Below, in pieces: positions 1 through 64,000 of a stretch of 64,000 nucleotides of DNA; position 1 is the stretch's first letter, and every line of letters begins with the position of its first letter. This stretch comes from Narcine bancroftii (taxonomy: Eukaryota), in contig NC_091472.1 of assembly GCF_036971445.1 (NCBI RefSeq), positions 74,028,001 to 74,092,000 on the forward strand. Direction: 5' to 3'. The notes below the pieces were generated by a model. The model had not been told where the DNA came from. It did not search any database and saw only the letters and a program-made list of their open reading frames with translations. The position numbers and the translations under genes were made by a program.

Positions 1-793
1 CAGTTTACCTATCTCGGCTGCACCATTTCATCAGATGCAAGGATCGACAATGAGATAGACAACAGACTCGCCAAGGCAAATAGCGCCTTTGGAAGACTAC
101 ACAAAAGAGTCTGGAAAAACAACCAACTGAAAAACCTCACAAAGATAAGCGTATACAGAGCCGTTGTCATACCCACACTCCTGTTCGGCTCCGAATCATG
201 GGTCCTCTACCGGCACCACCTACGGCTCCTAGAACGCTTCCACCAGCGTTGTCTCCGCTCCATCCTCAACATCCATTGGAGCGCTCACACCCCTAACGTC
301 GAGGTACTCGAGATGGCAGAGGTCGACAGCATCGAGTCCACGCTGCTGAAGATCCAGCTGCGCTGGATGGGTCACGTCTCCAGAATGGAGGACCATCGCC
401 TTCCCAAGATCGTATTATATGGCGAGCTCTCCACTGGCCACCGTGACAGAGGTGCACCAAAGAAAAGGTACAAGGACTGCCTAAAGAAATCTCTTGGTGC
501 CTGCCACATTGACCACCGCCAGTGGGCTGATAACGCCTCAAACCGTGCATCTTGGCGCCTCACAGTTTGGCGGGCAGCAGCCTCCTTTGAAGAAGACCGC
601 AGAGCCCACCTCACTGACAAAAGGCAAAGGAGGAAAAACCCAACACCCAACCCCAACCAACCAATTTTCCCTTGCAACCGCTGCAATCGTGTCTGCCTGT
701 CCCGCATCGGACTGGTCAGCCACAAACGAGCCTGCAGCTGACGTGGACTTTTTACCCCCTCCATAAATCTTCGTCCGCGAAGCCAAGCCAAAG
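1..793 (+). mobile_element. RTE-clade LINE, 3' part (copy 1; cut by window start)
   Basis: C-terminal ORF region ...QLRWMGHVSRMEDHRLPKIVLYGEL...CNRCNRVCLSRIGLVSHKRAC; 3' end cttcgtccgcgaagccaagccaaaga shared with three other copies. Confidence 0.92.
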
Positions 794-858
794 ATATATA
801 TATATATATATCATTTCTATCTATTTATTTATTTATTTATTTTTTTTTTTTTTTTTTT
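794..858. repeat. (TA)n / (TTTA)n / poly-T low-complexity tract
   Basis: Directly visible after the RTE tail. Confidence 0.85.
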
Positions 859-865
859 GTTAAAT

Positions 866-1045
866 GATAGTGGATTCTCAGAGGTTTTGTATGAGCAGTT
901 CATCAGTCGTTCAGCAGTCTCACTACCCGTGGGAAGAAGCTGTTTCTTAGCCTGGTGGTTCTGGCTCTGATACTCCTGTATCTCTTTCCTGATGGAAGTA
1001 GCTGGAAGATGCTATGTGCAGGGTGCTAGGGGTCCTTAATGATTT
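866..1045 (-). mobile_element. Rex1/Babar LINE 3' fragment
   Basis: gggaagaagctgtttcttagcctggtggttctggctctgatactcctgtatctctttcctgatgg resembles the reverse 3' end of Rex1, as at 23340-23590 and 63480-63790. Confidence 0.6.
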
Positions 1046-1735
1046 TACAAGAGGCTATTTCAGGGGCTATATGCCTAATTAGTGACATAATTCCACTCTA
1101 TATTTGACCAAAAAGTTCAAGAAAATCAAAGAAACAAGCTGATGTTCGTATGTGTGGTGATTAGGTTCCTATTAATGGCTTTAGTGCCCCTTGTCAGCAG
1201 GTATCTGCTCTTAATCACTGGTGAGTAATTGTGAAAATTGGAAAAGACTTCCTACACTCTCTTATTAAATGGCCAGTTGATGTTTAGTATCCAGATTTAC
1301 ATATAAAGAATGGTGACATTGCAGAAAACACCTATGGAGCCATTATTTGCCATTGTCTGTTTCTGGGATGAAAAAGTGGGAAAGTCAGCTGTGTCGTCTT
1401 CATCTGTTTCTCTGTCACTGACCAAGTTGCAGTTAAAAGAAATTTCTGTTGTATAATCATGTGATGTTGTGTAACTGCTAAATTGCTCTTGATTTTATGC
1501 TGTGTTACTTAATTTCTATTCTTCCACCTAAATAGGGGCGGGTCTATTTTTAATGATAAAGTTGCAAAAAAACTTCTGTTTGAAGTTTATCCCAGTCTGC
1601 ATGATTTCTGGGTAAAAATGGTTTCGTTGATCTTAGAAACCCATGGAAAGAGATTGCATGTGCTTGCTTTATATTGAGACATACTTGGAAACTCAATTAG
1701 TTGCTGATAAACTAAAATACTGTTCCACAATGCAG

Positions 1736-1825
1736 GAAATCAGATGCCAGCTCAGCCACCCAATAGCCAATCAGATGCTAGCTCTCATCCAGCCATGAAC
1801 CAGTCACCAATGTCACAGGATAGAG
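1736..1825 (+). CDS. ARID1B: ARID1B internal exon A (90 nt, phase 1-1)
   Basis: tgcag|GA acceptor and AG|gtttgt donor. Translates (G)[29 protein letters not shown](G), matching recalled human ARID1B [31 protein letters not shown]. Not in the ORF track. Confidence 0.92.
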
Positions 1826-3789
1826 GTTTGTTACTTCAATGACTTTCTGAATGATGATTGCTCTTTTTCAAACAAGTCGAATAAATTGAACAATATTGTC
1901 AGTTGCATGTGCTTTAATTTAATCTTGGGCATAACTTAATTGACAGCTTATTTCATGAAACGTCTGCATTTGACAAATTACCACTTTGGAAAATTGTAGT
2001 TTTTTAAATAAATTTGCAGAAACTGATTAATCTTTGTTGACTGCACCAAGTATTAAATTGTGATGTAAAATACAAATTTCATTTAGAATTGAAACTATTT
2101 CACCAAATTAACCATCTTTTTATCTGCAGATAAACAGCTACTACACCTGATAATTTATGTAATTTAGTAGTAAAATACGATGTGATTAAAATGAGACGCT
2201 TTCTAAATCATTATTTGTAAATATCATTATTTATCATCACGTACATGATGTTTGAATATTTGTGAGACTGAATATAGTGGAACAGAATTAAAGAAAACTT
2301 ACTGTACATTGTTCAAACAATAATCTCTTGATGATTCATGTAATTTTATCTTTGTTACTTATTTTTCAAACTTAGGTATGGTTGCACAGTTGACCATTTT
2401 ATCCAGCCATTGTGCCTGAAATAAATTTAGTTTTGCTTACATTTCAGAAATGTAAGCAAAATCAATTTGGCTAAAATTTATGAATTTGTAAAATCTGAAA
2501 ACAAGAAGGCCATTATGCCTATCATCTCTTCACCAGTTTTATTTATAAAAAGCTCTGACCTCTTCCCTGCACTACACTACATTTTCCTATTCATTATTAT
2601 CCATCAAAGATGCTATTTAATTCTCTTTGACAATTTTCAGTTTCTGTTTTGTAAAAAATATCCAGTTGAATTATGACAACTTTGATTTTTTTATACAGTA
2701 TTTATGTGTTTCGAAATAATAAAGAAACTATAAAGAGTGATTCAGATGTTTAAAAAAAATTAGAATGCATTACTTGCTAATTAACAAGGACATCAAAGTT
2801 TAAAAAAAAACACTGACCATTCTCTCAGCTCTGGGGCCTTTCATTTTGCAACAGGTGCTGTGTGGGAAAGCATCAAAGAAGCACATTCCTCTTTTTGTGG
2901 CTGTGGTCAAGGTTACCATGATTTTTTTGGAATCCTTGCCACACCCCATCAAGATTTCTATCCAGTGATATGTGGTGTGTATACTCTAAACTTTTCAAAG
3001 GTTTTGCCACTTTGCAGATCACAAAAAATGTGATACTGTATCATTTATTCACCCTTGTAAAAGAGCACTGCCACCGACAGAATAAAAACCAGAGATGCCT
3101 TTGATTAGCCACGTGATTAACCAAAATTTGATTCAATAAGACGATCTCAAGGTTTCAGGAAATTTTAAGCAAAATGTGTGTGCAGAAATTGTGTTCTGAA
3201 ATGTTTTGCTAACCAATTTAATTTGAGTTTTGGGGTACAGGATCAACTGTGTGGCTTTGTTTTGTTCTTCTGTTCAACATTATAGGAAACTTTGTAGTAT
3301 TTAAGAAATACCAAAAATGAAGTAAATAATTCTGCTTCTAAAGACTGTAATTGTGAGGATATGCAATGATGAGTTGAGGCATAATTGCCTTGTGCATGAC
3401 AGGTGGAACCATTTACATTCAGTGGCTGAAGAAACAGCATCTCAGCAAAAGGTTATCTCTCCCATAGGAGGTGGGAAAGAAACAAATGTTAGCTTCTAAT
3501 TTTTAACACTTCTAAAGTGTTTAAAATTTCACTTCTTAAAGAACTATTATATTGTAGAATATTCAGATCTTAGCTCTTTTGATAATATAACCAAGATAAT
3601 TCACCCTTCATTGGCAATGTTGGTTTTCTTCTATGTTTATTTTTTTATTTTCCCTCAAGTTATTTCCTGGGAGCAGGGTGGGGTACAGTTAATTGGGAGC
3701 AGGTGCTATTGACCAAGTCCACTGGTGATGTTTGGGAGTTTTTTTGACCAACTGATAAGAGTTCAGCATCAGCATGTTTCAGTAAGAAT

Positions 3790-5135
3790 TATAAGGATGA
3801 TAAAGTAAGATCTTTGGATGATGAGAGAAGTTGTGAAGAAAAAGAAAGCTGATGTAAGGTTTAGGAAGTTAAAATCAGACAGGGCCCTAGAGGAATGTGA
3901 GGGGATTGGGAAGTCCAAAAGGGCCATGAAATCTTCTGACAAGTAACATGACAAACAACATCCTCAGGTTATAATGATGAAAGAGAATAACAAAGCATTT
4001 TATACTTGAATGAAAAACAAGGAGATAACTGGAGAAAGTGTATGACCACTGACAGACAAATTTATGTCTCAACCTAGAGTGCATTGGCAAGGTACTAAAT
4101 GAGTATTTTGCATTTGCATTCACCACTGAGTGGGACATGGAAGATACAAAGCAATGTGGGGAAATCTAATATACTAGGACATTTTGAGGACATGGAGGTG
4201 GTGCTGCTCGGTCTTTTGAAGAGTATTTGAGGTGATCAAGTCCAAGGGCCTGACAGGATAAATTACAGGTTACAGAAGAGAGAGGATAGTGATATTCTGG
4301 CTGGAGGTCTTGACCAATGGTGTTCCACAGTGACTGGTTTTGGGACCCATGCTGTTTATTATATAAATATAACTTGGTTGAAAAAGTAGATGGAGTTCTG
4401 AACAATGTTGAATGCTATCAAAGGATATATACTAGTTTCAGATATTGGGCAGAGAAATAGCATATAGAGTTTAATCTAAACAAATGTGAGATGCTGCACT
4501 TGGGGAGGTCAAGTCTATGGACAAGGATGCAGTTAATGGCATGACCCTTAACAGCTCCACTCTGCAGAGAGACCAAGGGATCTAAGTCCATAGCTCCATA
4601 AATATGGTCAAGCAAGGAGTCAGATTGCGAAGAAGGTTTTATAGGATATTTGCATTCGTTGGTCAAGGGATTGAGTCTGAGTAAGGGAGTCACATGACAG
4701 CTACATAATATTTTAGTAAAGCCACACTTGGAGCACTGAACAATTCTGATTGACCCATTGCAGGAAGGATAGAGCCACATTGGAAAGGGTGCAGAAGGTC
4801 TAGGATGCTGCCTGAAGCAGTGGACAAACTTGGATTGTTTTCTCTGGTGTATTGAAGGTTGAGGGGAAACTTGATAGAAGTTTATAAAGTTTAAAGGAAT
4901 GTGTAGGACACTTTAATAAGATGGAGAAGATTATGTGCCTGAAGTGGACTGCCAGGGGTAGTGATGGAAGCAAGTACACTAGTGGCATTTAGGAGGCTTT
5001 CATGTCGATTGATGAATATGGAGGGGATGAATCATGTGCAGGCTGAAGAAATTTTGTTTAATTTGGCATCATGTTCAGCTCAAACATCGTTGGCTGATGG
5101 GCCTGTCCTTGTGCTGTTCTGTCCATGTTCTGATT
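3790..5135 (+). mobile_element. Degenerate CR1-type LINE (ORF2 remnants and 3' UTR)
   Basis: Decayed CR1 RT/C-terminal motifs (tttaatctaaacaaatgtgagatgctgcacttggg, ccacacttggagcactg) and 3' end gggcctgtccttgtgctgt. Confidence 0.7.
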
Positions 5136-6446
5136 GGGGCACAGTTCCATGAGAGCTTGTGTCAATGTGACGGGGATTAGATCCTGCAGCTTTCATTGGC
5201 CTACACCTACTGGAGTTGCTTTCTCTTCTGATTTCCCCTTATATTTTTGTCCCACCCATTCCCTAAGGCACAGATCAATCACATCCCTTTCTCTAACTTG
5301 GATCAGATTGTTCAGCATGGATTGGAGATTGTATCCAGACCCTTACCAATTTGATAAAGTCACTTAGTCCAAGGAGAATTTTCTTTGATGTATCTTGGAA
5401 AAATGTGTTTCCCATTAGTTTTGTATGGCTATAGTGACTTGTATAAATTGTCCTGATATCTGAAACAACATCCTCAGGTTATAATGATGGAACAAATTTA
5501 TTTTGAAGTGACTGCCCTAAAGATGACATTTGAAAACTTCTGTGGCATAACCATTTTTACTCTGATCAAGCTTTGTTTTGTTAATACCATACCTTAATTA
5601 CTACTCTCATTGTAGACCCCAAAGGAAACATTGCCTTTTCCTTACTCATTTGTCCTAGGAAAATTATAGAATAGAACAATAGCTTGCTTCTTTAAACATC
5701 TTTTGTAGTGAGACCAAGGTGAAAAAGATGCAAATCCCATTACAGGAGGTTATGTTGATTTTTTTTATTATATCATGTTTTTCATTTCGCCCTTTCCCTT
5801 TTCCAACCACATTTTTCATACAAAATAATGTCAATCACTTCTGTGTGTTAAATCGAGGGTTACAAATTATTACTTTGTTCACCCTACTCTCCAGTGTTCA
5901 ATTATCCTTTGGAAGACTTTGTCAAGTAAATGTGCAAGGACATCAACTGTCTCCACGCAGCAAATTTTGAGTAATGGATGACTTAATCTTCCATTTGGTT
6001 ACCTGATTTTCATTTGAACTACATGTTCATTTCATTGCCAATCTCAACGTTGTTTTAGTCATAATATGGTTGTACTACATTGTCCAGTCCCCTGCCTACA
6101 TTCATGATACTTCACATGCCCTCCATCACTTCAACAGCTTCCAGTTTTCTGAACTCGACCATCTCATTTTCATTATGGATATCCAATCTCTATACACCAC
6201 CACCCCTCACACCAAAGATCTCAAAGTCCATTATATTTTTCTCAATAACAGACCCAACCAGTCCCCCACAATTAGCTTCCTTTGCCTAGCAGAATACCCT
6301 CTTTTGACTTATCCTACTTTCTCCAAGTCAAAGGAGTAGCCATGGGTACCCACATGGTTCCCAGCTGTGTCTCCATTTTTGTTGAGTATGTGGAGCAATG
6401 CATGCTACAAGCCTACACAGCAAGGCTCCTCAACTCTTCCTCTGCT

Positions 6447-7001
6447 TTCTTTCTTTTTCAATCTTTTTATTAATCATATTATATATTAATAATCCATGAG
6501 GAAAATAGGAGTACATAATCAAAAAGGGAAAAAGATCACTAATGACATCATATAACATATTGCATTACACCATAATTAATGAATATGTTCTTGTCTCCTC
6601 AAACTGAAACCTTCAAAAAATAAATACATATATATAAAACCTCACTTAATCTTAAAAAAGTGGGCAATCTATCTTGAGAATTTATTAATAAAGAGAAAAG
6701 AAATAAAATATAGTGTAGAAGGGAAAATAATTATACTAAGTCATGTGGAAGTAATTTATAAAAGGTCGCCTCTTGAAGTGTCTTCAAATTTAACAGAAAT
6801 ATCTCTAAACTTAAATTTGACATAATCTGAGAGAGCCACTGAGTTAAAGTAGGTGGATTAGAATTTTCAATTTAAATAGGATAACTCTTCTAGCCAGCAA
6901 TGTAGAAAAGGCTAGAACTTGTCCCATTTCTGGAACTATAATTCCAAAAAGAGCAGTCAATACGTTAGGATGCAAACTTAAATCCAGTATAGCTGACAAA
7001 G
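6447..7001 (-). mobile_element. L1/Tx1-type LINE 3' fragment inside Penelope
   Basis: Flanked by 15-bp TSD aactc(t/c)tcctctgct (6432-6446, 7002-7016); T-rich tail with tttatt at the left end. Confidence 0.7.
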
Positions 7002-7123
7002 AACTCCTCCTCTGCTACATTGACGAATATATTGGTGCTGCCTCATACCTATGATGACCTCATCAACTTTATCCAGTTTGCTGCTAAATTTCACCCCGAC
7101 CTCAAATTCATTTGGTATATTTC

Positions 7124-7178
7124 TCCCCTCTTTCGACCTGTCCCCTCTTTCGACCTGTCCCCTCTTTCGACCTGTCCC
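7124..7178 (+). repeat. 3x 17-bp tandem repeat (tcccctctttcgacctg)
   Basis: Three exact units visible. Confidence 0.9.
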
Positions 7179-9883
7179 TTTTCTCTATCTCTTTGCCTCC
7201 ATCTCTGGAGACAAGTTTTCACAGATATTTTCTACAAACATGACAACCCCCAAAATGACCTTGATTAAATATCTGCACACACTGTCCCCTGTAAAGATTC
7301 TATTCTTTACTCTCAATTCCTCTGATTCCATCACATCTGCTCCCAGAAAGAGGTCTTTTATTCCAGATCATCTGAGGTGTCTTCCTCCTTCAAAAAAAGG
7401 TGGCTTTCCATCTACCACCATCAACTCAGCTCTTTTCCACATCTCCAATTCTCACACATCTGTCCTGGACCCTTCCAACCTTAGACACAAGGACAGGATT
7501 TCCATAGAATCATAGAACATTACAGCACAGAAAATCAGGCCATTTGAACATTCCGGTCTGTACTGACCAGTAAAACTAGCTAGTCTCACTGACCTACTCT
7601 CATTCCATAACCCTCCAGACCAATCCTATCCATGTGTTTGTCCAATTTATTTTTAAAACTCAAGATTGAATCTGCATTCACTACATCAGATGGCAGCTCA
7701 TTCCACACTCCTATTATTCTCTGAGTGAAAAGCTTTCCCCTAATGTTCCCCTTATACCTTCCCCCTTTCAGCCTAAAGCTATGACCTCTCATATTTATCT
7801 CCCTCAATCTAAGTGGAAACGTCTACTCTGTTTATACCCCTCAAAATCTTATAAACCTCTATCAAGTCTCTTCGGTCCCTCTTCGGTCCAAGGAATATAA
7901 TCCCAACCTGTTTAATCTTTCCAGTAACTCAACTCCTGAAGACCTTGTAACATCTTAGTAAATCTTCTTTTCACTCTTTCATTCTTATTATCTTTTCTGC
8001 TGCTGGGTGACCAGAGCTGCATACAATTGTGGCCTCACCAATGACTTAAATAACTTCAACATAACATCCCAACTTCTATACTCAAAACTTTGATTTATAA
8101 AGGCTAAGATGCCAAAAGTTTTTTTTATAACCCTGACCACATGTGACGCCATCTTCAGGGAACAATGTATATGTAATCCCAGATCTCTTTGCTCCTCTGC
8201 ACTCCTCAATGGCCTGCCATCATTTACTGTGTACGTCCTACCCTGATTCGCCCTTCCAAAGTTCAACACCTCACACTTATCTGCATTAAATTCCATCAGC
8301 CATTTACTGACCCAATTTCTCAGCTGGTCCAGACGCCTCTGCAAGCTTTGAAAATCTTCCTTACAGACCTCTATGCCTCCTAACTTTGTGTCATCAGCAA
8401 ACTTGCTGATCCAATTCTCCACATTATCATCTAGGTCATTTATAAAGATAACAAACAATAATGGTCCCAACACAGATCCCTGAAGCACACCACTCGACAC
8501 AGACCTCCAGTCTGAGAAGCAACCATCTACCACCACTCTGTTTTCTTCCACCAAGCCAGTTTCAAATCGAGTTTGCAACCTCTCTATGTATACCTAACGT
8601 CGAAATCAACCTATTGTGTGGAACCTTGTCAAAGACCTTACTAAAGTCCATATAAACAACATCTACAGCCTTTCCCTCACCAACCTTCTTCGTAACTTTG
8701 TCAAAAATTCTACAAGATTTGGTAGACCTACCACGCATAAATCCATGCTGACTGTCCTTAATTAATTGATGACGATCCAAATATCTATATATCCTATCTC
8801 AGAAATTCTTCAAATAATTAACATTCTACTAGCATCAGGCTCACTGGCCTGTAATTGCCTGGCTTACTTTTGGAGCCCTTGTTAAACAGTGCAACAACAT
8901 GAACGACTCTTCAATCCTCCGGTACCTCTCCCGTGACTAAGGTCACTTTGAATATATCCACCAGGGGCCCTGCAATTTCAGCACTTGTCTCCCTCAAGGT
9001 GCGGGGAGATATCATCCGGGCCAGGGGATTTGTCCACCTTTATTTGTTGCAAAGCAACAAGCACCCCCATCTCCTTAAACTCCATATGTTCCATAACACT
9101 TCTATTTGTTTTCCTTCCATCCTTATTCACTATGCCAGTTTCATCTGTAAATACTGATGCAAAAAATTTGTTCAAAATCTCCCCTATTTCGTGAGGCATC
9201 GCACATATTTGACCACTCTGATTTTCTAGGGGTCCAATTTTGTCCCTTACTATCCTTTTACTTTTAATATATTTGTAGAAACCCTTTGGATTTTTCTTCA
9301 CATTTTTGCCATCCTAATTTCCTTCTTAAGCATTCTCTTACATTTTCTATACTATGTAAGTAGCTCATTTCCTCCTTGTAGTCTATACCGCATATATAGA
9401 CCCCTCCTTTTTTTTTAAATGAGTTCTCCAATATCCCTTAAAAACCAAGGTTCCCCATGTCTGTTAACTTTGCCCTTATCCCTGGTAGGAACATGCACTC
9501 TCTGCACTCTCAAAATTTTGTCCTTGAAGGCCTTCCACCTGCTGGATGCATCCTTGACAGAAAATAACATTCCAGTTGACTCTCACAAGCTCTTTCCTCA
9601 TTTCCTCAAAATTGGCCTTTATCCAATTCAGAACCTCAACTTGAGGGCTAGACCTATCCTTCTCCATAATTAACTTGAAACTAATGATATTGTGGTCACT
9701 GGACCCAAAATGCTCACCTACACATACTTCTGCCATCTGACCTGCTGAGTTCCCAAAATGATCAAGTATTGCACCTCCTCTTGTTAGTACCTCCATATAT
9801 TGATGAGGAAAACTTTAATGTACACATTTGACAAACTCCAACCCATCCAGTCCTTTTACTGTACGAGAATCCCAGTCTATGTA

Positions 9884-10334
9884 CATAACATATATAATAA
9901 CATAACAATTACAGCACGGAAACAGGCCATTAGGCCCTTCTAGTCTGCACCGAACCAAACACCCCTTTCTAGTCCCACCTCCCTGCACAATGCCCATAAC
10001 CCTCCATCTTCTTCTCATCCATATACCTGTCCAACCTTTTCTTAAATAATACAATTGACTCTGCCGCCACTATTTCTCCCGGAAGATCATTCCACACGGC
10101 TACCACTCTCTGAGTAAAGAAGTTCCCCCTCATGTTACCTCTAAACCTCTGCCCCTTAATTCTTAACTCATGTCCTCTTGTTTTAATCTTTCCTCCTCTT
10201 AACGGAAATAGTCTATCCACATCTACTCTGACTATCCCTTTTATAATCTTAAATACTTCTATCAAATCCCATCTCAACCTTCTACGCTCCAAAGAATAAA
10301 GACCTAATCTGTCCAATCTCTCCCTATACTCTAG
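9884..10334 (-). mobile_element. Younger 5'-truncated CR1 nested in the older CR1
   Basis: Intact C-terminal peptide YRERLDRLGLYSLERRRLR..FFTQRVVAVWNDLP interrupts the host APE region between DFNF and IDW; has its own cataac-type tail. Confidence 0.85.
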
Positions 10335-10362
10335 AAAGTTAAAATCTCCTACTATCACAGAT

Positions 10363-10450
10363 TTCTTACACCGGTCTGCTATCTCCCTACAGATTTGCTG
10401 CTCCAATTCTTACACCGGTCTGCTATCTCCCTACAGATTTGCTGCTCCAA
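10363..10450 (+). repeat. 44-bp tandem duplication
   Basis: ttcttacaccggtctgctatctccctacagatttgctgctccaa occurs twice head-to-tail. Confidence 0.9.
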
Positions 10451-12253
10451 TTCTCTCAGACTATTGGGTGGTCTATAATACAGCCCTATTAGTATGCTCA
10501 TGCCCTTCCCGTTCCTCAACTCCACCTATATGGCCTCTGTAGACGAGTCCCCAGGGCTGTCCTGTCTATGCACACCTGTGATATTTTCCCTCACTAGCAA
10601 TGTCACACCTCCTTATTTCCTCCCTTGCCCTCTATCTGTCTAAAACAACGGAACCCTGGAACATTGAACTGCCAATCCTGCCCCTTCCTGCAACCATCTC
10701 TCACGAATAGCAATAATATCATAATCCCACATGACAATCCTCGCTCTAAGCTCATCTCCCTTATCAACAATACCCCTCACATTGAAATAGATGCATGTGA
10801 AGCCATTTCTTTTCTATACAACCCTGCCTTTACATGCAGCCCTTGTATGACTCTCATCGACCTCTACCTTACTATCTGCTCTTACACTCTGATTCCCCAC
10901 CTCCCCAAAGCAGCACTAGCAAAAACACCCACAAGGATATTAGTCCCCCTCCAGTTCAGGTACACACTGTCCCACCTTCCCTGGAGGAGAGTCCAATTAT
11001 TCAGAAACCTGAAGCCCTCCCTCCTGCACCATCTCTTTAGTTGTGTGTTAAGATGGATTATCTTTGTGTTTCTCACCTCACATACCACCCCACCAGTCTG
11101 CACATTCAACATATTATCCTCCACAATATCTTCCACCTACAACATGATCCCATCACCAGACACATCTTCCCCTCTTCACCTTCACAGGAACTGCTCACTC
11201 CATGACATCCTCGTCCACTCATCCCATCCCACTGATCGCCGTCTTGGTACCTTCCCCTGTGACCACAGGCAGTGCTGATTTACCTCACCCTCGTTCAGGG
11301 CCCCAAACAATCTATCCAAGTGAAGCCACACTTGTAAATCTGCAGGGGTCATCTACTGAATTGGGTACTCCCATTGTGGCTTTCTCTACATTAGAGAAAC
11401 TGGATGCAGACTGTCCACAGAAATGACAGGAATATCCCAGCGACAAACCATTTCAATTCCATGCCAGATTCCCATGCCGGCATGTCTATCCATGGCTTTG
11501 TGCATTGCCAAACCAAGGTCACTTGCAAATTAAAAGAGCAACACCTAATATTCCATCTTGGTACTCTCCAACTGGATGGCATTAACATCAACTTCTCCAA
11601 TTTCTGTTAGACCACATCCTTATCTCCTTCTTTTCCCCATCCCTATCTCCTTTCCTCCAGCTCCCTACCCTCTTCCCTTTCCATTCAGAGAGCTATCCCC
11701 TCTGCTATTTTGCCCTCCCACCCATATCCACCTATGACCTCTTACCTGTGACCCTGTGCTCCTCCTCCTGCCCCTCCCCCATCATTTTATTCAGATGCGT
11801 GCCTCCTTTTTGCTCATACCTTGATGAAGGGCTCAGGCTATATATCTTCGTTACATAAAGAACACTGCGTGACTTGTTGAGCTTCCCCAATATCTTTACG
11901 TAAACTAAAATCATGGTGCCTACACACTTTCATGTTTATCTACAATTGCTCCAGAGTTATTTGATGGAGAAAGGTAAAATAGACGAGCACAAAAATGGAC
12001 AAGTTGGGCCTATTGCCGATTTATAGACAAATTAATAATGGATTTAAGAGTTAAAATAAATAGAAGTATTTTTGGATTTCATTAAATTATATAAACATCA
12101 GTGTAAATAATAGAAAATAGGTGCAAGAGGTCATTCAGCCCTTCATGTTCTTAACCCCATTCAATATGATCATGGCCGATCATGCAAATTTAGTAGCCTA
12201 GTCCTGCCTTCTACTCATACCCCTTGGTGTATTTCCCAATTTCCTTTAGAATA

Positions 12254-12552
12254 CAGTAAAATCTTGGAGAAGCACAGTACTTGGGGTCCAAGATTTCATA
12301 CTACGTTACAGCCAAATCGCGGAACAGATACATACGAGTTAGTGCCCATGGATAATCAAACCCAAATATTACCAGTTTTCAAAGGATCTGCTATCTATAA
12401 CTAACAATTTCAATGAAAGAAAGCAAGCACATTCTTTTAATATTGGTATTCTGATTTTTAATCAACTTATTTGTAAAATTTGGGGTCCACAGACACCCGC
12501 GCTATAAGCGATTCCATGGATTAACGAATCACATTCTAACGAGGTTTCACTG
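12254..12552. mobile_element. pogo/Tigger-like MITE
   Basis: Termini ta-cagtaaaatct ... gaggtttcactg (imperfect TIR starting CAGT). Confidence 0.55.
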
Positions 12553-12888
12553 TGTATCCACTGAACTGGCCTCAACAGCTTTCTGTGGCAGGGAGTTCTA
12601 CAAGTTCACCATTCTGAGTGGGGGAAAAAATCCTCATCTAAATGGCTTATCCTCAGACAGTAACCCCTTGTTATTGATTTCCCCATCATGTAGAACATTC
12701 TTTATGCATCTAACCTATCTAATCCTGTCAGAATTTTTTAAGCCTCAATGAGATCCCTTCTAATTCTTCCAAATTCCAGTGAGTATAACCCAGGTCTATC
12801 TAGTCTTCCTTCATGTGTCAGTCTTGCCAGCCCCAGTAATCAGCCTGGTGAATCTCCACTGTAGACCCTCAATAGCAGGAATGTACGA

Positions 12889-13165
12889 CAGGTACACGAT
12901 CCTTTATCCGGAACCCTTGGGGGACAATGTGTTCTGAATTTCGGATTTTTCCGGATTTCAGAAAGCCAGATTTAAATCCACTGGAATTGTGCTGCCGTAC
13001 CCACCCCCTTTCACTCACGCTGCCGGTCTCTCTCCCCCACCCCCCCCCTCACCCACCCAACATGCACTGATGGTTTCTTCCCTCCCCTCGCCCACCCGAC
13101 TCACGCTGACGTTCCCTCTCACAGTTTCCGGATTTTAGATGTCTGGATAAAGTATCTTGCACCTG
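12889..13165. mobile_element. pogo/Tigger-like MITE
   Basis: ~24-bp TIR caggtacacgatcctttatccgga / tctggataaagtatcttgcacctg followed by TA. Confidence 0.75.
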
Positions 13166-13675
13166 TACCTCTGATTAGGAGACAAAAACTGCACACGATA
13201 TTCAGTGGAAAGATTAAAACAGGAAAAGGACCTACTCATTTTGGTTGAATTTCACATGTGCCTTTTGTCAATTTCTACAGTGAGTGAACTAAGCACCTTG
13301 GAATTCATTTTTAAAGTATCTGTTCATTAAGCATTTCCTGTTGTACTCCTGGATTGTGGTCCAGCCATTGAGTGCCCAGTCCTCTCTAAACTGGTTTATT
13401 TTGACAAAAGAGGTTAACATCAAGAAAATTTCTTAATAATATTATCTTCATATTACTACACTGTGACTCAATTAAGCTTAACCAGTTTGAAAGTAAAATT
13501 AAATTAGAGAAATTTAGTTGTAGCAGAATTTAGTGCCTAATTTTTAAGAAAAGATGAGCATTCAGGGTATTGTTTGTTAGCTTATGAGCTGTGTAATTTT
13601 CTGTTGTAATTTGGTTTCTTTCTTTTATGTCTGTGTGTTTGTCTGAACTTCTTAATTTTACCTTTCTCTCTGTAG

Positions 13676-13846
13676 GTTTCATGCCAGGTGTCCAGAGAAA
13701 TGCTCAATATGGATCTCAGCAAACTGGACCTCCTATGTCTCCACATCCATCACCTGTTGGACAGATGCACACTGGAATGGGGCCTTATCAGCAAACCAAT
13801 TCCAGCAGCTCTTATGGTCCCCAAAGTGGCCAGTTTGGGCCACAAG
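13676..13846 (+). CDS. ARID1B: ARID1B internal exon B (171 nt, phase 1-1)
   Basis: Polypyrimidine tract + tgtag acceptor and AAG|gtaag donor. (G)[56 protein letters not shown](G) matches ARID1B [35 protein letters not shown]. In frame with exons A and C. Confidence 0.94.
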
Positions 13847-14607
13847 GTAAGAAAATAAAAACTTAAGTTAGTTCAGTCGAAACTATTTTAAAATGCCCAG
13901 TTATAAAGGGATGCCAAAAGAACATTTTTACAGTCAATTAATAAACATTGAGATTTTATTTGATATTGTTTGTCTCAGCAAGAGATTTGAGATTCATGTG
14001 CTTTATTTTTATATTGATGATCATGTGTCTGTAATTTGCAGAAAGGACACAAGTATGACCTGCTTTGCATATTATCAGCTTGGTTCCATAATTTCTGAAT
14101 ATTTTCAGTGACAGATGCTGCTCTTTTGTAACCAGTTTAAAGAAAATCTCCTTATTGAATGCAGATTGAATTATTGCTCAAAAGCTATTTCCTTGACCAC
14201 TGTACAGCTTTTATGCATGTGTTAAAACAATTTGTTTCTAGTTTTCAGTGATTTAAAATGAATAAAATAATATTTGGTTCAACAATTGGAAACCTGGTAT
14301 CCAAGTGTTGACATCTTTCATTAATATAATTTAATCCTCAGTAAACATGTATGTGGATAAACCACACTGGAATTTCTCTCTCATTTTCATTGAGGTCATG
14401 AAATTTATATTAAAACACAATATATGTGAAGGATAATATAACAGAACAGCATTTCTAGCTCTGCCCTCTTTCTGTGTTAACTTAGCTGTGGCGGACATAC
14501 TGTATCCTTTGCAGTAAAATTGCAGTAACAGATCAATAGGAAAGGAACAGAGAAGCTGGGCTAACATTTTTCGAGCATTTTCGAGCAGTAAGCTTGAACT
14601 TCTCGAT

Positions 14608-14982
14608 CAGTGGCTCTCAACCTTTTTCTTTCCACTCACATTCCACCTTAAGTAATCCCTATGCCATCAGTGCTCTGTGATAAGTCAGGGATTGCTTAAG
14701 GTGATATGTGAGTAGGAAGGGAAGGTTGAGAATTTCTGCTCTAGACCCAATTGTTACTGAAATATTTTGCTTGAGAAAAATTGTCATTGGCCCATTTCCT
14801 TTGGAGCTATGAAACCGTGCACATAACGAGTCAATTAGTACAATCAAAACAGTGGTTTTCAAACTTTTTCTTTCCACCCCATTCACCACCTTAGGCAATT
14901 CCTCACTAATCACAGAGCACCTGTGGCATTGAGAAGACTTAAAGTGGTATATAAGTGGAAAGAAACAGATTGAGAACCATTG
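14608..14982. mobile_element. hAT (Charlie-like) MITE, copy 1
   Basis: TIR cagtggctctcaa / ttgagaaccattg; degenerate 8-bp TSD ttctcgat / ttctatat; homologous to 37489-37810 in the opposite orientation. Confidence 0.85.
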
Positions 14983-16571
14983 TTCTATATCAAATGTAAA
15001 GATGTATTAGGCAATTGCTGTTTTATTTATTGGGAACAGTACATTGTTTTGCTTTGGAAGATATAATGAGAAAAGATGTTGGTAAAAGAGTCAATAGTAA
15101 CTTTGAACCTATGGACACTTCTCCATTTTTTCCTTTTAGAACCAATGATTTATTTTTTTAAATCTTGTATTAACGGAATTGTAATTTTTAATAATTTTTC
15201 ACTTTGTTCTGAACAATAGTGCTGCCGCTGAAAAACAACACATTTGTGACGCATGTTCATAACAATAAACCTGGTTCTGATCATGGGGAAAAAAATACAA
15301 GGCAATCAAACTAATTCTAACCAGTTCTTGGATAGATATTTCAAAGATATGGCTCAGGTACATTGGGCCAAAATGGCTAACAGTACGATGTTTCAATGAA
15401 AAGTAGGTCCATATTATGCCACAACGGAAAACCAGTCAAAGCTGACCTGCAGCTTTGCAAAAACTAACAATTGCAGCCATGTTGAACATTGTCCTTTAAT
15501 GTATTAGTGAACTGAAACAGTATAGTACCTCCTAGACTTCACATAATTAAATTACAACAGATATTGTTGAAAATGTATTTATTGCTGAAAAATAATGGGT
15601 GCATATTAAATTAGAAGATATTTGTATATGCTTGTCACATTGACATGGACATTATACTTCCTTATCATTATCCCTCCTGCTTGCAAAGCTAATTGATATT
15701 GACATCCTCCTCCTCTTGATAGCTTCCTGCTTTTCCCTTCAGTTTGTGCTGGTAATTTTCTGGGGATATATTTCTACTATACATTGTGAGTAGGAACCCT
15801 GGACCTGACAACAATTCCAGACCAGTGAATTCTGGAGAGTTTAACTCCTCAAGATGGCTGTATCATTATGAGGTACAAGTGAAGAGGGGTAGAACTATGC
15901 AAAGTCAATATAAAGAGTTACCATAGAGAGGGCAAGAGAAACATTTTTAATAAATAAGTGTGAGAAACATTGGATAGTCAGTGATGGTTTCAACACAATT
16001 CTTTTTCAGAAAATTAGATAGCCTTTTAGAGCAGAATGGAGCTTCCATTTAATGTCAACTCTGTCTTTGATTGCTTTTGATTGAAAATAAAACTTTCAAA
16101 GGTCCTTTTAATGTGTGCAGGCCATATGTTTTTGCTCAGTAAATCAAGGTAGGCTAATGCACGGTTTAGAACACCAGAGGGGCATAGTTCTTTCAAAAAT
16201 TTTATTTTCCTTCAAGAGAATCAAAGTTTTATTGGCAAGGTCTGTAATTCCTCAGGTGGCACTGTTGGCTTGTCATAATAAACAAGGTAAAACAAGGTTT
16301 GCATCTGAACTGGAGGAGGACTAATATCCTTGCAGGAAAGTTTGCTAATGCTGATCTGTGAGTGTTTAAACTAGATTTGCAGGGGGATGGGAACCAGAGT
16401 CCCAGAGCTGATAGTGGAGGAGGAAAAGATGAAGTTAAGACTGCACATAAAGGCAGAAATCAAAGGATTGTGAGTGATGGAAATAATGTTCTCAGGTGCA
16501 TCTATTTCAATGCAAGGAGTATTGTAGGAAAGGCAGGTGAACTTAGAGAATGGATTAGCACATAGAACTAT

Positions 16572-17917
16572 AGCTTCTTTCACACTTTCAAGAGATCCCA
16601 GGAATTAACCACCAATTGGCCTTTAAAGTGCCAAAAATGAAAACAAAATCAGCTCAACGCCAGCTTCAGATTATGTCATCTCATGTCGGGGCTTGATGAC
16701 CTCGACCCTTAGTACAATCTTGGGCACCTGCAGATGCCAGCTTTGCAATTAGGCAAGTCTGAAATGGATAATTGCGTTGTGGAATTGAAATGATCCAAGT
16801 TTTTGTGTAAGTGCAGGAACAGGAAGGAAGAAAAGATTAAAATGAAGGTATAAACTTTGCCATGGGAAGGTCGCAGCGGGGAGAGAAAGGGGAAATAAAT
16901 AGCAATAGCGAACAACTTTTAAACAGCGTGAGAAAGTTGGTAGCGATATAGCGCACAATTTATAAAGATGGTGGGGGGGGGGAAGGCAATGGTGGACCTT
17001 ACTTCCCAGAATGCCATGCGTCAGAGAAATCCCTCCATGAACACTCCGTTGCTGCAGCCAGTAATACAGCCCTTTCTCTGCCACATGGCATTCTGGGAGG
17101 GCAGGTCTGCCATCGCTTTTTTCCCCCCACAGTATTTATAAATTATACGTGATAGTGCTACCAAATTTCCCACGCTGTTTAAATTGTGCGCCAGAGCACT
17201 ATAAACTTTCCCACTGATAGTACAGAATACTATCACCAATGTATATATTTGTATATATTTACATATAGTAGTAGTGATTGGCTGAGAGCTGTAGCCACGC
17301 CTACTGGCAGGTCATAAAGGGCTGCTCCTAACCAGACCCAGGTCAGTCTGGACTGGTCGATCTTGATGTAATAGCTCCAGTCTTTTGCTAATAAAAGCCT
17401 TGGTTTGAGTCAACAAGTCTTTGAGTCATTCAATGCGCTACACCCACGCTAGATAAATTTTGTGCTATAGCGGTACAAACTTTCCCACACTATATAAATT
17501 GAGCACTACCAATTTTCCTACCCTGTTTGAGAATTGTCCACTATTGCTATTTATTGCTAGCACTTTCCCACGGTCCCTTATAAAGTTTATATAGGTCGGC
17601 ACAAAAACAACGGGCTGGAGGGTTCAAACTGTGCTGGACATAAAACTTAACTATGTTATAATTAGGCATGATTAATTTTGTTCAAATATAAGATCATAAT
17701 ACATTGATCAGGATTTAGGGCAAGACCACCATAACTCGATGTGTCGTGATGTCACCAGTAGAAGGTAGAAGAGTCCTAACCCCAGGGATGCCTCCTTGCA
17801 AGTGTGAAAGCATTCACTGTCCCAGTTAGGAATGGTCAAGTTTGAAAAGCCAAACTCCCATTCCTATCCCGAGACATTGAACAGCCAATTTTAGTGGAAT
17901 GAAAGTATCAAAGGGCT
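16572..17917. mobile_element. Composite DNA-transposon insertion (Harbinger-like termini) containing a foldback-like element and a solo LTR
   Basis: Interrupts CR1 between 'aactat' and 'gacattgtgg'; ends agcttctttcacactt ... aagtatcaaagggct form an imperfect TIR; internal inverted/tandem arrays at ~16850-17590. Confidence 0.5.
17240..17442 (+). mobile_element. Small solo LTR (~203 bp, Gypsy-like)
   Basis: TGTA...TACA termini, gattggc (reverse CCAAT box), cataaa TATA-like, AATAAA; 4-bp flanks ccaa / ccca. Confidence 0.7.
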
Positions 17918-20900
17918 TTAGACATTGTGGCTATTGGTAAAACTTGGTTGAATGAGGGGCAGGACTGGCAACTCAATGTTCTAGGTTCAGGAACAATAGA
18001 ATGGGAGGGATGAAAGGGGATGGTGTTGCATTGCTCATCAGGGAAAATATCACAGCTGTGCTCAGACAGGACACTCTAGAAAATGGCTCTTTCACTAAGG
18101 CTATGTGGGTGGAGATGAGAAATGGGAAAGGTATGATCACATTAATGGGGTTGCATTACAGACTACCCCATAGTCAGAATTAGAGAAGTAAATCTGCAGG
18201 GAGATAGCAGACAGCTTCAGGAAACACAAAGTTGTGAAAGTGATTTAATTTTCCTCATATTGGCTAGGACTCCCAAGCTGGAAAAGGGCTGAATGGCTTA
18301 ATTTGTCAAATTTGTTTCAGGGAAGTTTCCTAAATCAATATATTCATGTACCAACTAGAGAGAGTTCAATATTGGATCTCCAATTAGGAGACAAGACTGG
18401 TGACAGAAGTATGTGGTGGGGAACATTTTGGGTCCAGTGATCATAATGTCATTAATGTCAAGATAATTATAGATAAGGATAAGTCTGATCCTTGGGTTGA
18501 GATTCTAAATTGGAGAAAGGCCAATTTTGAGGAAATGAGAAAGGATCGAGAAAGCATGGATTTGGGCTCAGTTGCTTTCTGGTGTGGATGTGTTCGGTAA
18601 GTGGAAAGCCTTCAAAGGTGAAATTTTGAGAGTATAGAGTTTATATGTTCCTGTCAGGATTAAAGGCAAAGTTAACTATCATAAGTAAGCTTGGTTTACG
18701 AGGAATTTTGGGGATCTGGTTAAGAAGAAGAGAGGGGTATAACAGATATAGGGAACAAGGAGTAAATTAGGTACTTGCAATGTATAAAATGCAAGAAAAA
18801 CTTGAGAGAGATATGAAGTAAAATTTTGCAGGTATATAAGAGCAAAAGGATAGTAAGGGATAAATTTGGTCCTCTTGAAGATCGGAGTGGTTGGCTATGT
18901 ATGGATCCAGAAGAGATCTGAAATTCTTTTTATGCTTCGGAATTTACTCAGCAAACTGACAAGAGTCCAGAGAAGTGAGGGCAAGCAAGCAGTGAAGTCA
19001 TAGAACCTATGCAGATTAAAGTGGACAAAGTGCTTGCTGTCTTAAAGTGAATAAAGGCAAATAGAGCCTGACAAGTTATTCCCTCGGAAATTAAGGGAAG
19101 CTAGTTCATAAATTACAGGGGCCCTGGCAGATATATTTAAAATGTCCTTACCATGGATTAGGTACCAGAGAATTGGAGGGTAGCTCATATTGTTCCGTTG
19201 TTTAAAATTGTCTCCAAAATAACCCAGGAGACTGACATCAGTAGCAGGTAAGTTATTGGAAGATGTTCTGAGAGATCAGATATATCGGTATTTGGACAGC
19301 AAATTAAGGATAAGTCAGCATGGTTTTGTGCTTGGTAGATCATGTTTAACCAAGCATATAGAGATTTTCAAGGAGGTTACCAGGAAAGACTGTAAGTATT
19401 GTCTACACTTTTGCAGAGTCCCATAGAGGTAACTAGTCAAGAAGGTTCAGTTGCTCGGTATTCATGGTGAGATAGTAAACTCGATTCAACGTTAGTTTCT
19501 TGGGAGAAGCCAGAGCGTGTTAGTGGATGATTGCCTCTCTAACTGGGATGCCTGTGATTAGAGGTGTGCCTCAGGGATTGTCATCCGTATCAATGATCTA
19601 GCCTTCAAAACATATGGGGGTTGTTGGTCAGTTTTGTGTAATTGGCCAGCAGGGTCTCTTAGGGTCTGTTACTGTGCAGTATGCCTAAATTCTTTTTAAA
19701 TTTTTGAAAAAAAATGATAATGTGGTCAATTGGATCAGCAAGTTTGCAGGTGAATCAAAGATTGGAAGTGTGATGGACAGTGAGGAAGGCTTTCAAAGGT
19801 TGCAGAGGGATCTGTACCAGCTGGAAAATTGGCTGCAAAATGGCAGATGGGAGTTAATGCAGGTTAGTGTGAGGACAAACCAAGGTAGAAGACACAGGGT
19901 AGATGGTAGGGTACTGAGGAGTGTGGTAGAATACAGGGATTTGGGAATACAGATATGAAAGTAGTGTCATATGTAGGTAATATTGTAAAGAAATCTTTTG
20001 GCATGTTGGCCTTCATAAATCTAAGTGTTGAGCATAGGAGTTGGATGTTATGGTAAAGTTGTATAAGACATTGGTGAGGCCAAATTTGGACTACTGGGTG
20101 CAGTTTTGGTCACCTAACTACAGAAAAGATGTCAATAAAACTGAAAGAGTGCAGAAAAGAATTATTAGAACATTGTCAGGATTTGAGGAACTGTGTTACA
20201 AGGAAAAGTTAAACAGGTTAGGACTTTATTCCTGGGAGTGTAGAAGAATTAAGGGAGATTTGATTAAAAAAAAATTATAAGTATAGATAGAGTAAATGCA
20301 AGTTGGCTTTTTCCACTGAGATTAGGTGAGATACAAACCAGAGGACCTGGGTTCAGGGTGAAAGGAGACATTTATGGGGAACATTAGGGGGCATTCCTTA
20401 ACACAGAGAATGATGAGAGTATGGAAAAGCTGCTTGCTAATGTGACCTCAATTTTAACATTTTAGAAAAATTTGGAGAGGTATGTGAAATGGGTGCAGGT
20501 CAGTGGGACAGACAGAATAATAGTTTGGCACAGACTAGAAAGGGCTGTTTTCTGTGCTGTAATGATTCAAATGTATAGCCTTTGAGGAACTTTTAGATCC
20601 AGTGGTGTGCTTATTACTCCACAGGGGGCAGGTCTGCGCACTGGGCCACATCCCATTTGCAGCAGAGCGATCTCATCAGTTCGGTTTCAGCACTTGTTTC
20701 CCTCTATCCCTGCAACCTGCTTTCTCTCAAAACCTGTCCACTCTGCTGGCTTGGTTTTCACCCTTTAAAAGGTGTACAGAAGATATACAGCAGCCAATTA
20801 ACTTAACCATTCTATCCCTTACTATCTTGTGAATCCTTTGTGTAAAAAAAAATTCCCACATAAAAACAAGTTTGTTCAACCAAATAAAACTGGTGTTTTG

Positions 20901-21489
20901 CCTCATTTGTATTTGCTAAGTGGCAAAATCATTCAGACGTAAGAACATGCTTCATTATTTTGAGGGTTTTGGGTGTAAATGTGCTTTTTTTAAAAAAATT
21001 TCTTAACCAGTGTTTAGAATGGTGAAAAGGTTTTCATTCTGACTTGTTACCAGAAAGTTAAGTTATTGGTTTTGTTTTCACACCATCAGCAAGATACTTT
21101 TTTTATAGCCTTGTTTTCAGAATTTAACTGTTATTACTAAAATCGCTTCATTTAAATGGCTGTTCTTTCACTGATTGGAGTCCTTAATTGTGTGATTTCA
21201 CATTGATCATTTGGGTATTCTAGTGTATGCTGTGGATGCTTCCCCCCCCCCCCAAATAATGTTATCAATTCCATGTTGCATTCAACATTATTGCCCTTTG
21301 ACAACAGAGACTTATCATTTATTGCTTCCCTGCTTGATGTCCATTTTGGGTTTGGAGTTTATCAACAACATTTGTTCTTTTCTGCCTGGACCCAACATTT
21401 GCAAGATTAACACTCAATGTGTTATAAATTAATTATTTCTCAAATATATTCAAATAAATAGCATCTGTGTTGGGTTAAGGGATCAATCA

Positions 21490-22935
21490 ATCAAAATGTA
21501 GAAATTAAAGAGGCTCTTTCAGAATGCATGTGATTAGATATATTCCAATGAGAAAAACCAACTCTGTGGCAATGAGTGGGGAGAGACTTACCAGCCACAG
21601 TTAATTAAAACTGTACAGAGTATAAAATTTAAAGGAAAATAAACATAATCATACAAAGATAATGATAATGTGGCTGGTCAGAAAGCTGGGCCAAATATTT
21701 TAAAAATGCCAGAAAGAATAAGGGTAAAAAACAAAGTGCTAGCAACATATATAAAAAGATAGTATTTGTATAGATAATTTTTTTTATAGTTAACAAAGTA
21801 AGCATTGGTATGAAAGAAAGTGAACCTGGGAAATAAACAATGGAAAGCCTGGAGATTATAGGTGAATTAAACTGTTATTCTGTATCAGTCTTCTCTACAG
21901 AGGATTTGATAACATCTCAGAAATATCTGTAAATCAGGAACTGGAAGGAAATCAGGAAACTTTCAATAATCAAGGGGGTGCTAATTCGCAACTTGTTGGA
22001 GACTAGTCTTTAGGTTCATTCTTGGATTAGTGATGTAGTTAATAATTTTTCTTCATTGTCTTGATTCAAGGAAAGTTGCTTTGTATTGGAAAATATACTC
22101 ATTAAAATAAAAAAGTAGGGAGACAAAAAAGGAAACTATAGGCCAATTATTAGAAGAGTGGTTTGAAAAATTCAAGATAATTGGACAAAATCAACCCTGT
22201 TTTATGAAAGAAAAGTATATGTTTGGTCAAGTTAATGGAGTTTGTTAAAGTGGTAATGTGCTATGTATAAAGGGGAACCAGAGCATGTCATTGGATTTCC
22301 AGGTGCCATGAAAGGTCATTGTATAAATTGAAATTCATGACATAGGAGGCATGGATAAAAGATTGGATGGCATAGAGTAAGTGATAAAGATTTGATTTCA
22401 GGTTGGAAAGGTGGAATTTGTGTGGTATGAAAATTGGATCTGGGTCCACAATTTATATAAATGACTTGGATGTAGACACCGAAGATGTAGTTTTGCGAAT
22501 GTGCTGATGAGACAGAGATGTTGGAAAATACATTGTGTAAAGAAACATAAATAAGATTACAAAAGGATATTGAATGAACAAACATGGGAAATTATGTGGG
22601 AAACTGACATTGACAGGAATAATAAAAATCCTATTATCCTAATGGTGAGAGATTGCAGAGGTTTGAGAAGCAGAAGATCCTGGTATATAGTTCATGAAAG
22701 GGTAGTTATTATTATAAACATCGCAAGTAAGTGGGAGAGTTAACCAAATGTCATTCATTACTTGGTAATTGAATGCAGAAGTAAGACCATATCCTTCATT
22801 GATATCAAGCATCAGTGATACCTTCAGGAGCACTATTTAACATTGGTCAATTATTTCAGGAAGGAATTTAAAGCATTGCAAATTGTTCAGAGAACGTTTA
22901 CAAGCCTAATGCGCTGCTGTATAATGAGAAAAGAT
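21490..22935 (+). mobile_element. Highly degenerate CR1-type LINE
   Basis: Remnant motifs ggaaactataggcca, ttggatttcc, atataaatgacttggat, tgctgatgagacagagat. Confidence 0.6.
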
Positions 22936-22944
22936 GGACAAACT

Positions 22945-23590
22945 AATTCAAGTTTATTATCTGACTGTACGTATGCAACCAGACAAAATGTTTCCCTGAA
23001 CTGTGGTGCGTACACAAACACAAATAATACACCTCGTAGCAAATAATAATCATATACATTAAAATACACAGTAAAACCCCTGTTATCCAGAATTTAAGCA
23101 ACCAGCAGCCTCAAACAACTGGCAAAAAAATTGCAGAAAATAAATAAGTAAAAAATAATTAAGTTTAAAATGGGTGTGCCTCTTTTAGTCAATCTTGCAA
23201 TACGCAGTCTCAAGAAACCGAGAAATTCATTTATCCAGCATCTACCAATCCCAACTGGTGCTGGATATCAGGGGTTTTACTGAAATATAAATATTCCAGA
23301 ATAATTTACTCAATTTCATTAACAAGTGATCCAAGGTTACAGGATATCATTCATCAATCTCATAGCCTGCAGGAAGAAGCTATTTCCCAGCTTGGCCGTC
23401 GTAGTTTTGATGCTCCTGCACCTCTTATCTGAGTGAAAGATACTGTATGATGGATGGAAGAAACCCTCCGTAATTCTTTGAGCTCTATTTAAGCAATGCT
23501 CCTGGTGAATGTTATAATCGGGAAAGGAAGATCTTTTTGGCTGTTTCAATGTTCGTCTTTATTGACTCCCAGTTCAGTGCTTTGCAGCTT
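22945..23590 (-). mobile_element. Rex1/Babar 3' fragment
   Basis: Minus-strand peptide CLNRAQRI...HPSYSIF...RCRSIKTTTAKLGNSFFLQAMRLMN; tail ttcaagtttatt. Confidence 0.75.
23069..23282. mobile_element. pogo/Tigger-like MITE inside Rex1
   Basis: TIR cagtaaaacccctgttatccag / ctggatatcaggggttttactg (21 of 22 match). Confidence 0.85.
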
Positions 23591-24376
23591 CTGTCTAGGC
23601 TTCTTTTCACTGTTCAGAAGAGTGAGAGGGAAGATTGAAATACACAAGGTTACCAGCATGCATGCAGAGAAGATCTTTTCCCCTTTGGGAGAAACTTAAA
23701 GAAGTGATCACTGTTCAAAAGTGTGACATTGTATGATCAAGACTGAAATTAAGTGTTTTCTTTCTATGAAGGTTGCAAACCTTTGGACATGCATCCCCTA
23801 TTCTTTGAGAAAGAAAACTTCTTGGAACAGATAGACTCTTGACAAGGAAGAGGATGATAAAAATTGTTGTTATCATCATATCTGCCACCATCTTAAAGAG
23901 AGCAGTTAGCAGGGAATGAATGGCTTCCAATCCATATGTTCAAATGTAGATATTTGATGTGAATGTAATGAAGGAATACTGGTTTCAAGAAGCATTTTAA
24001 CTTTAATATGGGTAAACAATTAGCTTCAAACTAACAATGAAGCAGGCCATATTCAATTAAGTCTCAAGTCTGAGCCATCTTATGTTATCAGCCTAAAATT
24101 GTATGGACCTGTTTCTCAGGCTGATGGTAATGGCCTGAATTTTGCTTAGGGACAGTCAGTTTCAAACTTCATGCACAATGACAAATCGCGAACTTGCTGG
24201 CCAAACACCACTGGCAATTTTCCACTGTGATCTAAACCTGGATTCCCCATATTGTTTGAGCAGCTGAAAGTGAGTTAGCAAAAGTTCACTTGCCTTTACC
24301 ATGAGGGCTTATATTCTTGCATCTTGTTCTAAGTTGGTGCATTTTATGTGAGCCCATATATATTAATGAGGGTTAT

Positions 24377-25354
24377 CTTCTTTGGCTTGGCTTCGCGGAC
24401 GAAGATTTATGGAGGGGGTAAATGTCCACGTCAGCTGCAGGCTCGTTTGTGGCTGACAAGTCCGATGCGGGACAGGCAGACACGGTTGCAGCGGCTGCAG
24501 GGGAAAATTGGTTGGTTGGGGTTGGGTGTTGGGTTTTTCCTCCTTTGCCTTTTGTCAGTGAGGTGGGCTCTGCGGTCTTCTTCAAAGGAGGTTGCTGCCC
24601 GCCAAACTGTGAGGCGCCAAGATGCACGGTTTGAGGCAATATCAGCCCACTGGCGGTGGTCAATGTGGCAGGCACCAAGAGATTTCTTTAGGCAGTCCTT
24701 GTACCTTTTCTTTGGTGCACCTCTGTCACGGTGGCCAGTGGAGAGCTCGCCATATAACACGATCTTGGGAAGGCGATGGTCCTCCATTCTGGAGACGTGA
24801 CCCACCCAGCGCAGCTGGATCTTCAGCAGCGTGGACTCGATGCTGTCGACCTCTGCCATCTCGAGTACTTCGACGTTAGGGATGAAAGCGCTCCAATGAA
24901 TGTTGAGGATGGAGCGGAGACAACGCTGGTGGAAGCGTTCTAGGAGCCGTAGGTGATGCCGGTAGAGGACCCATGATTCGGAGCCGAACAGGAGTGTGGG
25001 TATGACAACGGCTCTGTATACGCTTATCTTTGTGAGGTTTTTCAGTTGGTTGTTTTTCCAGACTCTTTTGTGTAGTCTTCCAAAGGCGCTATTTGCCTTG
25101 GCGAGTCTGTTGTCTATCTCATTGTCGATCCTTGCATCTGATGAAATGGTGCAGCCGAGATAGGTAAACTGGTTGACCGTTTTGAGTTTTGTGTGCCCGA
25201 TGGAAATGTGGGGGGGCTGGTAGTCATGGTGGGGAGCTGGCTGATGGAGGACCTCAGTTTTCTTCAGGCTGACTTCCAGGCCAAACATTTTGGCAGTTTC
25301 CGCAAAGCAGGACGTCAAGCGCTGAAGAGCTGGCTCTGAATGGGCAACTAAAGC
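24377..25354 (-). mobile_element. RTE-clade LINE, 5'-truncated (copy 2), 3' half of a chimeric insertion
   Basis: Open frame from ALVAHSEPALQR to SHKRACS; near-identical to copies 1 and 3. Confidence 0.92.
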
Positions 25355-26189
25355 ACAACAGGTCACAAGTCCCAACAGAAAAGAGGAAACACCAATACCT
25401 TCAGTCGCGGAGTGGGTTCTGCTAAAGGTCATCAAAAGAAAGTGGTCGGAGCCCAGGTGGACAGGACCCTACAGAGTGGTGGAGAGGACGTCCCACGCGG
25501 TTCGACTACTGGGAAAAGGAGACGTGGTATCATTGGAGTCAGTGAACAGCAACGGACCCACCGACACGGACACTGGAACAGATTCGAACGGAGGTGACTG
25601 GGACCCTGTGAAGCAACTATGGACTAAGAACTTTTTGAACGGGTCCCTTTAAAGAGACTATTGGATTACAGTGACTGTATTTCAGTATTTGAAGTGATAT
25701 TTCTATATTGAAGTCAACAGAATTTAGGGGGCTGTGATGGACACTATGTGGGGACTATGAGTGATGTTGTTCCTAGCCCTTGAAACATCTGGAGAAGGAA
25801 ACAACTGTACAAAGTGTTTGTGGTCAGCCTGGGAGGCCCATAACGAACCGAAACAGTACTTTGCGGATTGGACTGACGTTCCTGAACACAGTGTTGGGGC
25901 CCCCACTGGACTGAAGTGTGTTCATAATGGCCAAGTTCGTGAGGTTAAGTTTAACAAGGGGTCGGAGATGCCGGTCCTTGCAAAAACTCCTGAGGTCTTG
26001 GTCCCATAAGTTAACTGGTGGTTGGTCTCATTTTCATGAGACCAAAAGGGGGACTGTTGGAATCTAGGGGTTAAAACCTTATGAAAGAAATGATTAATTA
26101 ATAAGTTTATATTTACTGCATGGTTCAGGGAAAAAGAGGAATGTGATTAAGTGGCAATCACAGCATGGAGCAAAGTTGGCTGAGCAAAA
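25355..26189 (+). mobile_element. Endogenous retrovirus fragment: integrase C-terminus, env-like remnant, PPT, start of 3' LTR
   Basis: Hand translation EWVLLKVIKRKWSEPRWTGPYRVVERTSHAVRLLGKGD/WYHWSQ* (GPY/F module). Signal-peptide-like ORF from 25737 (MDTMWGL*VMLFLAL..NNCTKC). PPT aaaaggggga 26044-26053, then TG at 26055. Confidence 0.8.
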
Positions 26190-26475
26190 TATATATATTG
26201 ACCTCCTTCCCTTCTGCCCATTCTAACGCTGCTATCATTCCCTATAGTTCTGCGAGTTGTGCTGACTCCTTTCCTCTCACTGTCCCTGTAATGATTTCTT
26301 CAAATCCTCCTGTAGTTTCTCGTACCACCGCATAGGCAGCTTTCAATCCATCTGTGGGGTGTCTGTAACAACACCCATCTGTAAACAAGGTTTCATCTGG
26401 TTCTCTTAAGGGTGTAGCCTGTAAGTCAGGTCTTATTTTAATATCCTTTACTACCCTCTTCTCACAACAGTGTGG
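26190..26475 (-). mobile_element. Endogenous retrovirus pol fragment (RNase H), inverted relative to the integrase piece
   Basis: Hand translation PHCCEKRVVKDIKIRPDLQATPLREPDETLFTDGCCYR...AAYAVV...GKESAQLAEL*GMIAALEWAEGKEVNIY; retroviral RNase H motifs FTDG, SAQxAEL, VNIY. Confidence 0.88.
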
Positions 26476-26504
26476 TATTAATGAGGGTTATAAGGGTGTG
26501 ACAA

Positions 26505-29005
26505 AAGTAAAAACACCGAAATGCTGGAGGAACTCAGCTGGTCATTTCAGCATCTAAAAGAGACAAGGATATATCGCCAGTGCTTCAGCCCTGCACCCTT
26601 CTTAAAGGAAAAATCAGAAATGGCAGAAACAGGATATATCAAAAAGTCTTAGAATTCAAACAATGGGGGAGAAATCCAGACCAACAAAAGGTGTTAATTG
26701 GATGTAATAAGGGACTAGGTTGAATTTATCACGTCTGTGAGATGGCGGAGGTAGCAGGGGTGGGGAGGGGGATGAGGTTTAATGAAAGCCAGAGAAGTTG
26801 ATATAAATGCCATCCTGTTGGAGGGTACCCAATTTACTGATGTTCTCTGTTTGGCAGTACATGAGACCATGGACAGACATGTCAGCAAGGGAATGTGATG
26901 GAGAATTTTAATAGGTGGCCACTGGGAGATCCACACTTTTGCGGTGGATAGAGCCGAGGTGCTCAATGAAGCGATCTCCAGTCTACGCCCAGTCTCTCCA
27001 ATGTAGAGGAAACCATATCGGGAGCACAAAACGCAGTAGATTCACAAATGAAATGTTTCTTCAATTTGTAGGACTGTTTGGAGCCCTGAATGGTGCTGAG
27101 GGAGGAGGAGTGGGTGGAAGTGGAGCATCTCTATGGTCACAGGGTAGGTCCCAAGGGGACGATTGGTGGAAAGGGAGGAGTGGACATGGGAGTCACGTTG
27201 GGAGTAATCCCTGCGGAAGGAGGAGAGGAGAATATGTGTCTGATGATGGGATCACATTGTAGGTAGTGGAAATGGCAGAAGAGGGTGTATTGGATGCAAG
27301 GGGTGGTGGGGTGGTAGGTGAAGACAAGATAAATCCTGTCCTTGTGTGTGGGGGCAGAGGGAGCCAGGGCAGATGTGTGGGTAATGGAGGAATTGAGAGA
27401 ATGGGATGGAATCCTTCATGGGGACAGGGTGGGAAGAGGTCTAGTCGAGGTAGCTGTGTGAGTTGGTGGGTTTGTGAAGATGTCTGTTGAGCGTTTATCA
27501 ACTGAGATGGGGACAGAGAGATTGAGAAAAGGGAAAGTGTTGCTAGAGGTGAACCAAGTGAATTTGAGGTCAGGGTGGAAGTTTGCAGCAAAGTGGATGA
27601 GGTCAACGAGGGTACATGAGGCAGCACCAAAGCAGTCATTGATGTCACAGCGGTAGAGTTGAGGTGCCTTGCCTGTGTAGGCTTGTAGCGTAGATTGCTC
27701 CTTGTGACCAACAAAAAGGCAAGCATAGTTGGGACCCATGCAGGTACCCATGGCTACCCCTTTAACCTGGAGAAAGTACAGTGAGTCAAAGGAGAAATTA
27801 TTGAGGGTGAGGACAATTTCCACCAGCCAGAGGAGGGTGGTGGTGAAGGAGGGGGGCTGGTTGGTTATATTGTCCTGAAAGAAATGAAAGGCTTTGAGGC
27901 CTTCAATATGGGGAATTGAGGTGTAAAGAGATTGGATATCTATGGTAAATGAGACGATCAAGTTCAGGGAAATGTAAGTTGTTGAAGTAATGGAGTGCAT
28001 GTGAAGTATCCTGGATGTAGGTGGGGAGGGACTGGACCGGGGGGGGACAAAACAGAGTTGGGGTAAGAGGAGACCAATTTGGCAGGACATGTATACGCAG
28101 ACACGATGGGTCTTCTAGGACAATTGGGTTTGTGGCTCTTGAGTAGGAAGTAGAAATGGGAGGTACAGGGTTGGAAAATAATAAGGTTGGAGGCTGTGCC
28201 AGGAATGCCACCAGAAGTGGAGTCCAGAGATGGTGCATGATACAGCGGTTTGATGGGTTTTGGTTGGGTCCTGTTGGCAGGACATTTCATGTGAATCTGC
28301 ACGGGTCACCTACTGCATTTGGTGCTCCTGCTATGGTCGTCTCTACATCCGAGAGACTGGGCACAGACTGGGAGATCGTTTTGTTGAGCACCTCGGCTCT
28401 GTCCACTGCAATAGCGTGGATCTCCCAGTGGCCACCCATTTCCATTCTCCATTACATATCCTTGCAAACATGTCTGTCCATGGTCTTGTACCGCCAGTAA
28501 ATCGGAGAAACAATACTTCATCTTCCGACTGGGCACCCCCCTACCAGATGACATTAATATCGACCTCTGGCTTTCATTAAACCCCATCACCACCACCGCT
28601 GCGCCCCCCTTCCCCTCCCCCTCCCCGGATGTTGTCTCTCCAACTCTCCATTCACTGTCTCTTATAAAGCCATTTCACTATAACTATTTTTGGCTCTGGT
28701 AGGTATAAAATATTCCACAGTTCAATTTGATGAACTTGATCACTCTGCCAGTATCATCGCCAGCCTTAATCTCTCGTGTAACATCACCAAAACATTTCCC
28801 TTATCACATCCAATTAACACCTTTTGTTGGTCTGGATTCCTTCCCCATTGTTTGAATTCCAAGACTTTCTGATATATCCTCCTTCTGCCTTTTCTGATTT
28901 TCATTGAAGAAGGGCTCAGGGCTGAAAGATCAGTAATATATCTTTGTCTCCTATAAATGCTGAATTGACCAGCTGAGATCCTCCAGCATTTTGGTGTGTT
29001 TACTT
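26505..29005 (-). mobile_element. Penelope-like element with inverted 5' pseudo-LTR segment (minus ~26505-28285, plus ~28285-29005)
   Basis: Minus: RT DIQSLYTSIPH, QVKGVAMGTCMGPNYACLFV and GIY-YIG CSRYGFLYIGETGRRL. Plus: second GIY-YIG copy YCIWCSCYGRLYIRETGHRLGDRFVEHL. Ends are inverted repeats (gctggaggaactcagctggtc / gaccagctgagatcctccagc). Confidence 0.88.
28664..28797 (+). repeat. ~133-bp dispersed direct duplication, copy inside Penelope (partner 29889-30021)
   Basis: ataaagccatttcactataactattt...catcaccaaaacattt is near-identical at both sites. Confidence 0.9.
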
Positions 29006-29593
29006 ATTATTATCAAGATTTTTTCCCCCTCTCATATATACCCTCAACAGTATCTGCTCCAAGAATAATAGGGTCATTCTCTTGCCAGCTAAGCTCCTCT
29101 GGCATTTTGATGTTTTCACTACAATCACAGCATCTGCAGTTTATCGTGTTTTTCACAAACCCTTGATAAAGCATACAGAGAGAGGTGCTTTTCATTTTCA
29201 GTGAATATGGAAGGCAGTATGATAAAAAGAGTGAAGGGAAAAAGTATGATGACTTTTTCTTACAAGAAGTGTATGTGATCTGACGAATGTAGATTCAATA
29301 TAACTGCCTGAAAGATGTCGATGAAATAATAATGTACATGAAGGAATTGTAAAATTAAATCATTTTCAGGACAATAGATAAGGGGAAGTATGTAGGACAA
29401 ACAGGATGACCATTTTTAAAAGTCGACATGAGGACCTCAAACTGGAATACTTACATGGTTCTAAAATTATAGTGAAATTCCTTAGAATTCCCAAAGCCAG
29501 GATTGTTGAGATTTAGCATAAACAGTTTAACTATTGACAGTGTTCCCTTAACTGCCATGCGGTTAACAGTAAAGATGGTCTTCTTTTATAGTT

Positions 29594-29678
29594 TTTTTTT
29601 TGCGGCGGCCTCAGGCTGGAGCCGGGCTCCGGCCGCCACCGGGTGCAGCTGATCTTCTGAGACACAAACCGGCCATGC
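29594..29678 (-). mobile_element. Short GC-rich polyadenylated retrocopy of unknown source
   Basis: 77-nt body (29602-29678) plus poly(T) on +, flanked by perfect 19-bp TSD atggtcttcttttatagtt (29575-29593, 29679-29697). Confidence 0.85.
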
Positions 29679-30502
29679 ATGGTCTTCTTTTATAGTTGAC
29701 AAAGAATTTAAGACAAGAAAGAGGGGACAGAGAGGTTTAAAACCACATGTTCCAATTAGATCTCAACTTAATCTTCACGATAAACACTCATCTCTGATGT
29801 AAGAGTTTATGAATTCAATGGCCAATCCAGAGATTTGAGCACAAGATCAAAGTTGGTGCTGCATTGCAGTTCAGAGGATTTTTCTTTAATAAAGCCATTT
29901 CACTATAACTATTTTGGCTCTGGTAGGTATAAAATATTCCACAGTACTATTTGATGAACTTGATCACTCTGCCAGTATCATTGCCAGCCTTGATCTCTTG
30001 TGTAACATCACCAAAACATTTTCTATTTGTGAGATCTTGCTGGGCCAATTTAGCTGTTATATTACTGCAGTGATTACATCTCAAAACTACCTAATTGATG
30101 TGTTCTGAAGCTTCTTAAGTTTGTAAAATATAAAATGACTTCTTTATTTTCATTGTGGATCGAAGACTTGTGTTGGTTCAGTTCTGTCATCAGTGTGACT
30201 TTAATTTTGTTGGGTATTTTTGTTACTCAATAATAGAAATAATTCATTTTATTGTCCCGTGTAACAAATTGAAGCTGTTTTCCAATGTCCAGGTGGATTA
30301 GTACTTTTACCACTCTTAACACTTAGTTAAGGAGGTTTTGATTAACAGTACCCTTCCAATTGACTGAGATCAGACATTCTCTTTTAGGAATAGAATACAC
30401 TTAAATACTATCAGCTTTGATTTTCAAATAGTTTGTGTTGTTGAGCTACTACCTTTCGAGTTCATTAGGACTTGACCCTGAACAGAAAATACATAGGGAA
30501 AC

Positions 30503-30760
30503 AGGCACAATTGGCATAGCAGTTAGTGCAACGACTTTACAGTGCCAGTGATCAGGACCAGAGTGAGGTTCGAATCCCGCACTGTCTGTAAGGAGTTTGT
30601 ACCTTCTCCCCGTGTCTTCGTGGGTTTTTTTCTGAGGGCTCTGGTTTCCTCTCACTGTTCAAAAACTTATCAGGGGTGTAGGTTAATGGGGGTGTAAATT
30701 GGGTGGCACAGACTCATGGGCTGAAATGGCCTGTTACTGTGCTGTATGTCTTTAAAAAAA
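30503..30760 (+). mobile_element. tRNA-derived V-SINE (HE1-like)
   Basis: A box tggcatagcagttag, B box ggttcgaatccc, V-domain gtttgtaccttctccccgtgtc...ggtttcctc. Confidence 0.85.
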
Positions 30761-33700
30761 AATCTCAGGCTATAACATTATGATTTCATTTAATATATTT
30801 TCTAGTCAAATGCCTGACTATTGTGCAATAAGACGCTAGGACAAGCCACGTTTCACATTCTGTATTATCTGAAATCCGATGAATGAAACCATAGTGCACA
30901 GTACTTATTGCACTGTTGTTGATTTTGGCGCATATGAATTTGTTTCTATCCTGCTTTATTTATTTATTTAGATATATAGCATGGTAACAGGCCATTTCTG
31001 TGCTTGTTCATCGCAGCCTTTTGCTCATGTTAATCTGAGGAAAAAGTCTTTCACTTCTGAACAATCAACTACAGTTCCTGGCAGATTATAGTAAACAGAA
31101 AACTTCTTTTGCTAACAGATGTATCAAGTTAAAAAAAAATTTACAATAATGAAAATCCCTTTGTTCCTAAGAAATGTTGCAGGAAATAAAGGGAAAAAGG
31201 ATGACAACCAAACAGAAAGAGGTTAAAAAGGAAAGATAAAAGACTGTCAAAACACATGAGGAAAGTATACAAAATAGAGAAGTGGGAAAATATGGAGTCC
31301 AAATTTTGCTATTCGTGGCCTTCTACTATTCTCACTCACTATAAACCTGGTATGTGGAGAGTGCCAGGAAATTATTAATAGATTTGACAGCTGAGTTGTG
31401 AAGGAGTCAATGGCATGGTCCTTGTGTTTACTGTGGATTCTCCTGGAGCAGGTTGTGCCATGACAGTTAAAAGAAATGGCAGTACCCATGGAGCAGAAGG
31501 CAAAGAAAGGGGCGCAGTCGGTCTGGAAGTAGCAAAGATCGTCGATGAGACTGTCGGAGGTAAGAATCTGAAAGAGAAAAGTAATAGGAGAGCTTGGTAG
31601 TTGGGAAGTCAAGCATGCAGCAACACAAGAATATAAGTAACAAAAATATAAAGAGGGAATGCAGCAATCAATTGATTTTAAAACAGCAAATGACATAAAT
31701 GTTGGAAGGTGGCGAAAGAAAAACATTTTGAAAACCAGATTATAGCAGTGAAGCTAGTGTATTATTTTCCTGATATTAGATGACCATGGGACATAATTTA
31801 CCATTTACATTCAGTTTCCTTGCAGAGAATGACTAAAAACCTCGACCAATTGCAAAAATTCCTTCCATTATTACCAATTTATTTTAGATGTAAAATTAAA
31901 TACACCTAAATTTATCTTATTTTTTAAAAACTTGGATACAGCCAAAAAAGATTGACATAAAAGTTCTCAATTCAAAGGACTCCATTCAAATTACTTGATG
32001 ACTTAAATTTTGTAATACTAAATTTGAATTTTGTTTTGCTATATTATTGCTGCAAATTATGAGGTTATTCCATTTTAAAGCATAAGCATTTTCATTTTGA
32101 TACACATAGATTCTTGGTGGTTACCAAAATTAAATTTTCTGGCATCCACCTAAACGTCCTCAAGAGCTCAGACTTTGTAAATTTTACAGATTGCAGTTGT
32201 TTTTGGTTCACTGTAGTTGTATTGGTCTGTTTTAATGCCGAGTCTTGGTACCAAAATTTTCCCAGTTTATTCAGTGTATTTAAATGGCAAAGGCCTGGAC
32301 TAAGATTACCATAACTTAATTTTTGTGTGTTTTTAAATTATACTGAATGCAGCTCGAAGTTAATTCCAAGAGCTGTTGTGATTAGGCCCAAATATTCATG
32401 AATCTTTCAGGATTTGATTTCAGTGAATTTTCGACAGAGTGGGATGATGGGGACGAAATCTGTTTTGCCCTTCGCTGGTTTGCTTTGAATTCCAGTGGCA
32501 AAGAAAGTTAGGCATGTTTTTGTTACTCAATGCCTATATTGCTTGTTTGACCATGGAATTCCCTGGTATTTAGAAAGTTGTGTTAAAACTTGAGGGTGTT
32601 GCATTGTATATTCTTCACTGGTCACCATTGGCATTACATGAACAAAACAAGAGTAGATAGCCCCTTATGATTTTGTTGGGTAGTCTGGTTTTATGATTAA
32701 ATCAGTGCATTGCTTTGTGCAATGTTATGAAATGGAGGTGCATTCATCTTGAGACAGAAGAGCTGAAAATGCTGGAATCTCTGCAAGTCAATGGGGATGA
32801 AGGGTTTTGACTTGTAGTATCAACAATTGCTCCACCTACTACTGCTGCTGTCTGACCTGCTGAGCTCTTGCAGCACTTTTTATGCGCTCATCTTATTTGG
32901 TTGAAAAAATACAATTGTGAACTCTACTTTTCTGAACAAAATGTGGGATTCCTTGACAGTTTGTTATTATAAAAAGTGTGCTGACTGCTTCTGAAACTAT
33001 CTTTCAATTTAACAGCCCAATTCCAAATACCTCTCTCAACTACATGGCAGGAAACAGTGCAATGAGTATGAATTTTTTATTCTATTCAACAAAATGTATT
33101 TGTGTGAATTGCTCAAAAAAAACTTAAGAATTGGGTCTTTGTTAAATCTTTTTGTGGGATACTAATCTTAAAAAAGTCTCAGAATTTGCAGTGTAACTAG
33201 AGCTCAATGCTAACAGCTGCCAAAAGTTCTTGTTGAGTCTCCATTAAGACCTTGGAAGGAAAGGAGATTGATTATTCTTATGCAGACTTTAAAATACTCT
33301 TGGAGGTTGAGGAAAATCGTCCATAGTTCTTAAACCTTGGAGGGAGCTCGGCGTACTTTCAGAACAGCAGATGTCAGCCGTTCCATTTAACAAAGGATCA
33401 AAGCACGCAAGTTGCAATGCAAATGTCTTCATCCCTGTGATTTGGGATGGGTCGCGTTCGTTCTTCCATAAGGCCTCCTTGCTGTGTTCATCATTTATCA
33501 GTTCAAGAAGGGTCCACTGGAATAAGCCATTTGGATTATTCAGCACAAATGCTGAAACTCAAACTAAAAGAGAGCAATATAAAAGCAAAGATGAGAAAGA
33601 AATAGATTATAATCCATTCAGTCTGGGATTGATTTGAATTTGAGTTCACCAAGACAAAATGCTAGCTCACTGAACCACCCTGTACCTGGAACCATTTTTT

Positions 33701-35082
33701 AAAAATACACTTGATTACAAAAAAACAAGAACATGTTGCTACAGGCTGAGTACCTATGCTTAAGATCTTGATTTATAGACTATTAAAACTCCTTGAATGA
33801 CAGAATGTAAACATCTGTCTGTGTGTGGAAAATACAGCCTGAAATTGTGCAGTTCCAATCTCTCCCTTGGCATAACAGTGTCGAATACAGTAATCTTGTT
33901 TATAATGAGAAATTTTGAATCAAGATAGATTTTTCTACATTTCTTTTTGTGTAAGAAGCCCTTCACTATAGAAATGTTACAAGTGTCTTGAGAGGAAATT
34001 GATTGTTCTCTGAGTCCATCTGAGTTGTGTTGGTCAGGCATTTGCTCAGTTGATTCTGTTTAATCACTTAACTATCTGTTGCCTATCAGGATTTATGCCA
34101 ACAAATTACATTCCGATTAAAGCAACATGGAGGTACAATTCGATGATGCTTTCTGTGAGGGCCTGGCTTTTTCTCATGCACCCTTTAGTGTCTAGCTTTG
34201 AGAATTATTAACAAGTAATATAATTAGAGTAAACTGTTTCCACTTTAAATGGAATGTGGATTTTTTGGTGACAGAAGTTCATGGGACTGGTAAAGCAACA
34301 CGTGGCTACATTTGAACAACTCTTGACTCGTCCGTTGAATGATTGTAATCAGTTTCAGACAAATACCAGTAATAGTGGTGTTGCTGTCAAACAGCTTTTT
34401 AGTTTGTCATGTTATGAGCCCAGAGGACCCGAAAACCCAGCAGCAATAGAAATTCACGAAGACGGATGGTTACTAAAACAAAAGTTACTTTTAATTATCT
34501 TAAAAAATGAAAACAGGATCAAACTTTAACTTATTACTATTAACTTAACCCCCTTCTAATTCTAAGCGCACATGTATGTAAGGTGTATGTAAGTTTAGAA
34601 AAGTTATTTGATTCACAGTCCTATCTCACTTCTCACTCCTCCAAGTTCACCGGTATCAGGCAATTCTTATACTATGCACAGAATTTAACATCTATGAATC
34701 TTCATCAGGCTCTGGTGCTTGAAAGGTAAATGATTACTGCTCAGGAAGGTTCTTGTTGGTTTTCAGAGGGAGATTGGTTGCTCGTTGGACACCCACAACT
34801 GATTCATTCCAATCAGCCACTTCGGTGTCTTGCCGAAGAAATTTGCCCCATCAGGGTTTTCCAGATGATAACCTTTCTTTTAGGTCACCACAGAGTTCCT
34901 TTTTGTTTCCTTTATTTCAAGTGAAACATTATACAGCCAGCCATATCCTGTTGTATAGACCACAAGGCTTTGACCAGGCTGAGTTCAGAACTCACAACTC
35001 GTCTTCAAAATGGGGTTTTAAATAAGCTTACCAGCTTGTCATATTCCAGTCCCAGCTGCTACTGCTGAACTGTAGAACTGAA

Positions 35083-35093
35083 TTCTCTCTCTC

Positions 35094-35127
<34 letters not shown>

Positions 35128-35161
35128 CCTCTCTCTCTCTCTCTCTCCCTCTCTCTCTCTC
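35083..35161. repeat. (CT)n microsatellite
   Basis: Directly visible; source of the spurious (ER)n ORF. Confidence 0.95.
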
Positions 35162-35458
35162 AGAAAATCACATGACCCTCTTAAAACAGCAAACTGCGGC
35201 ACCGGACCCAATCTTCTGAGTTCGCTCATCTGATGCTTTCCAAAACAGTAATCCATTAGTCCAAAACTTGTCCAATTAACACCTACATGTAAAGTCTCTA
35301 TAGGCATTCTTCAAAGTTTTTGCAAAGGCACTCGAAGCCTGACTGTCTGGCTTGAGCCAAGCTCTTCCATTTTAAATGAGATCTGTTTTGAAGTGTTTGT
35401 ATCTGTGTTTGACCTAACTAAAAACTCCACAATTTATCTTCCAAAAGCATATCTATAT

Positions 35459-36887
35459 CTTCTTTCTTTGGCTTGGCTTCGCGGACGAAGATTTATGGAG
35501 GGGGTAAAAAGTCCACGTCAGCTGCAGGCTCGTTTGTGGCTGACCAGTCCGATGCGGGACAGGCAGACACGATTGCAGCGGTTGCAAGGGAAAATTGGTT
35601 GGTTGGGGTTGGGTGTTGGGTTTTTCCTCCTTTTCCTTTTGTCAGTGAGGTGGGCTCTGCGGTCTTCTTCAAAGGAGGCTGCTGCCCGCCAAACTGTGAG
35701 GCGCCAAGATGCACGGTTTGAGGCGTTATCAGCCCACTGGCGGTGGTCAATGTGGCAGGCACCAAGAGATTTCTTTAGGCAGTCCTTGTACCTTTTCTTT
35801 GGTGCACCTCTGTCACGGTGGCCAGTGGAGAGCTCGCCATATAATACGATCTTGGGAAGGCGATGGTCCTCCATTCTGGAGACGTGACCCATCCAGCGCA
35901 GCTGGATCTTCAGCAGCGTGGACTCGATGCTGTCGACCTCTGCCATCTCGAGTACCTCGACGTTAGGGGTGTGAGCGCTCCAATGGATGTTGAGGATGGA
36001 GCGGAGACAACGCTGGTGGAAGCGTTCTAGGAGCCGTAGGTGGTGCCGGTAGAGGACCCATGATTCGGAGCCGAACAGGAGTGTGGGTATGACAACGGCT
36101 CTGTATACGCTTATCTTTGTGAGGTTTTTCAGTTGGTTGTTTTTCCAGACTCTTTTGTGTAGTCTTCCAAAGGCGCTATTTGCCTTGGCGAGTCTGTTGT
36201 CTATCTCATTGTCGATCCTTGCATCTGATGAAATGGTGCAGCCGAGATAGGTAAACTGGTTGACCGTTTTGAGTTTTGTGTGCCCGATGGAGATGTGGGG
36301 GGGCTGGTAGTCATGGTGGGGAGCTGGCTGATGGAGGACCTCAGTTTTCTTCAGGCTGACTTCCAGGCCAAACATTTTGGCAGTTTCCGCAAAGCAGGAC
36401 GTCAAGCGCTGAAGAGCTGGCTCTGAATGGGCAACTAAAGCGGCATCATCTGCAAAGAGTAGTTCACGGACAAGTTGCTCTTGTGTCTTGGTGTGAGCTT
36501 GCAGGCGCCTCAGATTGAAGAGACTGCCATCCGTGCGGTACCGGATGTAAACAGCGTCTTCATTGTTGGGGTCTTTCATGGCTTGGTTCAGCATCATGCT
36601 GAAGAAGATTGAAAAGAGGGTTGGTGCGAGAACACAGCCTTGCTTCACGCCATTGTTAATGGAGAAGGGTTCAGAGAGCTCATTGCTGTATCTGACCCGA
36701 CCTTGTTGGTTTTCGTGCAGTTGGATAATCATGTTGAGGAACTTTGGGGGACATCCGATGCGCTCTAGTATTTGCCAAAGCCCTTTCCTGCTCACGGTGT
36801 CGAAGGCTTTGGTGAGGTCAACAAAGGTGATGTAGAGTCCTTTGTTTTGTTCTCTGCACTTTTCTTGGAGCTGTCTGAGGGCAAAGA
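35459..36887 (-). mobile_element. RTE-clade LINE, 5'-truncated (copy 3) with uninterrupted RT frame
   Basis: 425-aa ORF: GVKQGCVLAPTLFS, LLFADD, FTYLG, C-terminal CxxC..HxxxC; no stops. Confidence 0.95.
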
Positions 36888-37054
36888 AAATATAACATAA
36901 TCTGTCACAGTCAATAGTTGAAAAATAATATTCTTTCTAACTAACCAGTAGATATAATCCAGCCTCAGAAATGAGAACTATGTAAGGTGCAATCAAAAAA
37001 TGTAAAATCACCAATTGTTTTAATATGTACTTAAATTTAGCCACACAGCACGGG

Positions 37055-38240
37055 TAGTGAGGAGGCTGCAGAGAGACTTGGCTAGATTAGGAGAATGGGG
37101 AAAGAAGTGGCAAATGAAGTCTCATGTTGGAAAGTGTATAGTCATGCACATTGGTAGAAAGAATAAAATGGCAGACTATTATTTGGATGGGAGAAAATTC
37201 AAAATTTGGAGGTGCAATAAGTCTTGGGAGTCCTTGTGCAGGTTACCCTAAAATTTAACCTCCAGGTTAAATTAGTGGTGAAGAAGGTGAATGCAAAATT
37301 GGCATTTAGTTTTATGGAGAGGAATAGGATATAAAGGTAGAGATATGATGTTGAGGCTTTATAGGCACTGAGGAGGCCTCATTTGCAGTACGGGGTATAG
37401 TTTTTGGCTTCTTATTTAAGATGTGTTGGCATTGGAGAGGGTTCAGAGAAGATTCTCAAGAATGATTCCTGGAACAAAGGGATTAGCACAGTGGTTCTCA
37501 ACCTTTTTCTTTCTGCTCACATACCACTTTAAGTAATCGCTATGCTATAGGTGCTCTGTGATTAGTAAGGGATTGCTTAAGGTGGTATGTGGGTGGAAAG
37601 AAAAAAATTGAAAACCAGTGTTTTAACCATACCTAATTGACTTGTTATGTGCACAGTTTCATAACTCCAAAGGAAATGGGCCAATGACAATTTTTCTCAA
37701 ACAAAATATTTCAGTAACAATTGGGTCTAGAGCAGAAATTCTCAACCTTCCCTTCTCACTCACATTACTTAAGGTTGATGTGAGTGGGGAAAAAAGGTTG
37801 AGAACCACTGGATTAGCATATGAGGAACATTTGATGGCTCTTTGATGGTAGTCCTTGGAGTTCAGAGGAATGAGGGGATGAACTCAGAGAAGAATTTTGA
37901 ATGTTGAAAAGCTTGGACAGAGTAGATGTTGCAAAGTTTTTTTCCCCCAAGTAGGAGCATTAAGGACAAGAGGGTACAATTTCAGGGGGTTGAAGAGTGC
38001 CCATTTAAAACAGTTGTGGAGAAATTTCTTTAGTCAAAGAGTGGTGGCATTTTGAAATTTGCTACCGCAGGTCATGTCATTGAGTGTTTTTAAGGCAGAG
38101 ATAGGTATCTGAATATTCAGGGTATCAAAAAAAAAGATTATGGGGAGAAGGCAGGGAAGTGGGGCTGAGTGGATCAGGTCATGCTGGAATGGCGGAGCAG
38201 ATAATGGGCCAAATGGCTGGCTTCTACTCCTATATCTTCT
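37055..38240 (+). mobile_element. CR1-type LINE 3' portion
   Basis: RLQRDLARLGEWGKKWQMK..KCIVMHIGRKN; 3' end gggccaaatggc...ttctactcctatatctt. Confidence 0.8.
37489..37810. mobile_element. hAT (Charlie-like) MITE, copy 2
   Basis: Perfect TIR cagtggttctcaacctttt / aaaaggttgagaaccactg and perfect 8-bp TSD gattagca. Confidence 0.92.
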
Positions 38241-38367
38241 GGTCAATCTTGTCTTAATATAGCAAGGTGCAGAGTGTAACATGTTTGCTTTTTGTGTCAT
38301 CTAATTAGTTGGTAATCATTAATGATATGTCTGGAAAAAATGTAAATGGAGGAAAATAAATGGATAC

Positions 38368-38370
<3 letters not shown>

Positions 38371-38412
<42 letters not shown>
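38371..38412. repeat. (GA)n microsatellite
   Basis: Directly visible. Confidence 0.95.
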
Positions 38413-38414
<2 letters not shown>

Positions 38415-38449
38415 CGAATAAAGTATGTTGACCCTGTGGGATGCAGAAT

Positions 38450-39170
38450 ACAGCAGTGACTAGAAATCTGAAGCATGCTGGAAATATTTATCAGATCAGC
38501 AGGCAGAGTTTTTGGAGAAAAATAAAGAGTTGAGATGGATTTCTTTAAATCAGAACTGGCCAGCCTTGACTCAGAAGTTAAATTAGATAGTTAGATTAAA
38601 TTAATGAATGAATGCAGTATCATGTGTCCCAGCAGAAGATGGTGTGACATTCCTTAACTATATCCAGGGCTTTGTGTGAAGAGTGGAGCAGGCCAAACAT
38701 AAAGGTCAGAGTGGGATAAAGAATCAAAGTGACAGTAGCTGGTAGCTGAGGTCCAGCTTTGCAGGCTGAGCAGAGTTTTTAAAAGTAGTTATATAATCCA
38801 TGTTTGGTTTGTCTAATACACTGGAGAACAAATTGTGAACATTAAAAGCATGGAAGCTGTGCACCTGGATGTTACTTCACCTGAAAGAACTATTTGGATC
38901 TTTGGAAGGGCAGAGGTAAAATGGGCAGGCACTGCATCTTGTGGGTTATATGGGAAAGTGCTTTGAAGAAGAGAGTGGTCTGAAAATGAAAAGCAGACCA
39001 AGAAATTGTGGCGAGTGTTTCGTTTGGAATGGTGGGTAATTGTATTTGGTGGTGGAATTTTGTTGAATTTGGAGGCAATTACAGAAGATTGTCAAGTGAA
39101 TACGGAGGCTCTTTGAGGAAGGAGAAGAGAGGATAGGATAAGGGGGACAGAATTCCTACTCTGGCTGGAA
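38450..39170 (-). mobile_element. Old Penelope-like fragment
   Basis: Similar to 26505-27350 (atgctggaaatattta, ccagtgtattaga on minus, gtgggttatatgggaaag). Confidence 0.5.
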
Positions 39171-39210
39171 AAGAATAGACAAGTTCAAGTTTATTATCAT
39201 CTGATTATAC

Positions 39211-40322
39211 AGCCATGAAAGACCTCAACAATGAAGACGATGTTTACATCCAGTACCGCACGGATGGCAGTCTCTTCAATCTGAGGCGCCTGCAAGCTCA
39301 CACCAAGAAACAAGAGCAACTTGTCCGTGAACTACTCTTTGCAGACGATGCCACTTTAGTTGCCCATTCAGAGCCGGCTCTTCAGCGCTTGACGTCCTGT
39401 TTTGCGGAAACTGCCAAAATGTTTGGCCTGGAAGTCAGCCTGAAGAAAACTGAGGTCCTCCATCAGCCAGCTCCCCACCATGACTACCAGTCCCCCCACA
39501 TCTCCATCGGGCACACAAAACTCAAAACGGTCAACCAGTTTACCTACCTCGGCTGCACCATTTCATCGGATGCAAGGATCGACAACGAGATAGACAACAG
39601 ACTCGCCAAGGCAAATAGCGCCTTTGGAAGACTACACAAAAGAGTCTGGAAAAACAACCAACTGATAAACCTCACAAAGATTAGTGTATACAGAGCCGTT
39701 GTCATACCCACACTCCTGTTCGGCTCCGAATCATGGGTCCTCTACCGGCATCACCTACGGCTCCTAGAATGTTTCCACCAGCGTTGTCTCCACTCCATCC
39801 TCAACATTTATCGGAGCGACTTCATCTCCAACATTGAAGTACTCGAGATGGCAGAGGCCGACAGCATCGAATCCGCGCTGCTGAAGATCCAACTGCGCTG
39901 GGTAGGTCAGGTCTCCAGAATGGAGGACCATCGCCTTCCCAAGATCGTGTTATATGGCGAGCTCTCCACTGGCCACCGAGACAGAGGTGCACCAAAGAAG
40001 AGGTTCAAGGACTGCTTAAAGAAATCTCTTGGTGTCTGCCACATTGACGACCGCCAGTGGGCTGATATCACCTCAAACCATGCATCTTGGCGCCTCACAG
40101 TTCGGCGGGCAGCAACCTCCTTTGAAGAAGACTGCAGAGCCCACCTCACTGACAAAAGACAAAGGAGGAAAAACCCAACACCCAACCCCAACCAACCAAT
40201 TTTCCCTTGCAACCGTGTCTGCCTGTCCCGCATCGGACTTGTCAGCCACAAACGAGCCTGCAGCTGACGTGGACATTACCCCTCCATTAATCTTCGTCCG
40301 CAAAGCCAAGCCAAAGAAAGAA
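39211..40322 (+). mobile_element. RTE-clade LINE, 5'-truncated (copy 4), more diverged
   Basis: 350-aa open ORF with LLFADD; several substitutions and a 9-bp deletion in the zinc knuckle (PCNRVCL); (aaag)n tail; inserted in a Rex1 tail remnant. Confidence 0.93.
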
Positions 40323-40574
40323 ATACATGTACAACCAGATGAAGCAACATTTCACACTCTTTGGGATGATTTACTCAGTTACAAGACACAGTTCATCACT
40401 CCCACATCCCTGCTTTTGATGCTCCTGTACTAAATACAGGAAATAAAGAGACTGCAATTGACAGGTGCAGAATGGTGTCTGCAGAACAGACATTAAGGAG
40501 ACAGAAAAGCCGAGAGAATGGAATTGAGTCCTTGTAAGAAGCAGAGCAAGGGAAGATGGGTATAGTCAATGAGT

Positions 40575-40785
40575 AGCATGGTTAGTGTACTGGTTAACAC
40601 AACGCTATTATGTGCCAGTGACCCAAGTTTTAATCCAGCACTGTTTGTAAGGAATTGTGTTGGCTCTATCAGGTGCTCTGGTTTCTTCCCAAATTCCAAA
40701 GATATACAGAGTTAATAGATTCTTTGGTCACATGGATGTATTTGGGCTGGAAGTGCCTGTTACTGTTTTGTATTTCTAAATTAAA
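40575..40785 (+). mobile_element. V-SINE, degenerate
   Basis: ggttaacacaacgctatta...ctgtttgtaaggaattgt...gtgctctggtttcttccc. Confidence 0.7.
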
Positions 40786-41266
40786 AGTTTACTTTAAAAA
40801 TGGCTGTAGATTTCTAATGGCTATTGGTCACCATCTGTCCTCTGATTGGATATGGAATGGGGAAATCAAGCAAGGTCATGGAAGAGTCAGAAAGACCATG
40901 AGTTGGGTGGAAATTGGTGGTAAGGGTTGCAAAATTTTCACATTCTGTACAAATGAAAAGAGCATATTTGCAACAGTTGTTGGGCTGTGATCAAAGATGA
41001 GGAAAAGGACTAAAACAAGCACTCTTATACATAGAAATTATGGTGGAACATCTCCCAAGATTACTTACGTAGTTCAAATGAAAGTACAAATAAAAGCTTC
41101 AAAGGTGCATCTTGAAACTAAAATTAATATAAAATTCAAAGATCTTGCCCCTCACTTTCCAAGGCCCATGGCACGAGGATCTAGCATTCTTGAGTAATGG
41201 GCTCTCTATGTAAAGAAAAATGTTTCTGTTGGGAGAATTTCAATGAAGTTTTGTTAGGTAAATACC

Positions 41267-41777
41267 TTTTTTTATTAATTTATTTAAAATAAACCCATTT
41301 AACAAACATATTACAATGTTTTAAACTTAATCCAAATACATGCGGTTCTTTATAAAAAGGAAAAAAAAGAGGGTAAAGAAATACAAAACAAAGAAAAATC
41401 TCATAAATTCCTTCCTCCCCCAACCCCCTACAAACTTAAAAAAAAAGAAAAAGAATAGGGACAAGCAAACCCCAACAGGGGTACTTCACTTTCCAATACT
41501 TTAAACATATAAATATTTATAGAGACCTGTAAGAGAAAGGGTATGTTGGAGATTAATTTAAATTTTAATACCAACAGTTTTTAAATATGGGCTCCATATT
41601 TTACATAATGTATGATATTTATCTCTTAAATTGTAAGTAATTTTCTCATGTGAAATACCACTCCGAACTTCCACATACCATCTATCCATTCCCAGATCAG
41701 TATCCGACTTCCAAGTTATAGCATTACATTATTTAGCTATTTCCAAGGTAATTTGAACAAATTTTACTTGATACAGC
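41267..41777 (-). mobile_element. L1/Tx1-type 3' fragment
   Basis: Poly-T/tttatt left end; L1-like C-terminal coding remnant; 7-bp direct repeat aaatacc at both flanks. Confidence 0.65.
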
Positions 41778-42627
41778 AAATACCCTGAAAAGACTTTTTG
41801 TGGAATTTAAAAGGAATGAGAGCAGATTTGATTGAGGCATAAGATTCTGTGATGTCTTGACAGGATGGATGTTGACGTGGTACTGCTGCTGCTTCTGGGA
41901 GAATCCAGATCTGACTGTTTATTTTACTCTGTCCTTAGTTAAGATGCAGATCCATGCGTGTACGGTTTTCCTCAGACGATACCAGAGCTTCTGCATGCTA
42001 ATCTTTTTATAGCCGCCATGGAGATTATCAAAGCTGAAGCAAATCCAGCCAAAGTCACATGGACAAAAAAATTTTCCCTAGCAGTCCATTTAACTTGGCA
42101 CCATAGTGGTCATAGAGGAAATCATATTTTTACATTAAAACCTAAATGACGTCAAAGTGTCTCTTGCAATTGCAGAATTATACCAAATATGTTTCTAAAT
42201 GAATCCAGAGCTAAAGTATGAATATTGTACAGATATTTGCACAAGCTGCCATTAACATAGTTTGATTATATGTTAACAAATATCTGGTTTGGTTGATGAC
42301 AGGCTGTCAGAACTTAGAAATAATGAAATGATTATGCACCCTTTGGTTGAGAATATTAAAACACTGTATGCTACGGAGAAAATTCAGTGCGAAAAATGCC
42401 ATGGTTGTCAGTTGTGTTAAACATCTGGGGGTCAGCAGTTAACTAGAGCTCACTCTCAGCAAATCCTCCAGTTTAAATCTTTTTTGACAATTCAGCCATT
42501 TATAAACTCAGAGTAAAACGTTTGATTGTGCTGGTGATCCAATGCAAGTACACATTGACTTTTATTCTAATAATTAAACTCCAGTCTGTAAATTGTGTAA
42601 ATACAACAGCATAAATAATATACAATC

Positions 42628-42860
42628 ACGTGGGTTAGCATAGCAGTTAGCACAGCGCTCTTACAACGCCAGTGATCCAGGTTTGAATCATGCACTATCT
42701 GTAAGGAAATATATATTTTCTCCCAGTGACCTGTGTGAATTTTCTCCAGGTGTTCTAGTTTCATCAAAGCATACGGAGTTGGGAGGTTAATTGGGTGCAA
42801 TGGGCTACCACAAGTTTCATGAGCTAAAATGGCCTTTTTCTGTGCTGTAGCATAAAAATT
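42628..42860 (+). mobile_element. V-SINE
   Basis: ttagcatagcagttagcacagcgctcttacaacgccagtgatccaggtttgaatc, same family as 30503. Confidence 0.8.
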
Positions 42861-43039
42861 AAAATACAAATATCCCTCTTATGAGCTTTGGTTTGACTAT
42901 GATGTCGCCTGCAAGTACATAATGTGACTAAATTATTGACTGACATTAGCCCTTCCCACAAATATCTAATGTGATGAATGTCAGGAACAGTTGCTGGGCA
43001 AGAATAGGAATAGATATCAACAAAAAGCAAAGAAAAAGG

Positions 43040-44415
43040 AATACATTCCTTCAAAACTCATCAGAAAATTCCAAGTCCTGGGCTTCAACACCACATTGTC
43101 TAATTGTATCCTAGATTTTCTCTCCTGCAGTCCACAATCAGAAAGGATTGGTGAGAACATCTCCACAATCTCCATCAGGACTGGAGTACCAGAGAGCTGC
43201 ATTCTGAGCCCCCTGCTCTACTCACTTTACACCTATGAAGGTGTGGCTCAGTACAACAACAACACCATCTACAAATTTGCTGATGTTACGGGAGTAGTGG
43301 GTGGAATAAAATGGGGTGATGAGTCAGCATACAAGATGGAGAATAAAATCTTGGCTGAATGGTATGCTGACAACAACCAAAGTCACCAAAACCAAGAGGC
43401 TGATTGTGGACTCCAGGAGTGGACAACCAGAAATGTACAATCCAGTGATCATTGGGGTAACCATAGGTGGAGAGAGTGAGCAAAGTTAAATTCCTGGAGT
43501 CGCTATTTCAGAGGGTCTTTCCTGGGCCAAACACATGATTGTCGTGAAGAAAGTCTCTGCTTTGTCAGGAGTTTGCAGAAGTTTGGTATGGTATTGAAAA
43601 CCTTGGCAAACCTCTATTGATGTGTAGTGGGAAGAACACTGACCAGCTTCATCGTGGCATGGTATACTTCTGTGCGGAAAGCCCTGCACAAGATAGTGGA
43701 CACAGCCTAATACACCAGAGGCAAAACTATCCCCATCATCAAGAAATTATACATGGAATGTTGCCTTCGGAGAGCAGCAGCAATCATCAAGGATCCATAC
43801 CACCCAGGACATGCTCTGTATTTGCTGTTGCCATCAGGAAAGAGGTATAGGTGCCACAAGAATCCTTCCACCAGGTTCAAGAACAGTTGCTAACCTTCCA
43901 CCATCAGACTCCAAAACAAACTCCGAGAATCATTTAAAGACTCTTACTTTGCATTTTTTTTTAAATTTTCTGTCTTGCACAGTCTGTCTGCACTTCCTTC
44001 TTGTTTACATTTGTCTCTTTTGTGTCCGTACCTTCTTGAAAAGTTTTTTTGCACTGTTGATAAATAGAAATTCTACCTGGCCCACAGGAAAAAGGGTGGC
44101 ACACTTAGCGGGATGCTACTACAGCACCAGTGATTGGGACTTGGGTTCATATCCTGTGCTGTCTTATAGGAGCTTGTACGTTCTCCTCATGTCTGCGTGG
44201 ATTTTCTCCAGATAGTCCGGTTTCCTCCCACCATTTGAAAAATACTGGGTGGTCGTAGATTAATTGGGTGTAACTGGGCGGCAAGGGCTCGTGGGCCGAA
44301 ATGGCCTGTTTCTGTGCTGTTTGTCTAAAAATATGACTCTCAGGATTGTATGTGATGTCGTGCACTGTGTGTACTCTGACAATAAATCTGAATTTTGAAC
44401 TTTGACTTTGAACTT
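43040..44415 (+). mobile_element. Rex1/Babar LINE (decayed RT and 3' end)
   Basis: ILDFLS..QSERIG..TGVPESCILSPLLYSLYT..IYKFAD; ends aataaatctgaa(ttttgaac)n. Confidence 0.85.
44095..44331 (+). mobile_element. V-SINE nested in the Rex1 3' UTR
   Basis: gtacgttctcctcatgtctgcgtggattttctcc...ccggtttcctccca. Confidence 0.8.
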
Positions 44416-44824
44416 AATAGCAACTTAATTGCAGCTTGGAAGGTTCTGACCAAGCAGTAGTTTTGCCTGATCCTAGAATGACATTAGGATGCCAAATTTA
44501 CATTCACTCTTTCTGGGATGAATTAAAAAAAATGAAATTAATATAGTTTTGAGCATCAATGCAGATATCTGAATATTCAATCTTTGTCAAAGTTCTAATG
44601 TAGCTGATATTTGACATGTTTTCCATGACTAAACCTGTTCTCCTTCACCAATTATCACATTTTAAAAAGGGAGGAAACAGTTCTAATTGGTCGGTATGTA
44701 GAAGTGCCCTATTTGTCTTTTCAAACCTGTGCCATGTCCAATATAATCAAGGCTGATCATGTATCCCAATTCTACTCTTCCATAGCCCTTGATGCTTTTA
44801 TCTAGAAGCATATCTACTTCCTTA

Positions 44825-45085
44825 AATTTTAATTTTAAAAAAATGTAGCCATACAGCACAGTAACAGGCCGTATCAGCCCACGAGTCTGTGCCGCATAGT
44901 TACACCTAGTTAACCTACCGCCCCGTACGTTTCGACCAGTGAGAGGAAACCAGAGCCCCTGGAGGAAACCCACGCAGACACAGGGAGAATGTATAAACTC
45001 TTTCCAGGCAGCAATGGATTCAAACCCCGATCCCAATCGCCTGTGCTGTAAGGGTGTTGCGCTAACTGCTACACCAACCATGTCA
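44825..45085 (-). mobile_element. V-SINE
   Basis: Reverse complement of the 30503 family (gaggaaaccagagcccctggaggaaacccacgcagacacagggagaatgt). Confidence 0.85.
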
Positions 45086-45577
45086 CCCTTAAATTATTTG
45101 ACAAAAGTTTCGACTTGGGAGGAAAAAAAAGTTCATATTGAAAAACAATTATTTTTGTGAAAGGCAGGACAGATAAATGTAATACCTGATGACTATTTTA
45201 GTGGTTTAAGTAGAAAGGATGAATATGATGGGAACTGAATTTTGTATTTTTATTAACCTCTATTAGACCCAACATAATTAATTACTTCAAATCCTTTAGT
45301 TCTCTTACTCCATTTAAAATCTGATCATTCTGCTGTTGTGTTTTATTTCCAGAGTTCAGCTGCATCTTTCTTATGTTGAGCTGTATCTGCCATACAGTTG
45401 CTCAGTGTTTAACCAGCATCCTGCAGTTTTTTTTCCACATTCTGCCACAATCCTAACCCGAGTGTCAGCTTCAAATTTCAATGTCTGGATCATTTATATG
45501 TTCAAAAATAAATAAAATCAGACAAACCATGTAGACTTGCACCATATGCCCACAAGCTTCCTGAATTCTTGTGTTAC

Positions 45578-46805
45578 TATAGAACCACAGAATGTTACAA
45601 CACAGATGCCTAGTCTATGCTGAACCTTTTTTGTCTTGACTCACTGACCTGCATCCAGTCCATAGCCCTCCATATCTCTCCCATCCATGTATCTGTCCAA
45701 ATTCTTCTTAAATGTTAAAATTGAGCCCGCATTCTCCACATCAGCAGGCAGCTCGTTCCACACTCCCACTACTCTCTGTGTGAAGAAGTTCTCCTTCATG
45801 TTCCCTCTAAACTTTTCCCCTTTCACCCTTAACCCATGTCCTCTGGTTTGCATTTCACCTCCTCTCAGTGGAAAAAGTCTATCTACATTAACTCTGTCTA
45901 TCCCCCTCATAATTTTAAATACTCTATCAAATCTCCCCTCATTTTTCTACACTTCAGGGAATAAAGTCCTAACCTGTTTAACCTTTCCCTGTAACTCAGT
46001 TCCTGAAGTCTGGGTAACATCCTAGTAAATATTCTCTGCACTCTTTCTATCTTATTGATATCTTTCCTGTAGTTAGGCACCCAGACTGCACACAGTACTC
46101 CAAATTTGGCCTTATACAACTTTACCACAATATCCCATCTCCTATACTCAGTACTTTGATTTATGAAGGCCAGTATGCCAAAAGCTCTCTTTACAACCCT
46201 ATCCACCTGTGATGCCACTTTCAGTATCCTAGATCCCTCTTTTCTACCACACTCCTCAGTGCCCTACCATTTACCGTGTATGTCCTTTCTTCGTTTGTCC
46301 TTCCAAAATGTAACACCTCACACTTGACTGCATTGAATTCCATCTGCCATTTTTCAGCCCATTTTTCCAGCTGGTCCAGATCCCTCTGCAAGCTTTGAAG
46401 ACCTCAACGCCTCCAGTCTTAGTGTCATCTGCAAACTTCCTGATCAAATTCACCACATTATCATCCAGATCATTAATATAGATGACAAACAACAATGGTC
46501 CCTGCACTAATCCCTGAGGCAAACCATGAGTCCGAGGTCTCCAATCTGAGAAGAAATCTTCCACCACTACTCTCAGGCTTCTCGCGTACAGCCGTTGTTG
46601 AATCCAGTTCCCTACTTCACCTTGAATACCTAGCATCTGAACCTTCCTGACTAACTTCCCTTATGGGATCTTGTCAAAGGCTTTACTAAAGTCCACAGCA
46701 TCCACAGCCTTCCCTTCATCAACTTACTTGGTAACCTCCTTGAAAAACTCTAAAAAGATTGGTTAAACTTGACCTACCACACTCAAAGCCATGTTGACTA
46801 TCCCC
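45578..46805 (-). mobile_element. CR1 LINE 3' portion
   Basis: GLPQGLVQGPLLFVIYINDLDD..KFADDTK; YRERLNRLGLYSL; FFTQRVVGVWNELP. Confidence 0.9.
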
Positions 46806-49124
46806 AGAGCACAAGGAATATTTTATGTTCAAAATCAAAACCACTAGGCGCCAGTTTAGTATTGATGTTCCAATTTGATCGTAGGATGAATAAGGTGAAT
46901 AAGAACCTCCCCTGCCCTCATTCTCTCTGACATCAAGCCCCTCTTCCATTTCTACGTCAATTGTTTTCAAATCCAGCCAAGCCCATTTCCTGGGAAAATC
47001 CTCAATCTTTATCACCTTTAGTTGTGTGACCTGCTAAATATCTCCAGCACATTTGTGGATTGGACTCGACCCCAACGAGTGTAGACTTTCCTGTTTAATT
47101 CTCCTTTAATTAGCTTAAAAAACTAACTAAAAAGATTCATTTTGCCCAAACCCCTTCCCTCACATCTCCAGTTCTATGGATTTAAATTCCTGCCCTTTCC
47201 CGGCTTTTAACTCATCAATCCAATAATTTTCCAAAACCCTTCAAGAATCTTTCGTTCCTCTGAATCTGCTACCTGATTTCACATCTTCCTTCCCCTGAGT
47301 TTGGGTTCTGAAATTTCCTGCTGAAAGTTCAAATTGAAAACTCTTCTTAAAAACCCAGTTTCAACCAAGTTTTTAATTGGTCTTCCTTTTACGCCAATGT
47401 TTTTATTTTAACGATTTACAATGAAATATTTTGGAAGGTTTTGCTACCATAGCATTTCATAATGGAAACTGCTGTCTTAGTTGAAAGATATCTGTGATAA
47501 TAAATTACTTGACACATTGATATGTTGCCTCAAATTATTTCATTTAATTTTATTTCCAGAATGGTGATGACATCCACAAACATATTATTTGACCAAAAAT
47601 GCCTTTAAGTGGTTTGTGTGTTGCATATGTTCAATTTCAGAAATCTATGCAGATCATTGTTCATTTTTATTTGAATAACATTGATTTGAAAATGTATATT
47701 TATGGTTGTGGTTTTGTGGAGATGGTGATGGTTGTGATCTTTGAATTTAACACTGTGTATCTCAAACTACCACACTGGGAGTTATGGAGAAATGCCAGAA
47801 TATGTATTTTTTAATATTTAATTCATCTTTCACTTGAGATGTTGAATAGTTTGTGTGAATTTCTTAGCCAAGGCAATATTATGCTGAAATATTTCAAGGA
47901 AAGATGCATTCGAAGTAAATGGTCGCTGAAGTATAGGTATAACACAAATAACAGACATCTGAAATGTATTTATTTTTAGTATACTAAATGTAGCAATGAT
48001 CTAGTATGATAGACAGGTGGCATTTGTGTGTGAGTGTGTGTGCTTGTGTGTGTATTTGATATTTTTGGTGTTGAAGATGATATTTAGCTGATTTGATAAC
48101 CTTGCTTACCCTAATCTGGCACAAGATAAACTAACATAGTGCCTAACAAAAGTTTATTTATCAGATCATTGAGGAATGTAGCAACATAGCCAGTAATTCT
48201 GTGTCTCAGATGTGCCTTTTCCCTAGATTTTTAAATTAACCACCGTGTCGGTGCCAACTGCATGTTTGAGCTTATAGAGCTATAGGTCTATGACATAACA
48301 ACTATTCAGGTTTAATTTCAATTAATTTTTTCATTGACTGAGCATGTATATTTATGTCCACGTAAGATTAATAACACATCTAGATGTGCAAGCATTTCTG
48401 CAAAGGTTGTTTGTGGTCTGAGACTGCACAAGGAGTTTGGTACCAATTCAATCCATGAACGTTTTGATCTGCAGATTGGATAGCAATGTTGAGGAAGTCA
48501 ATTTATGCCAGACTTGATTCTGGGGTAGAAAAAAGACAAGTTGATGTTGAGTATTCCCATTGCACCAAGGAACTTTTTAACTTATTGGAGAATACCCCTA
48601 TCATCAAAACAAAATTTATTATCCAAATAGATGTCATTCTGGATGGTTGATTAGATACACAGATTTAAATTGGCTAATGAGTTCACAAGATTTTTGCAAC
48701 CTTTGCACTTTGTGGCTAAGAATGAATAACTAGTTATGTTGGTTTATTTTACAGATATTAAACTGACATTTTCAGTGCTGAGGACTTTGAAAATATGCAG
48801 TTCAATGTTGTAAATGTTTGCCTTAAGTACTTTAACTGAAGAAAGGTTAAAATATTAATTAAAAATTTTTAAGCTATTTTGTGGATTATAATTTTAAAAC
48901 TGTAATCCTTGTATTATTCCTAGACAAAGCTTTAATCTTAAAGGATCCATGCAACTTTGCTGTTCCAAATATCCAATAGTTGCCACTTCAATTAATTTGA
49001 AAGGTTACACAGGATTCATAGCTATTTCAAATTGTGAGAAACTGTAACACTTTTTTTTTGACCATGGACATTTCATAGCAGGCTGGCACAAGACCAACTT
49101 CTTCCAATTTTTTTTTTGTTTTAG

Positions 49125-49464
49125 GTAATTATCCCAGACCGCCAAATTATGGTGGAGTACCGAACGCCAACTACAGTGGTCCAGGTCCAGGCATGAATAA
49201 CAACATGAGCATGAATATGAACAACCAGATGCATGGTCAGGGTCCAGCTCAGCCTTGCAGTAACATGACAGTGGGGAGGATGTCATCATCAGGGATGTCG
49301 AACTGGCCATACTCTGGCAACATGAGTAATATGACCCCAAACTCTCCAAGCATGTCACAGCAGGTTGGCGCGGGGATGGGACCGCCAATGGCAACTGTAA
49401 ATCGCAAGGCACAGGAGGCTGCTGCTGCAGTGATGCAGGCTGCAGCAAACTCTGCTCAAAACAG
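49125..49464 (+). CDS. ARID1B: ARID1B internal exon C (340 nt, phase 1-2)
   Basis: T-rich tract + ttag acceptor and CAG|gtatg donor. (G)[23 protein letters not shown]...[13 protein letters not shown]...[30 protein letters not shown](R); [20 protein letters not shown] is diagnostic of ARID1B. Confidence 0.95.
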
Positions 49465-52400
49465 GTATGCAAGAAAAAATGGTCTCGAAAGGCTGGATGC
49501 AGAATTCGTAAACTTTTTACGTGACAATACTGAAAGCTTTAATGAAAGCATTCACGTAAATTTTGTCTCTGTCACTCCTCACACAGGTTTTATTTTAAAA
49601 GTAAAAGATACGTAGCTGATTTTCAACTCATCCTGAACTATAATTTGCAATGAATGGCTCTATATTTGTTACATATTGAATATGGTTCCTGTTGTGAGGC
49701 AACTGGTTAACAATCTCCTGCTCAAAAATATATACATGGGCTTATTTGTACTTCAGAATTCAGAAGGGAGACAGGCTACGCCAAGACAAACTATTATATG
49801 CACAACTTCTCCATTTTGTTCATTTTTAACAGTAGAGTGCTCAGTGGACATAAGAGTATATTTGGGATAAATCATAGACTTGGCTAGTTGGGCACCTTAT
49901 AAATGATTTCCCCTTTTGTGTTATTCGGCAACTGTATTCCTATCACCCAGTGCAAAATTATCTTGACCAGCAAACCCAAAGTTGTAGATTAGGTGAAACT
50001 GAAAATATGAAACCAAAGACAATATCTCTGTGAGCCATGATCTACAGAGAGTGATGGACATTTGAAAGCAAGTTGAAATAACCTGAATATTTTTAATATT
50101 TCTCGTGCTCCCTCCTGATTTAATTATATTTTGATTAGAAGTAATGCTATAATCACAAAACTCCAGGATATTCACACTTACATATGCACTTTTTCTTTTT
50201 TTTAAAAATTGCTTCACTTTCATCTATTGTTAGCCAAGAAAATACTGAAGAATTGCCAGATTTAACATTCAGTCATATTTTAAATGTTTCCAGTTAAATG
50301 CTTCTGAATTTTGTACAATACGTTATTTTTTACTGAAGCAAATATTATATGATAATTTTAAAATAATATCTAGTTCTGAGGATTCAGACTATACTTTGTT
50401 GCAAATATGAACTGTGTTCATTTTACATAACAAGGAAATGAATGGCTTCATATTGGATGATACTAGCTAACAAACTGGATTACGTTCTCCATTCGTCAGT
50501 TCTTGCCGTTTGATGAACATGATGTAAAAGCAAGGCATTTCGTTGGGTATTTGGGAGCCAACAATTGGGCTATATATTTCAAAATGTGCTCTCTGTTAGA
50601 AAATCAAGTAATGTAGTTGAAGTAAGTTGTGGTGAACCTTTATTTAACTTGTGTTGGAGTGTGTGAGAGAAAGTAGCCAATGAGCAAATTGAAAACAAGC
50701 TGAAACAGAAAATCTTAAATTACTGGTAAATTGACAAATATTTCTTTTTGCCCTCAATATCTTTGAGAAGACTCCAATCTCAGATACAAATTTTGGTATG
50801 TACTGATATACTTGCATTGTAATCCCTCGTTATTTTGTTGATTTAGCAATGTTTCCTCCTGTTTTCTGACTTCTAGACAATCCTTTGTTGAATAACTGAA
50901 CTCGAGTCTCAACATGTAATCTTTACTTGTTGGCTCACACTGGCTGTCTCTTTACAGGGGCAGGTTGGACATTTGTTTTTACCTTTCTCTATTAGTATCT
51001 TGTCACCATTCAAGAAGCCAAATCTCAGCCTTGAATGTTTGAATTGAGAAGCTAATGATGTAATTGGAGTTTCTTTGTGGTTATGGTATTGTATTATATA
51101 GAATTAGTTTCTTATGCTTTATTTATATTTCCTTTCCTCTGTAGTAATTATTTTATGCTAGTTTTCACTTAATAGTTTGGTTAGCAGGAAAGGAGGAGGA
51201 TAATTGCTGTTTGAAACATTTTTTATTTGATCGTCATTCTTTTATAGTGACTTTTCAGATCATTTTACTTGGCAATGTTCAAAAATTGTTACCAGTGAAG
51301 CATTTTGAATTTTGTGGAGGTTTTTTGGCTGTACAACTCTTAAATATAGTTCTAATTCTGCAATAATATGTTGCTTTGCACTTCATGTTGAAAATATTTG
51401 TCCACCATTAGATTCAATGATTACTGTTTCACGTGTGAAATAAAATGTACATCATTGGAAATGTTGGCAGGCAGAAAATCAAAAATTTAATCAACGTATA
51501 TTGCATTATCAGTAATGCATTGTGAACATAAGTGGTATGACATAATATTTATTAAGGAACCATGTTGATTGTCTGGGCAGAATGTATTTTCTGTGAAAAA
51601 GTGATGCATCTTGTGTATCACTAATCTGCATGCAACACACAGATTGCATTTAAACAATGACCGGTGGATTTTGGGAGCCGAGCGCTGAGAAAGTTGGAAC
51701 CTAGTTTCATTCAAGTTTCAGCCTTATTTGTAACTTGGGAAAAGCCTTACCCAGTTATGAATCATTAGTTTCTTTATTTGCATGGTGTGGAGGCAAAATG
51801 TGTCATCTCAGTGAGAAGCAATCAGAAAACTAAATTATTGTCCTGTCACATTGTATTCTCGTTGGCTAGTCTTTTTATGTGGCAGTGTTGTAACTTCCTT
51901 TCAGATGCACAAGGATATAGATTACCAGTTGGAGAGGGAAGAGATTAAATAACACATGTAAACATTATACCATTGTGGAAGCGAAACAAACCTGGTTCCA
52001 CGCCACAGTGCTACAAGTCTTTAAAGGGTTATTTTTACTTCAACTCTTCATAATCTCTATTTTCTTTCAATATTTGAAGGTAAATTAAAACAAATAAATA
52101 AAAAATCCATCTGTACTTTTCTGTCCCTCAGAATTGTTGACCATTTTATGTAACCCTTTCTATTTGAATATTCATTTTGGTTGAATTACTGTTAATGTGA
52201 ATTACTGGAAGCTGAACATGATAGTCTTGTCATCCAGAGAAAAAAAAATCTTAAAACTATTAGTGAGAAAAACAATTTGAAGAATCTGTGTTTCCATGTG
52301 GTTTATTGGCAAGTAACTGTTACTTTACACTGTTTAAAAATGACATCTAGCCAAATTAAAACCCATTGGAATGAATGTTTCAGATTTACACTTTTTGTGG

Positions 52401-52679
52401 GCTAAATGTTTTGGGAGATCTATTTTAAAGTTTGAGTATTGGATTCTTTTGGACTATACACATGGAATACATAATTTACAGTTTATTTGTATTGGGAATT
52501 GGAAATTTTACTGTTTTAAAATTTGGCATATTTTAAATTGACTGCTTGATAGAACATACCTGAGCAACTAACACCCATTTTAAAAAAACCTTGTCCCAAA
52601 AGAACAGTAAGCATCTTATTATTCTGTAATCTGGCTGCCATGGTTCCTCAAGTGTGTAGTCCATTTGTTTGTGTGTGTG

Positions 52680-53290
52680 TTAAGAACTAAAAAAAGGAGC
52701 CGGAATCGGCCATCCGACCCATTGAGTCTGTTCCACCATTCAATAAAATCACTGTTGTTCTGGCCATAGGCTCAGTTCCAGTGACCTGCCTTTTCCTCAT
52801 CACTCCAAATTTTTCAATTATTCAAAAATGTGTTTGTCTCTATCTTAAATATACTTGATGAGACAGCCTCTACTGCTTTATTGAAAGCACTGCCTGGGCA
52901 AAGCAATTCCTCTTCATCTTTGTCTTGAATCTTCTCCCTTAATTCTTGAGGCTATGTCCTCTAATTCTGGTTTCACTTGCCAATGGAAACAACCATACCT
53001 ATTTCTTTCATAATTTTATGTTTTGATAATGTCTCCCCTCATCTTTCTAAACTCCAATGAGTACAGTCCAAGCTGACTTAATATTTCTTCAATAAGGTAA
53101 ACCCATTTCCAGAATCAACCCTCCAAACTTCTTCTGCGCCACCTCCACAATCAGAATATCCTTTCTTAAGTACTCCAGATATGGTTTGTCACCAGTACCC
53201 TGTACAGTTGCAGCAGAACCTTCCTGCTCTTAAGTTTAATCCCTCTTTCAGTGAAGATCAACAACCCACTTGCATTCTTGCAAATTTTTT
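52680..53290 (-). mobile_element. CR1-type 3' fragment
   Basis: Reverse CR1 3' end ggagccggaatcggccatccgacccattgagtctgttccaccattcaat and decayed C-terminal coding sequence. Confidence 0.7.
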
Positions 53291-54702
53291 TTGTGACTCA
53301 TTTGCTGTTCTTTCCTGACTGCCCCTAATATTTCTCGTGTGCCTTGTCCAAGTTAGCATTTTGCCTAAATAGAATCTAATCTGGGAGGAACTATGAGACA
53401 ATAGAACTGCATCAAACACCAGACTGTCCTTCCTCAATGTTTGCTCATGCATGTCACATCAAGAGTTGTTAGCAATCAGGAAGAGGCCAATCCAGTAAGT
53501 TTATTATTCACACAATTGCAAGCTTTTGCAGTCACTATTTCTGAGTTTTGACCAGGGTATTACGTGAGCTGGTTTGTTCACCATTGCACCACATTATTCA
53601 CTCAGTTCATGGAAAAGATATATGAAATTAGAATATTGCAGAGTTATGATTGTAATATGATGTATAACATCCCTAACCTGCAAAATAAGATTTGGTGTTC
53701 TATTTTTAAATAGAACCAGACTTATTAAAAAGTAAATGAAATATGCTAAACCATTAGGAAAAATTGGAATCAACAATCACCCACATGTAAAGGGACATTT
53801 GCAGAATCCAAAGGTTTTCCATTGTTTTAGATTAATCTCCTAGAACACCATTGAAACTTACAATTCAAAATATATTTGCCCAATAAGGACAGTATCCCAC
53901 GCTGACGCATTGCTTAAAGACTGATACTTCACTTCTGCGCTAAGTTAACTGACCTCAACCAGTCTTTCAGATGTGGCATTATAATTGATCTCTGTGTCTC
54001 CAATAGCATATTGTTCTGTGGATCCTGTTGGGATCTGCTTGTGTAGACATCTGTTGAAGACAATATCATGGCTCTTCTTTGACTCCACCTTTAATAGGCC
54101 TGACAGGAATTAGTCCCTGCAATATTCTTACTCAGGATGGTTAGCAGGACAAGGTACTAATGAGTCATTAAGAGATAAGGTCATGGTTCGTCTGTTGCGA
54201 TGTGCACAAATGTACAATATTTGTTTGCCTGTAAAGGCACACAGAGATGTTCCATGAGTCCACTGCCTCCTCCAAAAAAAAGAAGCAAAAGAGAGACCCC
54301 TCAGAGGTATTGTGGATTCAACCATCTCCTCTGATGCCACTGCCGCCTTTGCTTCCTTAACCACCGTAGCCGCATAGACTTGACAATCTAGTGGCAAACC
54401 AGAGCTCCAGGCATACAAGTTACCCTCCTTGGCCCTTGGTTCTGAACCCCCAGTATGATTAGTAAGCTTGTAGGTGCCCAAGGCCTCTCAGGTGCGCTGC
54501 TCACAGTCATGACTCCTGATCTCAATACCTAGTCTCCAGAAGCCAGCCTCCTGTGCTCTAGTCTCCTACTATGTTCTTTTACCTTGATGGCTCATCTCCA
54601 AGGCTTCTTCCTTACAGTGTGGAGTGTTCTTTTATTCTGGTGCCCTGCTGCTCCCCAGGAGCCTGCAGTCCTCATGGTCAGGGTTGCCAATTGTGGATGC
54701 TG

Positions 54703-55940
54703 CCTTTTTTTGTAATATTTTATTTATCATTTTAAATATATTTAGCAGTCAATACATTTAATCATACAAAATACAAAATGGCAAGAAAACCCATCTCTTC
54801 ACCCCCACCCCTCTGTATAAATCCAATTAAACAGAGAAAAAATGAAAAAGAAAATATCCATTGTCAGTGCGTACTGTAAAACACATAGAGACGTGATCGT
54901 ACCACAGTGTTATAATCTTTAGAGGTCTGTTGGCTAGTCAGTAGCGATTGTAGCCTTGTGGTGGTGCCAGTGAGGTACCTATATGTTCTAAATAAGGCTG
55001 CCAGATTTTTAGGAAGGTGTTTTTCTCCCTTCCTAAAACTGAATGTGACCTTTCTTTTTTTTTTTTTTTTTTTTTTTTTTTTATTTTTCACACCATAAAT
55101 CACAATAGCCATGATATACACTTTTTCTTTTCCACACATTTACAGTGACTTTTTCTCCCTCCCCCCTCCCTCCTCCCAAGCCACCCCCCCATCCCCCCCC
55201 CCTCTCATCCATTTTAGTTATACAATCTAGGTTGCATTAATTCAGTTAGACAATGTTGTCATTCAACAAAAATACACCAGAAATTCTACTGAGTCCATTC
55301 TTTTCTTCTCTTCTCCTTCCATCAACTTAGGTAAGAATGTGACCTTTCTTAAGGGGAATGCAGCTAATCATTTCTGAAGACCTCTATCAATGAGGAGAGG
55401 GGAGTCAGATTTCCATGTTAATGCTATACATTTCCTGGCCTCACTCAATACAGTTTCTGCGAATTTAATTTGGAAATTAGTTAGCAATCTACCAACACTT
55501 GTAAAATTCCCCAGAAGACAAAGCTCTGGGTCAACTGGGAAAGTGACTCCTATGATCTTAGGATGTCGCAAAGGTCATACAAGAAGGGTCTCCCCTTCGT
55601 GCAGAGCCAGGTAGAATGTAAGAAGGAACTAACCTCTATACCACACCAAAAGCACAAAGGTTTATATTGGTGTAATTTCTGTGGGGTGAGGTACTGCTGA
55701 TAGAGAATGAATTATGGATGCTATCTTCTTGGCCAAGGACCTCTATGGGTTTTCAGATGTAATAAAAGTGCTCTGGGCCCATTCCACAAAAGGTTTAAAC
55801 CTGAATGAGGCTGTCAGATGTGACAACTGGGCAGAAGGACCCCGCAGACGAGTGCTGCACGACAAATTTCAGCTCCTCTGGTCTGCACAAGAGACAGTGC
55901 TGCCGTTGTCACACACACTGCAGTGCCTTGAGCTATCACC
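54703..55940 (-). mobile_element. L1/Tx1-type LINE 3' fragment
   Basis: Minus peptide IIGVTFPVDPELCLLG...ARKCIALTWKSDSP; T-rich tail at the left end. Confidence 0.75.
55057..55334 (-). mobile_element. Young L1-type 3' UTR insertion nested in the older L1/Tx1
   Basis: Perfect 16-bp TSD gaatgtgacctttctt (55041-55056, 55335-55350); ~28-nt pure poly(A) with AATAAA and G-tracts on minus; TT|AAGAAA target. Confidence 0.85.
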
Positions 55941-56259
55941 TTGAGATGAAAACAGTTGGCTGAAGAAATGGAGAAACAGGAATCTTTCAATTTAAGCATT
56001 CAGTCTTTGTATCTGATCAGTTTTCAAGATTAATTTTGTAATGAATTGAAATATTTGAGAATCCAATACTTCAACCTTAAATTTTGCACAGAAAAATGAA
56101 AATAAACAGAGAAACCAATCTTGCTTTAACTGTTGTCTTCAAATTTCAGTCTAATTCTTGAAAATTATGGATGATAAGGAGATATTTCATGAATTTTAAC
56201 AACTAAATGCAGAACTGACACAGAATAAAAACAAAGGAGCTATTTCTTTCCCAATTTAG

Positions 56260-56388
56260 GCTACCGTACATTAGGTCGCCTGGTTATCCCAGTCAGACTG
56301 GGCCTGGTGGACGTCCTGTGTTTCCACCACAACATCCCAACTATGGCAACACTCAGGCTCCCTTGATGTACCAGCCTGACCAGTACGG
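56260..56388 (+). CDS. ARID1B: ARID1B probable alternative cassette exon (129 nt, phase 2-2, 43 aa)
   Basis: tttctttcccaatttag acceptor and GG|gtaggt donor. Open in exactly the phase left by exon C: (R)LPYIRSPGYPSQTGPGGRPVFPPQHPNYGNTQAPLMYQPDQY(G). P/Q/G/Y-rich like the neighbouring exons; GC-rich island in AT-rich intron. Confidence 0.85.
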
Positions 56389-56519
56389 GTAGGTAGATGT
56401 TATATGATTGGATTTGCTGTGGGACCACAATGTTTCCCAACTAGATTTATAACCCAACTGCAAAACAAGAGGATTGTTCTTTGTGGTTTCCTTTCTTGAT
56501 TCTGTTTAGTTATGTTTTG

Positions 56520-56587
56520 TACTAACCAGAGCTATGAGAGAATGAAAAAAAAAATGCATGCCTCACACCTGCATGGCTTTTGGCATG
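56520..56587 (+). promoter_or_regulatory. Intronic splicing-regulatory cluster: TACTAAC (QKI) plus 2x TGCATG and 1x GCATG (RBFOX)
   Basis: TACTAAC 56520-56526, TGCATG 56555-56560 and 56570-56575, GCATG 56583-56587; all 130-200 nt downstream of the cassette exon donor. Confidence 0.7.
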
Positions 56588-59029
56588 ACTGAACCTTTTC
56601 CTGCCTAACGGGGAAGTTGTAAACCACAGTGCAGAGCTATTACATTACAAAAAGTGGGGAATGCAATGCATTGAAAAATTTCAAGACCTTCTCACTCCAT
56701 ATTTATTTCAAAGTCCCATTGAAAGAGTTGAACACTTGAAAGCTAAATAAATTGTATTTGACTCAAATGTGTTTCCACTTGCTGATACCCTGTACTTTCA
56801 GGCATTGGATTGAAGCTTAACTGAACAGCTATAGTTTTAACTGTCTGCAATATTAGATGGGGCAGGAAACCTGAGGTACATTAAAAATATTTGCACATCA
56901 TTGTGTAATAATTCAGCTTAAAGACTGACACTTCACTTCTGTGCTTTACCAAGTCGAAGAAGATGGGAAAAGTGCCACGACTTGTTTACCCTTTTTTAAA
57001 TGTATTGTGAGCCACTTAGCTCCTCCTCCGAATAATGATAGTTTGGCTTCCAGCTTCAGCCAGTATCACTTTGAGCTGAATTGATAAGGAGGAAGATGCA
57101 TCCAGGGTTAGGGTTAAATTAGTTATTCTCACTGGCCTTTATTTCAATACTTCCCTAAAATTGCTAGAAAAACCACCTGATATAATTAAAAATGTTTTAT
57201 CTTTGCATAACAAAAGATTATTTTTGTTTAAAATAGCAGGTGCTGAAAAAATCATTGGAAACAGTAAGTGAAACCTTTGGACCAAGAAAGTTGTCAATGT
57301 GCCACCTCACTTGTATATACTATGCCTCCTTCCCAGCACAATCTCCCACAATGACATCCCTCTACTATTTTGCCAAGTGGGCCATGTTAGTGTTTTGACA
57401 AGACAATCTTAATTGGATCCTTGCTGTAATTGTAATCTGCATTTTTACCAAGAATACTAATATCAAGTTTACATGATACCCATTTGAAATAAATTAGTTT
57501 AGGTGAGCATTTTCTCAACATGTATTCATATTTTTCTGGCAATTTTTTTAAGGAAACTAATGAATTTACTTGTCGAAGGTGTAGTAAAAATGCTGAGATC
57601 AAGGCAAATGTGTTTAAAGACACTGTACATTTTGTTTTAAAAAGGCAATACCTCATATTGAAGTACTAAAACAGCTGAAACTTCCAAGGTCTATTTTGTT
57701 GAAAAGGCTGAGAACTTATTTTGTGAGTTTTTTGATAAATACTCTTCATTTAGACTTATGTGCTGATGTATATTATCTATGACCCTGGATTGAATCCTGG
57801 ACACCAGTCCAATGCATATAGTATATTTGTCATTTCAAAATGAAGGTACTTGTCAGGTTCATATATTTAAACAAAAATAGAAAGCTTACATTATTTTTTA
57901 TACATGGAAATGATTTTGCAATCCTACTGGTAATTCTGATAGGTGAATTGAATTGTTTATTGTCACATGTACAGAGATATAATGAAAAGCATAGTTTTGT
58001 GTGCCAGACAGGTAGCTTGCAAAAAAGTTTATGGAAATCATTAACAAGATTAATTATCACAATGGTAGCATTTAAATGTAAAACTTACTTTAAAACAGAC
58101 ATTATGTTTGATCTTCTCTCTCTGTCATCAGGCTCTTGCTGTTCATACCAGCCTCCACCACCAAGGCCTTACAAAGCAATACAAATAAGGGATAGCTTTG
58201 GTTGCATTTTGTCAATGACTGTGATAAATATTTGTGTTTGAAGTTGATGCTTTTGAATCATCTGGTTGTTCAATGCAAAGTGGAATGAATTAAAAAGGGC
58301 TTGAAAATAATGGGACAAGAAACTGCTATACCCTGACTAAATGGTGGATAAAATGGCAAGTACAGATTTTACAGAAGGATCTGGAAAGATACATCATTGG
58401 TCACTGTTTGAAAAAGATTAATTGTAGTTTCGAGGGTAAACCATTCATCAAACTTTGCTGCAGCCACTGTGTTTTCATTTCAAGTACTGATTTCAAGTAT
58501 TTACATTTTCAAAATTTACAATAAACCAAGCATCATATTTTAAATCATAAACACCCTGTAATACAGCTACCTTCAACAAAATTAAGTTGAATATATGATT
58601 AGTCAGTATGGTAAGAGGTTGTATTGAACCAGTTTGAGTTCAGAACTGGGGTTGAGCTGCTTTTTGTGCAAAATATGAATCAAAAAATGAAAAGTAAATC
58701 AAGGGAACATAATAAAACTATGGATAGACAACTCAGGGCTATTTGTTACAGAATATATATTCTGCTGGGTTTCTCTCAATGAATAATTATCCTGGATTTT
58801 AAATTTGACTCAACTTGGTTTGCAAATTTGACTCCTACGGAATACAGGGACAGGGATCTCTTTTCAAAATTAGCAGGTCTAGCCCACAGAAATGCATTGA
58901 TAGCTGACCAAACCATGCATCCTGGATTATATGGGGTCAAACTGTAAAACTGAGGAGAATTTTAAATGTATGTGAATGACTCGCCATTCATAGTGTTCAA
59001 AAATCATGGAAAACTATCATGTTATAAGA

Positions 59030-59250
59030 ACAGATAGCATAGCAATTATATGGCTGGAATCCACCGCTGTCTGTAAGGAGTTTGTTCATTCTCCCCATCT
59101 GCGTTGGTTTCCTCTGGGTGCTCTGGTTTCCTCCCACCCTCCAAATCGTACGGGATTGCAAGTTAATTTGTGTGTAATTGGATGGCATGGGTTTAAATGG
59201 CCAGAATCACCTTCCACTGTGTTGTAAGTAAAAAAAATTTAAACTTAAAA
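59030..59250 (+). mobile_element. V-SINE
   Basis: cgctgtctgtaaggagtttgttcattctcccc...ggtgctctggtttcctcccac. Confidence 0.8.
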
Positions 59251-59609
59251 TTTTTTAATGAAGTATTGGAACACACAAAATGACACTACATTAGATGCTG
59301 AACCATACTACCTTCTCTTGCAGTTGCTGAATCTGGGTTCAGTGATGATTTGCTGGCATGACTAGTGGGAAAAGTTAGGAAGATAGTATTAAAACCAAGC
59401 CATATCTATTCTCCAAGCCAAAGGATCAAAGAGTAAGCAAGTTCTTCCTGATATACTGTCCAAAATTAATCCCTTAACCAAATGGCTAAAAACATGTTAT
59501 CTGGCCTTTGTCTTACCAGTTTAAGGATGGATACCAACACCAAAAGTAATTTATTTGCTGCAAAATATCTTGGAATGGTGAAAGTCCATTTATGAAGAGC
59601 TGTTTTTGT

Positions 59610-59835
59610 TTAAAGAGTACAGCACGGTAACAGTCTTCTGGCCCACGATCCCAAATACTCTGATTAAACTACAAAATCCTTCTGTTTTTATAGGGAGGAA
59701 GTTGGACAACCCAGAGGAAACCCACGTGGGTCATGGGGAGAAATGCAAACCCCTCACAGACAGTGCTGAATTTGAAACCAGTTCACTGGCACAGTGATAG
59801 CATCACGCTAACTGTTACTCTAACCATGTCGCTCC
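59610..59835 (-). mobile_element. V-SINE
   Basis: acccagaggaaacccacgtgggtcatggggagaaatgcaaacccctcacagacag, reverse V-domain. Confidence 0.75.
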
Positions 59836-60094
59836 CAGGTTTTATTAAAGCGCCATTCATTAGTAGAAGTAACATGGGTTTATTTAGGAAATAGTTGTCT
59901 TCTGTTTAAAAAAAATGTTGTCATTTTATTTTGTTTCATTAAGAAATTTCTCTTTGAATTTTGTAATTTTGAGTTTACATCTACTGTTAACCCTTTTTGT
60001 TATTGCTACTTTTTTTTTTCCTGCCCTGTGCCATCAAGGCCTATTTACTTTATGCTAATACTCCAATGTTAAGGGAGGAAACATCAGACATAAC

Positions 60095-60450
60095 GTGGGA
60101 GGTAGCAGTCTCACCTCTTAATTTAAGTTGTGGATTCAAGTACCATTCTCAAGATTTAAATTTGAGAATGTAAGGTTACACTTTACTGTAGTACAGAAGG
60201 AGTGCCATCTTTTGGATGTATTAATTCCAAGCCGCATCTGATTTCTGGGTGAATATAAAGATCATTTTTGAACCAATTGGCAAATGCTTATCTGGTCATT
60301 ATCATATCCTTTTTGGGTCTTAAATGTGTACATGTTGGCTGTATTTTTCCTTGTACTCCAAAAATGACAACACCTGAAAATTGCTTGAATTGGATTTATG
60401 GCATTTTGACTTCTTGAAAGTAATGTGAAAGCCTCACATTAACCTTTCTT
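60095..60450 (+). mobile_element. Ancient DeuSINE-like (SacSINE1/AmnSINE-type) remnant
   Basis: ggtagcagtctcacctct...gttgtggattcaagt...gtagtacagaaggagtg resembles recalled DeuSINE layout; heavily decayed. A similar remnant lies at ~29800-30140. Confidence 0.4.
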
Positions 60451-60559
60451 GCAAACAATTTCAGAGAGATAAATGTTGTCTCTGCTGTGAGTGGAGTGGA
60501 TTAATGATTCTCCAATTACTGCATTTCCGTGTCATTTTTGGATTACTTGACAAATTAGG

Positions 60560-61262
60560 TAGGAATGCAGACCCAGCAGAGCTGGGAGCACAGATGCAGT
60601 GCTGCTTTGCAGGGTCCTACTGCCCAGTCATAATGCCAACGGTTCCATACAGGATTTGAATGGCCTGTGAAAGGAACGACAGTGTTTTTTAAAATCCCCT
60701 ATCCACGGTGTTCTTGCCCAAAATGGCAGCTCCTGAGCTGAGCAGCATTCCATGAGGGGGTTTGCAGACTCCAGGGAGCAGTGGACTGGTGCAGGGTACT
60801 AGAAACAGGGAGAACACCGCCTCTTGAGAAGGAGAAGCATAGGAGATGACTCTACAGGATGGTGACCACTACAGCGGACCAGCGAGTGACTCAACGGCTG
60901 GAAGGACCCACTCAGGCTGCGGGCTGCTGGAGACTGGCTCATGGGAGCTACTTCTCAAAATCGGATTTCGAGAGGGTGCTGAGGGCAAGAAGGGCTCTCG
61001 AAAGGCTTTGGTGCTTGGTGCTGAAGGCTTCTTGATCGATTCGGGTGTTTGGATTTAGAGCTCAGGTTGCCAATGGTTAGAATTGAAGTCTTTGCTCAGT
61101 GTCTCTGAAGGCACTCTCTTTTGCTTCTCTTTCTCCTATTGTTAGGGTCACCAGGCAATGCTCATAGCAACTCTTTGTTTGCCTTAAGGCAGACAAAGCT
61201 GAAGTATATCATGTATAATACATTTTTAATGTATTATTAAATGACAAAATAAAACTTTGAAC
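60560..61262 (+). mobile_element. Unclassified GC-rich non-LTR repeat (Rex/Babar-like 3' tail)
   Basis: GC-rich block ending ctctttgtttgcctt...atgacaaaataaaactttgaac; loosely similar to minus-strand 54130-54700. Confidence 0.4.
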
Positions 61263-63199
61263 AATTGAGGATGTGCCCTGCTATTTATTGAAACATTCAC
61301 ATATGACTTTTGATACATTTTGGAGAGAGTTGCATGAGAGCCATAGTTGAGAAATGAAACAAGATTCCAATGGATTTTGGTACGTTACCTTTCTCATACT
61401 GAAATATGAAACCAATTCATGGCAGGAGGAAGCCAAGCTAGATGTTGCCATAGAGGTGAATGACAGACAAAATATGAGCACTGCTACTTGATTCAATTAC
61501 CTCATTTGTTGAGAAATGATGAAAGAAGTTGCATATTTACCAACACCCAAGATATTAAATTGAGTCTAATTAATGGAACAACCCCATACACTGGATTATA
61601 TTTTGATATTCTCATCTATCTCGCTGTCTCCACATTCCTTTGCCTCCCCTTCCCCATCTCCAGCCACTACTGATATTAAACCTCATTGGTATGGAAATGA
61701 ATCATGTACCCTGTTGTGCCACCACCAATTGTGGCCGATCCATTTGTTTGGTACATGCTATTATTCTCACTCATAGGACTCTTCTGACCAAATGGAGCAT
61801 ATATTAATGGTAGACTTGCTGTTATCTTGCAATTAACAGCTGAAGGCTGTGAGGTCTGCTGGTATGGTGGAATATGAGGCCATCACAGCTGCTTGGTGAC
61901 AGGATTCGTCAATCACATTTTGTCCAACACTTAGTCAACTGGAGTTGAAGTTAGCCACAAAATTAGAATCCGAATAATGCTAGCTTTAAATATTTTCCTT
62001 GTGATAATCCCCCATAGAGCCTACAACCCCCTCACAGGGCATGCTGAAAGATGACTCTGACCCCCTCTTCTCAAAGGATTAATATTTTCGATGTATTGGC
62101 TCACATACTAATACTTTGGTTCTTGGAAGAAATGCAGTTAAGTTTTCAGCAGGTGACTCACATATCAAGTAGCCCATGGGACTTGTCTGAGTTCTACACG
62201 CAACTTGGTCTATCAATTAATAGATTTCAAATTTTGAACATTTTCATAGCACTATTAGGCATCAACAATTTTTGTTTTAACCAGAAGTAGTGTAAAGCTG
62301 GATGTTTTTGTTTTCACCCATGGAATAAGTGCCATGCTGACACATCACATATCAAACAAGTGTATGCAAGCCATCTCTGAAGACTTGCATCTTACGTTGA
62401 TTAAAAAAGTGACAAACCTGATATTGGCCTATCATTGCCACAATAATATCCCAGCAGTGTATTTCGAGCAGAGTGGATAGGGCGTCAAAATGGATGAGTG
62501 TGAGCCAAAAGTATCTTAACTAAATGGAGCAGGGTTACTTTCACCTCTGTTGAAACAATAAGATAGTGCACCATGTTGGACTAGAAAGATCATGTGGTTA
62601 TAATCCCACAAGTTGTGCATGTAGGTATAAAACATTATTTCTAATGTTCTCACAAATATTCTTTTTCTGGCCACGGTTTTCACCTCTAGGATAGCTTTGG
62701 TTCATACCTTACAAGTCACCTTTAAAATTGTGTTGAAGCAACATATAGCAAAGGGCTTACACACAAAGAAAAGTGTTTTCTGTTTGCAGGACTGATTTGT
62801 GTTGGAGGAATGTAGTGGAGACTCAGAAACAGCAGGGGCTTCCGCGTAGTTGTGCCAGAAGGAATCTGTGCTTGCAGTATTTAGTTCCAGGTACACCTTT
62901 TGTATCTTCAACACCTTGATGTGAACAAACGTTTTCCACTGGTAAATTCTAAGAACCCAGAGAAACCTATGTACTAACTGAAGAAAAGTTTAAAACTCTT
63001 TTATGACAGCAGTAACTTAGCTATTATCAATGAAATACATACCTAAGCCAAACTTCCCACATCTTTCATGCAAATATTCCTGAGCCTGCATTCTGAACAC
63101 CATTTACCCATTCTCTACATCCAGCCACCCAATTACACAACATGATTGCTCCTTTAACAGCATCCTCTTTCTGAGAAACTGAATACTGTATTTAGCCTG

Positions 63200-63390
63200 C
63201 TTTCTGCAACATAATTGCAGTTTAGGGTGGATAAAGACAGTATATCATATCTTGATGAAGGGCTTAAGTCCAAAATATTGGTTCTGCATCTTTATCTTTA
63301 CTATATAAAGTACCCTGTTTGACCTGCTGACTTTCTCCAGCATTGTGTTTTTCAATTATGGTGTCTGCAGACCTTTGTGTTTTACTCTCT
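63200..63390 (+). mobile_element. Penelope pseudo-LTR fragment
   Basis: cttgatgaagggcttaagtcc...gacctgctgactttctccagcattgtgttt, same terminal sequence as 11820-11935. Confidence 0.7.
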
Positions 63391-63479
63391 ACAAGCTAGT
63401 CCGTTACTTTATTTTGCAATAATAATTGTCATAGTAGATTAGTTAATTTTAAAAAATTATTTTACTGCATTGATCTCAT

Positions 63480-63785
63480 TCTATCCAAATAAACTGTAGA
63501 ATTATGATTGGTGTACCAAGGGGAGTTTCAAGTGTCTGGCTGTTGAAAGAAACTGTTCTTGAATCTAGAGGTTCTAGTTTTCAGGCTTCTGTCCCTTCTG
63601 CTTGAAGGTAGCAGTGAGAAGAGGTTGTGACCAAGGTGATGGGAGTTCCTCATGATGTTGGCTGCCTTCTTGAGGCAGCGCCTCACATAAATGTCTATAA
63701 TAGATGGGAGGTCAGAACCTATGATGGACCTGGCTATAAGTGCTACCTTCAGTAGCCTTCTGGATTCCTGGGCACTTGAATTGAA
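63480..63785 (-). mobile_element. Rex1/Babar 3' fragment
   Basis: gaaagaaactgttcttgaatctagagg...ggctgccttcttgaggcagcgcct. Confidence 0.7.
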
Positions 63786-64000
63786 AATAAAAAGCAGGAT
63801 CTTCTCTGAGTAGAGTGATGAGCTATTGCACAGAATCTGTTGTGTAGATTTCTCTCATTTCTTTTGTTAATTTTTCATATGGCTCATTGTGGGCTTTAAT
63901 GGCATTTGTTGAAGTGCATTCATTTATAATTTTACTGTTTTAAAATAAACAGGGGTTGCAGACAATAGGAATGCAATCCATGGTTGTGAAATTGGTCGTG

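Follow-up and report, generated by a model that had tools for sequence, protein, structure and literature searches.

Structure of the insertion and its host intron

The window, which is the whole stretch of DNA analysed (64 kb), belongs to the same 3.33-Gb Narcine bancroftii assembly in which the searches were carried out. It contains two exons of an ARID1-family gene and, between them, an insertion composed of a 978-nt LINE 3' end and two pieces (A and B) of a high-copy endogenous retrovirus (ERV), enclosed by two copies of one 16-mer. The features are as follows:

13676..13846, plus strand: ARID1-family exon upstream of the insertion, AG/GT bounded, in frame with the next exon
24361..24376, no strand: target-site duplication, tail side, 16 bp; its first base can be read as tail too
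24377..25354, minus strand: young APE-RT LINE (RTE-type), 3' 978 nt with the end of the RT ORF (stop at 24431), 3' UTR and short AG tail; 98.2-99.4% to 29 other copies
25355..25611, plus strand: piece B, ERV integrase C-terminus, frame broken at 25519; MLVIN_C match at E 0.0016, below cut-off
25737..26009, plus strand: piece B, 90-codon ATG frame between integrase and polypurine tract (PPT), with a hydrophobic start, broken here by a stop at 25758-25760
26043..26054, plus strand: piece B, PPT
26055..26190, plus strand: piece B, first 136 nt of the 815-nt LTR, ending 13-15 nt before a LINE hot spot at LTR position ~150
26190..26475, minus strand: piece A, 286 nt of ERV sequence (connection/RNase H start), 99% to its best match with 3 mismatches; RNase_H match at E 4e-4, below cut-off
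26476..26491, no strand: target-site duplication, 5' side; last base (RTE sense) common with piece A
26492..26505, minus strand: LINE-family target signature upstream of the duplication, T at -1 and TTT at -12 to -14
49125..49464, plus strand: ARID1-family exon downstream of the insertion, AG/GT bounded, in frame with the upstream exon

Exons 13676-13846 and 49125-49464 flank a 35-kb intron, and the insertion is located there, with the LINE antisense to the gene. By its sequence, the host gene is a member of the ARID1 family: the last exon, 116 kb downstream, matched BAF250_C at E 4e-125, and its sole PDB matches were ARID1A chains; a PDB search with the ARID1 exon at 49079-49612 gave no match. 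The preliminary description had placed the insertion in an ARID1B intron. An ARID1-family intron is supported by the exons, and the B is that description's own paralogue label. The insertion is probably neutral for the gene, as it lies deep in a 35-kb intron and consists of fragments only, and the inserted copy is likely inert because it carries no promoter, complete gene or LTR poly(A) signal.

The 16-mer TATTAATGAGGGTTAT occurs exactly (16/16) at 24361-24376 and 26476-26491, in agreement with the duplication first described around the whole insert, and the match cannot be extended on either side; about 1e-4 further exact copies are expected by chance in 64 kb. Read in RTE sense (minus strand), the order is piece A (26475-26190), piece B (26190-25354) and LINE (25354-24377). 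All three joins (host/A, A/B and B/LINE) have 1 nt of common sequence each, overlaps that are uninformative on mechanism. The LINE 3' end and tail are intact and adjoin the duplication. Target-site duplications of this LINE family measure 8-21 bp, a range that includes the 16 bp of the window; RTE duplications are mostly 7-15 bp according to the available part of PMC6007223, and 16 bp is slightly long against these. From 41 LINE copies whose two ends were both visible, 15 non-window copies with a credible duplication were used for deriving a family target signature: T at -14 (10/15), T at -13 (13/15), T at -12 (10/15), T at -1 (14/15) and A at +1 (14/15). The window agrees with it at 5/5 positions. 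This signature resembles the T-stretch target signature given for RTE elements in the accessible text of the same source (PMC6007223).

The ERV's own target duplication is 4 bp (two loci read), so the 16-mer was not made by an integrase. Integrase-type provirus ends were not found at the insert, where LTR sequence amounts to 136 of 815 nt only; the absence of an integrase-type duplication and of a complete LTR, already remarked upon in the preliminary description, is thereby borne out. A copy-number check of the two internal junctions, which that description had proposed, was carried out by using 28-mers with up to 2 mismatches. Each junction occurred once in the 3.33-Gb assembly, which indicates a one-off insertion and excludes a mobile chimeric family for this assembly. 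With a fitting target signature, single-copy junctions and no integrase-type ends, the insertion is a single RTE-made event, as had been proposed, and a recent one.

The retroviral pieces and the LINE family

The ERV is abundant: when 40 of 2349 candidates were scored, 39 non-self matches to piece B were obtained at 95-97%, and the best ordinary provirus match (L002) reached 97.5%. Piece B lies at a distance of 19 from its nearest copy, within the ERV family range of 0-20. The family has an 815-nt LTR, gag, protease, RT, RNase H, an integrase with an MLV-type C-terminus and a PPT, the anatomy of a class I-like ERV; natural whole copies gave strong Pfam matches, as against the weak ones on the window fragments. 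The family replicated recently; the two LTRs of L073 are 99.9% alike. Piece A lies upstream of piece B in the same sense in 19/19 other loci compared (one has a partial A), with a gap of 1203 nt in L073. The ERV block of the window is therefore rearranged, and the preliminary description had read it correctly. Its further statement that a LINE carried retroviral genes into the intron holds for fragments (about 77 codons around the RNase H start, about 85 of the integrase tail and one broken 90-codon frame) but not for whole genes, with the 1.2 kb between the pieces missing. The 90-aa frame matched no family in Pfam or Atlas (best Atlas score 0.81), and the label "env remnant" attached to it is a guess. 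Two further ideas on piece B were rejected. A G-to-A excess, considered as a sign of a single-stranded DNA template, is family-wide (50 vs 27) and no different in the window (p 0.16); and a common ERV breakpoint at the exact end of B was not upheld by three other pattern matches, which were variants or deletions and not chimeras.

On the LINE side, a full-length natural copy (L199, 3.28 kb) encodes endonuclease and RT in one ORF (Exo_endo_phos_2, 2e-7; RVT_1, 1e-34), and the LINE fragment of the window gave a weak RVT_1 match in Pfam at E 0.015, below cut-off. A length of ~3.3 kb, one APE-RT ORF and a short repeat tail without poly(A) make up RTE-type anatomy; the clade is presumed to be RTE from this anatomy and the preliminary description. 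No AATAAA or ATTAAA occurs in the last 300 nt of the LINE, and a run of at least 12 A follows the tail in 1/164 distinct LINE tails; run-on RNA with internal priming is thus likely the rule. The LINE part of the window has no private changes in 977 nt (compared with 29 copies), as against 8 in the 1123 nt of the ERV pieces (compared with 21 and 35 copies). The contrast has a p of 0.009, or 0.075 if counted cautiously, and depends on copy sampling. It fits a young LINE within an older provirus.

The family twin-primes often. In a first survey, 5' inversions with 11-bp duplications were found in 5/40 other LINE copies. A pattern designed to find LINE copies that break off where that of the window does then gave 133 matches, 90 of which were analysed; 28 were variants in which the LINE continues and 62 were true breaks. 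The latter comprised 9 without a tail in view, 19 with a near duplication, 20 with no duplication, 11 inversions and 3 likely chance cases. The inversions (11 of the 53 junctions with the tail in view) had 10-14-bp duplications and 0-5 nt of overlap at the host end; one locus is common to the two surveys. ERV sequence upstream of the LINE break was seen at 0/62 other junctions (1.5-3.5 kb viewed), which indicates that ERV capture is rare. The 179-nt GC-rich 5' piece of L050 was rejected as foreign DNA, being the LINE's own 5' UTR repeat in inverted orientation. The far "duplications" of L065, reg35465, reg-97105, L207, L212 and L252, which are low-complexity or include tail letters, were taken as chance, and an RNA hairpin at the LINE break was dismissed because no unusual fold was obtained (z -0.94).

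Template polarity and a LINE hot spot in the LTR

The first cDNA runs along the plus strand from 24377 and enters piece B as ERV sense; from the second host end, the minus strand from 26476 leads into piece A, likewise in ERV sense. As both pieces are ERV-sense outward from the free DNA ends, an ERV minus-strand template is needed and one such template suffices; it was likely the template used. Two routes put forward in the preliminary description are not supported in the form given there. A plain switch onto sense retroviral RNA would place ERV sense beside the LINE, the opposite of the polarity found, whereas in the window the antisense piece adjoins the LINE and the ERV-sense piece lies at the far end. 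A pre-formed chimeric transcript, if copied without interruption, is not supported either: neither junction has a second copy, and A and B have opposed orientations.

A genome-wide pattern search gave 45 loci at which the tail of this LINE lies antisense at one LTR site, position ~150, with 13, 14 or 15 LTR bases between the point where piece B ends and the LINE tail (3, 31 and 11 loci, respectively). A single control anchor elsewhere in the LTR gave 0 loci. The LINEs at this hot spot range from 28 nt to full length. The 26 that were long enough to be placed in a tree were unclustered (19 changes vs a shuffled mean of 20.4; 165/500 shuffles as low), so homing from one source was rejected as the cause, and independent strikes on a preferred endonuclease site are indicated. 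The target signature is present at the site; it recurs at 8588, where the LINE of L003 is inserted. L190 has two outward-facing U3 ends and a 4-bp duplication, and its hot spot is occupied by a LINE.

Eight of the 45 loci have the LINE in a 3' LTR (donor-type), and three of these retain A-B together with at least 977 nt of LINE. A LINE without a poly(A) signal in a 3' LTR would likely give run-on RNA that contains antisense U3, PPT, integrase and RNase H, which is the template that the polarity demands. The eight donor-type loci match piece B at 91.0-95.5%, compared with the 97.5% of the best ordinary provirus. None of them is the donor, and two exact private-variant patterns found only the window in the assembly. 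Individual candidates were rejected as follows: L046, a close relative of the window's LINE, lies antisense just past the end of B, as does L128, and both are in lone LTRs; the LINE of L179 is cut at the same base as that of the window, with 41 differences in B. In L073, and likewise in 3/3 donor-type loci checked, two antisense AATAAA motifs separate the hot spot from piece A.

Origin of the retroviral pieces

The explanation to which we give the highest probability, about 0.45, is that the ERV pieces were copied from the 3' read-through part of the LINE's own RNA, the donor LINE lying antisense in the 3' LTR of a provirus. Its observed base consists of the duplication, the target signature, the single-copy junctions, the polarity, the hot spot, the donor-type loci and the twin-primed inversions, and the steps given here are a reconstruction. 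The donor RNA would have had the order 5'-LINE-tail-antiU3-antiPPT-anti-integrase-antiRNaseH-3'. The intron would have been nicked by the endonuclease and reverse transcription started from the internal AG tail, with the run-on RNA left hanging at the break. After 978 nt, the first cDNA would have jumped to the run-on RNA at the integrase tail and been extended back toward the LINE tail, yielding piece B and stopping ~15 nt short. The second host end would have primed further 3' on the same RNA, from which 286 nt were copied as piece A, and the two cDNA ends would have been joined with a 1-nt overlap. As an outcome, the 3' flank of the donor would stand at the 5' end of the insertion, half inverted.

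Several points count against the run-on explanation. The donor is absent from this assembly, donor-type loci are rare among LINE copies, the link to the hot spot is post hoc and was set against one control anchor, with 2.8% of a provirus situated no more than 16 nt from some signature site, and the run-on RNA must pass both antisense AATAAA motifs before reaching A. No second captured 3' flank was identified, the 62 other junctions at the window's LINE position included. The inverted LINE body that marks twin priming at the host 5' end is not what is found here, the outer piece being ERV; piece A works like twin priming only if the template is the run-on RNA.

Capture of free ERV cDNA is a strong rival, if on balance a somewhat unlikely one. 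The break of a stalled LINE insertion would have been patched, either by end joining with two free ERV cDNA fragments or by copying from minus-strand cDNA, and the end of B near the hot spot would be a LINE endonuclease cut in unintegrated ERV DNA. RT-product capture at double-strand breaks (RMDR) is known from mouse zygotes, where, in the available part of PMC4516963, breaks take up truncated ERV pol pieces, several per site, with 1-5 nt overlaps; the breaks described there were made by Cas9 or random and the captures were mostly without duplication, in contrast to the LINE tail and target signature at the present break. Recent replication of the ERV (L073) and the layout of L190, which fits LINE action on unintegrated ERV DNA, speak for such capture, and it needs neither poly(A)-signal read-through nor a missing LINE-bearing donor. 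However, four breaks are required and the common polarity of the pieces is left to chance; the 16-bp overhang is intact, a state that in L1 goes with twin priming and not with processed ends (PMC11702581, accessible portion); B ends at 7938 (L073 coordinates), whereas the most upstream cluster of LTR resumption after hot-spot insertions is at 7942-7946; and L190 can also be explained by a later LINE insertion with deletion. Template switching among separate RNAs, an adjusted form of the route proposed in the preliminary description, from LINE RNA to antisense ERV RNA (B) and then to a sense RNA or a twin-primed product (A), appears improbable. As far as the available text of the sources goes, double jumps (PMC2104539), RTE-clade U6 chimeras in anole (PMC4476161) and two-RNA L1 insertions in either orientation (PMC11702581) are on record. 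The order A(+) B(-) LINE(+) is impossible from sense RNA alone. Such switching requires a free antisense ERV RNA, here hypothetical, and it makes the nearness to the hot spot coincidental, leaving unexplained an end of B that lies 13-15 nt from a site struck 45 times.

It is very unlikely that the structure results from misassembly, or from a provirus that entered a longer LINE at a later time and was subsequently shortened and inverted. In 4 runs of one sample, no contig was listed across the two internal junctions or across the right-hand one; infrequent connections between repeats are lost from such contigs, so this blank is uninformative. One contig (one sequencing run) matches the unique left flank, the whole duplication and the adjoining 23 nt of the LINE with 0 mismatches; the 23 nt are under the 31-nt bridging rule. 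Among the contigs listed, none links 24376 directly to 26492 as an empty allele would, and those of related organisms do not reach the flank. The junctions have 1 nt of common sequence and no long repeat, and stepwise decay would call for an inversion and three deletions that together stopped precisely at an intact duplication bearing the LINE signature. Although the insert has kept the LINE tail that a mobile LINE-ERV element requires, membership in such a family can be set aside almost entirely, since the several copies expected of an SVA-like element were not found in 3.33 Gb (each junction once, up to 2 mismatches).

Chimeric LINEs, twin priming and ERV copies produced by LINEs are already known, and the event in the window is a variant of these, not a new kind of system. 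The comparisons that follow are limited to the accessible parts of the sources. The L1 "twin priming & 3' switching" insertions (10.1101/2024.08.27.596794) likewise hold three parts within one duplication: an inversion at the host 5' end, next a segment that keeps its orientation and was copied from far away on the same RNA, and last the primary cDNA. All three parts come from the L1 body in that case, and reverse transcription starts at the poly(A) end, whereas here the element is RTE-type, priming was likely at the internal tail, and the ERV pieces would derive from 3' of that tail. Related three-piece and two-RNA insertions are found in PMC11702581. Chimeras of the types U6/L1, U6/RTEX, tRNA/L1 and 5S/L1 and the tripartite WEIRD-SINE-MGL (PMC4476161, 10.1101/2025.02.02.635956, PMC13174262, PMC2104539) also have foreign sequence 5' of a truncated LINE within one duplication, and opposite orientation is put down to twin priming there; their partners are small RNAs, Alu or mRNA, mostly in one piece, whereas here one provirus contributes two pieces, which lie 1.2 kb apart in it and are opposed in the insert. 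Extra 5' sequences of zebrafish LINEs have been described as well (Genome Res 2007, via PMC4245944). In L1 3' transduction (10.1101/2024.08.27.596794, PMC7265360), the donor's 3' flank is also moved by run-on RNA, but it stands 3' of the LINE, in sense and with poly(A), whereas here it would stand 5', partly inverted and with no poly(A). A donor with the same LINE beside the moved flank, by which 3' transduction is recognised, was not found among the eight donor-type loci.

HERV-W processed pseudogenes derive from viral sense RNA and have the form R-U5...U3-R with poly(A). The insert of the window, by comparison, is fragmentary, with opposed pieces, and is fused to a LINE. What the two have in common is ERV sequence inserted by LINE machinery, that of L1 in the HERV-W case (PMC5537654, PMC5016936, available parts). 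A literature search, which took in few subscription papers and no supplements, found no RTE element putting a 3' flank at its 5' end and no RTE hot spot in an ERV LTR; Figures S7-S10 of PMC11702581 may hold closer cases.

In general terms, and still more tentatively than for the single event, LINEs that prime at an internal tail might carry the 3' flank of their donor in the particle and paste it 5' of the new insertion, partly inverted, as a hidden form of transduction; the LTR hot spot would make proviruses donors and so seed LINE-retrovirus hybrids. Searches for 3' tags would miss a transduction pasted at the 5' end in this way. If the run-on explanation is true, RTE-type LINEs move neighbouring DNA while leaving neither poly(A) nor a 3' tag, and some of the unexplained 5' "extra" DNA of non-L1 LINEs could be traceable to donor loci. 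Independently of the model, the 45 independent LINE insertions at one LTR position form a natural replicate series, informative on RTE target choice and on the damage done by one retroelement to another.

Insertion of the LINE into the retroviral LTR

Position about 150 of the LTR of the high-copy endogenous retrovirus (ERV) is a sharp insertion hot spot of the young RTE-type LINE, which was found there at 45 loci of the same assembly (L132-L176), in antisense orientation at all 45, against no LINE insertion at another LTR position searched in the same way as a control. The 45 insertions are separate events, independent of each other. Rearranged or nested LTRs were found at two hot-spot loci:

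L190:2145-3871 (G000:C1:100.6 Mb), composite in the order LTR 1-150, 798-nt LINE, inverted near-complete LTR
L199:5489-6950, lone LTR, inverted, within an LTR already carrying a full-length hot-spot LINE

Both U3 ends of the L190 composite point outward and are enclosed by a 4-bp duplication, and between its two U3 pieces there are 2 differences in 150 nt; the locus may have originated as a rearranged cDNA that integrated.

Features of the ERV family

L013:1884-2156 and window 25737-26009, 90-aa ATG frame at the env position
L073:762-780, primer-binding-site-like 18-mer, 3' of the 5' LTR

Most of 19 proviral copies keep the 90-aa frame open; it has a hydrophobic start and several cysteines, and a family search with it gave no match. 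The 18-mer is presumably of the tRNA-Trp type. Non-CpG changes in the ERV sense, counted family-wide (L002-L020 and other provirus copies), comprised 50 G-to-A versus 27 C-to-T (p 0.012), an excess that is possibly a trace of editing.

LINE copies and the adjoining repeat

Window 26506-29000, repeat that has RT/GIY-YIG-like frames and in which the inverted arms are long

This repeat, which we take to be Penelope-like, starts about 14 nt from the right-hand target-site duplication; one of its frames had no match in Pfam.

Twin-primed 5' inversions are frequent in the LINE family (L050, L056, L064, L134, L165, L178, L192 and 10 more among L200-L289), and a GC-rich tandem repeat within the 5' UTR (unit about 169 bp) differs in copy number between copies (L181-L189, L050).

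The base at which the window's LINE copy breaks (25354) recurs in many copies (L179, L138, L064, L192, L200-L289). Nothing unusual was found in the fold at this position. True breaks were present there in 62 of 90 analysed copies, taken from 133 pattern matches, and 2 of the 45 hot-spot copies break 2 nt or less from it; the position is possibly a truncation hot spot, for which it is a candidate.
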